Positions 1 through 64,000 of a stretch of DNA of 64,000 nt are shown piece after piece. The translations under genes and the position numbers were made by a program. Origin of the DNA: a virus; IMG/VR virus record IMGVR_UViG_3300032286_000272, positions 2,962-66,961 of that record; one strand, written 5' to 3'. Positions within the stretch are counted from its first letter, which is position 1, and each line of letters begins with the position of its first letter. The notes below the pieces were generated by a model. That model was not told the origin of the DNA and did no database searches. It saw nothing but the letters and a program-made list of their open reading frames with translations.

Positions 1-330
1 TGTAAGCCTTTGCCAAACAGAGTAAATGTTGTTTTATCAAAAACACATCATTGGCCCGATGCCGATCATGTATTCAGCGATCATGAAACTGCATTGGTAT
101 TTTGTCAAAACGAATACCCCGACTCTGAAATTTTTATCATAGGCGGAAGTGCCGTTTACACCGCCTATATGAATATGATTGATCGTTTTTATATTACAGA
201 AATAGACGAATCGTACGACAGTGATACATTCTTTAATTTACAGTACGTTCAAAAACACTTTACAAAAGTCAAAGAACGTGCTACATTTAACGAACCAGTA
301 AAATATACTATAAAAGAATATAATCAATGA
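1..330 (+). CDS. frd: Dihydrofolate reductase, 5'-truncated by window edge
   Basis: Frame is open from base 1 (CKPLPNRVNVVLS). DHFR motifs PLPNR.N.VLS, IFIIGG..VY and D.FF are present. Lies directly upstream of thymidylate synthase, as in T4 frd-td. Confidence 0.9.
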   Translation, partial: CKPLPNRVNVVLSKTHHWPDADHVFSDHETALVFCQNEYPDSEIFIIGGSAVYTAYMNMIDRFYITEIDESYDSDTFFNLQYVQKHFTKVKERATFNEPVKYTIKEYNQ

Positions 331-1211
331 CACATCCAGAAAAAGTTTACCTAGACGCACTAAAGAATATTTTAGAAAACGGTGAAGAACGGCCTGATCG
401 AACAGGTGTCGGTACTATTGGCCTATTTGGTATGCAAATGAGATTTGACTTAACAGAAGGATTTCCTGCCATCACAACTAAAAAACTAGCATGGAGAGCA
501 TGTGTAAGTGAGCTACTTTGGTTCATCGAAGGCAGCGGTGACGAATATCGTTTAAGAGAAATTCTTTACGGTGAACGGTATATTGATAAAAAAACTATTT
601 GGGCAGATAATGTCACTGCTCAATATTGGGTCGACAAACGTCTAAAGAAACATCCTGGAGATTTAGGTAGAATTTACGGAGTACAATGGCGCAAGTGGAG
701 AAGGCCGTTGATTCGTATCAATAAAGTTATTCTTCAAAATCACGATCAACTGATTGATCTCCTCAACGGCATTAAGGAAGATCCTTACAGCCGTAGACAT
801 ATTATTTCAGCATGGAATCCTGGAGAGCTAGATCAAATGGCATTGCCACCATGTCACATGATGGCACAATTCTATGTGAATAACGGCAAGCTGAGTTGTC
901 ACATGTATCAACGAAGTGCAGATATGTTCCTCGGAGTTCCGTTTAATATTGCATCATATGCACTGTTTACTCATATGATTGCACAGGTATGTAACTTAGA
1001 AGTAGGTGATTTAATTATTAGTTTTGGTGATGCTCATATCTATAAGAATCATGTTGAGCAGGTTAAAGAACAGCTTAAAAGAAAACCTCTACCGTTACCA
1101 ACACTAAAGTTGAATCCCGAAATAGAGGTTATTACTGATTTTGGTATGGAAGATATTGAACTAGTAGATTATCAATGCCACGATGCTATCAAAGCACCAA
1201 TGGCAGTTTAA
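327..1211 (+). CDS. thyA: Thymidylate synthase (ThyA type)
   Basis: Motifs DRTGVGT, ELLWF, LGRIYGVQWR, catalytic LPPCH, YQRSADMFLGVPFN and GDAHIYKNH. No intron visible. Confidence 0.97.
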   Translation: MTHPEKVYLDALKNILENGEERPDRTGVGTIGLFGMQMRFDLTEGFPAITTKKLAWRACVSELLWFIEGSGDEYRLREILYGERYIDKKTIWADNVTAQYWVDKRLKKHPGDLGRIYGVQWRKWRRPLIRINKVILQNHDQLIDLLNGIKEDPYSRRHIISAWNPGELDQMALPPCHMMAQFYVNNGKLSCHMYQRSADMFLGVPFNIASYALFTHMIAQVCNLEVGDLIISFGDAHIYKNHVEQVKEQLKRKPLPLPTLKLNPEIEVITDFGMEDIELVDYQCHDAIKAPMAV

Positions 1212-2461
1212 ACTTTAACTTCGATTACTCCAAAGCCTTCGGATTTATCTTCGAGGGCTTTTCCTATTACGGCGCCGCCAAATACAGATTGTCCGACACA
1301 TGCATGTCCTGGATGAGCACTTGTTACTAGTAGATCTCCCTTTTTAATAGGGCCAATAACTTTGCAAGGAACACGGCCTTTTAAGGCAATATAGGGGTGA
1401 GTTTCGTCGGTTCCTGCCGCAGAATTCATCATATAGGCCGGGTTTTTACTCACTATGCCCGCTACCCTTGTATCAGCATAAATTGCGGTTGTTGTAACTT
1501 CTTTTTCGCCGCCAATAACTAAAACGGTTCCAGGTTCGTATACTGCATCTGCTTCGTAACGTTCTGCTAAGTCAGCATAGAAAGCCGCAGTGGCCGTGGC
1601 ATTCAAAACATCAGTAGACGGATTGTAAAATACATTTCCACTAATTGACAAACTTTGACTATTAGTAGATGTACCAACAAATGTTAAGAAATAATTAGTA
1701 GTTGTTGACCCAACATTTGTCACGGTAATATTTGTTGCTGTAGTTGCATAAGAAGCAGTGGTTGCTCTACTGGCAAAATCAGAGTTATAAGAATAAAAAC
1801 TATGAGCTGCGGTGCCCCATAACATATAACCCGCATTGGTATTAGTAGCACTAACACCAGTTGTATCGTTTGCTCCGGGTAGTGTAATACCAGCCTTAAC
1901 GGTTGTGAATCCGTCATTATAAAGGCTTAGTGCGTTGGTAACTGTAAAGTCTCGATAAGATACTACTGAAACAATCTTATTATCCAATGTTGCTTTTAGA
2001 ATAGGCAGGTCAGAGTAAAAATCAGTAGCAACTGTATCTGGACTCCAAAACGCTTTTTGTGTAGCAGCAGAAATTGGACCAATTACAGGAAAAGTTGTGC
2101 CGTCGTATAATTTTAACTGAGCCGTAGATGTATCCCACCACATGTCTCCTACATTTAAAGAAGATACAAGAGGTGCTTGAGTTTGTACAAATAAGTTTGC
2201 TAGACCTTTAAAATCTTGTCCGTTGTAAGAAAATCTCAGCGTGCCTGTGCCGCTATCAAACCAAATTTGTCCCTTTAGAGGCTTTGAAGGTGCATTAGAA
2301 TTACTAAAGTTTTCTAATAGCTTTAAAAAGTTTTCGTTTTGTACTTGACCATATCCAGAATAATTTCTACCAACGAACTGCAAGTCCGTAGTTGAATCTA
2401 AGCCAGCATCTTCGACGGTTGTTAATACCGTTCCGTTTGTTTTATACAGTATATAAGGCAT
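1208..2461 (-). CDS. Tail fibre/appendage protein with C-terminal autocleaving intramolecular chaperone (peptidase G2-like) domain
   Basis: N-terminal VGRNYSGYG..NENFLKLLENF..GQIWFD domain shared with the two neighbouring genes. C-terminal ADLAERY..GTVLVIGG..IALKGRVPCKV..IKKGDLLVTS resembles the phi29 gp12-type chaperone. Confidence 0.7.
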   Translation of the reverse strand: MPYILYKTNGTVLTTVEDAGLDSTTDLQFVGRNYSGYGQVQNENFLKLLENFSNSNAPSKPLKGQIWFDSGTGTLRFSYNGQDFKGLANLFVQTQAPLVSSLNVGDMWWDTSTAQLKLYDGTTFPVIGPISAATQKAFWSPDTVATDFYSDLPILKATLDNKIVSVVSYRDFTVTNALSLYNDGFTTVKAGITLPGANDTTGVSATNTNAGYMLWGTAAHSFYSYNSDFASRATTASYATTATNITVTNVGSTTTNYFLTFVGTSTNSQSLSISGNVFYNPSTDVLNATATAAFYADLAERYEADAVYEPGTVLVIGGEKEVTTTAIYADTRVAGIVSKNPAYMMNSAAGTDETHPYIALKGRVPCKVIGPIKKGDLLVTSAHPGHACVGQSVFGGAVIGKALEDKSEGFGVIEVKV

Positions 2462-2471
2462 ATTTTTTCCG

Positions 2472-3437
2472 TTAATTAATAATATTCTTTAGTGCAAATT
2501 CTGGTAAATTCCACGCTTGCCAGTTGCTGCTTTCTACAGTCCCTACTGTTCTAAACAATCTTACCTGAGATGAGGTGCCGTTTGTTTTCCAAACTGCTAC
2601 CCTAGCCAAAGAGCCCAATGGCATTCCTGGATGGCGATATGTTCCTGTAGTTTTGGGTGTAGCCGGAAACATCTTATCTAAGAAATTAGAAATTAAACTA
2701 TTTTGGTTGTCAATCTGTGCAGGATCTGTTACATCGCTATTGCCGAGTGGAACAATTTCATCTATATTAAATCCCGCAGTCATAGCGTGGTTTGACATCT
2801 GTCCATACACTCGTAGATCGTTTGGAATTGTTAATCCGGTTACAACGTCTGGATTAGGATAGGCTGTAGGGAGATAAGTTGCGGCTGTACTAGTAGTAGT
2901 CTCAAACGCAGGACCTCCGTTAATAATTGCTACAGATTCGTCGTATGATCTTAAAATTAAAACATCTTGAGCAGAATTTGTATCTACGTCATTTACCGTT
3001 ACGCTTTCAGTAGGAATTAGTAGACCATTTTCTCCAGCTGTAGCAGGATATGAAGGTCCTATAATTACAGATACTAGACCGTCATACAATTTTAATTGAT
3101 TATTAGTAACATCATACCAAAGATCACCTGGTATGAGTGTTGCAGGAACTTGTCTCGAAAACGGTACACCGTTGACTGCTCTAAAACCGCCATCATAAAT
3201 TTTTAATCGCTTTATAGCGGTATCGTACCAAAGTTGCCCAGTAAGAGGACTCCTTGGAGGACGAGATGTGCTGCTTGCAGAGTTAGAAAGTAACTTAACA
3301 AAATTATTGTTAAAAAATTCTCCATACCCACTATAATTTTTTCCTACCAAGGCTAAACTGGTAGCAGACTGATCTACAACATTGTCTGCAAGAGTTATTA
3401 ATGTTGTTCCGTCGGATTTAAGAATCTTGTATGCCAT
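2472..3437 (-). CDS. Tail/baseplate-associated fibre protein (paralog of neighbours)
   Basis: Shared N-terminal LVGKNYSGYGE..NNNFVKLL..GQLWYD..GDLWYD domain. Confidence 0.65.
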   Translation of the reverse strand: MAYKILKSDGTTLITLADNVVDQSATSLALVGKNYSGYGEFFNNNFVKLLSNSASSTSRPPRSPLTGQLWYDTAIKRLKIYDGGFRAVNGVPFSRQVPATLIPGDLWYDVTNNQLKLYDGLVSVIIGPSYPATAGENGLLIPTESVTVNDVDTNSAQDVLILRSYDESVAIINGGPAFETTTSTAATYLPTAYPNPDVVTGLTIPNDLRVYGQMSNHAMTAGFNIDEIVPLGNSDVTDPAQIDNQNSLISNFLDKMFPATPKTTGTYRHPGMPLGSLARVAVWKTNGTSSQVRLFRTVGTVESSNWQAWNLPEFALKNIIN

Positions 3438-3438
3438 A

Positions 3439-5472
3439 TTATGTCTTTATAATGTAATAAATTGGATAACCGCCCGTAGCAGAGGCGGTATAATCTGGGA
3501 CCTTAAACGTGCCAGGGGGTGCTGATCCGTAGTCATCTCCTATTACAGCATACAAATTAGCATAAGTTGTTGTTGAATAGCTGGTGCCATTGCATAGTAA
3601 CCAACCTGGCGGAATAGTTGTAGATGAGCCAAATGCTGTTATCATTCCGGGCATAAGCATATTGGCAATCAGATTAGGAAATGTAATTTTTCCTAATGTG
3701 TCAGTGGCTGTGTTTAACGTTAAAAAAGTTAAATTGTTTGTCACTGTAAATTCAGTTTGACTACTAATTGCAGAATTGGTCAATGTAGCATTGAATGTTG
3801 CCGGTGCAGCATAGATAGTGCCCGATGCGGAAATTGTTGTAACTGTAGAACCTGGATTATAGTAGGTAATTGATGTAGCTGTTGTAGAAATAATTAAAGT
3901 ATCGAGAACATCAAAAGTTGAATTTGAACATTCTACGGTGATGGCTGTACCTGTATCTAAATTGTGAGCCAACGTTGTTTTAATTGTTGCTAATCCAGTT
4001 GATCCATTTCTTGTAATTTGAGAAATAGAAGAACTTGTTGGTTCACCGTTGAAAACAAAACTATTAGATTCTATTTGACCTTGCAATTTAAATGTAGTAC
4101 CGTATTCTAACGACGTCGCGGTACCTTTGACTTTCCCGTATACAATAGTGCCAGTTGTAGATGTTCCTACGTAGCTAACAAACAATTGATTGAAATAGTT
4201 AGTCTGACTTCCAATATCATAAATTCCACTTGTATAAGGAACTAGTGCAGGACCAGGAATTGGATTGTTAAATGTGTTTTGATTCTTAATGGTTAACTGT
4301 CCATTGACCGTCAAATCATTTAATGTAGTCACTCCGTCTACCATTAGTTCATTGGCAATGGTTGCAGTAGTTCCTACATTTAAATTTCCAGATATATTAG
4401 TATTACTGGATAAAGTAGCAGTATTGTTTACTATCAATGGTGTATTGATTGTAAAACTAGAATAATCAACTTCTGCTGCGCGGACAAGAGTCGAATTAAC
4501 ATCAGTAACTTTTAAGACAATCTTTCCGTTTGGGTGATTATTTAAAAGAACTGCATTACTGGCTCCTTTGTAAAACTGTACATATTTTGAGTCAGTGTTA
4601 CTAGACTGATTATTGATTACAATACCATATTCACCTTGACCAAATTCTTCGTTATTGATAGAATCAGTTGGTGTCTTGAAGAAAACTTTTCCGGTGACAA
4701 TTTGTCCACCAAATTCTCTAGTTGTATTATCGTCTATTCTTAAAAATTTACTGGCATTATATACAACCGATCCTACTTGCAAATTTCGAGCTGTTACGGC
4801 GGTGCCGTTTAAAATAGGAACAGCATTTGATCCGCTAGCTGTTTTTCTTAAATTAATACCGGGAACAAGTTCCGGAAATCCTGACATAACAGATTTTGGA
4901 ATAAATGCTTTATTAGTGATAACAGCAACAATGTCACCTTCTGACCATAATTTAATAACAGGATGTCCTTGGGCTATTCCGGGTATATCAGCACTACCGT
5001 ATAATGTTTCTACTGCAAGTCCGGTAGTACTGCCTTGTGTAATCATAGGACCTACTAGAGTCCAACCATTATTATTAAAAATCTTTAATTGATAATTTGA
5101 AGTGTCAACCCATATATCACCTGCACGTAGTCTGGCAGGAGCTTCTGCACTGGTCCTAGGGTCGTCGCTTTGTTGATAAATGCCGCTAGAATTTGACCAA
5201 TTTATTCCATCTCTAACACGGAGAACTTTATGATTAGGATCAGTTGTATCATACCATAATTGACCCTCAATAGGATTATTAGGGCCTGGATACGGTCCAG
5301 TAAAATTTTCTAATAGGTGTAGAAAGTTTTCAGCAGTCTTCTCGCCGTAGTTTGGATATCCTTTTCCAACAAGAGTAAGGCTAGTATCAACTGCATTTAC
5401 TCCAGGAGGCATGTCCGGTACGGTTAGCGTATTTGGATTAGATGGATCAGAAAAATTAAGTGTATAAGGCAT
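3439..5472 (-). CDS. Short tail fibre-like protein with C-terminal tail collar domain
   Basis: Same N-terminal domain (LVGKGYPNYGE..ENFLHLLENF..GQLWYD). C-terminal PGMITAFG..PPGWLLCNG..YANLYAVIG..YG..F.VPD is the phage tail collar motif. Confidence 0.75.
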   Translation of the reverse strand: MPYTLNFSDPSNPNTLTVPDMPPGVNAVDTSLTLVGKGYPNYGEKTAENFLHLLENFTGPYPGPNNPIEGQLWYDTTDPNHKVLRVRDGINWSNSSGIYQQSDDPRTSAEAPARLRAGDIWVDTSNYQLKIFNNNGWTLVGPMITQGSTTGLAVETLYGSADIPGIAQGHPVIKLWSEGDIVAVITNKAFIPKSVMSGFPELVPGINLRKTASGSNAVPILNGTAVTARNLQVGSVVYNASKFLRIDDNTTREFGGQIVTGKVFFKTPTDSINNEEFGQGEYGIVINNQSSNTDSKYVQFYKGASNAVLLNNHPNGKIVLKVTDVNSTLVRAAEVDYSSFTINTPLIVNNTATLSSNTNISGNLNVGTTATIANELMVDGVTTLNDLTVNGQLTIKNQNTFNNPIPGPALVPYTSGIYDIGSQTNYFNQLFVSYVGTSTTGTIVYGKVKGTATSLEYGTTFKLQGQIESNSFVFNGEPTSSSISQITRNGSTGLATIKTTLAHNLDTGTAITVECSNSTFDVLDTLIISTTATSITYYNPGSTVTTISASGTIYAAPATFNATLTNSAISSQTEFTVTNNLTFLTLNTATDTLGKITFPNLIANMLMPGMITAFGSSTTIPPGWLLCNGTSYSTTTYANLYAVIGDDYGSAPPGTFKVPDYTASATGGYPIYYIIKT

Positions 5473-5474
5473 TT

Positions 5475-6146
5475 TTAAATTCCAGCGGTGAGACTTTGTA
5501 CCCTTACAGTATAATCAATTTGAATCATTCTGTTTAAGCTCTTTTGAACAGGATGGAAAATAACGTGAGTTAAGAGATCGCCTTGTCCAGGGCCTGCTGC
5601 ACTATACGCACGTAGACCAATTTCGTCAAATACATACAGACCTTCGCTGTTTGTTGCATTATCAAATGCGGCTTGACCGCTTGGTTCTCCAAAGTCTAAC
5701 AAACAACTAACAGAAACGTCTGCATAAGCAGTACCAGCAACGTGCCTAACTTCCATATAATTTCTAGCAGGATCAACGTTATTATCAATGTCCCTAGGAT
5801 TTACGTTTTTATAATAAGTTTGATTGTATAAGGCTGCTTCAGAACCAACTACATTAGGGGTAAGATATGTAATAATACCAGTTTGATCTACTCGTGTGCC
5901 GCCGTTGCCAAATGCCATTTCTGCAATAAATCCGTAGCCTTGATTGCTGATACTTCTTGCAAGGGCAATGGCAAAATTTTCATAATGAATAGCATTACGT
6001 TTATCTACAAATACTTCTTTACTTTGAGGATCGTAAATTTTAAGGTGGCCAATTACGCCAACACCGCTTTGTTCGTTGGGTTTATAATTAGTTTGTTGAG
6101 TTTCTTGGGGAGATTTCTGCATGTTTGTTGGCTCTTTATTATCCAT
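5475..6146 (-). CDS. Conserved baseplate/tail-associated structural protein (start revised to ATG at 6146)
   Basis: The track start at 6281 overlaps the protease gene. The ATG at 6146 (MDNKEPTN) sits 5 nt downstream of a late-promoter ATAAATA. Motifs G.LKIYD..VDKRNAIH, MAFGNGG and HVIFHPVQKSLNR. Confidence 0.6.
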   Translation of the reverse strand: MDNKEPTNMQKSPQETQQTNYKPNEQSGVGVIGHLKIYDPQSKEVFVDKRNAIHYENFAIALARSISNQGYGFIAEMAFGNGGTRVDQTGIITYLTPNVVGSEAALYNQTYYKNVNPRDIDNNVDPARNYMEVRHVAGTAYADVSVSCLLDFGEPSGQAAFDNATNSEGLYVFDEIGLRAYSAAGPGQGDLLTHVIFHPVQKSLNRMIQIDYTVRVQSLTAGI

Positions 6147-6151
6147 ATCGA

Positions 6152-6158
6152 TATTTAT
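6152..6158 (-). promoter_or_regulatory. T4-like late promoter (ATAAATA)
   Basis: Intergenic TATTTAT on + strand, 5 nt upstream of ATG 6146. A gp55-like sigma is encoded in the window. Confidence 0.65.
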
Positions 6159-6177
6159 CCATCTATTTTCTGTGCTG

Positions 6178-7830
6178 TTAACTTCCGTAACGGATTCTAG
6201 TCCTAGGAAAAACTGATCCGGAACTAGGTCTTGTTTTTCTAATTGCAGTTGGGAATACATTTCCAGAACTTTGACGATCAATGTAATAAAACAGGTATCT
6301 ATTGTTCGAAGAATCTCCTAATGATTGGTAGAGACTTTGATTGACAGATCCCGTTGTTCCTAATTGATTAGTAGTAGCGTGGGCTATGATATAGGCCAAT
6401 GCTTCAGCTTGTGTTAAGTTTTGATAGGTTTCTGCCAAAGAAGCAATATAACCACAGACTTGTGGACTCGCCATACTTGTTCCGCTAATAGATCCAATTT
6501 TATAAACAGAATTTCTAGGATCATTTGCCAATGTTATTCCAAATTCAGATGCTGCTGTGGTGTCGTAAACTGCACTAACAATATTTTCTCCGGGCGCATA
6601 TATATCAATCCTACTGCCAAAATTACTAAAATTAGTCTTGTATTCTTGTGTTTGTACACCGGCTGCACCTACACAGATAACGCCCGGAGCATTTCCCGGA
6701 CTCATTCCTCTAGAGTGCGATATAGTTTGCCCAGAAGAAATAACATAATTATTGTAATCAGTAGAAGTAGGTGTTCCTATAGGCCAGTAACTGTTTCCAG
6801 CTGCTGCTACTACTATAACTCCATCTGCAATAGCATCTTGTACGTCAGCATTTAATGCCGGGTAAGTGTACGGTGTTGCATATAGATACGTATTACCTGG
6901 TACAGGTACTCCATTATTTTCTAAAATTGTTTTCTTTTGAGGATCAGTGCCTGATACCGCAGTGATGACACCTCTATAATTTACAGAACTTATTCCTGTA
7001 AGATTAATAGGATTATAACTGTATCCCCAACTATGATTAGTTACAGTTGGGTTTCTTCGACCAGTTGTAGGATTAATTGGTTTGTTTTTATGAAATGCTC
7101 TCAAATAGTCAAATATACGCAACTCCCAACTAGACGGACTGTTAGCTCCAGCATAAGAAAATTCCATATGATATATGTTTGCATCTCTTGCCCAACCTTG
7201 TGTATTACCGGCTACTGTCCCGGCTACATGTGTTCCGTGATTGCTAGAAATATTAGTATAACTATATGCACCCGATGTACTGATTCCTACAATTCCACTG
7301 AGTGTAAACCAATCAAATTGATTTACCCTTGAGCCGCCGGTGCCGTCGGAGTTAACTGCAAATTCAGGATGGTTAGGATTTATGTGTGCATCAACAACTA
7401 CCACGTCGACATTCTTTCCGCTAAAAGGCGCAGTAATTGTAGAAGCTGTCTGAGTAAATGATCCGTTTGTTCCCCAATTTGTTAAATTACTACCGGCTGT
7501 TACTCGAAGTAACCCCCAGTTTTTATCATTGGTATCAATAGTAAGAGATTTTTCAAAGTTTCCAGTTTGAGTCCAAAGTCTAACCACTTCAACTCCTAAC
7601 TCTCTAGGCAATCTTTCTACTGCAATTACTCGAGGATCTTGTCTTAATTGCTCTGCTTCTTCATCAGTAAGATAATAATGCGTATTTCTACTTAGAGGTC
7701 GCAAGTCAGCTACTTCAACTGCTCGGTTAGGAATATAAAGATTACCATTCGGACTTTCTATATCAGAACATAGATCGTCTAGTATTTCGTAATTTAAAGC
7801 AGTAACAACATATTCTTTTAAATCACTCAT
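6178..7830 (-). CDS. Subtilisin-like (S8) serine protease
   Basis: Triad motifs VDVVVVD, HGTHVAGTVAG and GTSMASPQV, oxyanion AAAGNS, and a prodomain-like N-terminus (LTDEEAEQLRQDPRVIAVE). Confidence 0.9.
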   Translation of the reverse strand: MSDLKEYVVTALNYEILDDLCSDIESPNGNLYIPNRAVEVADLRPLSRNTHYYLTDEEAEQLRQDPRVIAVERLPRELGVEVVRLWTQTGNFEKSLTIDTNDKNWGLLRVTAGSNLTNWGTNGSFTQTASTITAPFSGKNVDVVVVDAHINPNHPEFAVNSDGTGGSRVNQFDWFTLSGIVGISTSGAYSYTNISSNHGTHVAGTVAGNTQGWARDANIYHMEFSYAGANSPSSWELRIFDYLRAFHKNKPINPTTGRRNPTVTNHSWGYSYNPINLTGISSVNYRGVITAVSGTDPQKKTILENNGVPVPGNTYLYATPYTYPALNADVQDAIADGVIVVAAAGNSYWPIGTPTSTDYNNYVISSGQTISHSRGMSPGNAPGVICVGAAGVQTQEYKTNFSNFGSRIDIYAPGENIVSAVYDTTAASEFGITLANDPRNSVYKIGSISGTSMASPQVCGYIASLAETYQNLTQAEALAYIIAHATTNQLGTTGSVNQSLYQSLGDSSNNRYLFYYIDRQSSGNVFPTAIRKTRPSSGSVFPRTRIRYGS

Positions 7831-7831
7831 A

Positions 7832-8800
7832 TTAGCTCTCTAGTTGTAGTAGTGTCAATGTTACAGTAACCGCGGTGCTTGCTCCACTATTATTCACTAC
7901 TTTTAGGTAGGTCTTGGTCGAAACAGGACTATCGTTATTAAATCCAATTGTTGCAGGTGTAATTAATTGAGTTAAACTGCCAGCAGTAGTAATAACTTCG
8001 GCGAGCACGCCCGATCCAGGAATTGGATCAACGCCAATTGTTCGAGTTGTATCAGCTGTTTGGCTAGCTGTATCTGAGTAGATTACAATCCAAGCAGATG
8101 TATTAGTTTCAACTTTTTGCAGTACATAAGATTTATAACCAACTACGTGAGTCGATGCTGTAGTGCCTGCTGCAAGGACTGCGGTACTAGTCGATGCTGT
8201 TGCCCTCGAAGTTAGCCCTACGCCAATACTGCCGGTATAACCTAAACTACCAAAGTATCCCAAACTACCAAAGTATCCTAAACTACCGGTATATCCCAAA
8301 CTACCGGTATATCCTAGACTTCCGGTGTATCCACGGCTACCAGTATATCCCAAACTACCGGTATATCCTAGACTTCCGGTGTATCCACGGCTACCAGTAT
8401 AGCCTATACTGCCCAAAAATCCTTGACTACCAGTATATCCACGACTGCCCGAAAATCCAACATCGCCTCTACTACCGTGATATCCTTCACTACCAAAAAA
8501 TCCAGGTAATCCAGAGCTTCCTGAAAAGCCTCGACTACCAATAAAACCTGTCCCCCCAGATCCTACATATCCTACACTACCAAAGAATCCTGTGCTGCCT
8601 GTAAACCCACGACTACCTATAAATCCTCGACTGCCGTTATACCCTACAACAGCACTTCCTGTATATCCTTTATCTCCTCTAAAAGACCCAGAAGTAAAGG
8701 TTCCCCAGGTAAGTCTACGAGTTTCTCCCTGGTCAAAGATAACAAAGGAAGCGTCGTTTGTTAATGTTGATACAACTGGTAATTGAGTGATTTTTGTCAT
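7832..8800 (-). CDS. Collagen-like (Gly-X-Y) fibre protein
   Basis: About 150-aa stretch with Gly at nearly every third residue (GYT GSL GYT GSR), flanked by non-repetitive ends. Confidence 0.75.
   Translation of the reverse strand: MTKITQLPVVSTLTNDASFVIFDQGETRRLTWGTFTSGSFRGDKGYTGSAVVGYNGSRGFIGSRGFTGSTGFFGSVGYVGSGGTGFIGSRGFSGSSGLPGFFGSEGYHGSRGDVGFSGSRGYTGSQGFLGSIGYTGSRGYTGSLGYTGSLGYTGSRGYTGSLGYTGSLGYTGSLGYFGSLGYFGSLGYTGSIGVGLTSRATASTSTAVLAAGTTASTHVVGYKSYVLQKVETNTSAWIVIYSDTASQTADTTRTIGVDPIPGSGVLAEVITTAGSLTQLITPATIGFNNDSPVSTKTYLKVVNNSGASTAVTVTLTLLQLES
8225..8665 (-). repeat. 18-bp-period coding tandem repeat (GYTGSx) with a 54-bp exact duplication
   Basis: cctagacttccggtgtatccacggctaccagtata occurs twice, 54 bp apart (about 8313 and 8367). 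Confidence 0.85.
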
Positions 8801-8801
8801 T

Positions 8802-11800
8802 TTAAAGTCCTTGCAACGGATTACTAAATTCAGTAGTTAGAGCCAATCCATTTTCTAAATAAATTACATAATCGGGCGGGAAATACGGAACTACTGGAGT
8901 ATAGTAGAACTGTGTCGGAAGTTCTGCAGGTCTAGACTGTAGGAAGTTGGCAGGTTTAGTATCACTATCCATTAATGTTCTAGTCTGATTCCATCCTAAG
9001 ACGTCGTTCCATACTGTACTAGTTGTAGCTTCTCGTTTGATTATCTCTAATTTAATATTCTGTTGAACACCTCCATTGATATTCAAGGTAATTTCTTTTG
9101 TTGATGTATTTACTGTAAATTCAGGTTCTAAATAGTTTAGTCCCTTATAAACATATCCGTTTATAGCATTCTTTTCAATGCTTCCAGAATATACCCAAAT
9201 TTGTTTAGTGTCTGCTACTTTGTACGCATCACCGATATTAATTCCAGCAGGTAGCAGGCTAACGGTGCTGGTTGTACCCAATAACTGATACTCTAAGCTA
9301 TCGTAGGCCACTGTAAAATCATGATAGACATAATCATCCTTACGTAGCACACGGCCGCCGTAGGTAACTATAACTTGATCTTTAGCTGAGATTGTTTCTA
9401 GAGAAGTAGCTGTTGGCTGATACTGTAAAGTAATACCGTCACTAATAACTGTAGATAGACCGTTTGTGGCTGTAGATGTTACGGTACTTATAATATACGT
9501 ATCGGTAGTCGAAGTAGTCCATTGAGTTTGTCTATAAATTCTATCTTCATACGGAACTGTCTGTTCAGGACTTTGGTCAATTACTTTGGTTCCAATTGGT
9601 AGATAATCACTAGATCCTGTGCCTAAAGTTCCTCTTCTAAGCTGACTTAATACATTGCCATTTATTTTGTAGAATTCAATACGCTCTTTGTTGATTAATA
9701 CAACTCCTGGAATATTTTTTCCAGTGATTGGAGGAATTAATACTGTAGCATCCTCTACTACAATCTGAGTACCTGTACTATACAACGGCTCTGCAAGAAT
9801 TGTGGTATTTTCTTTACTTAGACGTTTAAAGTGAGTCCTGTTGAAAATATCTGTAAAAATTCGGTAGCCTAGAACTTCGTCAGTAGGTTTACTATTGTCA
9901 ACAGTAGTAACAACTACTTTACTGATCTTGCTCATGGGTACTTCTTTTCTTAATTGTATTGTTTGATTATCATCTAACATTAGATAATCAAACTTATTAA
10001 TCAAAGGAATACCGTCAACTTCAACCCATAAATAATTATCATCAATAATTTCTCTACTTAGTTTAAATTTTCTATGTGTCTTTCCTGGAAATCTTTCAAC
10101 TCTTAACTGCAAATTGTCATGATTATTAAATGTTACAATCCTTAGCTGAGAGCCCGGTGGAATATTTCCAGTATTAAGTATTGTTATTTGGTTATTTTGA
10201 ATGTCATAATCTGGAACAGAATTATCAATACTAATCATCAATATAGCCAATACATCGCCTACATTTATTATACCTGCTGTGATATTGACAATATCTTCAG
10301 TTGACGGTTTAGTCCAATCTGCACCGTATGATAGTTCAGCGCCGTTTTTGTAAACTCTAATAGTCCTATTTGCAATATTGGTATCTACATCAGATTTATA
10401 TTTGTCTACTACATAAGACAGTTGAGCAGGATCAGTGACTTTATAATAACTGATAATAGGGGGAATAAGTCTCTTATTTCCATTATTTGTTTTAATTTCT
10501 ACAATTGCGTTGGCTGCTGCTGGTTCTATAATTCCCGGAGGAAATGTCAAGTTGTAAGTATTAGTAGACAGTGTGGTGGTAATAAATTGCTCAATTGGTT
10601 CATTGTAATACTTGAATGAGTTACCGAAGAACCAGGCCTGAATAGTTGCAGTCGTAGCCGTGTTTAAATTGTACACTCTAGCTGCAACTCTATTATTATA
10701 TTCGCCTGCTGATTCTATTCTATATCCGTAAACAGATGTAGATGTAGTTTCAGATATAACTTCTCCATTGACAGTAACATAAGCACTCTTGATTGTTCCT
10801 ATAGAAGATAATCCAATAACTTCAGCTGTTGAAGTTCCTACACTTACTGCGGCTGCTGTGTCAATAGCGCCAATTTCTACATTTGGACCAGCACTGCCTA
10901 TTCCCATTATAGTATAGCCAACTGGTCCGGATGTTGTTTGAGGAGGGATAATAAGATTTTCTGTTGCCCAATCTACTGTAAATTCAGTGCTTGTAGTAAA
11001 TTCAGTTGTAGTTGAATATTGGAAGACTTTTCCATCAAAGGTAACATAGATACTGTCCTTGTTAGGAGGAAGCATCATTAACTTTGCAGAAGTAGTTGTG
11101 CCTGTTTGAATTCCTATATAATTGCTTACAATTTTAGATGACAATGCACCTGAATTTCTCGTGTAGACATTAATTCCAATGCTCTCTGTTACAAAGCCGG
11201 GAACCATTTCATCTGGGGCATAGCTTACTGCTGAAGAAATAAACTGATCGCCGTCAATTATTATATCTTCAGGATTAATTCCCAAAGAGTAAGTATTGGC
11301 TAGATCTCCTGCATCAAAGGCAGTATCCAATAAACTAGAATTAGTATCGTAGTTCCAAAACTCAATAATATCGCCCGGAACTAGTGTCCTAGAAGTTAGT
11401 GTGCTAAATGTAACAGCATTAGTAATTGTATTAATTGCAGAAATACTTACATCAGTAGTTGTTGTAATAAAAGAAGTTTCTGTAGAACTAATAACGTTTG
11501 CAATCAGTCCCACAGCAAGACCATTAGTAGATGTTACAATTACTGTAGCAGTACCGATTGATGCTGTAGAAGATACTTTAACTTTTTTGTAGTAAGAAAC
11601 TTCATCTGCCCAAACGCCCTTGTCATAATTTGATGTATAATTTGTAAACGTTGTTCCCCACTTGGTAGAATAATCAAAAGGAAGTCCTTCTAAAGTAACT
11701 CCTGGATATTCAATCCCGGCCATTAACTGTTCTAATGTGCCAGGCATTCCGGAAGTAGCAGTGTAATAATTTACAATTCGATCAACAGCATTAAACAATT

Positions 11801-14800
11801 CAATATTTTTATTATAGGAAATGTCTAATTGTTTTCCAGCTGTAGGAATTTCTTTAGTAAGAACAATCTTAGAATATTTTTTATTGTAATCTTTAAATTG
11901 CTCTTGATATTGTACTACCCTATAATCAGTTGACAATACAAGATCACCGTCTAAAGTAATTTGTATGTTTGACTTAGTTGGTTCAGCATACCAAGTTAAA
12001 ATAAACTCATTTGCCGATCCATCGCAGATAAACGAGTCTGACGTAACAACATTTCCTATACTAGACGATTTGCTAGTCCTATCAAATTTAATTCCAATAA
12101 GATTAGATCTAACTTTGTTATTTGATAATCGAGCGTACAGAATGGCATCTTTTGATGCGCCACCACCTATAGCTTTTACAACAGGGGGCAATTTATATCC
12201 AGAACCAGAATTAATAATTTCAATACTGCTAATTTTTCCAGAAGAAATATACGCAACTGCGGTTGCGCCAGTTCCATAATCTCCAGGAGCAGGTTGAATT
12301 AATATTTCTGGGTTGTAAAGATATGTTTCTCCTGGATCTCCTATGCTAATACTGCCAACACCGTAGAGATAATTGTCAGACCAACTCTTCCAAGGATACT
12401 CAGATAACATGCTGTTAGTTACTTCATACAATCCTGTATTTCTATTGTAATCAGTAGGTAAATCAAAATCTGTTGTATAAGTGTTAGATTCTTCTAAATT
12501 TTTATAATTGGTAGTGTATGATCTTAACTGTGTATGATACGGTTTAACTTCTTTTAAATATTCTTCAAAAGATGTATCATTTCTTAACTTGTAAGACGGT
12601 GTTTGATCTAATAGACCAGAGTAGTTTGTAACATTGATAAAGGATGTTTTGAATGCCCAGTCAAGTATTTTCTGCTCTGTCAGTGCATATCTTACAGATT
12701 TAAAGAACAACAAGTTCCAGTTAACTTTTAATTCGTTGACAAAAATATCTTGTTTTAATGCTTGTAAAATGTATTGCAATTCTAGATCAGGTGTTTGATC
12801 GTATAGAGTTTGATCATACCTAGTATCAATATCATCAAATCCGTAATTACTATTTTTAATATTCCAAATATCATCAGAGATCTGAATCGTTCCCTGTTCT
12901 TTATAAAGCAGATTATAATCTGTGTCAAACGTTCCATAAACATCAGATGTAGTTTTTTCTAAGATAATATATCGTCCATCACCGCCATCTTTAACTTTAA
13001 CATACTGTCCAGGAGTAATATCAGTCAAGGCCATTAGCTCATATACTTCGTTAACAGTATAAGCATAGTCAATAAATTGATTGTAATCAGCAGAAGCCCA
13101 ATCTATGTAATTCCAGTATAAAGTAGTATTATACTTTTGTGTTTGTGATCTTATCCACTGACTAGACATGGTGTTCCACTCGAACAGTGTCCATTTTCCG
13201 TTATATAAATTATCGGCGATTACTATTACACTGTACGGTCTTACTTCTAAAGTAGGCGGTTGATTATCGGGATAGCCAATTCCAGCATTTTCTATATTGC
13301 AAGAAATAATTCTGCCATATAAATCTATTTCAGTTTTAATAATTGAATGTCCTTTATTGCCTAAAATAGTTACAGCTGGTGCAGTTTTATAACCAAATCC
13401 AGGTTCATCAATTACTACTGCACGTATCTTACCATTATAAACAGTACAGCTTAATTTTGCCTGCTTTAGTCTCAAAGTATTGACTAATAATAGGCCTTCG
13501 TTGTCTTCAACAAGTTGATCCCACTCTCCACTATATTCGTCAGGATAAGATTCCTGCGTATTTAAATTTTTAAAATTATAATTTCCAGTAATAGGATTAG
13601 CAAGAAGTATCTGATTTGCAAATTCAACCACGTTTCTCAAAGCTTCTGTTCTATTTTTAAACATACTTTGACGAGGTCTAATTTCTATACCGCACTTCTG
13701 TCTTGCTGGTAGATTAGGATCTGGTACTAGATTACCAAGACTATCATGACCAATTAAGCTGTCTAACAGTTTCTTTTCTAATAGAGCGTTAGGCAAGCTG
13801 TACGTTGAATTCTCTTGTAGGAGCAACCACTCAGTATGTCTCGGAATATCGCTTTTGGTATTATCATAGCCAATATTTAGATGCATTCTATCTGAGACTA
13901 AAAGTCCTTCAATATTTGACAACATCAATGCATTGTTATCTATTACACTAAGGTAACGCAACCCGTATGACGTAGGATCTAAAATTATTGAAGATACTTG
14001 GCTGGCGCTAATTCTTCTATTTTTAGCATTAGGAACAGTAACTTTATTTTTTACCCAATAGTAATAATAATCAGTAAAAGAATTAGTTGCAGAATTATAA
14101 ACAGGTTTAACAGAATAAACAGAATCATTTGCATATCTAGGCTGTCCGCTAATTCCTTCTGTTAAACCTTCGGAAGTATCTGCTAATGCAGCCCATTCAC
14201 TAGGAAGGTAAACACTGCCTACCCATTCATAAATGTCAATAGAGCTTCCTGGAAATAGTTTGCCCCAGTTGTTTTTTCTATAAAGCAGAGAACTTTGTTC
14301 ATACAACACATATTTTACTGTGCTTAAATCCCACCATAAGTCTCCAACTCGTTCGTCTAACCAGTTAGACGTTGTATCGTTAACAGTTAATACTGTGCCT
14401 GTTGAATAAATTGCAGGATCAAAGTTAGATCTATATTTGAGTTCTTGTTCTGCAATACCTGCAATTTTTCCTTTTGCAGGATCAATGACTTCTAAGAACT
14501 CAACAATACTTTGATCATAAAGGTCGTATATTGCAGCTTTTTCTATAACATGTACATCTATAGGATCTTCATAAGTCTGTATTGCAGTTAAACTGTTTTT
14601 GGCCAAATCAACTTTATTAAAATAATAAAATTTACTCGTAGACGAAGTACCGGGTGCTCCGACATAAATTGTATTGTTTTCTACAAGTACATCAAATCCA
14701 AATCTTGTTTCTACAATATCACTTAATGTATTAACTTTAGGTTTGAGTTCTTCAGCTAGTACATAACGAGTTCCGCTAGATTTCTTTTGATATATATACG

Positions 14801-17800
14801 CAGTGCCGTAATTTTCTACAATGTCTAAGAATTGAGTACTGTTTGAATCAAACGTTGTATCGTCATTGTCAAATGTTACATAAACAGAATTATTTCTACC
14901 TACTGACCCTATAACCAATGTTTCAGTTGCTGCATCATAATCTAAAGATACGCCAAATCGCATTCCCTGTCCAGGAATAGGATTAGATAATATTTGAGGA
15001 TTAATATTATCAAATGTTCCGTTTTCTTGTCTCGAATAGATTAAGACGGCGCCAAACGAGTTATTGATGTTTCTATGTTCGGGACTAGATACAAACAATT
15101 TGTCTCCAGCATCAGTTAATAAAACAATATGTCCAAATCTGCCATAGTCTAGACCTTCTTCTGCCCAGTTAGGAAAATTAACAGTTTCAGGTGTAATAAC
15201 CTGAGGCACAGTATCACCTATTCCATCATAGATAGCAACAAATCCAGTACCAGCTGTTCCGGGTGCGCCGATTGCATATAATCCTACTTCCGAACTAGAA
15301 ATAGAATAACCAAATTGTGATCCAACTGTAATAGGTACATCAGATGTGTCTAACATATAGGCAGACGACGTTGTAATAAATGTAGACGAAGTTAGATCTA
15401 CATTATAAGACCACACTCTGCCTGTTCCTGTATTTTCTGTTCCAGGTTCACCTATTAATAAACTAGTGCCGCTATTGCCAACGCTAATTGATTGACCAAA
15501 TCTATAATAACTTGTAGGGTCTGGACTTAACAGAACTAATTCTGTGTTATCTGTAAACAATATAGGATCTATACTGCTAATTTTAACTGCACCTTCTTGA
15601 GCAAGTCCGCTGGCAGATCCTGAAACTGTAGCATATCTAACTCCGCCTGGAAGTCCTGTTCCTTTGGCATTATTAAGTCCAGGGGCACCTGCAAATATTA
15701 ATCCATGCGTAGACGTGCTGAATTCGACAGGAGAAAGTACTACCTTAAACCCAAATTCGCTATTTGACTTATCGTCGTAATAGGCAGTTTGATTTTCATT
15801 TAGATTAAATTTAAATCTTCTTGATACAATGCCGTTGGTAGATCTAGTGTAGACAAAAACACTGCCTGTGCCCTCAGAATTATAAAATCCAGGAGCACCT
15901 GCTAGAAGTATATTACTACTTGTAGTTTTACTTAAAGAATGTCCTAACTTCTGATTAGTAGGCGAAGCTGGTGTGACTACTGCTGTTCCATTGTAGTTTT
16001 GAATTTTTTCATATACTGACCAAATATTATCGTCTATTGCTTGGTCGTTATCTATCCAAAATTTAGTACCTGCAGGATATCTTACCATTTCAGAATCTGC
16101 TGGCAAGTTATCAAATATATCATATCTAGCAGTACTCAATTTGAATAGAGCGCCACTAGGTGTTTCAGGAACACTTACAACCGATGTCAATGTTGTTGCA
16201 ACTGTAAACTGTTCCAAAGATGGAATATTTTCTACTTGATAGATCCTGTTAATAGTATCATTAAGCTGTGTGATAGACACATAATCGCCTACCGATAAAC
16301 CGTGCCTATCAGTAGTGGTAAAAGTTAAACTGGTTCCTATAACAATATTAATACCAGTTATACCAATATCATGAATACGATCATAACGAGAAACGTTCCA
16401 GTCTCCGTTATCAGTAAATCCTATCCAAAAAACGTCGCCTTCTACAAATTCTCGATTGTTCTCATAAGACAATAAAAAGCTGTCATTATAGAATTGGTAA
16501 GTTACATCATTTGTATTTGCATATCCTGCAAAATTAAACTCAAAAACATTAGTGGACGTAGTGGCAAAAATGTTATTACTTGTATAATCAGTTGGTTTAA
16601 TTGATAAATTAGAAGGAACTATATAATTAATTAGATCATTAGATGCTGCTGGTACACTATCTACAAAAGTTATTACTTGAGGATTTTCTAAAAATGAACC
16701 TTCAACTAGTGGTAACTCTAATTCTTGGAAACTCGAATATGATCCATAATTTCCAATCCTAAATGCCCATTCTTCAGTATAATCAATTTCTCCCTGGCGA
16801 TTGAATATCGAAGCTTTGGCAATTTTGTTAACTGCGTTCTTAGTACCTTTTTCTTTAATATAACCTTGATAGAATTTGTACTGAGCGATAGGATTTGTAA
16901 AAATACTATTGAGATAAACCCTCGGTGTATACCCGACTAGGTGTTGTGCCATCTTCTGCTGAGAAGAATCAAAGTTATCAATGTCAAGACTATAAAAGTC
17001 TTCAAACTGATTAATTTTATAATCAAAGTTTGGTAATAATCCAGAAACCGGCTTTTCGTTTAACAAGACCCAACCATCATCTGTTGAGAAATATTGTTTG
17101 CCCTGTATACTTTTAGCAGCAATATAATATCTTCCAGAGAATTTTATTACATCTGCATATTTGTAATCAACATATTTGTCCCAGTTTTTAATTTTTACAT
17201 CGTCGTAAACAAACCCAGGACTATAATAATCGCCATCCCATCCACTGGTCCTAAAACCAGAAAGTTTCATTCTTAATTGTCGATACCCAGTTTCAATATT
17301 ATAAATGGTGTCGTTGAATACTGTGTTGTTATTGAAGATAATTGCATGTTCTTTCTGAACAGAATTTATTGTAGCAAAATAAATTCCGTCTTGAGAACCG
17401 GTTACCTCAAATTTACAAACACCGTCAAATCTCGAAACATTTAAAAACGATTGAGGAAAAGTTAATCCGCTAGCATTTAAAATGCTGTAGGAATAATAAT
17501 TATCAAATAAATTATCTACAACACTTGTTGGATAAGAATACTTTAATTGTGTAGCAAATGGACTGAGAGTAATGATACTGTTATCTGCCCAATTTTGAGT
17601 AGACCAATATAAGAATTCTTTAGCAGACAGGTCCCAATCTAAAGATTCTCCTAACTCTACATCATAATGATCGAATATAAATCCTTGATCAGATAACCAT
17701 TTTCCGTATCCAATAATTAAATCGTAAACAGCTTGAATATTTTCTAATTTTGTGCCGTAAGAAATTTTACGACTAGTTTTATTAAAATTAATCGATGTCT

Positions 17801-20800
17801 GTACTGTGGCGCCGCCTTTTACTGGCAAGATAGGAATTATCTGGAATAACGCATCATTGAACGTGTCTTCTGCTAAATGATCTACTTTTACTCTATAAAA
17901 TTTATTTTCATATCTAACTACTGAACCAGACGAGTAAAAATGATTTCCAAACGCTGCTTTTGCTGTGGTAGTATCAACTGCATCTAACCCAGTTGCTCCA
18001 CCAGTTGTAGTTGGTGACCAATTTACATAATTTTCTGATACGCCGCCTACAGTGATTGACGGAGTTGTACTGTTCCTTATAGAATCATAAATTTCAAAAT
18101 AAGGTTTATAAGTGTCGTACCCTTTGATAATATAACCGTCAGTTGCTCTCTGAACAATAATACCGCTAATATTAAGAGATTTAATTGGGTTACTAATATT
18201 CAAAATTAGTTGATAATCTTCTTGAGGTAAGATACTTCCTAAATTAGTACTGTCTGGTGATACTGCATCTATCAATAATTGAACTTTTTGTTTATTGATA
18301 AATCCACCAACTTTGTAGAATAAATTAAAATCAAGATTTTTTAAATCTGTTGTCAAAGAATCCAAGTATGTGGTCAGACGCTGTTTGCCTACTTCACTAA
18401 TATAAACACTGTAGCCACTTGTCAATGTGTCATTGTATCCAAAGATTTCTACAGCTTTGAGATTTAAATATACTTTGTCAGTACCGTACACCCACTGTCC
18501 TGCTGAATTTTTAGATATGCGACTTGGGTCGTATAATAAACTAGAATAGGTAGCAGGCTGAGTCAAAGCTAACATGCGTTGAACGGCGAAAGGCCAGTAA
18601 CTGCTACGGCGCCATGCAGTTTCTCCTGCGCCTTGATCTCCAAAAATCCATGGTTGTCTACGATTATAACTTGTTATGTTTGAAATAAGATTTACAGACG
18701 GATTTAAAAGATTACCAAATTGGTCTACGGGAATAATAGAACTTAGTCCTGGGCGAGCATAATCTACATGTACACCCACACGATCACCTTGACGAATTCT
18801 GCCTTCTTCAAGATCGTTCCAAAGAAACACATTTCCTAGAGTGTAAGGTGCGGTTCCGTATTCGTCTTTCCACCAATTAGGTTCTTCGCTGAATCCTAAC
18901 ATTTCCCATGGTGCAGTGTGCGGTTTATCTGTACCGTAAAAATATTTGTAGATGCTCCTCCAATTACCTCTAACATTAATTCCTAAAGTAGAATTATATC
19001 CGTTAAGGTAATTATAGGTCCACGGATCTGATTCGTCAAAAGGAGAATTATTAGTATACTCTATTCCGTAGAAGCCAGCCCATTTTATAAAATCTTGTTG
19101 TAGAATTGTGTTTACTTCATCTAAATTGTAAAGATTAGTGGACTTAAACGCATTAGGTAAAACAGAATTAATATCTAGTATGTCAAAATTGTATTGACTC
19201 TTTATATTATTATAAATTCGTTTTTCTAATTCTAAAATTATATTATCTCTATAATCGTCGTAAGCAATAGTAATACTGCCGTCATGGCCTTGTATAACAG
19301 CAGTCTCATTTAGATAGGTGTCATCTAGATAGATAGCAGGTGTGAATTTAGGATAAAGACCTAATTTAGTAGGTGTTGAAGGTACATACGAACCGGTAGT
19401 GTCAGTATAATCGTCAATAACTATTATGTCTCCCTTTGATAAAGGAATTAAAAACTGAACTGCCGAGTCAACAGTAAATTCATAAGACTGGCCAAACAAT
19501 AACTGTTCACCGTTTAGATAAACTAAAACAGCTCTATTGCTTAGTTGTGTTAGATTAAAGTCAGTAGTTATAGGATATACTGTATTCCTACTGTCAGTCA
19601 CTGTCCATGTTCTTCTAATTTTATCTGCACCATATGGTACCATATCAGAAATATGCCAAGGACTATTAACATCTTTATCTTTGTTAAGATCTTTAAGAAC
19701 AACGTCAACTGCAATTGACGGATCTAATGCAATGTCAATCTCAGTAATTTTCTTTAAGAATGCAACTTTAAATTGATTATACTGGTCGGCAGATTTTTCG
19801 ATAGCATCGAGTAGACTGTGTTCTTTAATGCCAATAAAGAAATTTGCAAACGAAATAGGATTTACATTGGCAATTAATCGTGTTCCGTATGACGAAAGAT
19901 TAGCCGCATCTCGAACAGCAGGATTGCTAAGACTATAGCTTTGATTGACCATAGATTTTAAATGGTCACTTAATTCCGAAAAACTTAGAGAATTGATATT
20001 TCCATTCAACGGATTATTAGTAAGGCTTAAAGGCGGCTCGTACCAACCATTTTCATTATCTTTGGCTGTAGTCCTAATTTTTAAAAGTATATCTGATCCT
20101 GCAGAAATTGGATCAAGAAATTCAACATATGATTTATAATTTTCAGTAATTACATCAAACTGTGTGTTAGTTAGTCTAGCATTATTGACATATACTTCTA
20201 AATCAAAAGTAGCACCTACTGGATTTTCAATCGCATTAATTTCAAATAAAGTAGTTTCTTCAGATACAGAACCAAATTGAAGAATAGGAATTTGATATTC
20301 TTTAGCAGGTTTCCAAACATTTCCAAAATAAGATTCGTATGGGTCATTTACTTTAATAAATGTATTACTAGAGAGGACTGGAGAAACAACAGAATTTTCA
20401 ATTACATTAAATGTGTCTGAAGAGAAATAATTTTTAAATAACCAACTTCCGACTCCTGTTGCTGCATTTGATTTGTATTTGATACCAAAGTCTAATACTG
20501 CATCATAGATAGATCCTGTATCATACCCAAATATCTTATTTCCTTTAAAACTACTATCATATAATGTTGTATTTGAATAGCTAGAGCCAATACTATCAAA
20601 TAGATCAAATAAGGGAGCCTGATTTAATTTTGTATGTTGTTGTGCGTACTTCCAGCTGCTGCCATTGTACCACCAACTTGATCCTTGATACTCAGTTCCG
20701 TGATTTACAGTAATAGAGACTCCTTCAACAATCAAGTCCTCAATAGGAACTAATTGTAGTTTAGATTCAATAGCAAGTGTAATACGGTTAAAAATATTAA

Positions 20801-22238
20801 CAAAGTTTACCTGATAAATTTTATTTCTTACATCTGCATCTCTATCAGCATTAAAAATTACTCGTTGACCTTGTTCAAGTAACCTGCCGTCGACATAATA
20901 TCCATAAGAATTTTCAACAGTGCTGAATACATCGGTTATTACATTATCAAAAAGATCAACATTACTATATCCTATCGATCCAAAATTATATAATTTTAAA
21001 TCTGGTTTAAATTCAATAATAGGACGCTGTGCTCTTTTAGACGCAGGATAAGCAGGAGTTTGTCCCGTTAATTCTGCGCTTACTTTAATAATATCTTTAT
21101 GGAACCAACGATTATAACGTGTCCAAGGATTTAAGTCCTGACTTGCTTTGTTAATAGTTACATATTCTGGTATGATAGGAAGTATTTTAAAATTATCAAA
21201 CGGATATAAATCAAACGGTTCTGCATCAAAATTATCATTATACTCGGGGCTTAATTTTTCAGAAACTGTTAATAGACTAGCGTCAACAAGTCTAATTGCC
21301 GAACCTACCCCTTCTACAAAAAATTCTTTATTTCTATAAGTTTCTGGATAGACTTCTCCGCTAAACTGAATTCTCATTCCATTAGAAAGTTTGACTCCAT
21401 TCCCAGACATATAGGAAACTTTGCCTATTACTTCTGCTTCTACGTCAATTGTAGAATTTTCAGTTGCACTCTTGACATTAATTTCTCCCACAAAATAAGG
21501 ATTATCATCTGTAGTATAATAAAGAACTGAAGGAGTATTGTCATCAATAACAATAGTAACTGTTCCAGAAGAAATGCCGTTATTAATGACACCACCTATA
21601 TACTGATCGCCTGTACCCAGGCTTGGAAAATTCTTTATATAGAATTTATGATTAGAATTTATTACAAAAGAAACTTCACTAGTCCTGTAAAGAGTAATGA
21701 GTGGATCTTCAGTTAATCCGTCCGGAGTAAAGATCCAACCTGTATCTGTTTCATTATCATTAACGGCATAGGTACTGTTAGATGCTGCCAATGTGCCGGT
21801 AATAGTAATAAGATTAGGTCCGGTAACTAACCAGTAGTAATCTTGATAGTTAACAAATTTATCCCAGTCAATAAACGGATCAAAACTGTAGTGTTCTGTT
21901 CTAAACAGTCTATCTAGATTGTTGTTAATTCCGCCTTCTACATTTATTTGATTAAGCAGATCGTCTATAGCAATAACGTCTTTTACCTCACCTGCTTCAT
22001 TTTTTACCACTAAAGAGGGATTAAGTTGATAATCTCTTCGTAATTCAAGAACTTCGGGAATGTAATTATCAGTAGTGCTTACATACGTTGGTGTTAATTT
22101 AGATCCAATGAATCCGTCTAATCTTTCAATTTGGGGTGGTTCCATTAATTGATCAATAGTACTTGCTAAGAATTTAGAATTCTTGTCTGTTCTCAAGTAC
22201 TCAGGTAATAAATCAACTGATTTTATTTTTTTTGCCAT
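8802..22238 (-). CDS. Giant (4478 aa) baseplate wedge-associated structural protein
   Basis: Uninterrupted ORF directly after the gp6-like gene. Contains FG-GAP-like repeats (LAGAPG, FGQSIS, AIGAPG, VGAPG) and many beta-rich modules. Exact T4 orthology is not established. Confidence 0.65.
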   Translation of the reverse strand: MAKKIKSVDLLPEYLRTDKNSKFLASTIDQLMEPPQIERLDGFIGSKLTPTYVSTTDNYIPEVLELRRDYQLNPSLVVKNEAGEVKDVIAIDDLLNQINVEGGINNNLDRLFRTEHYSFDPFIDWDKFVNYQDYYWLVTGPNLITITGTLAASNSTYAVNDNETDTGWIFTPDGLTEDPLITLYRTSEVSFVINSNHKFYIKNFPSLGTGDQYIGGVINNGISSGTVTIVIDDNTPSVLYYTTDDNPYFVGEINVKSATENSTIDVEAEVIGKVSYMSGNGVKLSNGMRIQFSGEVYPETYRNKEFFVEGVGSAIRLVDASLLTVSEKLSPEYNDNFDAEPFDLYPFDNFKILPIIPEYVTINKASQDLNPWTRYNRWFHKDIIKVSAELTGQTPAYPASKRAQRPIIEFKPDLKLYNFGSIGYSNVDLFDNVITDVFSTVENSYGYYVDGRLLEQGQRVIFNADRDADVRNKIYQVNFVNIFNRITLAIESKLQLVPIEDLIVEGVSITVNHGTEYQGSSWWYNGSSWKYAQQHTKLNQAPLFDLFDSIGSSYSNTTLYDSSFKGNKIFGYDTGSIYDAVLDFGIKYKSNAATGVGSWLFKNYFSSDTFNVIENSVVSPVLSSNTFIKVNDPYESYFGNVWKPAKEYQIPILQFGSVSEETTLFEINAIENPVGATFDLEVYVNNARLTNTQFDVITENYKSYVEFLDPISAGSDILLKIRTTAKDNENGWYEPPLSLTNNPLNGNINSLSFSELSDHLKSMVNQSYSLSNPAVRDAANLSSYGTRLIANVNPISFANFFIGIKEHSLLDAIEKSADQYNQFKVAFLKKITEIDIALDPSIAVDVVLKDLNKDKDVNSPWHISDMVPYGADKIRRTWTVTDSRNTVYPITTDFNLTQLSNRAVLVYLNGEQLLFGQSYEFTVDSAVQFLIPLSKGDIIVIDDYTDTTGSYVPSTPTKLGLYPKFTPAIYLDDTYLNETAVIQGHDGSITIAYDDYRDNIILELEKRIYNNIKSQYNFDILDINSVLPNAFKSTNLYNLDEVNTILQQDFIKWAGFYGIEYTNNSPFDESDPWTYNYLNGYNSTLGINVRGNWRSIYKYFYGTDKPHTAPWEMLGFSEEPNWWKDEYGTAPYTLGNVFLWNDLEEGRIRQGDRVGVHVDYARPGLSSIIPVDQFGNLLNPSVNLISNITSYNRRQPWIFGDQGAGETAWRRSSYWPFAVQRMLALTQPATYSSLLYDPSRISKNSAGQWVYGTDKVYLNLKAVEIFGYNDTLTSGYSVYISEVGKQRLTTYLDSLTTDLKNLDFNLFYKVGGFINKQKVQLLIDAVSPDSTNLGSILPQEDYQLILNISNPIKSLNISGIIVQRATDGYIIKGYDTYKPYFEIYDSIRNSTTPSITVGGVSENYVNWSPTTTGGATGLDAVDTTTAKAAFGNHFYSSGSVVRYENKFYRVKVDHLAEDTFNDALFQIIPILPVKGGATVQTSINFNKTSRKISYGTKLENIQAVYDLIIGYGKWLSDQGFIFDHYDVELGESLDWDLSAKEFLYWSTQNWADNSIITLSPFATQLKYSYPTSVVDNLFDNYYSYSILNASGLTFPQSFLNVSRFDGVCKFEVTGSQDGIYFATINSVQKEHAIIFNNNTVFNDTIYNIETGYRQLRMKLSGFRTSGWDGDYYSPGFVYDDVKIKNWDKYVDYKYADVIKFSGRYYIAAKSIQGKQYFSTDDGWVLLNEKPVSGLLPNFDYKINQFEDFYSLDIDNFDSSQQKMAQHLVGYTPRVYLNSIFTNPIAQYKFYQGYIKEKGTKNAVNKIAKASIFNRQGEIDYTEEWAFRIGNYGSYSSFQELELPLVEGSFLENPQVITFVDSVPAASNDLINYIVPSNLSIKPTDYTSNNIFATTSTNVFEFNFAGYANTNDVTYQFYNDSFLLSYENNREFVEGDVFWIGFTDNGDWNVSRYDRIHDIGITGINIVIGTSLTFTTTDRHGLSVGDYVSITQLNDTINRIYQVENIPSLEQFTVATTLTSVVSVPETPSGALFKLSTARYDIFDNLPADSEMVRYPAGTKFWIDNDQAIDDNIWSVYEKIQNYNGTAVVTPASPTNQKLGHSLSKTTSSNILLAGAPGFYNSEGTGSVFVYTRSTNGIVSRRFKFNLNENQTAYYDDKSNSEFGFKVVLSPVEFSTSTHGLIFAGAPGLNNAKGTGLPGGVRYATVSGSASGLAQEGAVKISSIDPILFTDNTELVLLSPDPTSYYRFGQSISVGNSGTSLLIGEPGTENTGTGRVWSYNVDLTSSTFITTSSAYMLDTSDVPITVGSQFGYSISSSEVGLYAIGAPGTAGTGFVAIYDGIGDTVPQVITPETVNFPNWAEEGLDYGRFGHIVLLTDAGDKLFVSSPEHRNINNSFGAVLIYSRQENGTFDNINPQILSNPIPGQGMRFGVSLDYDAATETLVIGSVGRNNSVYVTFDNDDTTFDSNSTQFLDIVENYGTAYIYQKKSSGTRYVLAEELKPKVNTLSDIVETRFGFDVLVENNTIYVGAPGTSSTSKFYYFNKVDLAKNSLTAIQTYEDPIDVHVIEKAAIYDLYDQSIVEFLEVIDPAKGKIAGIAEQELKYRSNFDPAIYSTGTVLTVNDTTSNWLDERVGDLWWDLSTVKYVLYEQSSLLYRKNNWGKLFPGSSIDIYEWVGSVYLPSEWAALADTSEGLTEGISGQPRYANDSVYSVKPVYNSATNSFTDYYYYWVKNKVTVPNAKNRRISASQVSSIILDPTSYGLRYLSVIDNNALMLSNIEGLLVSDRMHLNIGYDNTKSDIPRHTEWLLLQENSTYSLPNALLEKKLLDSLIGHDSLGNLVPDPNLPARQKCGIEIRPRQSMFKNRTEALRNVVEFANQILLANPITGNYNFKNLNTQESYPDEYSGEWDQLVEDNEGLLLVNTLRLKQAKLSCTVYNGKIRAVVIDEPGFGYKTAPAVTILGNKGHSIIKTEIDLYGRIISCNIENAGIGYPDNQPPTLEVRPYSVIVIADNLYNGKWTLFEWNTMSSQWIRSQTQKYNTTLYWNYIDWASADYNQFIDYAYTVNEVYELMALTDITPGQYVKVKDGGDGRYIILEKTTSDVYGTFDTDYNLLYKEQGTIQISDDIWNIKNSNYGFDDIDTRYDQTLYDQTPDLELQYILQALKQDIFVNELKVNWNLLFFKSVRYALTEQKILDWAFKTSFINVTNYSGLLDQTPSYKLRNDTSFEEYLKEVKPYHTQLRSYTTNYKNLEESNTYTTDFDLPTDYNRNTGLYEVTNSMLSEYPWKSWSDNYLYGVGSISIGDPGETYLYNPEILIQPAPGDYGTGATAVAYISSGKISSIEIINSGSGYKLPPVVKAIGGGASKDAILYARLSNNKVRSNLIGIKFDRTSKSSSIGNVVTSDSFICDGSANEFILTWYAEPTKSNIQITLDGDLVLSTDYRVVQYQEQFKDYNKKYSKIVLTKEIPTAGKQLDISYNKNIELFNAVDRIVNYYTATSGMPGTLEQLMAGIEYPGVTLEGLPFDYSTKWGTTFTNYTSNYDKGVWADEVSYYKKVKVSSTASIGTATVIVTSTNGLAVGLIANVISSTETSFITTTTDVSISAINTITNAVTFSTLTSRTLVPGDIIEFWNYDTNSSLLDTAFDAGDLANTYSLGINPEDIIIDGDQFISSAVSYAPDEMVPGFVTESIGINVYTRNSGALSSKIVSNYIGIQTGTTTSAKLMMLPPNKDSIYVTFDGKVFQYSTTTEFTTSTEFTVDWATENLIIPPQTTSGPVGYTIMGIGSAGPNVEIGAIDTAAAVSVGTSTAEVIGLSSIGTIKSAYVTVNGEVISETTSTSVYGYRIESAGEYNNRVAARVYNLNTATTATIQAWFFGNSFKYYNEPIEQFITTTLSTNTYNLTFPPGIIEPAAANAIVEIKTNNGNKRLIPPIISYYKVTDPAQLSYVVDKYKSDVDTNIANRTIRVYKNGAELSYGADWTKPSTEDIVNITAGIINVGDVLAILMISIDNSVPDYDIQNNQITILNTGNIPPGSQLRIVTFNNHDNLQLRVERFPGKTHRKFKLSREIIDDNYLWVEVDGIPLINKFDYLMLDDNQTIQLRKEVPMSKISKVVVTTVDNSKPTDEVLGYRIFTDIFNRTHFKRLSKENTTILAEPLYSTGTQIVVEDATVLIPPITGKNIPGVVLINKERIEFYKINGNVLSQLRRGTLGTGSSDYLPIGTKVIDQSPEQTVPYEDRIYRQTQWTTSTTDTYIISTVTSTATNGLSTVISDGITLQYQPTATSLETISAKDQVIVTYGGRVLRKDDYVYHDFTVAYDSLEYQLLGTTSTVSLLPAGINIGDAYKVADTKQIWVYSGSIEKNAINGYVYKGLNYLEPEFTVNTSTKEITLNINGGVQQNIKLEIIKREATTSTVWNDVLGWNQTRTLMDSDTKPANFLQSRPAELPTQFYYTPVVPYFPPDYVIYLENGLALTTEFSNPLQGL

Positions 22239-22240
22239 TA

Positions 22241-25200
22241 TTAACTTCCGCTAGATGTAACAATTGTTGCTGTAGTGTTTAACTGTGATGCAGTGATTGC
22301 ATTGATTACCTGTATGTCGTTTACGGTTGCGCCGCTTATAAAAATCTCGTTACTTAAACAAGCTACTTCGTATAAACTTCCAAAATTGTTTATTTTTGGA
22401 ACAACGACAAAGTTTGTAATGTAAGGACTAACTTCATTCATGACATAGGTAACTAATTCACTAAAATAGAAAGATTGTCCAAATTCCCAATTTTCTAAAG
22501 CAAAGAAATTATTAATAGTCTCTAAGATTCTTGTTTTAATTTCATTATCACTAATAGGTATTGCGTTGTTTTTAACAGCTTTAAAAGTAGCCTGTAAATT
22601 AATATCAGCTTTTGAGCCAAACAATATTTTATATTTTACCGGCTGAAACACAATCTCGTCGCTTATTGTCTTGATGTTTTCAAGACCACTGGCATAGTTT
22701 TGTTCTAGACTTTGGCTCGTAGGAGTTAATGGTTCAGTTCCTATGCCAGTACTTAGCCATGTTCTAAAATCTAAATCATATCTGTTTGTTAACAAATATA
22801 GATCCATAATATTACTCTTACTAGGGTCAACTCGGCGTGTTTCTCCGCTGTTATGAATGTATTGGAATTTTACATTATTTCTGCCAAGGTATGCAGAATA
22901 TTCTGGTTGATATGTCCATAGTGTCGACGTAGAATATTTCTTTACCACATTTTCAGAAGGATTAGAAAAATAATATAATTGATCGTTAATTGGAGAAGAG
23001 ACAGAAGCCTGTGTAGAGGTTGTTATAATATCATCATTAGACAGCTGGGTTCGCAACCCGTTGGTCATTGTTTTAAAGAAAATATAGTTTGTGCCTGTTC
23101 CTACTATGTTTTCAAAAGTGTCAGGATCTTCAATTTGTCCTGCATTATTATAATCGTAAAAACTTACTTTGACTTTTTTAGGTTCTACATAACCGTCAGG
23201 TTCAATAATTGACGAATCAACTTGCCATAGATAATCTTTTCCTAAACTAACAACTGGAGAAACATTGCTTGCTGTATTAATAGATAATACTGTAATTTTA
23301 TCTTTAATTACTGTATTAGTAGTGTAATCATAGTTGACATTGTTGCTATCAATGTAAAACGCAGTCTGTTGCTCGCTTTCAAAGATATAATCAGTAATTC
23401 TATACCTGACTCGATATCCTTTACCGTTCCAATTAAAACAAACTAGCCAGCTGGAATCTTGTTGAGTATTGGTTTTGTCGCCTTGCTTAAAAAGATCAAA
23501 TGAGCCAAAAGAATTTAAGTTTGTGTCGAGTATAATTGACCATTCTCTTGTTGTATTGTTAATAGTTAAACCAAAGTTACGCTGAGTCCGGCATAGATTT
23601 ACTATTTCGTTTTCAAAAGCATACGAATATGCACTCTTATATTTGGGGATAACTTCAATGGGTTGAGCAGTAGAAGCAATAAGTGTACTCAATACTATAG
23701 GACCTGTGCCGTCTGATAATGTGCCTTGGCCGCTGTTAGATCCGTCGCTAACAACTTTTGTAACTGTAGCCCAAGTTATAGTATTGTCTTGATTCAAAAA
23801 TTTAATCATCGAACCTACAGAAACATATTTTAAATTATTAGTTGTAAAAGATCCTACACTCTGTGGTGTTGACGGAGACGAGTCTGGCTGTGTCTCAAAA
23901 TAACCAGAACACTGTCCAGACATCTTAGTAATCTGTTTCCATTGTAAATTTAAATCAACTAATGTAAATCTTTCAAAATTATCTAAGTAGAAAGATCTCA
24001 TTGCTGTAGAACTAATAATAGGACCCAGGCGTTCATTAACAACAGAATACACCTCATTACTGTTCGTAAATTCAAAATCAAAATATTCTTCGTAAGAATT
24101 TTTGTAGAGCATTCCGTCAGTCGCAAATATATTTGTTTGGCCGTATTTGCTGCTTACATCACTTAGGTCAAAATACTTGCTAAGACCACTAGTAACGCGG
24201 TTAATACTTTTTATTTTTAAAATATCATTGCTAAGAGACAAAGGAGCAATATTATAATCTTCAGCAGTGACCATTCTGTTTTGCGTATAATAAACTTGAG
24301 GAGCCTTGCTTCGAATACTTGCATTACTTTCTGTGGCAGAACTATTAGAAACTGTATATTGTAAACTAAGAGTTAAAGAAAGCGTATGGCTCTGACCAAT
24401 TTTATTAACATAAGGTATTTGAACAATAATGCCGTTCATTTGTTCTGGTTTAATACTATATTCAGATCCGTTACTTTGACGATATAATAGTCTAAATTCT
24501 CCCTTAGGAAGATTACCAAATGCGCCGTCTGCAAAGTTTAAATCAATTTGATCGCTGTCTCTGCTGGTAACACTGTAGATGTTTCTTTCATTTTTACTTA
24601 GACTATTATAGATAATATTATTACCAGTAATAGCAGACACTTTATTCCAAAGAGTTGAATAGTTAGCATTGCCGTCTAATTGCCATAACCAAACATCTGT
24701 ATCGTTGATATTGCCTGTATTAACACCGATTATCTCATTAGGTACAGGATTAGTAACAGAAAAACTAGCCAGCCCTAAAGTTCCTTGACGAAAGTGAGTA
24801 AAGAAACCTGTGTTAGAACTTCCATATCCTTGATTGTCATTTTTCCAAATTAAACTAAATGCATTTCCGGGGGAAGGAGGTTCTTCATATACAGTGCTAG
24901 ATCCAGAAAATGTGCAGCTGGTTACTTCAAAATTCATGTTGGCGCCGTTGATATTTTTTAAAAAACTAAAAACAGGAACATCAGTATTAGAGCTGCTAAT
25001 TCGATATTGTTCTGTAAAAATTCCATCAACTGTTCCACGATCGTACGGCTTACCAAATACAAAACTTCCAGGCATTGCCGAGTTAATAACTGTGATAAAT
25101 TGCTGGTACCAATCTGCATTGGTAGAATCATTCCAAGATATTGTGGTGTTGGCTAGGTTAATTCTATTTGCATCAACAACAGAATCTGTTGTAGAAATTC

Positions 25201-25561
25201 CAACTAATTTTAAAAATCCATTTGACGGTACGTTACGTTTAGGAACATAACTGATAAGCTGGGCCAAACGCAACACACTGTCTCTACGTTCAGCAGTTTC
25301 TAAGAAGTTTTCTCTTGCATTAAGATCAACTCGAAAACTTAAATTTTGTCCTAGGTAAGCAATAAGGTCGATAAGTGCAACATATTCACTACTGTCGATA
25401 AAATCGTTAAAATCTTCGGGATAGTTTTCACGAAGATATTGAATCATCGTGCGGCGGAGTGTTTCAAAGTCGTAACTTTGGAAGTCTGCATTGCGGAAGC
25501 TCTGATATATCTTCTTCCAATCTTCTGCAACAAGTAGTTTAGTGTTTGTCGATGGGATCAT
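22241..25561 (-). CDS. Baseplate wedge subunit (T4 gp6-like)
   Basis: Motifs YDFETLR..YL, LIDLIAYLGQ, ENFLETAERRDSVLRLAQLISYVP and ESNASIR.KAP..YYTQNRMVTAEDY. Adjacent to the gp25-like gene. Confidence 0.85.
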   Translation of the reverse strand: MIPSTNTKLLVAEDWKKIYQSFRNADFQSYDFETLRRTMIQYLRENYPEDFNDFIDSSEYVALIDLIAYLGQNLSFRVDLNARENFLETAERRDSVLRLAQLISYVPKRNVPSNGFLKLVGISTTDSVVDANRINLANTTISWNDSTNADWYQQFITVINSAMPGSFVFGKPYDRGTVDGIFTEQYRISSSNTDVPVFSFLKNINGANMNFEVTSCTFSGSSTVYEEPPSPGNAFSLIWKNDNQGYGSSNTGFFTHFRQGTLGLASFSVTNPVPNEIIGVNTGNINDTDVWLWQLDGNANYSTLWNKVSAITGNNIIYNSLSKNERNIYSVTSRDSDQIDLNFADGAFGNLPKGEFRLLYRQSNGSEYSIKPEQMNGIIVQIPYVNKIGQSHTLSLTLSLQYTVSNSSATESNASIRSKAPQVYYTQNRMVTAEDYNIAPLSLSNDILKIKSINRVTSGLSKYFDLSDVSSKYGQTNIFATDGMLYKNSYEEYFDFEFTNSNEVYSVVNERLGPIISSTAMRSFYLDNFERFTLVDLNLQWKQITKMSGQCSGYFETQPDSSPSTPQSVGSFTTNNLKYVSVGSMIKFLNQDNTITWATVTKVVSDGSNSGQGTLSDGTGPIVLSTLIASTAQPIEVIPKYKSAYSYAFENEIVNLCRTQRNFGLTINNTTREWSIILDTNLNSFGSFDLFKQGDKTNTQQDSSWLVCFNWNGKGYRVRYRITDYIFESEQQTAFYIDSNNVNYDYTTNTVIKDKITVLSINTASNVSPVVSLGKDYLWQVDSSIIEPDGYVEPKKVKVSFYDYNNAGQIEDPDTFENIVGTGTNYIFFKTMTNGLRTQLSNDDIITTSTQASVSSPINDQLYYFSNPSENVVKKYSTSTLWTYQPEYSAYLGRNNVKFQYIHNSGETRRVDPSKSNIMDLYLLTNRYDLDFRTWLSTGIGTEPLTPTSQSLEQNYASGLENIKTISDEIVFQPVKYKILFGSKADINLQATFKAVKNNAIPISDNEIKTRILETINNFFALENWEFGQSFYFSELVTYVMNEVSPYITNFVVVPKINNFGSLYEVACLSNEIFISGATVNDIQVINAITASQLNTTATIVTSSGS

Positions 25562-25580
25562 AATTTTTAACTTTATACCA

Positions 25581-25587
25581 TATTTAT
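25581..25587 (-). promoter_or_regulatory. T4-like late promoter (ATAAATA)
   Basis: Intergenic TATTTAT about 20 nt upstream of the gp6-like start. Confidence 0.6.
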
Positions 25588-25608
25588 TGTAAAAATAAAG
25601 TTGGTATT

Positions 25609-26049
25609 TTATTGTTGCACAACAAGGCCTATTGATTGATCAAACTGCAAACGCATATTTGAGGTTTGATCTGTATTTTTTAACAAAAGTGTTAATTCTA
25701 AAAAATATCCAGTTTCGTATTCTGTGAGATCCATTTGTATAGGTGTTACTCTAGGATCACTTGTACAAATAACTTGAATATCGTCCATAAATTGTTGTCG
25801 GGTAATTGGAGTAGCCGGTTCCATTATAAGGTCCCATATTGCACTACCAAAAGTAGGATTCATTACTCGTTCACCTCTACGAGTTCGAAAACTGTTTATA
25901 ATATCTTGTTTTACTAAATCAAAATCAAATAGTTTGGTAGCCGAGGTAGTATCATCAACAGAGCTAAATCCTTTGTAATACTGGGACTGTTTTACCAGTG
26001 CAGTGTTTACAGCACCCGTATCATTAATTTCAATGTTTTTGTATGGCAT
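25609..26049 (-). CDS. Baseplate wedge protein gp25-like (sheath initiator)
   Basis: LVKQDIINSFRTRRGERVMNPTFGSAIWDLIMEP..DPRV is the GPW/gp25 signature. Confidence 0.9.
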   Translation of the reverse strand: MPYKNIEINDTGAVNTALVKQSQYYKGFSSVDDTTSATKLFDFDLVKQDIINSFRTRRGERVMNPTFGSAIWDLIMEPATPITRQQFMDDIQVICTSDPRVTPIQMDLTEYETGYFLELTLLLKNTDQTSNMRLQFDQSIGLVVQQ

Positions 26050-26053
26050 GGTA

Positions 26054-26060
26054 TATTTAT
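26054..26060 (-). promoter_or_regulatory. T4-like late promoter (ATAAATA)
   Basis: Minus strand reads ATAAATA-tacc-ATG. Confidence 0.65.
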
Positions 26061-26081
26061 AGGTCTTTGATTTACAGATTA

Positions 26082-27416
26082 TTACCCGTTACTTTCGTGC
26101 TGTACATATGGCTCGTGTGTAGGGGCACGTTTTACAATAGTATTTAGGCTTCCTGCAGATCCGCCGGTATTAGGTAAACTGGTTGTTCCTATAGCAGTAG
26201 CAACAGCAGCAGATTCTGCTGCAGGTCCATTCATATGTATCTGGTTGGCACTTTCTAAATGTTGACCGCCTGATCTAATATTAGTACTTCCACTAGCTGT
26301 AAAATTATTATTACCGGTAGCACTTACTTCTAAATTTTTTCCTACCGTGATGTAACCGCTGTCATTTACAATTAAAGATAGATTTCCTGCAGACTCTATC
26401 TTAACTCCAGCTGTACCAGATTTAATATTAACTGCTCCGCCAGCTTCAAGATTTATATCGCCGCTGGCTAAGAAATTAAAATCTTTTTCGCTGTGTATGC
26501 TAACACTGTCTTGTGCATAGATATCAATTTTTCCATTACTGGTCATTTCAATCCATGCTGTGCCTTTACTGTTGGCAATGTAGATTAAATCTTTGGTGTT
26601 GTGCATCAAGATTTGATGCCCTGTTCTTGTTCTAAGTCTTATCAGTTCATTGTCACCGTTGACATCGCCGTCATCCATAACAAATGACGACCCGCCCAAT
26701 CTACTGATTGGTGCACGTCTATCACCGCTATAACCAATTTTTGCTTTTGGACCGTTGGGATCCAATGGTCCAGGAGTACTGATGCCGAACACACCGCTGG
26801 GCACTTCTCTTCGAGCACTGCTGCTGGTGGTGCCTCTGACAGTATCTAATAATAGGCCTTGCTCAAGAAGTCTGTCTGCAAAAGGATGCACAGGCCTGAC
26901 TATGGTATTAATGTTAGTTTTCTTTGCCTGTTGATCGCCTTTGTTAAACTCTGCAACAGGCAAGTAGTCAGTTCCGTATTTTCTTTTCTGTTCAGGAGTA
27001 AGGGCTACATATTCACTGGCAGCAATACCGGGTATCATATGATTCTGGAATGTATCCTGTACGCAGCCAAACCAATAACCTTGATTAGGATCTCCGTCGA
27101 CAAAGATAACCATAATCATTGTGCCAATGTCGGGAGGTACCATCCAAAAACCATAACTCTTTTGTACGTCGTTATAGTCAAAAGCGTTGTTTCCTTCCCA
27201 ACGAACGCTGGTAGCTCCCGAAAACGGACTAAGATATTTTACAATATAAGTGCCGCCTTGAAGAGAAACAGAAGTAGAATTAAAAGGGTTTGTTACGCCC
27301 TGGGTTAATACCACTTCTAGACTACCCATGTAGCTAGGATCGAGGTGGTTAGTTATTTCTGCCAGGAAAGGTCCCGGAGATGGTAATCGTCCTTTTTTTC
27401 TATTATCTATTGCCAT
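26082..27416 (-). CDS. Baseplate central spike (gp5/VgrG-like OB fold plus beta-helix), no lysozyme domain seen
   Basis: Motifs DPSYMGSLEV, SYGFWMVPPDIG..V.F.DGDPNQGYWFG, IRLRTRTGHQI and WIEMTSNGKIDIY, followed by beta-helix repeats. Confidence 0.8.
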   Translation of the reverse strand: MAIDNRKKGRLPSPGPFLAEITNHLDPSYMGSLEVVLTQGVTNPFNSTSVSLQGGTYIVKYLSPFSGATSVRWEGNNAFDYNDVQKSYGFWMVPPDIGTMIMVIFVDGDPNQGYWFGCVQDTFQNHMIPGIAASEYVALTPEQKRKYGTDYLPVAEFNKGDQQAKKTNINTIVRPVHPFADRLLEQGLLLDTVRGTTSSSARREVPSGVFGISTPGPLDPNGPKAKIGYSGDRRAPISRLGGSSFVMDDGDVNGDNELIRLRTRTGHQILMHNTKDLIYIANSKGTAWIEMTSNGKIDIYAQDSVSIHSEKDFNFLASGDINLEAGGAVNIKSGTAGVKIESAGNLSLIVNDSGYITVGKNLEVSATGNNNFTASGSTNIRSGGQHLESANQIHMNGPAAESAAVATAIGTTSLPNTGGSAGSLNTIVKRAPTHEPYVQHESNG

Positions 27417-27418
27417 AA

Positions 27419-29626
27419 TTAATCTGGAAACTCTGGTTCTAAGAAACTAACTTCGAGCGGAGGAAGTGGAGTAGATTGAATTACTACTTGTCTAATCGGT
27501 TGAGTTACTACTCCTTCTCTTAGTGTTTCAGTTTCATATTTCAGATTGGGGTCAGTTGCTGGACTGTTATCAATTATTTGTCCCGACATTCTTACAACTT
27601 GTAATCGTTGTTTAAATATTCCATCAGAAAAAGTACTGCGAGCAGTGTTGACTCTATAAATTCCACTGAATGGTACTTTTTCGTCGCTAAATGCATATAG
27701 GCCTCCTTCTTCTAAACTCTGTATGCCAACAGGATTATTAAATTTGATCTGTATTAAAACTTCACCTAACAAGTGATTAACATCCCCTAATTCGTTCATT
27801 TTATCTGAATCTTTAGAAGTTTTGGGGTTATAACTGCCTATTCCCCCTTGTATTAGGTAGAAAGGGTCTCCTATAATCTCAAGCTCTCCACTAACCATAC
27901 TAGTTTGAGAATTTATAATTGCATCATGCATATTCCTTGCCAATGCCAGATACGGATCGTCACTGGGTTGGCCTGCATTACCACCGCTTTGCTGAACGCT
28001 AGTTGGTGCATCACTAGTCCTAAACATAGGTGTACCCACAGTTTCCTTCTTCAAAGTTTCTTGATTATCTCCTACAATTTTCCGATCATCTTTTTCTCGT
28101 TCTTCAGAAGAAAATCGAGATGTAGGCAAATCATTGTCTCCCAATGCTTTAGGTATAGCTTCAAAATATAGTGTATTAAAATTAAGTTTAAAATTTAATA
28201 TATCGTTGTTGCCGCCTGTATAGATATAATTATATTCTTTAAGAACTATATTTTTAAAATTGCTTACGTCGATCTTTTGACTATGATATCCAGGTATTCG
28301 AGTAAAGTGTGTCAGATAAGGAACTACTGAATATGTAAAATCTTGGAAAGGTTTTCTTGATACAGTGTCAATAACTGACCTATTGGTTACTTCTACTTTA
28401 ATAATAAAATACTCAAAATATCCGTAATTATCAAGATGCGGCTTTAAGTCTTTTAATTTTTTTTTAATGTATTCACTATCTCTAACTACTGAACTAATAA
28501 TTTCATGAATCTTTGCACCTTCTCTATATTGAACTTGAGAATCTGTAGTCTCAGGTGATTCTTTTCCTTGAACTTTTTCTCCAACAATTTTGTAGGCATT
28601 TTTTACACCTTGAGAAGCATCTCCAGGATCCCTAAAACTGAATAATCGATTAGATTTGTCAATAGATACAAGATTAGACTTACCAATGCTATTAACTTCT
28701 TTGTAGTTAAAACTACCGTCTTTATTTCGTGTTGGAAATTTTATAAAATATCTATCAGAAGTAGATGCTAGTTTATTTTCAGCTTTTGACGATTTATCAT
28801 CGTCCGAAGCTAGCTCATTTAAGTTATTACATAAATCTCCTAAAATCTTTTCTATAGTTGTTCCATTCATAGACACCGGAGATTTAATGGTGTTAGGTAA
28901 TCCTAGAGCTTTTTCATTAAATGATACCGCTTTGCATCTATAGAGGGTCCCGCGTTCAGTAATTTCAACATCAACTCCTGTAAAACCTAATAAAAAATAT
29001 CTAGTACTAAGTGGTATAACTTCTGAAGGAGCTAGCGGAGCTGTCGACGGATATCCTTTAAATTCCATTTTTAAAACATAACTAGCATGAGTATAAGTTA
29101 AGTAACCAGCTGCTACGGCAGCTACATGTAGTGCTTCAATAAATCCGTTTACACTATAAGGCTCAATAACTTCAAATTTAATAGATGTAGCAGTAGTTGC
29201 GCCGCTGGCTTCATTTGGTCCCATGACAGTGTCAATTTCAACATTGTCAATAAACATGTCAAACCGGCCAGGACTTTTTTGATTAAAACTTTTTACTAAC
29301 TCTGATCCGGAAAAATCCTTCTCGATTGAATTAACAGGAGTATATGTATCGCCAGTTTCTGTATTAATTCTTTGTGTTACTATACGATCAACTACTTCAA
29401 CTTTAGTGCTTAACCCGGTAAATCCTTTGCCGCCAGTTTTTAAAATTACTAAATCTAATTCAGTATCCATATAAGTATCTGGAGTGTTGGCATCGGTTTT
29501 TCTTACAGCAGCCAGAGTAAAATTATAAGTGTATGAAGAGTATCCATAAAAAGGATTCTTTACAAGTTTAGTTTCTGCTGTTGGTTGAGTTGATCGAGAA
29601 GCTGTTTTGAATTTGACATCTGTCAT
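27419..29626 (-). CDS. Baseplate hub protein (gp27-like, by position)
   Basis: Lies between the gp53-like and gp5-like genes. Motifs ELEIIGDPFYL and FSGIYRV...STFSDGIFKQRL. Confidence 0.55.
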   Translation of the reverse strand: MTDVKFKTASRSTQPTAETKLVKNPFYGYSSYTYNFTLAAVRKTDANTPDTYMDTELDLVILKTGGKGFTGLSTKVEVVDRIVTQRINTETGDTYTPVNSIEKDFSGSELVKSFNQKSPGRFDMFIDNVEIDTVMGPNEASGATTATSIKFEVIEPYSVNGFIEALHVAAVAAGYLTYTHASYVLKMEFKGYPSTAPLAPSEVIPLSTRYFLLGFTGVDVEITERGTLYRCKAVSFNEKALGLPNTIKSPVSMNGTTIEKILGDLCNNLNELASDDDKSSKAENKLASTSDRYFIKFPTRNKDGSFNYKEVNSIGKSNLVSIDKSNRLFSFRDPGDASQGVKNAYKIVGEKVQGKESPETTDSQVQYREGAKIHEIISSVVRDSEYIKKKLKDLKPHLDNYGYFEYFIIKVEVTNRSVIDTVSRKPFQDFTYSVVPYLTHFTRIPGYHSQKIDVSNFKNIVLKEYNYIYTGGNNDILNFKLNFNTLYFEAIPKALGDNDLPTSRFSSEEREKDDRKIVGDNQETLKKETVGTPMFRTSDAPTSVQQSGGNAGQPSDDPYLALARNMHDAIINSQTSMVSGELEIIGDPFYLIQGGIGSYNPKTSKDSDKMNELGDVNHLLGEVLIQIKFNNPVGIQSLEEGGLYAFSDEKVPFSGIYRVNTARSTFSDGIFKQRLQVVRMSGQIIDNSPATDPNLKYETETLREGVVTQPIRQVVIQSTPLPPLEVSFLEPEFPD

Positions 29627-29627
29627 A

Positions 29628-29930
29628 TTAACTTCCTAATGCAGATTTAATAGTGGTGATTTTAGGAAGATAAATTTTCTTACCTGCGGTCAGATCAAAT
29701 ATAGGATCTTTAATTAAAGATCTATTTCTAACTGCAAACACCCACCAATAGTCTACAGTGTTGTATGTGTCATAGGATAGTAAATCCGGCCTATATTGGT
29801 ATCGTGCATCAACTTCGTATAAGATATCGTCTGTTTCTGCAGGAATATTTCTAAAATTCAAAACATCAAGATAACCACTTTCTGTGATAGGTGTTTTGTA
29901 GTAAAGACTGCTATTACTGTAGGTTGTCAT
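29628..29930 (-). CDS. Baseplate wedge protein gp53-like (LysM-like)
   Basis: YQYRPDLLSYDTY..DYWWVFAVRN..DPIFDL.AGK.IYLP. Confidence 0.8.
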   Translation of the reverse strand: MTTYSNSSLYYKTPITESGYLDVLNFRNIPAETDDILYEVDARYQYRPDLLSYDTYNTVDYWWVFAVRNRSLIKDPIFDLTAGKKIYLPKITTIKSALGS

Positions 29931-30697
29931 TATAATAATCCTGTTTTTCTAAGTTGATCGCCGGCAATCCACTCAGTTACTGAATAACTTTGCATCTCTG
30001 TTCTACTATACATAGGTGTGCAGGTTATAGAAATTGTGCTTATTGTAGGGACAGCCGTTGTTCCGAATTTCTTAACATCTTTTCCTGTACTAAAATAATC
30101 AACACCTTCCGGTAGCTCAACTCGTAAACTGCTAATAGACACAGGTACATTGTCTAACATAAATGAGCCATAGGCAAATAATCTACATACGGGCGGCGGG
30201 CTTCCCGCGCCTTGGTCAAATCCAGTACGCATTTTAGTCAACGAACGAAGAAGGTGTACTGTAGACAAATAAACTGCGGCATCTTTTTCATTTTGAACAG
30301 TAAATTTTCCTTGAATACTGATTGGAGTAATAGAACTTCTTTGATAAAAATAAATTGCTTGATTGCTGTGCATTGGACTTAATGAACTATAATCGGCTTT
30401 TTGCTCATAGCTTATCGCTGGAGTATAAGGAAAAACAATTCCCGCATTCATTAATAATTCAAAATTGTTACCGCCTGTTGTAAATGTCTGTAGATAACTT
30501 GTCGGAACTTTAATCCTCACTCTAGTATCATCTGGTGGAGTTGTTCCAGCAGCAGTGGTATAATTTACAGTACCGGGTTGCGGCGGAGTCGGCAAACCTC
30601 CAGTTGGCGGTCGTCCAGATAAGATTCTTCCAGCAGCAATAGCAGAAGGTGCCAATACACTGCCTATAAGAAGAGATGAGATTATTGTGTTAGCCAT
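29930..30697 (-). CDS. Baseplate tail-tube initiator-like protein (gp48/gp54-like)
   Basis: Motifs GIVFPYTPAI, ISIQGKFTVQN and PPPVCRLFAYG..MLDNVPVSISS. First gene of the baseplate operon. Confidence 0.55.
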   Translation of the reverse strand: MANTIISSLLIGSVLAPSAIAAGRILSGRPPTGGLPTPPQPGTVNYTTAAGTTPPDDTRVRIKVPTSYLQTFTTGGNNFELLMNAGIVFPYTPAISYEQKADYSSLSPMHSNQAIYFYQRSSITPISIQGKFTVQNEKDAAVYLSTVHLLRSLTKMRTGFDQGAGSPPPVCRLFAYGSFMLDNVPVSISSLRVELPEGVDYFSTGKDVKKFGTTAVPTISTISITCTPMYSRTEMQSYSVTEWIAGDQLRKTGLL

Positions 30698-30715
30698 TCT
30701 TGTTCCTTTATAGCG

Positions 30716-30721
30716 TATTTA
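30716..30721 (-). promoter_or_regulatory. T4-like late promoter (TAAATA) for the baseplate operon
   Basis: Minus-strand gTAAATAc, then an AAGGA ribosome-binding site and ATG 30697. Confidence 0.6.
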
Positions 30722-30756
30722 CCGAATAAATAATGTGCTACTTTAATTAACATTGG

Positions 30757-30784
30757 TTGACAATAACCAAAATCATGTTATACT
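30757..30784 (+). promoter_or_regulatory. Sigma70-type promoter with extended -10
   Basis: TTGACA (30757-62), 16-nt spacer containing TG, TATACT (30779-84), upstream of the gp55-like gene. Confidence 0.8.
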
Positions 30785-30807
30785 AAACGTGAGGGATTTT
30801 AATAACA

Positions 30808-31743
30808 ATGACAGATATCATACCAGTAATAAAGAAAGTTAAATACTTAAACAACAGAGATTTATTAGCAGAGATACATAGAAGCAAGTGCTCTTTCTCA
30901 AGTTTTACCAAATCAGAATACAGTCAGCACGATATTATTCTAACTAATTTGGATAAAATTAACATTCGAACTGTAGCAGACGCAAAACGTGCTAGAGCTA
31001 AAAGAATGGGCATACAGGCCTTTGCAGAAGCTAGATTGTCCGGGGATAAAAAGATAAAGTTATCCGAAGTTACTCCAGATTACAAAACCATAGCCAAAAC
31101 CGATGTGGTTATTAGAATTATGACTTTTGATCATATTCCACTGGCGCCAGGTCGCAAGAAGACAACCAAAACTGTTGCAGATGCACATGACAAGGTTAAC
31201 TTTCCACCCTTCCAACATTGGAAGTTTGATGATAATGACGAGCTAATATGTGTGGGTAAAAGTCATTGGACTGGCGGAATTAAAACTGGTAAATTCAGTA
31301 AGGATCACGGACGTATTACAGAAAACTTAGGTCGCATGTATATCAAACTAGCCGATAGATATGCTCAAAGAAGCAACTGGAGGGGCTATACCTACATTGA
31401 AGAAATGAAGGGGCAGGCCATTCTACAACTAAGTCAAATTGGTCTACAGTTCGACGAATCTAAGTCAGAAAATCCATTCGCCTACTATACCGCAGCAGTT
31501 ACCAATAGCTTTACTAGAATCCTAAACCTAGAAAAGAAAAGTCAAAATATTCGAGACGATCTGTTAGAAGAAGCTGGTTTAACACCTAGTTTGACAAGAC
31601 AAAACAGCCAAGAATATGCAGAAGAAATTGCTCGACAGGCCGAACTGTATAAGAACATGCGGATGCCAAAAGCCGAAGCTGCTGATTATGTAGATGAGAC
31701 AGACGGCGAAACAGAGAGCGAAGACGAGGATACTAAGGCTTGA
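30808..31743 (+). CDS. gp55: Late-transcription sigma factor (T4 gp55-like)
   Basis: KYLNNRDLLAEI and NWRGYTYIEEM..FDESKSENPFAYYT..NSFTRIL..EKK match gp55 motifs. Acidic C-terminal tail. Precedes gp47 and gp46 as in T4-like phages. Confidence 0.85.
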   Translation: MTDIIPVIKKVKYLNNRDLLAEIHRSKCSFSSFTKSEYSQHDIILTNLDKINIRTVADAKRARAKRMGIQAFAEARLSGDKKIKLSEVTPDYKTIAKTDVVIRIMTFDHIPLAPGRKKTTKTVADAHDKVNFPPFQHWKFDDNDELICVGKSHWTGGIKTGKFSKDHGRITENLGRMYIKLADRYAQRSNWRGYTYIEEMKGQAILQLSQIGLQFDESKSENPFAYYTAAVTNSFTRILNLEKKSQNIRDDLLEEAGLTPSLTRQNSQEYAEEIARQAELYKNMRMPKAEAADYVDETDGETESEDEDTKA

Positions 31744-31768
31744 CTTTACTCGTTTTAACCGCTAAACT
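31740..31768 (+). promoter_or_regulatory. Sigma70-type promoter, probably leaderless for gp47
   Basis: TTGACT (31740-45), 17-nt spacer, TAAACT (31763-68). The ATG begins at 31775 with no obvious SD. Confidence 0.6.
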
Positions 31769-31774
31769 ATTGAG

Positions 31775-32791
31775 ATGAATAATTTGTTTAAAAAAGTAGC
31801 GGTATTCACCGATCTACATGTGGGATTAAAATCCAACAGCGCAACACATCTTCGCGATTGCCAAGAATACGTAGATTGGTTTATTGAACAAGCACAACAA
31901 CAAGGGTGTGAAACTTGTATCTTTATGGGGGACTGGAGTCATAATCGCAACAGTCTTAACCTAATCACGCTGAACACATCTTTAGAACTACTGGAAAAAT
32001 TAGGGGCTGCTTTTGAGCAGTTTTTCTGGTTTCCAGGCAATCATGATCTGTTCTATAAGGACAAACGAGACATCCATAGTTCAGCATTTGGGCGACATAT
32101 TCCAGGCGTGACTGTGGTCGAAGGAGTAACTACCATAGGTGATGTGACCTTAGTGCCGTGGTTGGTAGGTGACGAATGGAAAGCTATGAAGGATGTCAAG
32201 AGCAAATATATCTTTGGACACTTTGAATTGCCACTGTTCTATATGAACGCCATGGTACAGATGCCCGATCACGGTGAACTTAAAGCTGAAGATTTTAACG
32301 GGCCGGATTATGTCTTTAGCGGGCACTTCCATAAACGTCAAAGCAAAGGCAGAGTGCACTATATTGGCAATGCGTTTGCACACAACTTTGCAGACTCCTG
32401 GGATGACGATCGGGGCATGATGGTGTTAGAGTGGGATGGTGAGCCAACCTACTTCAATTGGCCAAATGCTCCCAAATATCGCGTTATCAAACTCAGCGAC
32501 CTAATTGATCGCGCAGATGAAGTTATGAAAAGCAAGATGAATCTTAAAGTACATCTTGACATTGATATCAGCTACGAAGAAGCTAACTTTATCAAAGAAA
32601 CATTTATCGCAGATTACGACATTAGAGAGATTAGTCTAATACAGGATAAGACCAATCTCGAAGGCACCATTGAAGACAACCCTGATCAAAAGTTTGAAAG
32701 TGTGGATCAAATTGTCATAGAGCAGTTGGTGAATATTGATTCAGAACAGTTTGATAAAAATGTCCTGCTAGAAATCTATAACAGCATTTAA
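31775..32791 (+). CDS. gp47: Recombination endonuclease subunit (gp47; Mre11/SbcD-like)
   Basis: Metallophosphoesterase motifs TDLHVG, GDWSH, GNHD, GHFE and SGHFH. Confidence 0.92.
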   Translation: MNNLFKKVAVFTDLHVGLKSNSATHLRDCQEYVDWFIEQAQQQGCETCIFMGDWSHNRNSLNLITLNTSLELLEKLGAAFEQFFWFPGNHDLFYKDKRDIHSSAFGRHIPGVTVVEGVTTIGDVTLVPWLVGDEWKAMKDVKSKYIFGHFELPLFYMNAMVQMPDHGELKAEDFNGPDYVFSGHFHKRQSKGRVHYIGNAFAHNFADSWDDDRGMMVLEWDGEPTYFNWPNAPKYRVIKLSDLIDRADEVMKSKMNLKVHLDIDISYEEANFIKETFIADYDIREISLIQDKTNLEGTIEDNPDQKFESVDQIVIEQLVNIDSEQFDKNVLLEIYNSI

Positions 32792-32804
32792 TGGTATAAG
32801 AACA

Positions 32805-34589
32805 ATGTTTAAATTAAAAAATATCAGTGTTAAAAACTTTCTGAGTGTGGGTAATCAGACTCAGGCAGTAGACTTTGACAAAGAGCATCTTACATTAGTA
32901 TTAGGCGCTAACTTAGATCTAGGCGGAGACGATACAGGAAGCCGAAACGGTACAGGAAAAACAACCATTGTTAACGCATTAAGTTATGCTCTATACGGAC
33001 AAGCGTTAACCAATATTAAAAAAGAAAACTTGATCAACAAGACCAATGGCAAGAACATGCTGGTTGCTGTTGAATTTGAGAAGTCTAGCACCAAATACAG
33101 GATTGAACGTGGTCGTAAACCCAACGTGCTTAAACTATATGTTAACGATCAAGAAATCAAATCCGAAGGTAAAGACGGAGAAGACGAAAGCCAGGGCGAC
33201 AGTCGAGAGACACAGAAGGCAATCGAACAGATGCTGGAAATGTCGCACACCATGTTCAAACATTTGGTTGCACTAAACACCTACACAGAACCGTTCCTCA
33301 GCATGAAGGCTGCGGATCAACGTGAAGTAATTGAACAACTATTAGGCATTACCCTACTGTCAGAAAAGGCAGAAGCTCTTAAAACACTTGTCAAAGAAAC
33401 CAAGGACAAGATACAGCAAGAAGAATTTAAAATTCAAGGCATTAAGACTGCTAACGAAAATGTACAAAAGAGCATTGATAGTTTAGAATTAAAAAATTCA
33501 GCTTGGGAAACAAAGAAAGATCGTGATTTAGAAAATCTCGGCAAAGCCATTGTTCAGTTAGAAAGTGTTAACATTGAAGACGAGCTGGCTGCACACATTG
33601 CTCTCAAGGCATGGGATGAACTTGATACTAAGATTCGAAACTTAAACAAGCAAAAGTCTACTTTAGAAAGCGCTGTTGTTCAAGCGCAAAAGACACGCGA
33701 CAAATATATAAAAGAAGCCGAAGCTCTAACCAACAAGACTTGTCCTGCATGTGAACAAGAATTACATGATCATAAGCACGGAGAAATGACCAATACTGCT
33801 GTGCAGCACCTTGCAGAAGCACAGACATATTTTGATAAGGTTGCAGGTGACTTGAAAAAGATCTTAACTGAACTGGGCACAGGCGAAATGCCTCACAAAC
33901 CCAACACATTTTATGATACAGAGGCAGAAGCACTGGGACACAAAAACAATCTCAATAACTTAGAACGCCAGTTGACAGAAAAGATTAACGAGCGAAATCC
34001 CTATGCTGAACAGATCGAAGAATTAAAAAAGACAGCCATTCAAGAAATCAACTGGGAAGGTGTCAATATTTTATCCAAGGCCAAAGACCATCAAGAATTT
34101 TTACTCAAGTTATTAACTAACAAAGACAGCTTTATCCGTAAAAAGATCATTGATCAAAATCTTGCCTACTTGAATAAACGGTTGGGCTACTATATTGATA
34201 AGCTAGGTCTTCCACATCGAGTGGTATTCCAAAACGATCTAAATGTAGAAATTACACAGCTAGGACAAGATTTAGATTTTGATAACCTAAGTCGAGGTGA
34301 ACGCAACAGGCTAATTTTATCTATGAGTTTTGCTTTCCGCGATGTATGGGAAGGACTATATCAAAGTATCAATTTATTGTTTATTGACGAGCTGATGGAC
34401 TCTGGTATGGATTCTGCAGGTGTTGAATCCGGACTTGCGGTCCTAAAAAAGCTGGCCAGAGACCGCAATAAGAATATATACTTAATATCACACAAAGACG
34501 AACTCGTAGGACGGGTAAACAATGTGCTACGTGTGATTAAAGAGAACGGTTTTACCAGCTATTCAAACGATGTAGACTATGTCGAATAA
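32805..34589 (+). CDS. gp46: Recombination ATPase subunit (gp46; Rad50/SbcC-like)
   Basis: Walker A NGTGKTT, coiled coil with CPAC zinc hook, signature LSRGE, Walker B LLFIDE and ISH. Confidence 0.95.
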   Translation: MFKLKNISVKNFLSVGNQTQAVDFDKEHLTLVLGANLDLGGDDTGSRNGTGKTTIVNALSYALYGQALTNIKKENLINKTNGKNMLVAVEFEKSSTKYRIERGRKPNVLKLYVNDQEIKSEGKDGEDESQGDSRETQKAIEQMLEMSHTMFKHLVALNTYTEPFLSMKAADQREVIEQLLGITLLSEKAEALKTLVKETKDKIQQEEFKIQGIKTANENVQKSIDSLELKNSAWETKKDRDLENLGKAIVQLESVNIEDELAAHIALKAWDELDTKIRNLNKQKSTLESAVVQAQKTRDKYIKEAEALTNKTCPACEQELHDHKHGEMTNTAVQHLAEAQTYFDKVAGDLKKILTELGTGEMPHKPNTFYDTEAEALGHKNNLNNLERQLTEKINERNPYAEQIEELKKTAIQEINWEGVNILSKAKDHQEFLLKLLTNKDSFIRKKIIDQNLAYLNKRLGYYIDKLGLPHRVVFQNDLNVEITQLGQDLDFDNLSRGERNRLILSMSFAFRDVWEGLYQSINLLFIDELMDSGMDSAGVESGLAVLKKLARDRNKNIYLISHKDELVGRVNNVLRVIKENGFTSYSNDVDYVE

Positions 34590-34893
34590 TGAACTAGACA
34601 AATATAAGGAACTACATAACGAATTTACTACTAGATTCGTAAAGTATTATAATAGGAACTTAGAATTTATAAACAAAGTTAGCCATGACGGCAACACTGA
34701 TCTAAAGAAGATTCTCAGAGAGATGATGGCCATCAACAAGGAGATGAGAGACAGTGTTACCGCAGTTTGGAAAGAGATGAGAGAAAACAGGAAAGAAGAA
34801 TTAGCTGCTGCAAAAGCAAAACGAAAGTTTACCAAGCCGCAACATAAACCCCCAGGAAAACCAAGGAAAATAAAAAATGACAACAACCAATGA
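34579..34893 (+). CDS. Basic helical protein, probable diverged Hc1-like paralog
   Basis: S..G.T..KK.L.E...I.K..R..VTA aligns by eye with the next ORF. Lys/Pro-rich C-terminal tail. Confidence 0.5.
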   Translation: MSNNELDKYKELHNEFTTRFVKYYNRNLEFINKVSHDGNTDLKKILREMMAINKEMRDSVTAVWKEMRENRKEELAAAKAKRKFTKPQHKPPGKPRKIKNDNNQ

Positions 34894-35074
34894 ACAACTA
34901 CAACAACAATTTGCAGAATTTCTAGCAGAGGATGCAAAGTTTACAGGCGGCAATAGTGCTGCTGGTACACGCAGTCGCAAAGCATTAGCTGAATTAGGTA
35001 AACTAGTAAAGGCTCGCCGTAACGAGATCACTGCTGAAAAGAATGCCCGTAAGGAAGCAAAAACGGCAAAATAA
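34877..35074 (+). CDS. Histone H1-like Hc1-family small DNA-binding protein
   Basis: KF..GNSAAGTRSRKALAELGKLVKARRNEI matches the Hc1-family motif (GNKAAGTRARK). AAGGA RBS upstream. Confidence 0.75.
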   Translation: MTTTNEQLQQQFAEFLAEDAKFTGGNSAAGTRSRKALAELGKLVKARRNEITAEKNARKEAKTAK

Positions 35075-35077
35075 TCG

Positions 35078-35506
35078 ATGACTTGGACCCACAAAGGATC
35101 TATAGTTAACGAACTACCCGAAGACTGTATTGGTTTTGTTTATTGCATAACCAATACAACTTCGGGACGCCAATACATTGGCAAAAAATTAGCAAAATTT
35201 AGTAAAACGACCTACAAAACTGTAAAGTTAAAGAACGGCACAAAAAAAAAGAAAAAGATCCGCAGTAAAATTGATTCGGATTGGCAAGAATATTACGGCT
35301 CCAGTGTTGAGCTGACAAAAGACATAGACGCCCTAGGCAAACAAAACTTCTCCCGCGAAATTCTCTACTATTGTAAAAGTAAAGCAGAAACATCGTACAT
35401 TGAGGCCCGCGAACAATTCGACCGCAAAGTATTAGAATCAGATGAATACTATAACGGACATATACAAGTCCGTGTCCATGGCTCTCACATAAAATCTAAA
35501 ATTTAA
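35078..35506 (+). CDS. Small stand-alone GIY-YIG family nuclease
   Basis: GFVYCITN..GRQYIGKK, YYGSS, F.REIL, candidate catalytic E (SYIEARE) and YYN. Lys-rich insertion. No C-terminal DNA-binding domain. Confidence 0.8.
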   Translation: MTWTHKGSIVNELPEDCIGFVYCITNTTSGRQYIGKKLAKFSKTTYKTVKLKNGTKKKKKIRSKIDSDWQEYYGSSVELTKDIDALGKQNFSREILYYCKSKAETSYIEAREQFDRKVLESDEYYNGHIQVRVHGSHIKSKI

Positions 35507-35519
35507 TCTAACACTTAAG

Positions 35520-35895
35520 GTTGGCGGGCCAGTTTGTAATACCGCTGTGGAAAAACCGGGGAATAACCGGACACGTGACATGATGATGCACTCCCGTCAG
35601 TTGATCTGACTATCTTGAAAAAGAAGCGAGTTTGAGGGTACGAACCATACGCCCAACGCATTGTTATAGTATGAATGTTGGCATACGAAATCACCGGCTA
35701 AGAAAACTTAGACACTAGGAACGAGGTCTAAGACGCAATATGCGAGTCGATGTAGGTTGGGAAAGATCAGAGCCCATTAGCTTACGGTGAATAACAAATA
35801 CCTACTTCCAATGTCTAGGCTGTGACAACTCACATGAAGACAACAGACGGAACCGCTCAAAACGGTTCCGTCTGACTAAAACAATCTACATGAAT
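35520..35895 (+). ncRNA. Candidate large structured non-coding RNA
   Basis: No ORF of 60 aa or more on either strand, higher GC than flanks, and more than 10 hand-identified helices including long-range and crossing pairings (see findings). Strand and ends are inferred. Confidence 0.6.
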
Positions 35896-35897
35896 CT

Positions 35898-35976
35898 TAA
35901 AGCTTCGCTTTATATCATATATAAAAACAATTGTTTCGAAGCGTTAGCTGAAGAAACAAGTGAACGCAGTTCACTT
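35898..35976. other. Cluster of short inverted repeats / mini-hairpins in AT-rich DNA
   Basis: TAAAGC-TTC-GCTTTA (35898-912), TTGTTTC..GAAACAA (35931-59) and AAGTGAAC-GCA-GTTCACTT (35958-76). Confidence 0.6.
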
Positions 35977-35985
35977 CAAGTATTA

Positions 35986-35993
35986 TATAAATA
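35986..35993 (+). promoter_or_regulatory. T4 late promoter, exact TATAAATA
   Basis: Exact consensus followed by an AGGA RBS and ATG 36021. Confidence 0.75.
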
Positions 35994-36020
35994 AAAATAA
36001 TCCACTTATAGGATAATACC

Positions 36021-36797
36021 ATGAAAATTACACAACTCCTTACTGATCTAAATGAAGCAGGTGCAAGAAGTGCGGTTCAACAAGCATCAATGAAATCAGC
36101 AGCTACAGGAACCCCACAAGCAAATAACCCTTTTAATTTAAAGGTTGTGCCTGGTGGTAAAGGAGTTGCACCTTCAACTACTGCACCTGCTGCAACAGGA
36201 ACAACTACTGCTCCGGCAGTAAAGTATAATGTTCCTACGGGTGGTGTACCTTCTGTAAAAAGTAATTTACCTCAACCAACAGTAGCTCCAAAAACTACTA
36301 CTCAGCCCGCGACAGCACCAACAACTGCTGCCCAACCTAAAGGTCCTGGTGCAATGAAGAAAGCATTAAACTATGCCAATTCTGCACAATCCGGACAAGA
36401 TATTGCAAAGTTTGGCAAAGGAATGGCAGATGCTGGCGGATCACTAAATCGAGGTGCTCAAACTGTTGTTAAAGGCACAGGTAACCTAGTCAAGGGAGTT
36501 GGTCAAGGTATTGGGTCAGCGCTTAGTGGAGTAGGTTCTGCGGTTAAAGGTGTTGGAGATGTGGCTGCTCAAACAGTAGGAGGAGTTGCACAGACTATAG
36601 GTGCTGCTGCTGGTGGCTTAAAGCATGGTTATCAAAGTGCAGGTAGTGGACAGAAATTTGGCGGAGGTGGATATAGTGGAACACCGACTGCAACACCTGC
36701 ATCTGGCGGAACACCTTCAGGCGGAAATGACGAAGTTGCAGGATTAAAAGCCACACTACAAGCCATGGATGCAAGGCTTAAGAAAGCCGGAATTTAA
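36021..36797 (+). CDS. Low-complexity Ala/Gly/Thr/Pro-rich late protein, possible internal head protein
   Basis: Own late promoter and RBS. N-terminus MKITQLLTDLNE, Gly-rich amphipathic repeats and a short C-terminal helix. Confidence 0.6.
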   Translation: MKITQLLTDLNEAGARSAVQQASMKSAATGTPQANNPFNLKVVPGGKGVAPSTTAPAATGTTTAPAVKYNVPTGGVPSVKSNLPQPTVAPKTTTQPATAPTTAAQPKGPGAMKKALNYANSAQSGQDIAKFGKGMADAGGSLNRGAQTVVKGTGNLVKGVGQGIGSALSGVGSAVKGVGDVAAQTVGGVAQTIGAAAGGLKHGYQSAGSGQKFGGGGYSGTPTATPASGGTPSGGNDEVAGLKATLQAMDARLKKAGI

Positions 36798-37012
36798 ATC
36801 AACGGCATACCAGTAGTTTTACTGTTTTCAATATTTTCTAAAATTATCTTTGAGATAATTTCTCTATCTTCTTGATCGAGCATGTAGGCCTGCTCTATGC
36901 TCAGGCTTCCCCTCATAAACCAAGCCATTTTAAACAATTCATGTTTTAAGGCTTTTGACTCTCTTTCTAGTTTCTTAACCTCTTGGTCAATCTCATCTAG
37001 AGTCAGTGTCAA
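36794..37012 (-). CDS. gp51-like baseplate hub/tail assembly protein, probably the -1 frame extension of the upstream gene
   Basis: L..MAWFMRGSLSIEQAYML..EDREII. Only a TTG start, overlapping the upstream stop, and in the -1 frame of a T TTT TTC slippery site. Confidence 0.65.
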   Translation of the reverse strand: MTLTLDEIDQEVKKLERESKALKHELFKMAWFMRGSLSIEQAYMLDQEDREIISKIILENIENSKTTGMPLI

Positions 37013-37887
37013 AAGCCTCGAGCGAAAAAATCTGAATTGTTAAAGTTGATAGGAATAGTATAGGTTGCGGGAGCACCGCGAGCTTGTTGATCTTCAGTAG
37101 TGGTAAATTCTAAAGATTTAAGATTGTTTTGTTCTTTTAACTTGCCTAGATGCTTGTTAATCTTTTCAAAAATATCTTTGTCAACATTGTTAATAAACTC
37201 TTTAATGAACACAGGTTCAGTAACATCTTCGCCATTGGCCACAATCTTATAGACACTATCTGCGGTTAACTCAACAGTTACTTTGGTTAACATGTTAAAA
37301 CTTTGATTGAACAGTTTTAATTTTTCTTCATCGGAGATCTTTTCGTCATTGACCATGGCTAATATTCTATTGGTCTCAAATGTCTTGATACTGGTCTGTG
37401 TTAAATGCTTGTATGACAATGGCTTGACAAACAACACAAGATCTGGACTAACAGCAATTTGATTGATCCATGTATTTTGACTCTGTTGATCTAAGATCAC
37501 ACGCAGATCTAATTCAAAATCAACTTCTTCATTAATTACTGGAATATTATGAGTGAACGGCATTTTTTCGCCGTAGGTTGCTAGTCTAATGGCAACAAGA
37601 ATTGTATCTAAATCTACTGTAGGAACATCCCAAGCATTTTTAATGTTGGGCATACAACTTTGTATAACATCTACAATAGCCTGTCCGTTCATCAATGCAT
37701 CCGGAGTCTTAAACAATAATTCGTCTTTGGCAGTCATGGAGTAAACTGGCAATTCTTCATTGTCTGGATAGTCGATACTGCTGTCTGGCCAATATCTTCC
37801 ACGACTGGGCAGCTTGATATAAATTTTGGGCTGACGCATGAACATGGTTAGTGGATTTTTTTTAGGAGAAAAGGTGTTGTTTTGCAT
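37009..37887 (-). CDS. Baseplate hub assembly protein (T4 gp26-like)
   Basis: RQPKIYIKLPS.G, PVYSMTAKDELL and DLDTILVAIRLATYGE, ending in ..SDFF.. as gp26-like proteins do. Confidence 0.75.
   Translation of the reverse strand: MQNNTFSPKKNPLTMFMRQPKIYIKLPSRGRYWPDSSIDYPDNEELPVYSMTAKDELLFKTPDALMNGQAIVDVIQSCMPNIKNAWDVPTVDLDTILVAIRLATYGEKMPFTHNIPVINEEVDFELDLRVILDQQSQNTWINQIAVSPDLVLFVKPLSYKHLTQTSIKTFETNRILAMVNDEKISDEEKLKLFNQSFNMLTKVTVELTADSVYKIVANGEDVTEPVFIKEFINNVDKDIFEKINKHLGKLKEQNNLKSLEFTTTEDQQARGAPATYTIPINFNNSDFFARGF
37024..37030 (-). other. Candidate programmed -1 ribosomal frameshift heptamer T TTT TTC
   Basis: Minus strand GAT TTT TTC GCT CGA GGC TTT TGA. The -1 frame TTT TTT CGC TCG AGG CTT TTG ACA is continuous with ORF 36794..37012. 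Confidence 0.65.
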
Positions 37888-37900
37888 ATTTTTATATCCG

Positions 37901-37907
37901 ATAAATA
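37901..37907 (+). promoter_or_regulatory. Late promoter (ATAAATA) for the tape-measure/portal transcript
   Basis: Located in the 77-nt divergent intergenic region. Confidence 0.6.
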
Positions 37908-37929
37908 AACTTACTAGGATTCTTATATG

Positions 37930-37937
37930 TATTTATA
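37930..37937 (-). promoter_or_regulatory. Late promoter, exact TATAAATA, for the gp26-like gene
   Basis: TATTTATA on + strand. Confidence 0.65.
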
Positions 37938-37964
37938 TACGCAGAAAATGGTGATTTTTAAACT

Positions 37965-40247
37965 ATGAACGGTGCAGCTGAAGCAATTTTAGAAGATCTA
38001 TTACGACAAGCACAGGTCACTAACGCTCATTTGGTTAACTTGCTCAAGCAAGGTGCGTCTGGCGCTGGCGGAGGGGGCGGGGGCGGCGGAACTGCAAGTT
38101 TGGTAAAAGGTATGGGACTAGCTACTATTGCAGTAACCGCAGTAGCCGGCGTGTTTAATACATTGAGTAATATTGTAGGTTATGTAACTAATGTAATAGG
38201 TCAAACTGCTAGTAAGATGGTGGACTTTGGCAAGGCCGCTGCTGAGGGTCGAGCCCAACTAAGTGATCTGTTTAGAGTATTTGATCAATTACCGTTAATT
38301 GGAAAGTTATTTGATTTATTTGCACAGATTGTTTCTTATCAAGAAAATCTTTTAAGATCGTATCAAGATCTTACCAAATCTGGTGCAAGTTTTAGCGGAA
38401 GTCTATATCAGATGCGCACCATGGCCTACAGCGCATATATGACCTTAGACGAATTTGGTAGAGTAGTAAAAGATAACAGTGGTGTATTTGCTACAGCTAT
38501 TGGTGGAGTAGATGCAGGATTAAAAACATTTGTTGCAATACAGAAAAAATTAGTTGATCCTAATAGTGAATTAGGCAGAAGTCTAATGGGTCTAGGAGTA
38601 ACAGCAGAACAAGCTGCTAGTGTATTAGGTACTTTTATGAGTTTACAAGGCAATATGAGTCGAGTAAATCGTATGAGCACAGATCAACTTGCTGCTGGAA
38701 CCGCCGGACTTATAAAAGAATTAGATGCTTATGCTAAGTTAACAGGAAAAAGTAGAGAAGATCAAGAAAAAGCAATGAAACAGGCTGCGTTTGACGAAAA
38801 TCTAAAAAGATTTATGTCTAGTCTAAACGCCGATGAGATGACAGCAATGCAGGCAAAATTGACACAGGCAATGGATCAGGGAGGAAAAGGTTTTCACGAT
38901 CAAGTTGCATTATTGGCAATGTCTGGTGGAAGAATATTAACACCACTTACTGATGCAATGAGAGACATTTACGTGCAAACTGGAGGTGCGTCTTTAGAAG
39001 CAGCTAAAATCCACTACGAATCTGCTATGACTCAAAAATTAGGTAGTGAAGAAAGTGTAAAATCATCAGAAAAAGCAGCACGTCTCTTAGCACAAGGATA
39101 CAATGATCAATTGTCTCGTATGGGAGAAACAACTAGGGCTGTAACATTTGCGTTGGGAACATTTCCTGCTACAATGGAACTGGCTCGCAATTCTACACGA
39201 CAGGGAGCCGCTACTACTGAAGCTAGTAATAAAAAAGTTAGTTCTGCATTAGAACGGGCTAGCGAACAATATAAAGGTAACGCGGCAGCATTAGCCGCTG
39301 CCCAGCAACAGATTAAGATATTTGGATCGGCTATAGGAACAAGTTTTTTAACTTTAGTTGGTAAATTGCAACCAGCAATTACAACAGTTGCAAATTTATT
39401 ATTAGATACCTTTGGCAGTGCAGTTAGAGCATTAACTGAAGGAGACGACAGTCCGATGAATAAATTAGGAACATTAATAACAAATTATTTTGTTCCCGCA
39501 GTTCAAGGTGCAGTTAAGTGGTTTAAGGATACATTTAGATATCTTTCTAAATCAGAAGACGGAAAAGATTTTTGGAAAAGACTTGGTATTGTTGCAGAGA
39601 GTACTTGGTACAGTATGAAACCTTATATAATGTCTGCTATTAATACAGTTGTAGATTTTATGAAACCTCTTTTTGAACGAATGTTAGAAGTTATTGGAGA
39701 CGCTCTTAACGCATGGGTGTTTAGTTTACCAGGCGGCAAAAGAATATTAGGTGCTGAAGATCCTGCAGAACGAGCAAAAAGAAGAGAAAAAGAAGCTCTA
39801 GAACGAGATGCAAATTCCAAAGTAGATGATATACAAAATCAATTAAGATTAGCTAAAGAACTGGAAAATAAAGATAGTAAGAAAATTAAAGAATTAGAAG
39901 ACCAACTAAGAGATGCCTTAGATGCTCGCAATCGTATAATGAATCCTGGAGAAACTCCAAGGCAAGGAGCAGCACTAATTCCTACGCGAGCCAGCGGAAG
40001 TCTAGGAATGACTGGCAATTTATTTGAAAATTGGGGAGCAGGCACTGATGTAACACTTCACGGTAAAGAAGCTGTGGTGACTCCTGAACAGATGGGCGGC
40101 ATTGTTAATAATAGTTTAGCGGTTGGTATAGAAACGTTAAATATGCAGGTAGCAGAATTAATTAGATCAAACAAGGAAATTGCGGACTACGCCAGAAGAA
40201 ACGTCGATGCTACACGTTCTTTAAATGGCGATTTGTTTGCAATGTAA
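37965..40247 (+). CDS. Tape-measure-like protein
   Basis: Long Ala/Gly/Leu-rich helical protein with hydrophobic segments and C-terminal LHGKEAVVTPEQ. Adjacent to the frameshifted chaperone-like pair. Confidence 0.65.
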   Translation: MNGAAEAILEDLLRQAQVTNAHLVNLLKQGASGAGGGGGGGGTASLVKGMGLATIAVTAVAGVFNTLSNIVGYVTNVIGQTASKMVDFGKAAAEGRAQLSDLFRVFDQLPLIGKLFDLFAQIVSYQENLLRSYQDLTKSGASFSGSLYQMRTMAYSAYMTLDEFGRVVKDNSGVFATAIGGVDAGLKTFVAIQKKLVDPNSELGRSLMGLGVTAEQAASVLGTFMSLQGNMSRVNRMSTDQLAAGTAGLIKELDAYAKLTGKSREDQEKAMKQAAFDENLKRFMSSLNADEMTAMQAKLTQAMDQGGKGFHDQVALLAMSGGRILTPLTDAMRDIYVQTGGASLEAAKIHYESAMTQKLGSEESVKSSEKAARLLAQGYNDQLSRMGETTRAVTFALGTFPATMELARNSTRQGAATTEASNKKVSSALERASEQYKGNAAALAAAQQQIKIFGSAIGTSFLTLVGKLQPAITTVANLLLDTFGSAVRALTEGDDSPMNKLGTLITNYFVPAVQGAVKWFKDTFRYLSKSEDGKDFWKRLGIVAESTWYSMKPYIMSAINTVVDFMKPLFERMLEVIGDALNAWVFSLPGGKRILGAEDPAERAKRREKEALERDANSKVDDIQNQLRLAKELENKDSKKIKELEDQLRDALDARNRIMNPGETPRQGAALIPTRASGSLGMTGNLFENWGAGTDVTLHGKEAVVTPEQMGGIVNNSLAVGIETLNMQVAELIRSNKEIADYARRNVDATRSLNGDLFAM

Positions 40248-40250
40248 CAT

Positions 40251-40805
40251 ATGAATAATGCGATCTTCTATGTTTATCAATATCTAAGAGAAGACGGGTC
40301 TCCGTTTTACATAGGTAAAGGTTCTAACGATCGAATTAATGAAAGTCATGACCCTTGGGTTAAAATACCTAAAAAAGAACTAAGACAGTTTATTAAAACC
40401 GGATTAACTGAAAAAGAAGCTTTTGATTTAGAAATAGAACTTATTAAAACTTACGGTCGAAAAATGGATGGCGGAATTTTGGAAAATAAAAGATTGTCTC
40501 GTTGGGTGGCTCAAGCCGGTTGGAAACAAAGTGAACAAGCTAAAGAAAAGATATCTTTAGGGAACAGAGGTAAAGTTAGAACCGAAGAGCAAAAACTAAA
40601 ACTTAGAACTCCTAAAACAAAAGAACATGCTGAAAAAATACGGCTTGCAAATCTAGGTAGGAAAGACGACGGTAGATATAAAAAAATTAGTGATACAATG
40701 AAATTAAAAAAATGGTACAGTAATGGTACTATAACAAAAATGTTTGTACCGGGCACAGAAGAAACGGGGTTCTACCCAGGAAGAATACTTAGGAGTATAA
40801 ACTAA
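40251..40805 (+). mobile_element. Free-standing homing endonuclease (GIY-YIG-like N-terminus with NUMOD3-like repeats)
   Basis: FYVYQYLREDGSPFYIGKGS..R and EAFDLEIELI..YGR, then repeats SEQAKEKISL.NRGK and TKEHAEKIRLANLGRK. Inserted between the tape-measure-like and portal genes. Confidence 0.75.
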
Positions 40806-42541
40806 TGACATGGCGTAGATATTTTACCCCTGTTAGCACCGGCGGACAATTTGGTCCGATTAGCGGCTCAATGAGTTCGGGCAGCGCTAACCCCACTAGA
40901 ACTAACTACTCTAGCTATCTTCCTGACGTTTATGCAGGACATCCTAATCGTTTAGAGCGCTACGGCCAGTACGATACCATGGATACAGACAGCGAAGTTA
41001 ACGCTGCTTTGGATATTTTAGCTGAGTTTTGTACACAAGAGAACGACGAAAACGGAACTCCTTTTCAAATCTTCTTTAAAGACAAGGCAACTAATAGCGA
41101 AATAACAATTATTAGAAAATTGCTACAGCAGTGGACTAAACAGAACAAGTTTAACAAACGAATCTTTAAAATTGTACGCAATTCATTCAAGTATGGAGAC
41201 GTTTTCTTTGTTCGAGATCCGGAAACACAAAACTGGATGTACGTAGATCCGCAAAAAGTAGACAGAATCATTGTTAACGAATCAGACGGCAAGAAGCCGG
41301 AGCAGTATCATATTAGAGATTACAACCCAAACTTTGAAACTCTAGCTACAACTGCTATACAACCTAGCAATACACAAGGCGGAGCTAGTCAATTTGGCTC
41401 AAGTTACGGAACAGGACAAGGCGGCGCTGGCGGATCACGTGGCATGGTTGGAGCATTTCCTACCAATACCAACGGCAGTAGATTTAGTCAGCAACAGAAT
41501 CAATACGCAATTGATGCCAATCATGTGATTCATATCAGCATGAGCGAAGGATTAGACAACAATTATCCTTTTGGCAACAGCTTGTTAGAAAGTATCTTTA
41601 AAGTATTCAAACAAAAAGAACTATTAGAAGATGCTATTATCATCTATCGTGTACAACGTGCTCCAGAACGTCGTGTATTTTACATTGATGTGGGTAACAT
41701 GCCCAGCCACTTGGCCATGGGCTTTGTTGAACGTGTCAAAAACGAAGTAAATCAGCGCCGTGTACCCAGTGTTACGGGTGGTAGTCAAACAGTTATAGAC
41801 AGTAGTTATAACCCGTTAAGCATTAACGAGGACTATTTCTTTCCGCAAACAGCAGAAGGACGTGGAAGTAAAGTTGAAATTCTTCCTGGCGGCACTAATT
41901 TAGGAGAGATTGATGACCTTAAGTATTTTACTAATAAGCTGTTTAGGGCTCTACGCATTCCTAGCAGTTATCTACCTACTGGTTCCGACGACGGAGGATC
42001 TAACTTTAATGATGGTCGAGTTGGAACAGCCTACATCCAAGAGCTTAGATTTAACAAATACTGTGAACGACTACAGAGTTTAATCAACGAAACATTTGAT
42101 ACAGAGTTTAAACTGTATCTGCACAACAAAGGTATTAATGTTGACAACAATATCTTTGATTTAAAGTTCAATCCGCCACAAAACTTTGCCAGCTATCGTC
42201 AAGCAGAGATGGATACTGCTCGAGTTAACACTTTTGGTGCATTGATTGCTGTTCCGTTTTTAAGCAAGCGATTTGCAATGAAACGATTCTTAGGCTTGAC
42301 CAGCGAAGAAATTGCGGATAACGAGCAACAATGGCGCGAAGAAAACGTAGATACTGACGTTAGCCTCAGTGCCAGTGCTGAATTACGCAGTCAAGGTGTT
42401 ACTGCCAACAACATTACTGGCGATCTATCTTCGCTAGCAGGCGCAACTAGTGCATCAATACCAGGCAGTGAATTTCCAGCGGGTGATCCAAGTTCGGGTG
42501 GAGACATGGGAGAAGCACCTGCCGGAAGTCCGCAAGTCTAA
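40805..42541 (+). CDS. gp20: Portal vertex protein (gp20)
   Basis: Motifs LLEDAIIIYRVQRAPERRVFYIDVGNMP, EDYFFP..GRGSKVEILPGG.NLGEIDDLKYF..KL..AL.IP and ELRFNKY..RLQ. Confidence 0.96.
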   Translation: MTWRRYFTPVSTGGQFGPISGSMSSGSANPTRTNYSSYLPDVYAGHPNRLERYGQYDTMDTDSEVNAALDILAEFCTQENDENGTPFQIFFKDKATNSEITIIRKLLQQWTKQNKFNKRIFKIVRNSFKYGDVFFVRDPETQNWMYVDPQKVDRIIVNESDGKKPEQYHIRDYNPNFETLATTAIQPSNTQGGASQFGSSYGTGQGGAGGSRGMVGAFPTNTNGSRFSQQQNQYAIDANHVIHISMSEGLDNNYPFGNSLLESIFKVFKQKELLEDAIIIYRVQRAPERRVFYIDVGNMPSHLAMGFVERVKNEVNQRRVPSVTGGSQTVIDSSYNPLSINEDYFFPQTAEGRGSKVEILPGGTNLGEIDDLKYFTNKLFRALRIPSSYLPTGSDDGGSNFNDGRVGTAYIQELRFNKYCERLQSLINETFDTEFKLYLHNKGINVDNNIFDLKFNPPQNFASYRQAEMDTARVNTFGALIAVPFLSKRFAMKRFLGLTSEEIADNEQQWREENVDTDVSLSASAELRSQGVTANNITGDLSSLAGATSASIPGSEFPAGDPSSGGDMGEAPAGSPQV

Positions 42542-42548
42542 ATAAATA
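42542..42548 (+). promoter_or_regulatory. Late promoter (ATAAATA)
   Basis: Reads ATAAATA-aaaac-ATG (42554). Confidence 0.65.
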
Positions 42549-42553
42549 AAAAC

Positions 42554-42799
42554 ATGCTCTTAAAAGAATTCATTTATTTTGATGACAAACGTTCAGAACC
42601 TCAAGATGACGGCCGTTATCTAAGTCGTAATGACACAGGCGTCCTGCGTTCTTCAGACACGAGAAAAACTAGACTAACACTTCGTATGTTAAACGACGCT
42701 CGTAAAGCTAGTGAAGCTCATGAAAAAGAAAAGCAAGAAGAGCTGGGATTAGTTAGAACAATGTATGCTCAGCCTCCAGCTGAGCAGGCAGCAGTGTAA
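42554..42799 (+). CDS. Small head-module protein (hypothetical, prohead-core region)
   Basis: 81-aa ORF between the portal and the acidic core protein, containing DTRKTRLTL..LN..RK. Confidence 0.65.
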   Translation: MLLKEFIYFDDKRSEPQDDGRYLSRNDTGVLRSSDTRKTRLTLRMLNDARKASEAHEKEKQEELGLVRTMYAQPPAEQAAV

Positions 42800-42881
42800 T
42801 CTATTAAGATAACTTTTTCTTTTAAAATCTTAAATATTTTAGACAATCGTATATCAAACAAGGTTAAAAACCTACCATCTC

Positions 42882-42907
42882 AGGCCAAAAAGAATCGTTT
42901 TTGGCCT
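42882..42907. other. 10-bp inverted repeat (hairpin)
   Basis: AGGCCAAAAA-gaatcg-TTTTTGGCCT in a 180-nt intergenic region, with no U-tract after it. Confidence 0.6.
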
Positions 42908-42931
42908 ATATTGCATAAGTATTACACATTG

Positions 42932-42945
42932 CCTGTAAATACAGG
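42932..42945 (+). promoter_or_regulatory. Late promoter TAAATA embedded in the inverted repeat CCTGTA-AA-TACAGG
   Basis: TAAATA at 42936-41, followed by an AAGGAG RBS and ATG 42981. Confidence 0.55.
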
Positions 42946-42980
42946 TACTATATTGCCGCAACCTTAAGGAGAACCACGCG

Positions 42981-43994
42981 ATGTCAACTAAATTTGAACA
43001 ATTGCTAGACCTACTTGTAAACGAAGAAATGGATAAAGCCAATGAACTATTCCATACTATTGTTGTAGAAAAGTCTAGAGAAATCTACGAAAATATGATT
43101 GCTGAAGAAGCAGATGAAGAAGAAATGGACGAAGCCAAAGCCGAAGACGATGAAGAAATGGACGAAGCTAAGGAAGAGGACGACAAAGAATTAGACGAAG
43201 CAGCCGAAGACGATGAAATGGATGAGGGTGCTGAAGAATTAGAAGACAGCTACATGATGGACGCCGACGACGAAGAAGACGACGGTATGGGCGGCGATGC
43301 TGCTGACGACATGTTAGGCGACGTTGAAATGGACGGAGACGCCGATGAAGAAAGCAGCGAAGACGAAGCCATTATGGATATTAAGAATGCTATCGCTGAA
43401 CTAGAAGCAGCATTTGCTGATCTAGAAGCTGCCCAAGGCGGAGAAATGGATAGCGACATGGATTCGGAATTCGGCGACGAAGATGAAGACGAGACAGACG
43501 AAATGATGGGTATGGGTCTACGTGAGTACCGTGAGACAGTTGGTAACGACTGGGAAAAGAGCGGAAGCCAAAAGACACCAGGACCAGTTGGTTCAGGTAA
43601 AGGCGACCTAGCAGGCCAGACCAGTGTTGACAACGGCAAGAGCCCAGTTAGCAGTGGTAAAGGCAAGCCTACAACAGGCGCAACTGCTAAGAATATTCTA
43701 GGCGACCAAAAAGCAGGCGAAGGCACTAACGTTGGTACAAAGCCAACAGGCAAAGCTGGCGGACTAGTTGGCAGTGTCAAAGGTGAGTTTACCAAAGGTG
43801 TTGAAAAGAACATCGCAGGTAGTGCTAATGCTAAAATGAAAAGCGGTTCTGATCTAGGCAAGCAAGGTGCAGGTTACCCAGGTAACAACAAGACTGCTGG
43901 CCCAGTTGGATCTGGTAAAGGTGATAAAGCTGGTCAAACCAGCATTCACAATGCACCAAGCCCACTTAACGGCGCACCTAATCGTAACTCTTAA
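42981..43994 (+). CDS. Acidic prohead core/scaffold-like protein
   Basis: Asp/Glu-rich N-half with repeated (M/L)DE, Gly/Lys-rich C-half, immediately upstream of the prohead protease. Confidence 0.65.
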   Translation: MSTKFEQLLDLLVNEEMDKANELFHTIVVEKSREIYENMIAEEADEEEMDEAKAEDDEEMDEAKEEDDKELDEAAEDDEMDEGAEELEDSYMMDADDEEDDGMGGDAADDMLGDVEMDGDADEESSEDEAIMDIKNAIAELEAAFADLEAAQGGEMDSDMDSEFGDEDEDETDEMMGMGLREYRETVGNDWEKSGSQKTPGPVGSGKGDLAGQTSVDNGKSPVSSGKGKPTTGATAKNILGDQKAGEGTNVGTKPTGKAGGLVGSVKGEFTKGVEKNIAGSANAKMKSGSDLGKQGAGYPGNNKTAGPVGSGKGDKAGQTSIHNAPSPLNGAPNRNS

Positions 43995-44007
43995 TTAGAG
44001 AAGCAGG

Positions 44008-44637
44008 ATGCAACATTCATTTTTAAGAGAACACCTAAGTTTTGATCAGGCTCAAGTCATACTTGAGTCTGACGATAAGGACGGCAAGAACCTACATTTG
44101 AAAGGAATTGCAATCCAAGGTGGTATTCGTAATGCTAACGGCCGTATCTATCCCGTAGATGAAATTGAGAAAGCTGTTAAGACATTAAACGATCAACTAC
44201 TTAACGGATATAGTGTTCTAGGTGAAGTAGACCATCCTGATGATTTGAAAGTAAATTTAGATCGTGTATCCCATATGATTACTCAGATGTGGATGGAGGG
44301 TCCAAATGGTTATGGAAAGATGAAAATCCTTCCAACCCCTATGGGTAATTTAATTCGCACAATGCTTGAAAGTGGTGTAAAACTTGGCGTTAGTTCTCGC
44401 GGTAGCGGTAATGTTAACGATTCGAACGGCCATGTATCTGATTTTGAGATTATCACTGTGGATGTAGTTGCTCAACCGAGCGCTCCAGGTGCTTATCCTA
44501 CTCCTGTGTATGAACATTTAATGAACACACGCGGCGGTATGAGAGCACTAAAAGTTGCTAAAGAAGTAAAAGAAGATCCAAAGGCCCAGAAATATTTGAA
44601 GGAATCCCTCCTACAAATTATTAAAGGTCTAAAATAA
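44008..44637 (+). CDS. gp21: Prohead core protease (gp21)
   Basis: Motifs RNANGRIYP, LGEVDHP, VSHMI, ILPTPMG, LGVSSRGSG and DVVAQPSAPGAY. Confidence 0.95.
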   Translation: MQHSFLREHLSFDQAQVILESDDKDGKNLHLKGIAIQGGIRNANGRIYPVDEIEKAVKTLNDQLLNGYSVLGEVDHPDDLKVNLDRVSHMITQMWMEGPNGYGKMKILPTPMGNLIRTMLESGVKLGVSSRGSGNVNDSNGHVSDFEIITVDVVAQPSAPGAYPTPVYEHLMNTRGGMRALKVAKEVKEDPKAQKYLKESLLQIIKGLK

Positions 44638-44653
44638 GCCCGAGGAGAAAGAG

Positions 44654-45739
44654 ATGTTGGACGCATTCAAACAATTAGTTGAGTCAGGAGTAATGTCAGA
44701 AGAAACACAATCTGTCATTGAATCTGCCTTTGCTACAAAAATTCAAGAGAATCGCGACCAAGTCAGCGCTGAACTTCGTGAAGAATTTGCACAAAAGTAT
44801 ACACATGACAAGACTGTTATGGTAGAAGCAATCGACAAGATGTTAAGCGAGAGATTGGCCGCAGAAATGGCCGAGTTGCTTACTGATAGAAAGGCTCTAG
44901 CGGAAGCTAAAGCTCAATATGAAGGAAAAATGACACAGGACTCTAAGAAGTTAGAGGGCTTTGTTATCAAGCAATTAGGTAAAGAGTTGGTAGAATTCCA
45001 AAGTGATCGCCGCAAGGTATCTGAGAATTTTACTAAATTAGAACAGTTTGTTGTACATGCTCTAGCCAAGGAAATCAACGAATTTGCAGAAGACAAGCGT
45101 GATCTAGCTGAAACAAAAGTTAAGTTAGTACGTGAAGCTAAAGGCAAGTTTGAAGAAATCCGTACGGCATTCATCAAGCGTAGTGCTAAGGTAGTTGAAA
45201 GCGCAGTAACTAAGAAGCTTACAACCGAGTTAACTCAGTTGAAAGAAGACGTAGAAGCTGCTCGTAACAACGATTTTGGCCGCCGCATTTATGAAGCATT
45301 TGCACAAGAATTCAGCGCTAGTTTCTTAAATGAAAAGTCTGAAACAAGTAAATTGTTAAAGATTATTCAGAAGAAGGAACAAGAGCTAGCTGAAGCACAA
45401 CAGAGTGTTGCAGAAACGCAGCAACTTGCAGAATCTAAGGACCGTGAATTACGTGTCACTAAAGATCTCATGGAGCGCAAATCTGTAATGTCTGAAATGT
45501 TAGCACCGTTAGGCGCTGACAAAAGAGAAGTAATGCAACAGTTGCTTGAAGGTGTACAAACTTCCAAGTTAAATGATGCATTTAACAAATACCTACCCGC
45601 AGTAATGGAAGGCGAGAGAAAAGTTACCAAAAAAACTGTGCTTGCAGAAAGCATGGAAGTAACTGGTAACCGTGAGACAAAGCCAGAGGTAGGCTTAGAT
45701 AACATTTTAGATATCCGCAAACTTGCGGGCCTAAAATAA
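44654..45739 (+). CDS. gp22: Prohead scaffold protein (gp22-like)
   Basis: Coiled-coil, Glu/Lys-rich protein between the protease and the major capsid protein. Confidence 0.8.
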   Translation: MLDAFKQLVESGVMSEETQSVIESAFATKIQENRDQVSAELREEFAQKYTHDKTVMVEAIDKMLSERLAAEMAELLTDRKALAEAKAQYEGKMTQDSKKLEGFVIKQLGKELVEFQSDRRKVSENFTKLEQFVVHALAKEINEFAEDKRDLAETKVKLVREAKGKFEEIRTAFIKRSAKVVESAVTKKLTTELTQLKEDVEAARNNDFGRRIYEAFAQEFSASFLNEKSETSKLLKIIQKKEQELAEAQQSVAETQQLAESKDRELRVTKDLMERKSVMSEMLAPLGADKREVMQQLLEGVQTSKLNDAFNKYLPAVMEGERKVTKKTVLAESMEVTGNRETKPEVGLDNILDIRKLAGLK

Positions 45740-45759
45740 TTATATTCAAGGAGACATAA

Positions 45760-46944
45760 ATGTCACAATTATTAAATGAAAGATGGTCCGAGACCAAAGG
45801 AGCTCTGCTTGAAGGCCTATCCGGTAACCGTAAAGCTTCTATGGATGTGTGCCTAGAAAATACACGTCGTTATTTGGCTGAAAGCGCTACAGCAGGTTCT
45901 ACAAGTGCAGGTAACATTGCAACACTTAACCGTGTTATTCTTCCAGTAATTCGTCGTGTTATGCCGACAGTTATTGCTAACGAAATCGTTGGTGTTCAGC
46001 CAATGACAGGTCCAGTTGCTCAGATTCATACACTACGTGTACGTTATGCTGACAGCGACAACCTAGTAAGCGCAGGCGAAGAGGCATTAAGCCCATTCAA
46101 GATCGCAGCTGGTTACTCTGGTAACGCTGATAGTGCATCTAACCCAAAGGCTAACACAACAGCCGCAATGGAAGGTACACCTGGTAAGCGTATGAGCATC
46201 CAGATTCTAAAGACTCCAGTTGAAGCAAAGAGCCGTAAGCTCAGCGCTCGTTGGACTTTTGAAGCTGCTCAAGATGCACAAGCCCAACAAGGTATTGACA
46301 TCGAAGCAGAAATCATGGCCGCTCTAGCACAAGAAATTACTGCTGAAATCGACCAAGAAATCTTGGCTAGCCTACGTGGCTTGGCTACTGTTGAAGAAAC
46401 ATATGACCAGTCATTAGTTTCTGGTACAGCTACGTTCGTTGGTGACGAGCACGCTGCTCTAGCTATCCAAATCAACCGTGTTGCTAACTTAATTGCTCAG
46501 CGTACACGTCGTGGTGCTGGTAACTGGGCTGTTGTTTCTAACCAAGCATTGACAATCCTACAATCTGCTACTACCAGCGCTTTTGCTCGTACTACAGAAG
46601 GTACATTCGAAGCTCCAACAAACACCAAGTTCGTTGGTACATTGAATGGTGCATTGCGTGTTTACGTTGACGCATACCTAGCTGACACAACTGCTCAGAA
46701 CGACAACCAAGTTCTAATCGGTTACAAAGGCGCTAGCGAAGCTGATGCTGCGGCATTCTATTGCCCATACATTCCGTTGATGAGTTCTGGAGTTGTTCTA
46801 GATCCAGCAACATTCGAACCAGTCGTTGGTTTCTTAACTCGTTACGGTTACGTTGAGTTGACAAACACTGCTTCTAGTTTGGGTAACGCTGCTGACTACC
46901 TAGGTAAAGTGTCTATCACTGCTGCCAAAGTTAGCTTCAAATAA
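45760..46944 (+). CDS. gp23: Major capsid protein (gp23)
   Basis: Motifs IRRVMPTVIANEIVGVQPMTGP, VEAKSRKL.ARWT.E.AQD, EITAEIDQEI, FYCPYIPL and DPATFEPVVGF.TRYG. Strong AAGGAG RBS. Confidence 0.97.
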   Translation: MSQLLNERWSETKGALLEGLSGNRKASMDVCLENTRRYLAESATAGSTSAGNIATLNRVILPVIRRVMPTVIANEIVGVQPMTGPVAQIHTLRVRYADSDNLVSAGEEALSPFKIAAGYSGNADSASNPKANTTAAMEGTPGKRMSIQILKTPVEAKSRKLSARWTFEAAQDAQAQQGIDIEAEIMAALAQEITAEIDQEILASLRGLATVEETYDQSLVSGTATFVGDEHAALAIQINRVANLIAQRTRRGAGNWAVVSNQALTILQSATTSAFARTTEGTFEAPTNTKFVGTLNGALRVYVDAYLADTTAQNDNQVLIGYKGASEADAAAFYCPYIPLMSSGVVLDPATFEPVVGFLTRYGYVELTNTASSLGNAADYLGKVSITAAKVSFK

Positions 46945-46968
46945 TCAACTGCTAAAAGCAAAACAATC

Positions 46969-46990
46969 AACCCGCTTCGGCGGGTTTTTT
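46969..46990 (+). terminator. Rho-independent terminator after the capsid gene
   Basis: AACCCGC-TTCG-GCGGGTT followed by a T tract. Confidence 0.9.
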
Positions 46991-47002
46991 GTTGATCAAG
47001 CA

Positions 47003-47009
47003 ATAAATA
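47003..47009 (+). promoter_or_regulatory. Late promoter (ATAAATA)
   Basis: Directly after the terminator and upstream of the structured leader. Confidence 0.7.
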
Positions 47010-47013
47010 CACT

Positions 47014-47065
47014 GTTCGCTCCGAAAGGGGAGTTTATGCGGTCCCCACCGCGTAGGCAATAGAAC
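47014..47065 (+). promoter_or_regulatory. Candidate structured 5' leader (three-way junction)
   Basis: GTTC..GAAC closing stem, CTCC-GAAA-GGGG hairpin and GTTTATGCGG-tcccca-CCGCGTAGGC hairpin. GC-rich island. Confidence 0.55.
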
Positions 47066-47089
47066 TGTCTATATTTTAAGGAGAAAAAA

Positions 47090-48259
47090 ATGGGACGTCC
47101 AATTAAAAAGAGTTTTTTTGCTAACTTGAGCAGCCCTTATCAGGATCATGCTACAGGTGGCCCAACAGGTGAAGGCGGTGAAGGAGTTGCTAGTGTAACA
47201 ATTACTACAACTGGATCTTACACAGCTACAATTCCTACAGTGAGTTTTGCTACTCCTGATTTATATCTAGGAACAACAGCAACTGGTGTTGTGCATGTTA
47301 AATCATTAAGTGCTAGCACAACAGCAAATGGTAATGGTTATACACTGGGTCAAACATTAAGTGTTTCTGGTGGTACAAAGAGTACTACAGCAACTTTTAC
47401 AACAACCGCAGTTGTAGTTGCAGCCATTACAAAAACAGCTAACGGATCGCTTTATGACAACGACAATGAAATTTGGTTTGACAGCGCAGGCTGGTCAGTA
47501 CCTCTAAAACTTGATGTTGTTAGTAATATAGGCGGTGCATTAGATACATTTACAGTATTGCAGTACGGTGTATGGAATGGCCCCGGCGCTGCTCCAACTA
47601 CTCTGACTGCTACTACAAGTAACACTCGTGGTGGTGTTGATCAAAACGCTACTGGCGCGGTATTCACATTGACATACGGTGTTTATTCTTTCAGCAGCCC
47701 AGTAGTAGTCGGTGATTATACAGCTATTCCTGCTAATCCAGCAAGCTTCACAGGAGCATCAGGTTCAGGAGCAACTGCTGAAATAGCATGGGGTGTACGC
47801 AGTGTTGAAGTTACTAATTCAGGTAGCCACTATGTTAGTGTAGCCGATGCAGCAGTAACATTTTCTAGCGGTACAGCAGCAGGTACATCTGTATTAACTG
47901 CTTTAAATGATCAAGGTATTGCAGCTTACGCTTATATTGTTGACGGTGTAGAAGGTTCTATTGTTGATATCATGAAACAAGAAGCTAGTCGTCGTTATCT
48001 AGTTAAAGAGCGTTCTGGCGTACAAGGTCAGTGCAAACTAGTTGCTAAAGCAGCCGGCGATTTAAACGTAGGCGAAATGTGCATCATTGCAACAGATACA
48101 TTAGGTAGCACATATTATGTTACAAAATTAACAACACACAGAGCAGTCTTATCTCGAGCTAACAACGGCGGCAGTGGATATTCTTTTGCCACAGGTGATG
48201 TAGCAGGATGGAATATTACTACTCCAGCAACAGGTGTTGTTACTATTACCACTGTCTAA
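47090..48259 (+). CDS. Virion structural protein (possible head decoration/fibre)
   Basis: Thr/Gly/Ala-rich beta-type composition, late promoter and strong RBS, directly after gp23. Confidence 0.6.
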   Translation: MGRPIKKSFFANLSSPYQDHATGGPTGEGGEGVASVTITTTGSYTATIPTVSFATPDLYLGTTATGVVHVKSLSASTTANGNGYTLGQTLSVSGGTKSTTATFTTTAVVVAAITKTANGSLYDNDNEIWFDSAGWSVPLKLDVVSNIGGALDTFTVLQYGVWNGPGAAPTTLTATTSNTRGGVDQNATGAVFTLTYGVYSFSSPVVVGDYTAIPANPASFTGASGSGATAEIAWGVRSVEVTNSGSHYVSVADAAVTFSSGTAAGTSVLTALNDQGIAAYAYIVDGVEGSIVDIMKQEASRRYLVKERSGVQGQCKLVAKAAGDLNVGEMCIIATDTLGSTYYVTKLTTHRAVLSRANNGGSGYSFATGDVAGWNITTPATGVVTITTV

Positions 48260-48277
48260 AATTTATTTTAGCACAAC

Positions 48278-48302
48278 AAAAAGGCTCTTTGGAGCCTTTT
48301 TT
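48278..48302 (+). terminator. Rho-independent terminator (possibly bidirectional)
   Basis: AAAAAGGCTC-TTTG-GAGCCTTTTTT. Confidence 0.85.
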
Positions 48303-48329
48303 ATTGACTGCGTATAAAAAATATTTAGG

Positions 48330-48335
48330 TAAATA
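48330..48335 (+). promoter_or_regulatory. Late promoter (TAAATA)
   Basis: Reads TAAATA-ctggt-ATG (48341). Confidence 0.6.
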
Positions 48336-48340
48336 CTGGT

Positions 48341-48868
48341 ATGACTACTCCTTGGACCAATCCCACAACTGTAATTCAATTTGCAGAAGCTAGCGCAGAA
48401 AATGTTCATATACCGTGGGATAGTTCTAATAATTTTGCAGGAATGATGAACGACAACGAACAAGGTGTTGGATCAATGGATCCTTTATATCATCACGCTC
48501 GCAGTCCCGAAGTTGACATAAACAGTAAAACTTATTATATAAGAGCAACTGGATATAACTTTCAAAACTTACCAAATATTATTTTGGGTATAGCAGTAAG
48601 ATTAAAAACTAAACGTGGCGGGAGAGTTACAGACGATACTGTTCAGCTTTGTTTAAGTGGAGAAGAAATTGGAGATAATCGTGCGGATTTAATAGTAAAT
48701 CCGTTAAAGTATTATGGAGGAAATAGTGATTTGTGGGGAATAGAAAGTATAAGGCTAGTCGATGTTCAAGACAGCTCTTTTGGAGTAACACTTCGATTCA
48801 AGAGTCATCCTCGATACCCACATCGTGATGCTGTATTCATTGACAGCGTACAAATACGAATTTACTAA
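48341..48868 (+). CDS. Hypothetical late protein (beta-sandwich-like)
   Basis: 175-aa ORF with late promoter. Motifs I.GI.V, YGG..DLWG and FIDSVQIRIY. Confidence 0.65.
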   Translation: MTTPWTNPTTVIQFAEASAENVHIPWDSSNNFAGMMNDNEQGVGSMDPLYHHARSPEVDINSKTYYIRATGYNFQNLPNIILGIAVRLKTKRGGRVTDDTVQLCLSGEEIGDNRADLIVNPLKYYGGNSDLWGIESIRLVDVQDSSFGVTLRFKSHPRYPHRDAVFIDSVQIRIY

Positions 48869-48872
48869 TCTA

Positions 48873-48879
48873 ATAAATA
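48873..48879 (+). promoter_or_regulatory. Late promoter (ATAAATA)
   Basis: Followed by an AAGGA RBS and ATG 48897. Confidence 0.65.
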
Positions 48880-48896
48880 CTCTAAAGGAATAGATA

Positions 48897-51800
48897 ATGG
48901 CCATTAGAAGAGTCACTGGAACAGTACAGTATAATCCAACAAGCAACGAAACCGTTATTCGATCGCCTAATAGTACCGTTTCTATTGAAGCATCGAATTT
49001 TACAGTTCAGAACGCTGCCACCAGTCCTGCGTTTAATGTGGCTGCAACCGGTACAATTGGAAGCAACAGTATATATGTTGCCAGCAAGACATCTATTAGA
49101 CCGGGTCTTGTAGTAACGGGTCAAGGAATTACTAGTCCTACAACTGTTACCAGTGTAAGTTCAATTACCAACGAAGTAATTTTACTAGACGCTAACACTG
49201 CAACGTTCAGTTCTATCTTAACATTTACAGATTACGGATCTGGTGTATACTCTGCATTTCCTAGCTCGTTAAGAGTTACAGCAGACGCAAGTAACGTAGG
49301 AAATCCTACTGGACGACCATACGATCCTAACAATATTTACGACACACCACAAAATCGTCAATTAGGTTCTGTGTACATTGCTGGCGGTGTAGGTATTGAA
49401 AAAGACTTAAACGTAGGTGGTTTCATTTATGGACGTATTTCAGAGGCTATTACCAGTACACAATTAGTAGTTACTGCTACTAATATCGATGCAACATTCT
49501 ATCCGACGTTTATTCAAAATTTCTCCAGCGGTGCAGGCAATCAACTTTTTGGAGATAACACTGGTACCTTTAGTGGCTTAACTTATAATCCTGCTAAGGG
49601 GTTGTTAAGAGTTGAGCAGGTCAATGTTACTTCTAGCACACAAAGTACCAGTACAACTACTGGTGCACTGACCGTAAAGGGCGGTGTTGGCATCGAAGGC
49701 AATTTGACTGTTGATGATATCTATACCAAAGTTCTTAGCAGCTTAGGAAGCAAGATACAGATTCGTCCTGAAGAACCTCTAACAGAAATTTACGGTGACA
49801 TTAGAGTACTCAATGGAACTAATCCTATCGGTACCGCTCCAGTAGTTACTAATGTATTATATGTTACAATGGATGGCGATGATACCAATGACGGCCGCGC
49901 ACAAGATCCTAGTCGCGCATGTCGTACCATTAATGGAGCAACTAATAGTCCATATTATCAACCTGGTACACAGATCCGTGTGTCGCCCGGAATCTATTTA
50001 GAAGACAATCCAATTAGACTGAAGCCGTATACCAGTGTCATGGGTAGTGATATCCGTACTACTAGTGTTGAGCCTATCAACAAAACACAAGACCTGTTTC
50101 ATTTAGATAGCGGATGCTATTTGGCGTTCATGCAATTTTTAAATGGACGCAGTGGATTGTTAGAAGGCAATTATGCTCCGGGAACTAATAGAGGTGCTTA
50201 TGCAACAGCATTTCCTCCATTAGAAGGCGATGCACGTATTGACCTATTCCACTCGCCGTATGTACAAAACTGTACCAATTTAAGTGGACCTTGGCTAAAG
50301 GATGGAACAATATTTGTTCCTAACCAAACGGTACAAATTCCGTTGGCAGTTGGCACAGGAACTTGGGCTGCATACACTACCACTATCGTAGTTAATGCAT
50401 CAACCGGCACTATAGAATTAGGTATGGCAATTAATGCAGGGCAACAAAATCCTGGATTCTTTAATGCACGTACTTTGATGTTGGCTAACAAACCGTTCCT
50501 TCAAGAGCAAGTGATTGCTTATATCAATCAAGAGATTTTAGCCAACGTTGCCAATACATCTAGCATCTGGTACGGGTTCACGTATGCACAGGAAGAATAC
50601 TATCGAGACATTGGTATTCTTCTAGAAAACGTTGCATACGATGCTGCATTTGGCGGCAACCAAAAGTCAAGAGAGACTGGACTATCATATTATGACGGTG
50701 TCATAAGTGCGATTGCTGGCGAAGAACAACAAACCGCAGCAGCCATAACGTATCTAAATACTCTTACTCAGCAGGTTATAACAAATACTACCTGTACTGA
50801 CTTATTAGTGGGTGCAGGCGATTATGATCAAATTATTAATTGGGTCTTAATTGATGGACAAATTTCAAGTTCTAGTATTGACAGTCTATTTGCGATCATT
50901 AAAGATATTATTATTAATGGTCCAGATGTTGCACCTGCTCCTTATACCAGTACAGGACCAGACGCTGCCTACGTTAGTGCAGAAATATTAATGCAGGCTA
51001 ATCGTGCTTTTATTCAAGAAGATACGATTAACTACATTAATCAAACAGTTAAGCAGTTTCCGTATAGTAAAGTTGAATATAAAAGAGACTTTGGTCTAAC
51101 TATTGATAGTATTGCAAATGACTTGTTGCATCCTACACCAGAGTTTAGTCAAAGTAATTTTTCTGGATTACAATATTGGACTCAGACTAGTTACGCCGGA
51201 ACTATTGGTCAAGAAATAACTACAGCAACTGCTGCTATTAACTATCTAAAAGAGTTAACTAGAAAAGCAATCTTGCATGTAACTGAAGCAGATGATGCTA
51301 TTATTGGAGTTACACGATATCAAACAGGTACTGTACAGGTTACTACAATTCAACCAGGAACACAGGTAGAAGTAGATACTGTTTATGGGTTATTCAACAA
51401 GTTTATTTCTATAATTGGCGGCAACAAATTAGGCTGGCCAGATAAAATTATTGCTAACGGTACTGCTAGTAATTTCTTAAGTGTGCAACAGAGCTACGAT
51501 CTATTACAAGCTAACAAAAATTATTTTAAAGAAGAAGTAATTGCTTATATAGAAACAGAAAGTCCTGGCTTCGTATATTCGAGCTCTACATATAGAACAG
51601 AAATTAGTAATTTAGTTGATAGTATTAGTTTTGATCTATTGCACGGCGGAAATCGCCAAAGCATCCAATCTGGATTAGAATATTATACATTTACATCTAC
51701 TGCTTCTTTAATTCAAGGTCAAGAAGTTCAGACAGTTGCTGCATATAATCGTCTAGCTAGCTTGGTCAGTAGTGTTATTCAAAACAATCCAATTACGCCA

Positions 51801-54443
51801 ATTCAAACCGATGTAGTTCAAAAGTTTAATTATGATTCAGCTACCGTAAGCGAAGTTAATAAATTGACACGGGCTATTAATACTGTAACTGCTATTATTT
51901 CTAGTGGGCCAAGTGTTGCAAATCCTCTAGTGCCAATTAGCACAGCAACTAGCACAGATATAAATGTTATAAATGCTTGGTACAATATTTACGATAACAA
52001 AGAATTCTTAAAAGAAGAAATAATTGCATGGATGGATCAAACATATAATCCTAACAGCTTCCAATACAATGAAGAAAAATGTTATAGGGACATTGGATTA
52101 ATTGTTGATGCAGTGAGTCAAGACATTCTTTTAGGTGGCAATCAACGCAGCGTTGAGGCAGGGTTAAGCTATTGGAATTTAGGTTTTAATTATGTTCAAG
52201 GACAGGTTACCACAACAACAATGGCAATTAACTATGCTAAAGATCTAGCGTTAGATATTATTGCCAATACTTCTATTACACCGCAGACTCAAACTAATGC
52301 TGTACAGGTGATCAATACTTTCTTCCAATACGGCGGCGATTATATGCCGCAACAGGCAGTAACTCGTAATTTTGGAATCATCACTGATATTATAACAAGA
52401 GGTCCTTTGTATGCGCCTCCGGTCTATGCCGGCGGTGGCGTGTTTGCATTGACAGGTATTAATGGATTAGATGTTAAAATTTCTCCTACAATTACCAGCG
52501 TTAATACAATTACTACCGGCACATATTTGTTAGGACTAAGCACAGCTACAATCGGATTTGGTAATAATGCTACATTGTATTTTGGTAATACAGCAGTGTA
52601 TCCTGCATTAGACAGTGAAGTTGATGAACTAAGTCTAGAACTTACAGGCAGTACCAGCACATGGAATCAGCGTAAAGTTGATCCAATAGGCGGTATGGGA
52701 GGTAGTCTTGTAGATGGTAAAGTTATTAGTACACGCAGTCCTATCCAATCATTTGTTTACGATGCGTATACACAGCTGACACAAGGCGGCCGAGGCATAC
52801 ACATTACTAATGACGGGTACGCTCAGTTAGTTTCTGTGTTTACTATCTTCTCATCAGTTGGTGTTCAAACAGATAATGGCGGCATTGCTTCTATTGTTAA
52901 CAGTAATGCTAACTTTGGTGACATTTGTTTATTGTCCAAGGGATACGGCAAACGTAAATTCTCTGGAACAGTTTTCAATCCTTCATTTAGAGCGTACCCA
53001 AGAAGTTCAGGACCAGACGGATTTGATCAATACTTTCCATTTGGTTACTGGCCAAATGGTGCAAGAGTAGAAATATTCTGTCCTAATTTAGACAACAGAC
53101 CTCACATCAGTTTGGTAATGGAAGTAGAACCTCCAGACAACTATTTTGATGCATCGGGTAACACAGTTCCATTTATAAATGAACAGGGTTTTCCGGGGTT
53201 CTTGAATGCAACTCCAAGCAAGCCAGCTCTTAATACAGGAACTATTACAATTACTGACATAGATACTGACGGTGTTTATGTAGGTAACACTGTTTATATT
53301 AGAGATCAAAATAACAGCATAACAGGACCAGGCGGCAACTTATACGCCGACACCGGCACAGTGGTCACCGACATTGGTTATAGAAGCATCACTCTAAGTA
53401 ATGCTCTAACAGATGGCGGTAGTGATCCTACTTTTGGAGAAGCCAACACAGAATGGTTCACGTTATATTTCTGCGGTAATAGTTATTACACAGTATTAAG
53501 CAGTACAATTGCTGATAATCCAACAGAAACTGGTACCAATGTACTTGCAGTATCTACATTGACTGGAATTACAGTTAGTCAAGTTGCCGCACACATTGAT
53601 TCTATACAACATCTTAATGTAATTGTAGATCAAATAATTGATAATCAAACAGTGTCTTCAGCAGCCGGCACAACTGAAACTCAAGTTAAAGATTTATTAA
53701 TTTCTGGCGGAGCAAATGCAACAACGTTTATTGACACTAGATTTACAGAAATAGTTAATATTTTAGGTGCTGCTAATGTTACTGCTGCTGAAGCTGTTGT
53801 TCCTGCTAAATTTAGATCAGCAAACGGAACAATTCCTACAGGCGCAGGCAGTGCTGTTGCATTGTTAGAAAAAAATAGAACATTTATTGTTGACGAAGTT
53901 TCTAACTATGTTATAAACACTAACTTAGGTGGAGTTGTAGGAACTTACAATATTGAAAAATGCAAGAGAGATATTGATTTAATCTTAACAAGATTAATTT
54001 ACGATCTTGAAAGTGGTGGCAACTTAAATAGCGTACTTGTAGGTCTAAGTTATTGGTCTAGAAACGGTACTCATCACATTGTTCAGTTGGGCGAAAACGT
54101 AAGGCGTAACGACTTGTTCCCAGACGGCTCCGTTGTTAATTTCTATCAACGAAGCTATATGAGTGCAAGCGGATATGTATTTGAATATGTAGGTGCTGGA
54201 ACTAATTACGGTAGTCTGCCACAGGTTGGACGAGCTGATCCTGTACAAGGTAGGGAAGTTGTTCAGTTAAATAGTGGTAAGGTGTTCTTTACCAGCACTG
54301 ACCAAAACGGCGATTTCCGTATTGGCCCAGGGTTAGTAATCAGTCAAGCAACTGGCGTATTATCAGGAAGAACATTTACCAAGAGTTTATTTGCTAACAT
54401 GACACCGTTTATTCTAGCAATTGAAGGTGTCGGCGGAGGTTAA
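48897..54443 (+). CDS. Large structural protein with pectin-lyase-like beta-helix and helical repeats (spike/fibre)
   Basis: VLYVTMDGDDTNDG..ACRTI..IRVSPG.Y.E..P...VMGSD.R is a beta-helix entry motif. Also SPYVQNCT, five RD..GGN..G..Y helical repeats and C-terminal STDQNGDFRIG. Confidence 0.7.
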   Translation: MAIRRVTGTVQYNPTSNETVIRSPNSTVSIEASNFTVQNAATSPAFNVAATGTIGSNSIYVASKTSIRPGLVVTGQGITSPTTVTSVSSITNEVILLDANTATFSSILTFTDYGSGVYSAFPSSLRVTADASNVGNPTGRPYDPNNIYDTPQNRQLGSVYIAGGVGIEKDLNVGGFIYGRISEAITSTQLVVTATNIDATFYPTFIQNFSSGAGNQLFGDNTGTFSGLTYNPAKGLLRVEQVNVTSSTQSTSTTTGALTVKGGVGIEGNLTVDDIYTKVLSSLGSKIQIRPEEPLTEIYGDIRVLNGTNPIGTAPVVTNVLYVTMDGDDTNDGRAQDPSRACRTINGATNSPYYQPGTQIRVSPGIYLEDNPIRLKPYTSVMGSDIRTTSVEPINKTQDLFHLDSGCYLAFMQFLNGRSGLLEGNYAPGTNRGAYATAFPPLEGDARIDLFHSPYVQNCTNLSGPWLKDGTIFVPNQTVQIPLAVGTGTWAAYTTTIVVNASTGTIELGMAINAGQQNPGFFNARTLMLANKPFLQEQVIAYINQEILANVANTSSIWYGFTYAQEEYYRDIGILLENVAYDAAFGGNQKSRETGLSYYDGVISAIAGEEQQTAAAITYLNTLTQQVITNTTCTDLLVGAGDYDQIINWVLIDGQISSSSIDSLFAIIKDIIINGPDVAPAPYTSTGPDAAYVSAEILMQANRAFIQEDTINYINQTVKQFPYSKVEYKRDFGLTIDSIANDLLHPTPEFSQSNFSGLQYWTQTSYAGTIGQEITTATAAINYLKELTRKAILHVTEADDAIIGVTRYQTGTVQVTTIQPGTQVEVDTVYGLFNKFISIIGGNKLGWPDKIIANGTASNFLSVQQSYDLLQANKNYFKEEVIAYIETESPGFVYSSSTYRTEISNLVDSISFDLLHGGNRQSIQSGLEYYTFTSTASLIQGQEVQTVAAYNRLASLVSSVIQNNPITPIQTDVVQKFNYDSATVSEVNKLTRAINTVTAIISSGPSVANPLVPISTATSTDINVINAWYNIYDNKEFLKEEIIAWMDQTYNPNSFQYNEEKCYRDIGLIVDAVSQDILLGGNQRSVEAGLSYWNLGFNYVQGQVTTTTMAINYAKDLALDIIANTSITPQTQTNAVQVINTFFQYGGDYMPQQAVTRNFGIITDIITRGPLYAPPVYAGGGVFALTGINGLDVKISPTITSVNTITTGTYLLGLSTATIGFGNNATLYFGNTAVYPALDSEVDELSLELTGSTSTWNQRKVDPIGGMGGSLVDGKVISTRSPIQSFVYDAYTQLTQGGRGIHITNDGYAQLVSVFTIFSSVGVQTDNGGIASIVNSNANFGDICLLSKGYGKRKFSGTVFNPSFRAYPRSSGPDGFDQYFPFGYWPNGARVEIFCPNLDNRPHISLVMEVEPPDNYFDASGNTVPFINEQGFPGFLNATPSKPALNTGTITITDIDTDGVYVGNTVYIRDQNNSITGPGGNLYADTGTVVTDIGYRSITLSNALTDGGSDPTFGEANTEWFTLYFCGNSYYTVLSSTIADNPTETGTNVLAVSTLTGITVSQVAAHIDSIQHLNVIVDQIIDNQTVSSAAGTTETQVKDLLISGGANATTFIDTRFTEIVNILGAANVTAAEAVVPAKFRSANGTIPTGAGSAVALLEKNRTFIVDEVSNYVINTNLGGVVGTYNIEKCKRDIDLILTRLIYDLESGGNLNSVLVGLSYWSRNGTHHIVQLGENVRRNDLFPDGSVVNFYQRSYMSASGYVFEYVGAGTNYGSLPQVGRADPVQGREVVQLNSGKVFFTSTDQNGDFRIGPGLVISQATGVLSGRTFTKSLFANMTPFILAIEGVGGG

Positions 54444-54454
54444 AAGGAAGAATT

Positions 54455-54874
54455 ATGGCATTAATACCATTAAACACATTTAAAACAAAGACGACAAAAA
54501 TAACATCGTCAACTGCATACACGGCATATCAAACAGGGATGACTACCTCTACTGTATATACCGCACCAGTCGGAACAACTGCTATTATTCTAATGGCACA
54601 GATTTCTAATCTCGGAACACAAACAGAAACGGTTAGTTTTATACATCACAGACGAATTGGAATTTTACCAGACGCTCAGGGCAACGGTTCTCAACCAGGA
54701 AATGTTGATACTTTCTTAGTAAGAGATTATCCAATTCCTCCAAATGATGCCGCTAATCCTATCTCAGGTAAGTTAATTTTAGAAACTTTGGACAGTATTA
54801 GATGTTACGGATCTAGTGTAAACACTCAAACTTTACAATTAACATTAAGTGTTCTAGAAACAGCTAACGAATAA
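54455..54874 (+). CDS. Small structural protein (hypothetical)
   Basis: VYTAPVGTTAIILMAQISN..GKLILE..D.I....L.LTLSVLE. Beta-rich and within the fibre operon. Confidence 0.65.
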   Translation: MALIPLNTFKTKTTKITSSTAYTAYQTGMTTSTVYTAPVGTTAIILMAQISNLGTQTETVSFIHHRRIGILPDAQGNGSQPGNVDTFLVRDYPIPPNDAANPISGKLILETLDSIRCYGSSVNTQTLQLTLSVLETANE

Positions 54875-54888
54875 TTAGAGATAAAAAT

Positions 54889-57045
54889 ATGCCTAAACTT
54901 ATTAGTGGATCAGTATTAAGAAATGGAGGTAGCGGTGAGTTTCTTAACTTACGAGGTGCTATGCCTCAGCTTACTACCTCAACTTCGACTACCACAGGCT
55001 TCACGGTATTTACAGACGACTTGTTAAGAACGTTCTACCGTTCAAGTTTAGGTAATATTGAAATGTATGAAGGAGAGATGTGGAGCAATCTCTCACAAGG
55101 AACAATTAAATTAGTAGGAACCGGAACTGGAAATATTCAAATTCTGGGCGGTACTTTATCTACTGGGACTGATACTGGTGCACTGGTTGTTCGTGGCGGC
55201 ATTGGTGTTGATGGCAACCTTCATACTAGAGATGATATAACAGTTAACGGAATTACAATTGGACAGGGATATGAAGGTATTAATAACATTGCTATCTACA
55301 GCTTGACATCTGAAGAAGCAGATTCTTATACCTATCCTAACGGTCAGAACAACGTGGCAATTGGCCGAGAAGCTCTTAAAAATATGCCATATGCCAGTAA
55401 TAGCATTGCTATTGGTAGGCAAGCACTAAGCTCTGGTACTGGATTTATAAACTCAATTGCTATTGGAGACAACAGTCTAACTAAAAATGGATACATTTCT
55501 CCGCAATTAATTTTTAACATTACTGGCATAACAGCTTATACTCCAGTTGCTATTACAGGAGCAACCAATAACAATCCTGTAGTAGTTACTGCGGTTTCTC
55601 ATAATTTTTCAACCGGCACACGAGTAACTATTCAAGATGTTCAAGGATTAAGTACTGGCTCTTATAGCTTGGTTAATAATCAATCTTTTTATGTAGATGT
55701 ACTAACAGCAGATACATTTGCACTTTACAATTCATCAGCATTTAGCACTTCTACTAGTGTTAATGGTACAACAACTTCCTACAGTTCATACAGCACTAGC
55801 GGTACTGTATTTGTCCCTACGCTGATAACTGCACCAGGTCAAGCATTTAGTACAGGCACCTCAGTGTTTGTTGACAATGTACAAGGTGCGGTTGATCCAA
55901 TTGAAGAGTATAATGCCAACATTTTCTGGGTTGATGTTTTAGATACTAGCTCTTTTTACATTTACACTGACAACATTTTAGCAAATGGATTTAATGGATT
56001 TACTGCATCAACTTATGTTAGCGGTGGTATTGTTCGCAAAAATTTCTTAAGAGACAATAATATTGCAGTCGGTACAAATGCAGGAACTAGATTATATGAT
56101 GGAGAACAAAACTTCTTCTTTGGCGATAATATTGCACCAAATTTAACTACTGGTAGTTATAACTTCTTTATGGGTCATAATGTTGCAACGTTTATGACAA
56201 CGGGAACAGGCAACATCAGTATAATGGGAGATAACCTAGTAGACGGTAAAAACAATCAGGTAAACATTGGCGGTGTATTTTATTATAATGGTGACGGTCT
56301 ATTAGATTTTAATTCGGATGTAACATTAGGATTAGGTACACAAAGTACTGGAACTGACACGGGATCGTTAACAGTATTTGGCGGCGTTGGTATTAGTCAC
56401 GATTTATGGGTTGGTGGAGTAATCCACGGTATTGTTTCTGGAGCTGGAACTGCTTCGAGTGCAACTAATTTAAGCACAGGTACTACCGGCAGTGTTGTCT
56501 ACCAAATAGGTCCGGGTGTGACTGGTTTCTTACCTATAGGAGCTACAGGCACAGTTTTAATATCTAATAGTACAGCACCTTATTGGGAAGTTCCTGCCGC
56601 AATTACCGTAGGTACTGCTACCAATGCCAACAACGTTTTGATCAACAGTACTAGTTCTGGTGTTTATAACTTAGACTTCAGTAACGGACCAATTGGGTAT
56701 AGTCCGGTATTCAATAAGAACTCTTTAACGTTTAATGCTAATACAGATCTGTTAACAGTTAATAAATTATCTATCACTAGCACAGATGCTAATGTTAGTA
56801 CAACCACAGGTCAAGCCCTGCTGGTCGCAGGCGGCGTTGCAGTAGCCAATAGCGTCCGAAGCAAAGACGGAAACATAGACGAAAACTTCCTACTATATAG
56901 TCCAAAAGTAACAGTTAGTCCAACACCTCCAACTACTGCTACTAATCACGTTGGAGATTTTTGGATTGATTCAAACAATGCAATTACTCTACAGTGGGTC
57001 AAAGATGGCTTGGCCTACTTCTGGCTACAGATAGGATCAATTTAA
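54889..57045 (+). CDS. Tail fibre protein with YadA-head-like repeats
   Basis: NNVAIG/NSIAIG/NNIAVG repeats and TDTGALVVRGGIGV fibre motifs. Confidence 0.7.
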   Translation: MPKLISGSVLRNGGSGEFLNLRGAMPQLTTSTSTTTGFTVFTDDLLRTFYRSSLGNIEMYEGEMWSNLSQGTIKLVGTGTGNIQILGGTLSTGTDTGALVVRGGIGVDGNLHTRDDITVNGITIGQGYEGINNIAIYSLTSEEADSYTYPNGQNNVAIGREALKNMPYASNSIAIGRQALSSGTGFINSIAIGDNSLTKNGYISPQLIFNITGITAYTPVAITGATNNNPVVVTAVSHNFSTGTRVTIQDVQGLSTGSYSLVNNQSFYVDVLTADTFALYNSSAFSTSTSVNGTTTSYSSYSTSGTVFVPTLITAPGQAFSTGTSVFVDNVQGAVDPIEEYNANIFWVDVLDTSSFYIYTDNILANGFNGFTASTYVSGGIVRKNFLRDNNIAVGTNAGTRLYDGEQNFFFGDNIAPNLTTGSYNFFMGHNVATFMTTGTGNISIMGDNLVDGKNNQVNIGGVFYYNGDGLLDFNSDVTLGLGTQSTGTDTGSLTVFGGVGISHDLWVGGVIHGIVSGAGTASSATNLSTGTTGSVVYQIGPGVTGFLPIGATGTVLISNSTAPYWEVPAAITVGTATNANNVLINSTSSGVYNLDFSNGPIGYSPVFNKNSLTFNANTDLLTVNKLSITSTDANVSTTTGQALLVAGGVAVANSVRSKDGNIDENFLLYSPKVTVSPTPPTTATNHVGDFWIDSNNAITLQWVKDGLAYFWLQIGSI

Positions 57046-57056
57046 AGAGATAACAA

Positions 57057-57764
57057 ATGGCGCTACTTAATTTTCCAACAAATCCTAACACGGGCGACAC
57101 GTGGGTAATAGGCACTACTACATGGCGATGGAACGGCTATGCTTGGGCAAAGTTCAATACAATTAACATTGGGACTCAAACAACTACAGTAACTAACATA
57201 TTAACTATCAACTCTACAACTAATTCTACCGGTACAGATACAGGTGCATTAGTTATAGGTGGTGGAATTGGTGTTGCTAAGGATATAAATGTAGGCGGAA
57301 CATTAAAAGTCTTAAGTACTGCATCCAGCACCAGTACAGACACAGGAGCAATTACTGTTGTGGGAGGATTAGGAGTTGGCGGAACAGCTAATATTCAAGG
57401 TAGAATAACAGCAGAAAGTCTTCGTATTGCAGAAAGTGTTTTTGACTCTACACAAAGTTTTACCAGTACAACAGATGCTACCATAATTGATATGTATGAT
57501 GTTGCAGACTATCGCGGAGCAAAATATTTGATTCAAATTGACGAAGGGCACAATCCTAATGCAGATTTTGTGTTTTTAGAAATGCTTTTATTAGTTGATA
57601 ATGACGGCGACGTTTGGAAAACAGAATATGCACAGTTGTCCACTAGTGGAAGTCTTGGAAATTTTACAGCCACGGTAGCAGGCGGAAATCTGCAACTATT
57701 TTTTACAGCTAATACTGCAACAAGCAAGCACATCACAGTTCTTAGAACTGCTATGCTAAAATAA
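57057..57764 (+). CDS. Tail fibre-related protein
   Basis: N-terminal FPTNP..GD..WRWNG.AW module, TDTGAL.I.GGIGV repeats and C-terminal YRGAKYLIQI domain. Confidence 0.7.
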   Translation: MALLNFPTNPNTGDTWVIGTTTWRWNGYAWAKFNTINIGTQTTTVTNILTINSTTNSTGTDTGALVIGGGIGVAKDINVGGTLKVLSTASSTSTDTGAITVVGGLGVGGTANIQGRITAESLRIAESVFDSTQSFTSTTDATIIDMYDVADYRGAKYLIQIDEGHNPNADFVFLEMLLLVDNDGDVWKTEYAQLSTSGSLGNFTATVAGGNLQLFFTANTATSKHITVLRTAMLK

Positions 57765-57774
57765 GGTTTAGTAA

Positions 57775-59619
57775 ATGGCATCGACTACTGATTTTATTGT
57801 CAACGCTGGCCTGCGTGTTTCGGGCACAGGAACTGTTACTAGTTCAACAGGACAAACAAATGTTCTTCAAACATTAGGCGGCGCAGCCTTTGCTAAAAAT
57901 ATTATAGTAGGTTCTACTGCTGATGTTTACGGAACTGCTACTTTTTATTCTTCAGTTAACATAACTGGCACAACTAGTCTTTTAGACTTAACTGTATCAG
58001 GAGTTATAAACAGTACTAATACAACACTTGCATCAACAACCGCTGGAGGAACCGGCGCACTAGTTACTCAGGGTGGCGTATACTTAGGCAATAATCTCAT
58101 TGTAATGAGCACGGCTAGCAGCACGGCTACTGGATTAGCTAATGCACTTTATGTTAACGGTGGTACTTATGTAAACGATCAGTTTACAGTTGCAGGTCCT
58201 ACACTATTTAAAGATACAGTATTATTCAGCGGAACAGCTACTTACGTTTACAGTACTAATACTCTTTATACAGACAATATTTTAGAATTGCATATACCAC
58301 CTGGCGGTGCTGACAGTCAATGGAATTTTGACGACGGCAAAGACATAGGCATTCGTATTCGTTATTATAACGGCACAGATACCAACGCTGCATTACTTTT
58401 TGCCAACGATACTAAAAGTTTTGAATTTTATAAGAGTGGAGCCGAAGGAACTAGCACTTTTAGTAGCGGTGTTTACAGCGGGTTAAAAGCTGGATCTCTT
58501 TGGTTAGTTGATACTACCGCGTCAAATAATACCTATAGTGGAGCTCTAATTGTCAACGGCGGCGCAGGCATTGCTGGTAATGTTAATGTTGGTAATTTAG
58601 TTTCGGCCGGCATTCTACAAGGAAGAAACTTAACTGATACACAGGTAGCAGTTGCAGGGTTAAATGGATCTCTCTACAGCTATGGTAGTCTATCATTTAA
58701 CACCAGTACAGGTATAGTACAAGGTACAATTACCACAGCAACTTTAGCCCACAGTGCGTTAACTGCTACATTAGCTATTAATGCTAATAGTGCATATAAT
58801 ATTTTTGGCGGCAGTGCTGGAGCACTAGTTTATCAAACTGCCACAGGCGCAACTAGTTTTGTAAATTTAGGTACTGCAACCCATGTGTTGACCAGTAACG
58901 GAGTTAGCCCTTATTGGGCTCCTGTAGGCAATGCAGGAAACGCAGATTCTGCAGACAATCTTACCGGTGGACAAACAGGGCAAATTCCGTTTCAAAGTGC
59001 GCCAAATACTACAATTTTTAGTTCTACTTTAAGTTTTAGTACAGTTACTAACACATTAGAAATCAACGGAGGATCTACAGCCAGCGGACATATAGCAGTC
59101 AGTGGTAATATTTCTAGTAGCAGCACTGTTAGTACAAAATATCTGAGAGTAAACGACTCTGAAAACAGTCAAGGAACTAGCACAGGCGCAATGACAGTGG
59201 TTGGCGGCGCAGGCATAGGTAGGAACCTTTATGTCGGCGGAGAAATAACTGTAGGATCAGTGACCACAAATACTGTGGTATCTATCCTAACTGGTAATAA
59301 TTTAAATCTATCCAGCTATACTAAGACTGGTATTACAGGATCTGGAATGATTAATTTAGATTATTATAATGGCTCTGCAATTAGATCTAGCAAATATTTT
59401 GTTCAAATTACAGACGGTCCCGACATTCACGTGACGGAAATAAGTATGTTTCACGATGATGTAGATGCTTATAAAACTGAATATGGGTTTCACAGTAACA
59501 ATGGAGTTCTAGGTTCTTTCGATGCTATATATACTGCTTCAAATGTAATATTAACATTTCAACCGTTAGGTGCTACAGATATGACGATCAAAGTTATCAG
59601 GTGGAGCATAACAGTTTAA
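57775..59619 (+). CDS. Tail fibre-related protein
   Basis: GAL.V.GGAGI repeats. C-terminal RSSKYFVQI..KTEYG domain is paralogous to the preceding gene. Confidence 0.7.
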   Translation: MASTTDFIVNAGLRVSGTGTVTSSTGQTNVLQTLGGAAFAKNIIVGSTADVYGTATFYSSVNITGTTSLLDLTVSGVINSTNTTLASTTAGGTGALVTQGGVYLGNNLIVMSTASSTATGLANALYVNGGTYVNDQFTVAGPTLFKDTVLFSGTATYVYSTNTLYTDNILELHIPPGGADSQWNFDDGKDIGIRIRYYNGTDTNAALLFANDTKSFEFYKSGAEGTSTFSSGVYSGLKAGSLWLVDTTASNNTYSGALIVNGGAGIAGNVNVGNLVSAGILQGRNLTDTQVAVAGLNGSLYSYGSLSFNTSTGIVQGTITTATLAHSALTATLAINANSAYNIFGGSAGALVYQTATGATSFVNLGTATHVLTSNGVSPYWAPVGNAGNADSADNLTGGQTGQIPFQSAPNTTIFSSTLSFSTVTNTLEINGGSTASGHIAVSGNISSSSTVSTKYLRVNDSENSQGTSTGAMTVVGGAGIGRNLYVGGEITVGSVTTNTVVSILTGNNLNLSSYTKTGITGSGMINLDYYNGSAIRSSKYFVQITDGPDIHVTEISMFHDDVDAYKTEYGFHSNNGVLGSFDAIYTASNVILTFQPLGATDMTIKVIRWSITV

Positions 59620-59638
59620 TTCTTAATCGATCTTAGAT

Positions 59639-59665
59639 AAAACGGAGCTTGAAGCTCCGTTTTTT
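59639..59665 (+). terminator. Rho-independent terminator
   Basis: AAAACGGAGCT-TGA-AGCTCCGTTTT followed by a T tract. Confidence 0.88.
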
Positions 59666-59674
59666 GTTTTTGAC

Positions 59675-59680
59675 TAAATA
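59675..59680 (+). promoter_or_regulatory. Late promoter (TAAATA)
   Basis: Lies after the terminator and upstream of ATG 59718. Confidence 0.55.
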
Positions 59681-59717
59681 TTAGAATTACTACAATGCCT
59701 GGTGGAAAGGGAAGCTG

Positions 59718-62700
59718 ATGGCAATCAACAACGATTTTAAAGTTAAACACGGCCTTGTGGTCTCAACAACGGCCACAGTTCTCGGCACAACTAATTCCAC
59801 CAACACAGAAACAGGCGCATTAATTGTATCCGGCGGCGCAGCCGTTGGTCAAGATCTTTGGGTTGGCGGTAAAATTTACGTTGATACCATAGTTGGTAAC
59901 CCTGGCTATCTTGGTAGTTCTGGTTACACTGGTAGTCAAGGCATCACCGGTTACACTGGTAGTCAAGGTGATCTAGGCTATACAGGATCAGTAGGCTACA
60001 CTGGCAGTGATGGTTATACTGGATCAGTAGGCTACACCGGCAGTGATGGTTATACTGGATCAGTAGGCTACACCGGCAGTGATGGTTATACTGGATCATT
60101 GGGTTACGTTGGATCAGTAGGCTATACTGGTAGTTCTGGTTCAAGTGGTACCGAAGGTTACACTGGATCAGTAGGTTATACTGGTTCAATTGGTTTTACA
60201 GGTAGTATTGGCTACACAGGTAGCGACGGATACATTGGTTCAGTAGGCTACACAGGTAGCGACGGATACATTGGTTCAGTAGGCTACGCTGGTAGTCGTG
60301 GTCCTAGCAATGCTATTACCGCAGCATCTGACACAAGCACTACCGTTTTATATCCGGTTTTAGTTGATCAACTAGACAGTCCGGATAGATTACCTAAAGG
60401 TAATAGTAATCTATACTTTAATGCATCTACAAATGCTCTAATTGTTAACGGCGATATTATCGCTAATAAGTTAACAATTCAATATACCACAATCACAACT
60501 ACACAAATTATAACTGATGATATATTCACAGTTTATAATACAACCAACAGCACCGGTACAAATAGTGGTGCATTAGTTGTTGCTGGCGGCGTGGGTATTG
60601 AGAAAGATCTTTGGGTTGGTGGTGTAATTTATAGAAATGGTATATCTGTCGGCTACGGCTATACAGGTAGTGAGGGGTTTACTGGTAGCATTGGATATAC
60701 TGGCAGTGATGGCTATACAGGTAGTGTCGGTTATGACGGATCTGTAGGATACACAGGTAGTGAGGGGTTTACTGGTAGTATTGGATATACTGGTAGTGAT
60801 GGCTATACAGGTAGTGTTGGTTATGACGGATCTGTAGGATACACAGGTAGTGAGGGGTTTACTGGTAGTATTGGATATACTGGTAGTGATGGATACACTG
60901 GTAGTCAAGGTGAAACGGGTTTTACCGGTAGTTCTGGTTCGTCGGGAGAAATAGGATTTACAGGCAGTCAAGGTTATGACGGCAGCGTAGGTTTTACAGG
61001 ATCGGTTGGTTATATTGGTAGTGTAGGACCACAAGGTATTAGCAGCTTTGGACGTAGATATTATTTACAGAGCGCCGACAGTGATATCAGTGGGTACGAA
61101 GAATTAACTACGTATGTTAGTACACTTACAGAAACTACCATACTGGCTACAGCTACAAATGTTTCTGGCGAAGTATTAATTGCTAGTTGGGCAACACCAG
61201 TTGCTGATCCTAACGTGACAGTATTTCCTGCAGGACAATTAGTATTTAATACTTGGTTAGCAGTAAGCACTGATGCTGGAGTATCTCAGTTTGTACACAA
61301 ACTCTATTATAGGAATACCACAGGCACTGAAGTTTTATTAGCTAGCGTTGATACTGAGGAAATTAACAATACAACACCTACGCTATACGAAACGGTATTT
61401 GTTGTACAGACAGCCACCAACATTCTGTCTACAGATAGACTGGTTTACAAGGCCTATTTTAAAACTGATAATACTAATCCCGTAATTGGATCGTTAACAC
61501 ATGACGGAACTAATCGTCAAAGTTATTTGACAACACCTATTACACAAGGTATTACAGGATATCTTGGTAGTGTGGGTTATCATGGAAGTGTGGGCTATAC
61601 TGGTTCAACAGGCTATACTGGATCGATAGGTTATACAGGTAGTGACGGATATACTGGATCGATAGGTTACATTGGATCGATAGGTTATACAGGTAGTGAC
61701 GGATATACCGGATCAGTTGGATATACCGGATCGATAGGTTATGCAGGTAGTAACGGATATACCGGGTCAGTTGGCTACACTGGATCAATTGGATTTACCG
61801 GGTCAGTTGGATTTACTGGGTCAGTTGGTTTTAACGGATCAGTAGGTTACACTGGATCGTTAGGATATATCGGATCAGTGGGTTACACTGGTTCAGTTGG
61901 ATATACCGGGTCATTGGGTTATACCGGTAGTAGCGGTACTGAAGGTTTTAACGGATCAGTAGGCTATACTGGATCAGTAGGTTTTAACGGATCAGTAGGT
62001 TATACTGGATCAGTAGGTTTTAACGGATCGGTAGGCTATACTGGTTCAATCGGATTTGCTGGTAGTGTTGGCTATACCGGATCATTAGGCTATACTGGTT
62101 CAATCGGATTTGCTGGGTCGGTAGGCTATACTGGTAGTATCGGATTTGCTGGTAGTGTTGGCTATATCGGATCATTAGGTTACACTGGTTCAATCGGATT
62201 TACTGGGTCAGTAGGTTACACTGGCAGTGTCGGATATGTTGGTAGTAATGGATATACTGGCAGTGTCGGATATGTTGGTAGTAATGGATATACTGGAAGT
62301 ACAGGATACTTTGGATCAGTTGGTTATACTGGTTCAATCGGATTTGTAGGTAGCAGAGGCCCTAGTGATGCAATTAAGGCCACAGATGACACTAGCAGTA
62401 CAGTATTATATCCAGTAATGGTAAATGCTGCTGGAGTAGATGCAACTCCCCGTCTGAGTACTTCTACACTGTATTGGAACGCACAATCTAATACATTAAA
62501 TGTTGTTGGCGAAATTGTTGCTACAAAATTAACAATCCAATATACTACAATTACAACTACTAGCGTTGTAACTGACGATGTATTCACAGTACTAAATTCA
62601 ACCAATAGTACCGGAACAAATAGCGGAGCATTGATTGTCGCCGGTGGTGCCGGAATTGTCCGAGACTTATATGTCGGCGGTCAGATTTATATTAACGGAA

Positions 62701-64000
62701 TACCTGTCGGATACGGCTATACAGGAAGTCTGGGATACTTTGGTAGTATTGGATTTACTGGATCGGTTGGATACACCGGATCGGTTGGATACACCGGATC
62801 GTTAGGATATATTGGATCGTTGGGATATATTGGATCTTTGGGGTATATTGGATCGTTGGGTTATACTGGTAGTGTTGGTTATACTGGTAGTGTTGGCTAT
62901 ACTGGTTCAGTTGGTTACACTGGTAGTGTTGGCTTTACTGGTAGTGTTGGCTTTACTGGTAGTGTTGGATACACTGGATCAGTTGGATACACTGGAAGTC
63001 TGGGATACTTCGGTAGTGTTGGCTTTACTGGTAGTGTTGGCTTTACTGGTAGTGTTGGATACACTGGATCAGTTGGATACACTGGAAGTCTGGGATACTT
63101 TGGTAGTGTTGGCTTTACTGGTAGTGTTGGATACACTGGATCAGTTGGCTATAGTGGATCGTTAGGATATATTGGATCGTTGGGTTATACTGGTTCAGTA
63201 GGTTATACTGGTTCAGTAGGTTATACTGGTTCAATTGGGTCTGCGGGTTATGTTGGTTCAAAAGGTAGCGACGGCGGCCAATTGACTGCCGGTTCGTATG
63301 TTGTTCGTGCTGTTAAGAATGGTACAACACAAACAATTACATCTAATTCTGATACCATTGTTACGCTTATAGATGATTTTGATCCTCAGGGTTGGTGGAC
63401 TCCTAATAAATTCCAACCAACAATTGCTGGTTATTATTCATTGACTGCACAAATTTGGTGGGGTGCTGGTACTATTACCAATAATCAAACCAATTTACAA
63501 TTAAAGAAAAATGGTTCTACTCAAATTGCCATTACTCAAACTCCTGTTAACGCTTCAACTGTTGGGGAATTTTTAAACTTATCTACAATTGCTTATTTCA
63601 ACGGCTCAACAGATTATGTTGAAGTAACAGCATATACTTCAAATCCAACCTCACAAGATATTAATGGTTCTGCAAGCGGAACTTGGTTTACTGCTGCATT
63701 GTATGCATACGGTCCACAAGGATACACCGGTTCAGTTGGCTATACTGGATCAGTTGGTTATAACGGATCAGTTGGTTATAACGGATCATTAGGCTATACC
63801 GGATCAGTTGGTTATACCGGTAGTGCAAGTACACAAATTGGATTTTCTGGATCAGTAGGCTACACCGGTTCGCTAGGTTACACCGGATCAACAGGCTTTA
63901 CTGGATCTCTAGGTTATAGTGGTTCGATTGGATTTACTGGGTCAGTTGGTTACACTGGTTCAATTGGATTTACTGGGTCAGTTGGTTACACTGGTTCAAT
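59718..64000 (+). CDS. Large collagen-like (Gly-X-Y) fibre protein, 3'-truncated; missing from the ORF track
   Basis: ATG 59718 gives MAINNDFKVKHGLVV..TGALIVSGGAAVGQDLWVGG, then GYTGSV/GYTGSD/GFTGSI repeats. The same frame still reads G-X-Y at the window end (>1420 aa). Confidence 0.88.
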   Translation, partial: MAINNDFKVKHGLVVSTTATVLGTTNSTNTETGALIVSGGAAVGQDLWVGGKIYVDTIVGNPGYLGSSGYTGSQGITGYTGSQGDLGYTGSVGYTGSDGYTGSVGYTGSDGYTGSVGYTGSDGYTGSLGYVGSVGYTGSSGSSGTEGYTGSVGYTGSIGFTGSIGYTGSDGYIGSVGYTGSDGYIGSVGYAGSRGPSNAITAASDTSTTVLYPVLVDQLDSPDRLPKGNSNLYFNASTNALIVNGDIIANKLTIQYTTITTTQIITDDIFTVYNTTNSTGTNSGALVVAGGVGIEKDLWVGGVIYRNGISVGYGYTGSEGFTGSIGYTGSDGYTGSVGYDGSVGYTGSEGFTGSIGYTGSDGYTGSVGYDGSVGYTGSEGFTGSIGYTGSDGYTGSQGETGFTGSSGSSGEIGFTGSQGYDGSVGFTGSVGYIGSVGPQGISSFGRRYYLQSADSDISGYEELTTYVSTLTETTILATATNVSGEVLIASWATPVADPNVTVFPAGQLVFNTWLAVSTDAGVSQFVHKLYYRNTTGTEVLLASVDTEEINNTTPTLYETVFVVQTATNILSTDRLVYKAYFKTDNTNPVIGSLTHDGTNRQSYLTTPITQGITGYLGSVGYHGSVGYTGSTGYTGSIGYTGSDGYTGSIGYIGSIGYTGSDGYTGSVGYTGSIGYAGSNGYTGSVGYTGSIGFTGSVGFTGSVGFNGSVGYTGSLGYIGSVGYTGSVGYTGSLGYTGSSGTEGFNGSVGYTGSVGFNGSVGYTGSVGFNGSVGYTGSIGFAGSVGYTGSLGYTGSIGFAGSVGYTGSIGFAGSVGYIGSLGYTGSIGFTGSVGYTGSVGYVGSNGYTGSVGYVGSNGYTGSTGYFGSVGYTGSIGFVGSRGPSDAIKATDDTSSTVLYPVMVNAAGVDATPRLSTSTLYWNAQSNTLNVVGEIVATKLTIQYTTITTTSVVTDDVFTVLNSTNSTGTNSGALIVAGGAGIVRDLYVGGQIYINGIPVGYGYTGSLGYFGSIGFTGSVGYTGSVGYTGSLGYIGSLGYIGSLGYIGSLGYTGSVGYTGSVGYTGSVGYTGSVGFTGSVGFTGSVGYTGSVGYTGSLGYFGSVGFTGSVGFTGSVGYTGSVGYTGSLGYFGSVGFTGSVGYTGSVGYSGSLGYIGSLGYTGSVGYTGSVGYTGSIGSAGYVGSKGSDGGQLTAGSYVVRAVKNGTTQTITSNSDTIVTLIDDFDPQGWWTPNKFQPTIAGYYSLTAQIWWGAGTITNNQTNLQLKKNGSTQIAITQTPVNASTVGEFLNLSTIAYFNGSTDYVEVTAYTSNPTSQDINGSASGTWFTAALYAYGPQGYTGSVGYTGSVGYNGSVGYNGSLGYTGSVGYTGSASTQIGFSGSVGYTGSLGYTGSTGFTGSLGYSGSIGFTGSVGYTGSIGFTGSVGYTGS
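59900..64000 (+). repeat. Five blocks of 18-bp-period coding repeats (GYTGSx), with 90-bp higher-order duplications
   Basis: Blocks at about 59900-60300, 60650-61040, 61550-62360, 62710-63270 and 63715-end. caggtagtgaggggttt recurs at 60664, 60754 and 60844. Confidence 0.9.

What the first reader, a model, noticed from the sequence alone, without database searches (positions are those of the whole stretch)
35078..35895. Stand-alone GIY-YIG nuclease followed by a ~375-nt highly structured non-coding element: candidate nuclease-RNA system
Seen in sequence: this is the only intergenic gap over 200 nt in a window otherwise packed with genes. It begins just after the nuclease stop codon with no terminator in between. 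Local helices found by hand are GGCGG/CCGCT (35523-46), CCGG/CCGG (35556-70), GTCAG/CTGAC (35596-610), TCTT-GAAA-AAGA (35613-24, GNRA loop), CTTAGAC/GTCTAAG (35707-32), CGCA/TGCG (35734-44), TGGG/CCCA (35758-76), TGTGA/TCACA (35821-34) and a perfect 12-bp CAGACGGAACCG/CGGTTCCGTCTG (35844-74). A long-range helix TCACCG-GCTAA (35691-701)/TTAGC..CGGTGA (35777-90) is crossed by GTAGGT (35752-57)/ACCTAC (35800-05), which would form a pseudoknot. TGGAA (35548-52)/TTCCA (35806-10) and GACAT (35577-81)/ATGTC (35811-15) could tie the 5' part to the 3' part. Established knowledge: GIY-YIG homing endonucleases such as I-TevI carry a separate DNA-binding domain, and nuclease-associated RNAs exist (HEARO, omegaRNA). 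This 142-aa protein has only the nuclease core plus a Lys-rich insertion (KTVKLKNGTKKKKKIRSK). Inference: protein and RNA may act together as a ribonucleoprotein (RNA-directed nicking, ribozyme-like element or replication primer). I do not recognise it as tRNA, tmRNA, RNase P or a group I/II intron.
Basis: partly seen in the sequence, partly recalled or inferred. Interest (0 to 1): 0.85.

Follow-up and report, generated by a model that had tools for sequence, protein, structure and literature searches.

The report
Twin-box phage RNA behind nuclease gene
The gene-free stretch behind a small DNA-cutting enzyme gene of this uncultured T4-like lake phage encodes a real, knotted RNA of about 390 bases that carries one 7-letter word twice, belongs to no catalogued RNA family, almost always sits behind this enzyme gene, and has an unknown job.

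Summary
35078-35506 (+) encodes a 142-aa GIY-YIG protein (PF19835, E 4e-33). 35507-35897 (+) is a structured RNA. Six helices show compensatory changes in 119 relatives. Rfam has no match even at E<=10.

The RNA carries two identical 7-mers (35832-38 and 35888-94) around the 12-bp hairpin. The two copies change together between phages.

Elements found by RNA motifs alone have the nuclease gene upstream in 182 of 183 cases. For a sister type that starts with Rfam Polynucleobacter-1, the figure is 40 of 41.

The ribonucleoprotein idea is unproven, and three results count against it:
- Nuclease homologs lack the RNA in five cultured phages and several close relatives.
- The RNA type switches at least 14 times on the nuclease tree.
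- Box words do not track nuclease sequence.

The job of the RNA is unknown. My best guess is a trans-acting RNA made from the nuclease operon that uses the nuclease only for transcription.

This scan has already found the same "twin-box" RNA on many other genomes.

The parts
34877..35074 (+). 65-aa Hc1-type histone-like gene, the usual upstream neighbour of the nuclease gene (context)
   Evidence: PF07432, E 9e-13. It is upstream of the nuclease in most of the 80 loci and forms the largest of 23 upstream-neighbour clusters, with 123 of 237 loci.
35078..35506 (+). 142-aa GIY-YIG nuclease: catalytic core only, no separate DNA-binding domain
   Evidence: PF19835 SegE_GIY-YIG, E 4.2e-33. phrog_447, E 5e-37. 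AF2 model with pLDDT 91.1. Best fold match is the I-TevI catalytic domain 1ln0_A (Z 8.6, rmsd 2.6, 82 aligned); T4 EndoII 2wsh_A scores Z 5.5. Y22, Y33, G35, R93, E109 and N126 are invariant in 29 homologs.
35507..35897 (+). Whole twin-box RNA, type A (about 391 nt)
   Evidence: Full-length matches in 10 of 83 loci. Model R1 scores 152.9 bits at 35743-35897 and finds no second copy above 17 bits in the window. The strand is set by G-U pairs that would be A-C on the other strand, for example 35584:35663 TG in 113 of 119 and 35848:35870 TG in 80 of 119.
35508..35681 (+). 5' domain, closed by helix H1 (35508-13 with 35676-81). Inside it: H2 35523-27/35542-46, H3 35556-59/35567-70, H4 35580-85/35662-67, H5 35596-600/35606-10, H6 35613-15/35622-24, H7 35636-39/35651-54
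   Evidence: H1 is 100% paired with 3 of 6 pairs compensatory. H3 has 4 of 4 compensatory, H4 3 of 6 (99% paired), H5 4 of 5 (present in only 24-25 of 119 sequences), H2 1 of 5. H6 (68% paired) and H7 (62%) are weak in the alignment. Slid controls are 13-62% paired. MI ranks 35508:35681, 35509:35680 and 35581:35666 among the top pairs.
35691..35790 (+). Long-range helix H8 (35691-701 with 35777-90), which encloses H9 35707-13/35726-32, H10 35734-37/35741-44 and the invariant core
   Evidence: H8b 35697-701/35777-81 has 5 of 5 pairs with compensatory changes (the pair 35701:35777 is only 8% paired); for example 35697:35781 is TA 69, GC 24, CG 24. H9 has 5 of 7. H8a (50% paired) and H10 (59%) are poorly aligned.
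35745..35810 (+). Near-invariant core. It holds the GTAGGT (35752-57) / ACCTAC (35800-05) pseudoknot pairing across H8 and the TGGG/CCCA hairpin (35758-76)
   Evidence: 60 invariant columns in 93 sequences. The pairings are 98-99% kept, with G-C to G-U changes only, so there is no covariation.
35832..35838 (+). Box 1 (ACATGAA), preceded by CTC
   Evidence: The 7-mer is identical to box 2 in 184 of 189 parsed elements. Variant words change in both copies.
35844..35874 (+). 12-bp hairpin between the boxes. Its 3' strand is invariant; its 5' strand varies through G-U pairs
   Evidence: 88% paired, with 35851:35867 AT 86 / GT 33.
35888..35894 (+). Box 2 (ACATGAA), preceded by TCT
   Evidence: MI of box positions peaks with the same position of the other box, for example 35838:35894 AA 132, TT 19.
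35898..35985 (+). Variable AT-rich spacer with small hairpins (for example around 35901-35909 and 35958-35976). Probably the end of the transcription unit
   Evidence: Conservation stops after 35897. Relatives have stable TTCG-type hairpins here. GC is 0.33-0.36.
35986..35993 (+). TATAAATA, a T4 late-promoter-like word ahead of the 258-aa gene at 36021-36797
   Evidence: Conserved as TATAAATA in 6 of 9 aligned type-A loci and in type-B loci. That this is the T4 late-promoter consensus is recalled knowledge.

Best explanation
35507-35897 (+) is a gene for a large, pseudoknotted non-coding RNA. It is the type-A form of an uncatalogued 'twin-box' RNA family of uncultured marine and freshwater T4-like phages.

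Shown: the RNA has a covarying two-domain fold, a near-invariant core, and two identical 7-nt boxes around a hairpin.

Inferred: it is transcribed with, or from within, the GIY-YIG gene, as the last element of an early or middle operon. That operon ends in an AT-rich spacer just before a late promoter.

My best guess at function: the RNA works in trans on its own. The invariant core is a binding or catalytic platform. The two matched boxes are two equivalent contact sites for one partner, either a bivalent or dimeric factor or a nucleic acid met twice. That partner is not the neighbouring nuclease.

On this reading the constant place behind the nuclease gene reflects a shared transcription unit and inherited gene order. 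Different RNA types are swapped in as alleles at that one slot.
For: Real RNA:
- Compensatory changes in H1, H3, H4, H5, H8b and H9 of 119 sequences, against slid controls of 11-62% paired (MI).
- G-U pairs fix the + strand.
- 60 invariant core columns in 93 sequences, although the nucleases are only 52-94% identical.

Uncatalogued:
- No Rfam match at E<=10 in the window.
- 0 matches at gathering score in 18 type-A loci.
- No blastn match in 50,697 phage records.

Twin boxes:
- 184 of 189 parsed elements have identical 7-mers.
- There are 10 different words among 169 elements.
- The divergent members L120 and L128 carry quite different 10-mers, again identical within each RNA.

Independence from the nuclease:
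- The RNA type changes at least 14 times on a 162-row nuclease tree, and nucleases 96.5% identical carry types A and B.
- 27 of 99 nuclease pairs at 95% identity or more differ in box word, while 1749 of 6521 pairs under 62% share it.
- The nuclease occurs without the RNA.
- The basic stretch is a family feature.

Same operon:
- No + strand terminator lies between the ORF and the RNA.
- H1 starts 2 nt after the stop codon.
- In marine relatives the nuclease ORF runs into the conserved RNA leader.
Against: - The adjacency is stronger than that of the flanks. The neighbours fall into 23 upstream and 35 downstream clusters, yet the RNA is behind the nuclease in 182 of 183 and 40 of 41 cases. That fits a functional pair as well as a shared operon.
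- No partner for the boxes was found. Within -1200 to +700 nt only 6 scattered exact complements turned up.
- The core pairings are invariant, so they are unproven by covariation.
- Transcription is not shown. Only contigs from RNA libraries were available, and those may hold DNA.
- The proposed function is inference only.
Confidence: 0.45

Rival explanations
1. The RNA and the GIY-YIG protein form a ribonucleoprotein. The RNA would be a cofactor, guide, decoy or inhibitor of the nuclease, made in cis at a fixed ratio.
For: The RNA-to-nuclease linkage is 182 of 183 (type A) and 40 of 41 (type B) in elements found by RNA motifs alone. It holds across nucleases 52-94% identical and across variable flanks. 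The protein has only the catalytic core with no DNA-binding domain and a basic stretch. No terminator lies between the two.
Against: Nuclease homologs lack the RNA in 5 of 5 complete cultured phage genomes searched and in close relatives. L120 has the RNA without the nuclease. Neither the RNA type nor the box word tracks nuclease sequence. RNA-less homologs have the basic stretch too. An unrelated ORF can sit between the two. There is no hypervariable guide.
Confidence: 0.2
2. A replication-origin RNA. The structured transcript would form a persistent hybrid in the AT-rich DNA just downstream and prime DNA synthesis, like ColE1 RNA II or T4 origin transcripts. The nuclease would be a bystander or would nick nearby.
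For: An AT-rich, hairpin-rich spacer follows directly (GC 0.33-0.36). The locus lies beside recombination and replication genes, with an SbcC-like gene at 32805-34589. Earlier notes of the scan raised the same idea. This rests on analogy only.
Against: No test here bears on it. The spacer is variable in sequence. T4 origin transcripts are not known to need a 390-nt conserved fold (recalled). The twin boxes are left unexplained.
Confidence: 0.1
3. A self-processing or rearranging RNA. The two boxes would be equivalent cut-and-join or take-off and landing sites, so that the 56-nt hairpin segment is removed by a ribozyme, an endonuclease plus ligase, or a polymerase jump.
For: Identical direct repeats around a stable hairpin are what re-pairing mechanisms need (established for T4 gene 60 bypass and for slipped mispairing; recalled). 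The identity of the boxes is under selection.
Against: One RNA-library contig (X3 record 19, 35768-35908) spans both boxes with the hairpin in place, and no joint was seen in 4 runs. The hairpin's 3' strand is invariant, which argues that it is kept in the working RNA. No guide strand complementary to the boxes was found. Translation is unlikely, because box-to-stop distances fall in all three frames in the rows I could check.
Confidence: 0.08
4. A cis-acting untranslated element: a 3' stabiliser or terminator of the nuclease operon, or a regulator of the downstream late gene.
For: It lies at the end of an operon and before a late promoter-like word.
Against: Its size, two-domain fold, pseudoknot and 60 invariant columns far exceed what such elements need. 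The downstream gene varies, with 35 clusters. The late promoter lies between the RNA and that gene.
Confidence: 0.1
5. Not an RNA gene: a decayed C-terminal domain of a longer Seg-type endonuclease, or chance structure.
For: Seg and I-TevI enzymes carry a DNA-binding domain that is missing here (recalled).
Against: Homologs are all 140-152 aa. The substitutions keep base pairs, not codons. No ORF is conserved.
Confidence: 0.01

Closest known systems
Polynucleobacter-1 RNA motif (Rfam RF01718; Weinberg et al. 2010, PMC2864571; I saw only its table row, through a term search)
   Same: It sits at the same place, directly behind the same nuclease gene in sister phages, scoring 80-119 bits in 10 of 18 loci. 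Those 'type B' elements continue for about 300 nt and end in the same module: CTC-box, hairpin, G-T-(C/G)-TGAC, TCT-box. The 3'-core model R1 aligns that module weakly in L068 (E 0.012). The function is unknown for both.
   Different: The window's RNA does not match RF01718 even at E<=10. The 5' domain and the core sequences differ. RF01718 covers only the first 141 positions of type B.
Large ornate phage-linked RNAs of unknown function (GOLLD, ROOL) and HEARO, the omega RNA of IscB
   Same: It is a large, multi-helix, pseudoknotted RNA carried by phages. Like HEARO it lies next to a nuclease gene.
   Different: No Rfam match to any of them. It is smaller than GOLLD and ROOL (sizes recalled). 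The nuclease is GIY-YIG, not HNH/RuvC. There is no variable guide at either end.
I-TevI and Seg-type GIY-YIG homing endonucleases, and T4 endonuclease II (for the protein)
   Same: The GIY-YIG fold: I-TevI catalytic domain Z 8.6, EndoII Z 5.5. Pfam SegE_GIY-YIG. Its length is like that of EndoII, 142 aa against a 134-residue chain.
   Different: There is no linker or DNA-binding domain. The gene has a fixed, syntenic position rather than a sporadic one. No sequence-level match to EndoII in the PDB.
T4 gene 60 bypass element with MobA (recalled: Bonocora et al. 2011, not read here)
   Same: A short insert with a hairpin, flanked by matched words, lies beside a phage endonuclease gene.
   Different: Here the host sequence is a non-coding RNA. 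No reading frame is kept, and no skipped form was seen.

Membership tests
GIY-YIG nuclease superfamily (Pfam PF19835 SegE_GIY-YIG) | Profile match above the curated cut-off | tested here: met
   114.6 bits against a cut-off of 25, E 4.2e-33, covering profile positions 1-123 of 123.
GIY-YIG nuclease superfamily (Pfam PF19835 SegE_GIY-YIG) | GIY-YIG fold with conserved Tyr, Tyr, Gly, Arg, Glu and Asn | tested here: met
   AF2 pLDDT 91.1. 1ln0_A Z 8.6, 9u75_A 7.3, 1ycz_A 5.6, 2wsh_A 5.5. Y22, Y33, G35, R93, E109 and N126 are invariant in 29 sequences. Their catalytic roles are recalled, not tested.
Homing endonuclease of the I-TevI / Seg type | Separate C-terminal DNA-binding domain | tested here: not met
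   The protein is 142 aa and the fold match spans residues 18-129. 188 unique homologs are 140-152 aa long.
Homing endonuclease of the I-TevI / Seg type | Sporadic presence at variable positions, or inside an intron | tested here: not met
   The position is syntenic behind the Hc1-like gene in most loci. No gene is interrupted.
T4 endonuclease II (DenA) | Sequence or fold closer to EndoII than to other GIY-YIG enzymes | tested here: inconclusive
   No PDB sequence hit with the single sequence or the profile. Fold Z is 5.5 against 8.6 for I-TevI. In Melnitz and Syn9 the homolog lies downstream of nrdB, as denA does in T4 (recalled).
Polynucleobacter-1 RNA (RF01718) | Covariance-model score of 37 bits or more | tested here: not met
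   No match in the window at gathering score or at E<=10. The model does fire on sister loci.
tmRNA, RNase P RNA, tRNA | ARAGORN or Rfam model match | tested here: not met
   ARAGORN finds 0 genes in the window and in 18 loci. No Rfam match. The Melnitz tmRNA is a different gene elsewhere in that genome (passages read).
Group I intron | Rfam RF00028 match and an interrupted host gene | tested here: not met
   No match at E<=10. The flanking ORFs are complete.
HEARO / omega RNA-type guide RNA | Conserved scaffold plus a hypervariable guide segment at one end, next to an IscB or TnpB gene | tested here: not met
   No Rfam match. The ends are conserved, or variable without a pattern. The only matched variable word is 7 nt, and 130 of 169 elements carry the same one. 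The nuclease is GIY-YIG.
Type III toxin-antitoxin RNA (ToxI-like) | Tandem array of repeats processed by the toxin | tested here: not met
   TRF finds only four tiny rows (period 10-12, about 2 copies, score 34-38) in 35000-36300.
Twin-box phage RNA (this scan's working name; not a published family) | Near-invariant core word, two identical boxes behind CTC and TCT, and a hairpin with an invariant 3' strand between them | tested here: met
   R1 scores 152.9 bits at 35743-35897. The boxes are at 35832-38 and 35888-94. The hairpin is at 35844-74.

The most novel reading that the evidence does not exclude
The RNA is a cofactor of the minimal GIY-YIG enzyme. The conserved scaffold would hold the enzyme, which has no DNA-binding domain of its own. 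The two identical boxes would address the two strands, or two half-sites, of one nucleic-acid target. That would make an RNA-addressed GIY-YIG nickase pair, a kind of RNA-directed nuclease not yet described. The swapping of RNA types and box words between near-identical nucleases would then be exchange of specificity modules, not evidence of independence.
Probability: 0.07. Interest if true: 0.95.

Novelty: new variant of a known kind. Interest (0 to 1): 0.66.

Why it matters
T4-like phages of lakes and oceans are among the most abundant viruses known. This 390-nt RNA has a core that is almost letter-perfect across phages whose neighbouring protein is only half identical. Conservation of that degree marks a molecule with an exacting job, such as a ribozyme, a mimic of a host RNA, or a platform for a conserved machine.

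The RNA is absent from Rfam and from all 50,697 deposited phage genomes searched here. It is therefore invisible to standard annotation and has no laboratory model.

The twin boxes are short, identical and co-changing, which is an unusual constraint. They give a direct experimental handle: change one box, then both.

The work also places the orphan Polynucleobacter-1 motif. It is the 5' domain of a sister form of the same phage RNA slot. Its 'Burkholderiales' label may come from phage DNA binned into bacterial genomes.

Tried and rejected
1. Known RNA families. Rfam at gathering score on the window, at E<=10 on 34500-36500 and on 18 type-A loci gave nothing in the element. ARAGORN gave nothing.

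2. Melnitz tmRNA lead (recalled, then checked). The paper's passages place the ssrA gene elsewhere, at gene 86 against gene 43 for the nuclease. Model R1 finds nothing in the whole Melnitz genome.

3. Decayed C-terminal domain. Rejected: homologs are 140-152 aa, and the covariation keeps base pairs, not codons.

4. A cis partner for the boxes. Exact complements within -1200 to +700 nt gave 6 scattered hits in 169 elements. MI of box columns peaks only with the other box. The segment 35806-16 does not change with the box. No exact complement of the 10-mers occurs in L120 or L128; the nearest have one mismatch.

5. Avoidance of the box word in the phage genome. The count was 4 against 13.1 in dinucleotide shuffles. 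The deficit vanishes under higher-order Markov models (4.3-5.4 expected) and is explained by general CATG depletion.

6. A small ORF or ribosome hop starting at box 1. My regex mis-parsed most of the 125 rows (only 33 start at ATG). In the correctly parsed rows that I could see, box-to-TGA distances were 38-50 nt in all three frames, so I dropped the idea.

7. A skipped RNA form. No joints appeared in 4 RNA-library runs, which were contigs only. Uncovered parts of the stretch in those runs say nothing.

8. A protein that replaces the RNA in RNA-less loci. The ORFs behind the nuclease there are unrelated to each other: a membrane protein, a zinc-ribbon primase-like protein and others (by eye, no family search).

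9. DenA orthology. No sequence support; the fold is closer to I-TevI.

10. The 92-aa ORF between nuclease and RNA in L027. No Pfam or PHROG family.

11. The careful tree did not finish in time, so I used FastTree. The labels were wrong, because type-A variants were counted as B. One search corrected them, and only one search is used.

12. Literature. Searches found no description of this RNA. For PMC10690425, the catalogue of more than 10,000 viral RNA candidates, I searched only the main text for terms.

13. I did not run complex prediction, because it offers no protein-RNA test. I did not run R-scape, because it is not installed.
Full report
WHAT IS THERE. The window is part of a 66,961-nt IMG/VR virus record with T4-like genes, including an SbcC/gp46-like ORF at 32805-34589. 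The ORF 35078-35506 (+) encodes a 142-aa protein that matches Pfam SegE_GIY-YIG over the whole profile (E 4.2e-33) and phrog_447. An AlphaFold model built from 29 homologs is confident (pLDDT 91.1). Its best structural match is the I-TevI catalytic domain (1ln0_A, Z 8.6, rmsd 2.6 over 82 residues). T4 endonuclease II scores Z 5.5. The residues of the GIY-YIG motifs are invariant. The protein has no second domain. tblastn finds homologs of similar length in 508 deposited phage records, mostly cyanophages and other T4-like phages, and the best named one is Methylophilales phage Melnitz at 52%. Behind the stop codon come 514 nt without a convincing ORF. No + strand terminator-like site lies in between.

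IS IT AN RNA? The stretch folds better than shuffles on both strands, which by itself proves little. Relatives decide the question. The nuclease protein brought in 80 IMG/VR loci, and 10 of them carry the same element at 77-90% identity. Their alignment shows many paired changes. I aligned 119 unique full-length elements and counted pairs for the helices.
- H1 35508-13/35676-81: 100% paired, 3 of 6 pairs with changes on both sides.
- H3 35556-59/35567-70: 4 of 4.
- H4 35580-85/35662-67: 99% paired, 3 of 6.
- H5 35596-600/35606-10: 4 of 5. This hairpin is present in only 24-25 of the 119 sequences.
- H8b 35697-701/35777-81: 5 of 5 pairs with some compensatory change, though the last pair (35701:35777) is only 8% paired.
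- H9 35707-13/35726-32: 5 of 7.
With the 3' partner slid by 1-2 columns, only 11-52% of cells in these six helices stay paired. An independent mutual-information scan of 167 sequences ranks the same pairs on top. Frequent G-U pairs would be A-C on the other strand, so the RNA is read from the + strand. The 3' core (35745-35810) is almost invariant, with 60 invariant columns in 93 sequences. Its GTAGGT/ACCTAC pseudoknot pairing and TGGG/CCCA hairpin are therefore compatible with the data but unproven by covariation. Conservation ends at about 35897. After that come a variable AT-rich spacer with small hairpins and a TATAAATA word at 35986-93 ahead of the next gene. That this word is the T4 late-promoter consensus is recalled knowledge.

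Most hand-found helices are right. The GACAT/ATGTC tie is not: 35581 covaries with 35666 (TA 88, CG 31), not with 35811. TGGAA/TTCCA is invariant and cannot be tested. 'The only gap over 200 nt' is wrong, because five other ORF-free stretches of 231-383 nt lie at 59.6-63.7 kb. The Lys-rich stretch is a family feature. A basic stretch stands at that place in marine homologs, in Melnitz, ACP17, S-SRM01 and Syn9, and in L082, which has no RNA.

TWIN BOXES. The word ACATGAA occurs at 35832-38 behind CTC and again at 35888-94 behind TCT, on either side of the 12-bp hairpin. In 184 of 189 parsed relatives the two 7-mers are identical; 5 further rows of that call were mis-parsed. Ten different words occur among 169 elements: ACATGAA in 130, ACATGAT in 11, ACATAAT in 10, ACGTGAA in 6, and six rarer ones. 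Box columns share information only with the same column of the other box. Two divergent members found with model R1 carry quite different 10-mers, each present twice. I found no complementary strand in cis. The word is not avoided in the genome once local composition is allowed for. No frame is conserved for a peptide (with the parsing fault told above). No skipped form appears in RNA-library contigs; one contig spans both boxes with the hairpin in place. Two alternative pairings are possible in all 119 sequences but are invariant: the core loop 35767-71 with 35871-75, and GTAGGT with 35884-89. They would compete with the lower hairpin stem and with the pseudoknot, so a conformational switch is possible but untested.

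A SISTER TYPE. Of 62 unique downstream stretches from the first 80 loci, 51 form a second cluster, 9 are like the window, and 2 are a protein-coding gene. The second cluster starts with Rfam Polynucleobacter-1 (80-119 bits in 10 of 18 loci scanned). It runs on for about 300 nt and ends in the same CTC-box, hairpin, TCT-box module with other words such as GGATGAT and AGATAAT. The window does not match RF01718. Weinberg et al. 2010 list that motif only as a candidate cis-regulatory RNA of Burkholderiales and fresh water; I saw only the table row. In GTDB genomes the nuclease gene turns up almost only on contigs of metagenome bins from unrelated phyla, among them two 'Polynucleobacter' bins. This looks like phage DNA binned by mistake.

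LINKAGE TO THE NUCLEASE. Of 216 loci found by the two type-A words, 182 have a nuclease homolog (52-93% identical) directly upstream on the same strand. In about 30 of these it stands some 240-360 nt further upstream, where L015, L027 and L061 hold an extra small ORF between the two. 27 loci are too short and 7 have none. Of those 7, six matched only the 16-mer inside long ORFs and are chance hits, and L120 is a real element without the gene. That gives 182 of 183. For type B, a 15-letter word found 119 loci. 45 of them have twin boxes. Of these, 37 have the nuclease within 700 nt, 3 have it 0.9-1.4 kb upstream, 1 has none, and 4 are too short. 72 loci are chance hits and 2 are cut off. That gives 40 of 41. 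The flanks are less constant, with 23 upstream and 35 downstream neighbour clusters.

The reverse direction is weaker:
- Model R1 finds nothing near the homologs of Melnitz, ACP17, Variovorax phage V45v66, S-SRM01 and Syn9, nor anywhere in their complete genomes.
- Among 50 GTDB loci, R1 hits 3, with a fourth weak hit in L312 (E 0.095), and RF01718 hits 3 of the 20 scanned.
- The twin-box signature is seen in 11 of 45 such loci, while many others have a protein gene directly behind the nuclease, including L303 (78%) and L304 (74%).
- blastn finds the RNA in none of 50,697 deposited phage genomes.

DO THEY EVOLVE TOGETHER? No. On a FastTree of 162 nucleases the RNA type (A or B) changes at least 14 times, and nucleases 96.5% identical (L018, L027) carry different types. 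27 of 99 nuclease pairs at 95% identity or more have different box words, and 1749 of 6521 pairs under 62% share one. The slot behind the nuclease is thus filled by exchangeable RNA alleles.

READING. The shown facts are a real, large, pseudoknotted RNA gene of an uncatalogued family, co-oriented with a minimal GIY-YIG gene and nearly always behind it. The facts fit two readings. In the first, the two share only a transcription unit and an inherited position. In the second, they work together through features common to both RNA types. Smaller shares go to an origin primer RNA, a self-processing RNA and a cis element. The job of the RNA is not known, and the 'two equivalent contact sites' role of the boxes is inference.

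EARLIER NOTES OF THIS SCAN. The same RNA has been reported many times on other genomes under the name 'twin-box'. I reached the fold, the boxes, the RF01718 kinship and the linkage from my own calls before or apart from reading those notes. I took over their name. The tests for co-evolution, the motif-first linkage counts for both types and the whole-genome searches of cultured phages are my own.

Noticed in passing
window 47017-47092 (+): Match to Rfam freshwater-2 RNA (RF02980), 60.3 bits against a gathering score of 49.9. It is the only Rfam hit in the window.
   Followed up: no
window 34877-35074 (+): A 65-aa Hc1-type (chlamydial histone H1-like) protein gene in a T4-like phage (PF07432). 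It is conserved directly upstream of the nuclease in 123 of 237 related loci. A 'histone H1' gene is also annotated in Synechococcus phage S-SRM01.
   Followed up: partly
window 59620-63687: Five ORF-free stretches of 231-383 nt by a mechanical cover with ORFs of 50 aa or more. They may hold small genes or further RNAs.
   Followed up: no
L303-L352 (GTDB genome contigs): The nuclease gene, often with the RNA, lies on contigs of metagenome bins named after unrelated phyla (Saccharibacteria, Bifidobacterium, Neomarinimicrobiota, Pacearchaeota, two Polynucleobacter bins). These are most likely phage contigs binned by mistake. This may explain the 'Burkholderiales' label of RF01718.
   Followed up: partly
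L027 3426-3704 (also L015, L061 and about 25 further loci): A 92-aa ORF with no Pfam or PHROG family lies between the nuclease gene and the RNA in L027, and an ORF of 93-106 aa stands at that place in L061 and L015. In L027 the RNA again starts at that ORF's stop codon.
   Followed up: partly
marine relatives, e.g. L087, L091, L094 (about 20 nt upstream of the RNA's H1 helix): The nuclease ORF's variable C-terminal tail is encoded by a conserved RNA leader (GGCAAAAC..CCAACAC). The ORF and the RNA therefore overlap there, and the RNA 5' end probably lies inside the ORF.
   Followed up: no
window 35767-71/35871-75 and 35752-57/35884-89: Two alternative pairings are possible in 119 of 119 sequences. 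They exclude the lower hairpin stem and the pseudoknot, so they may form a switch. All the columns are invariant, so this is untested.
   Followed up: partly
window 35508: A 151-nt contig from an RNA library (run X1, record 5, 3 mismatches) begins exactly at 35508, the first base of helix H1. A single contig proves no RNA end.
   Followed up: no
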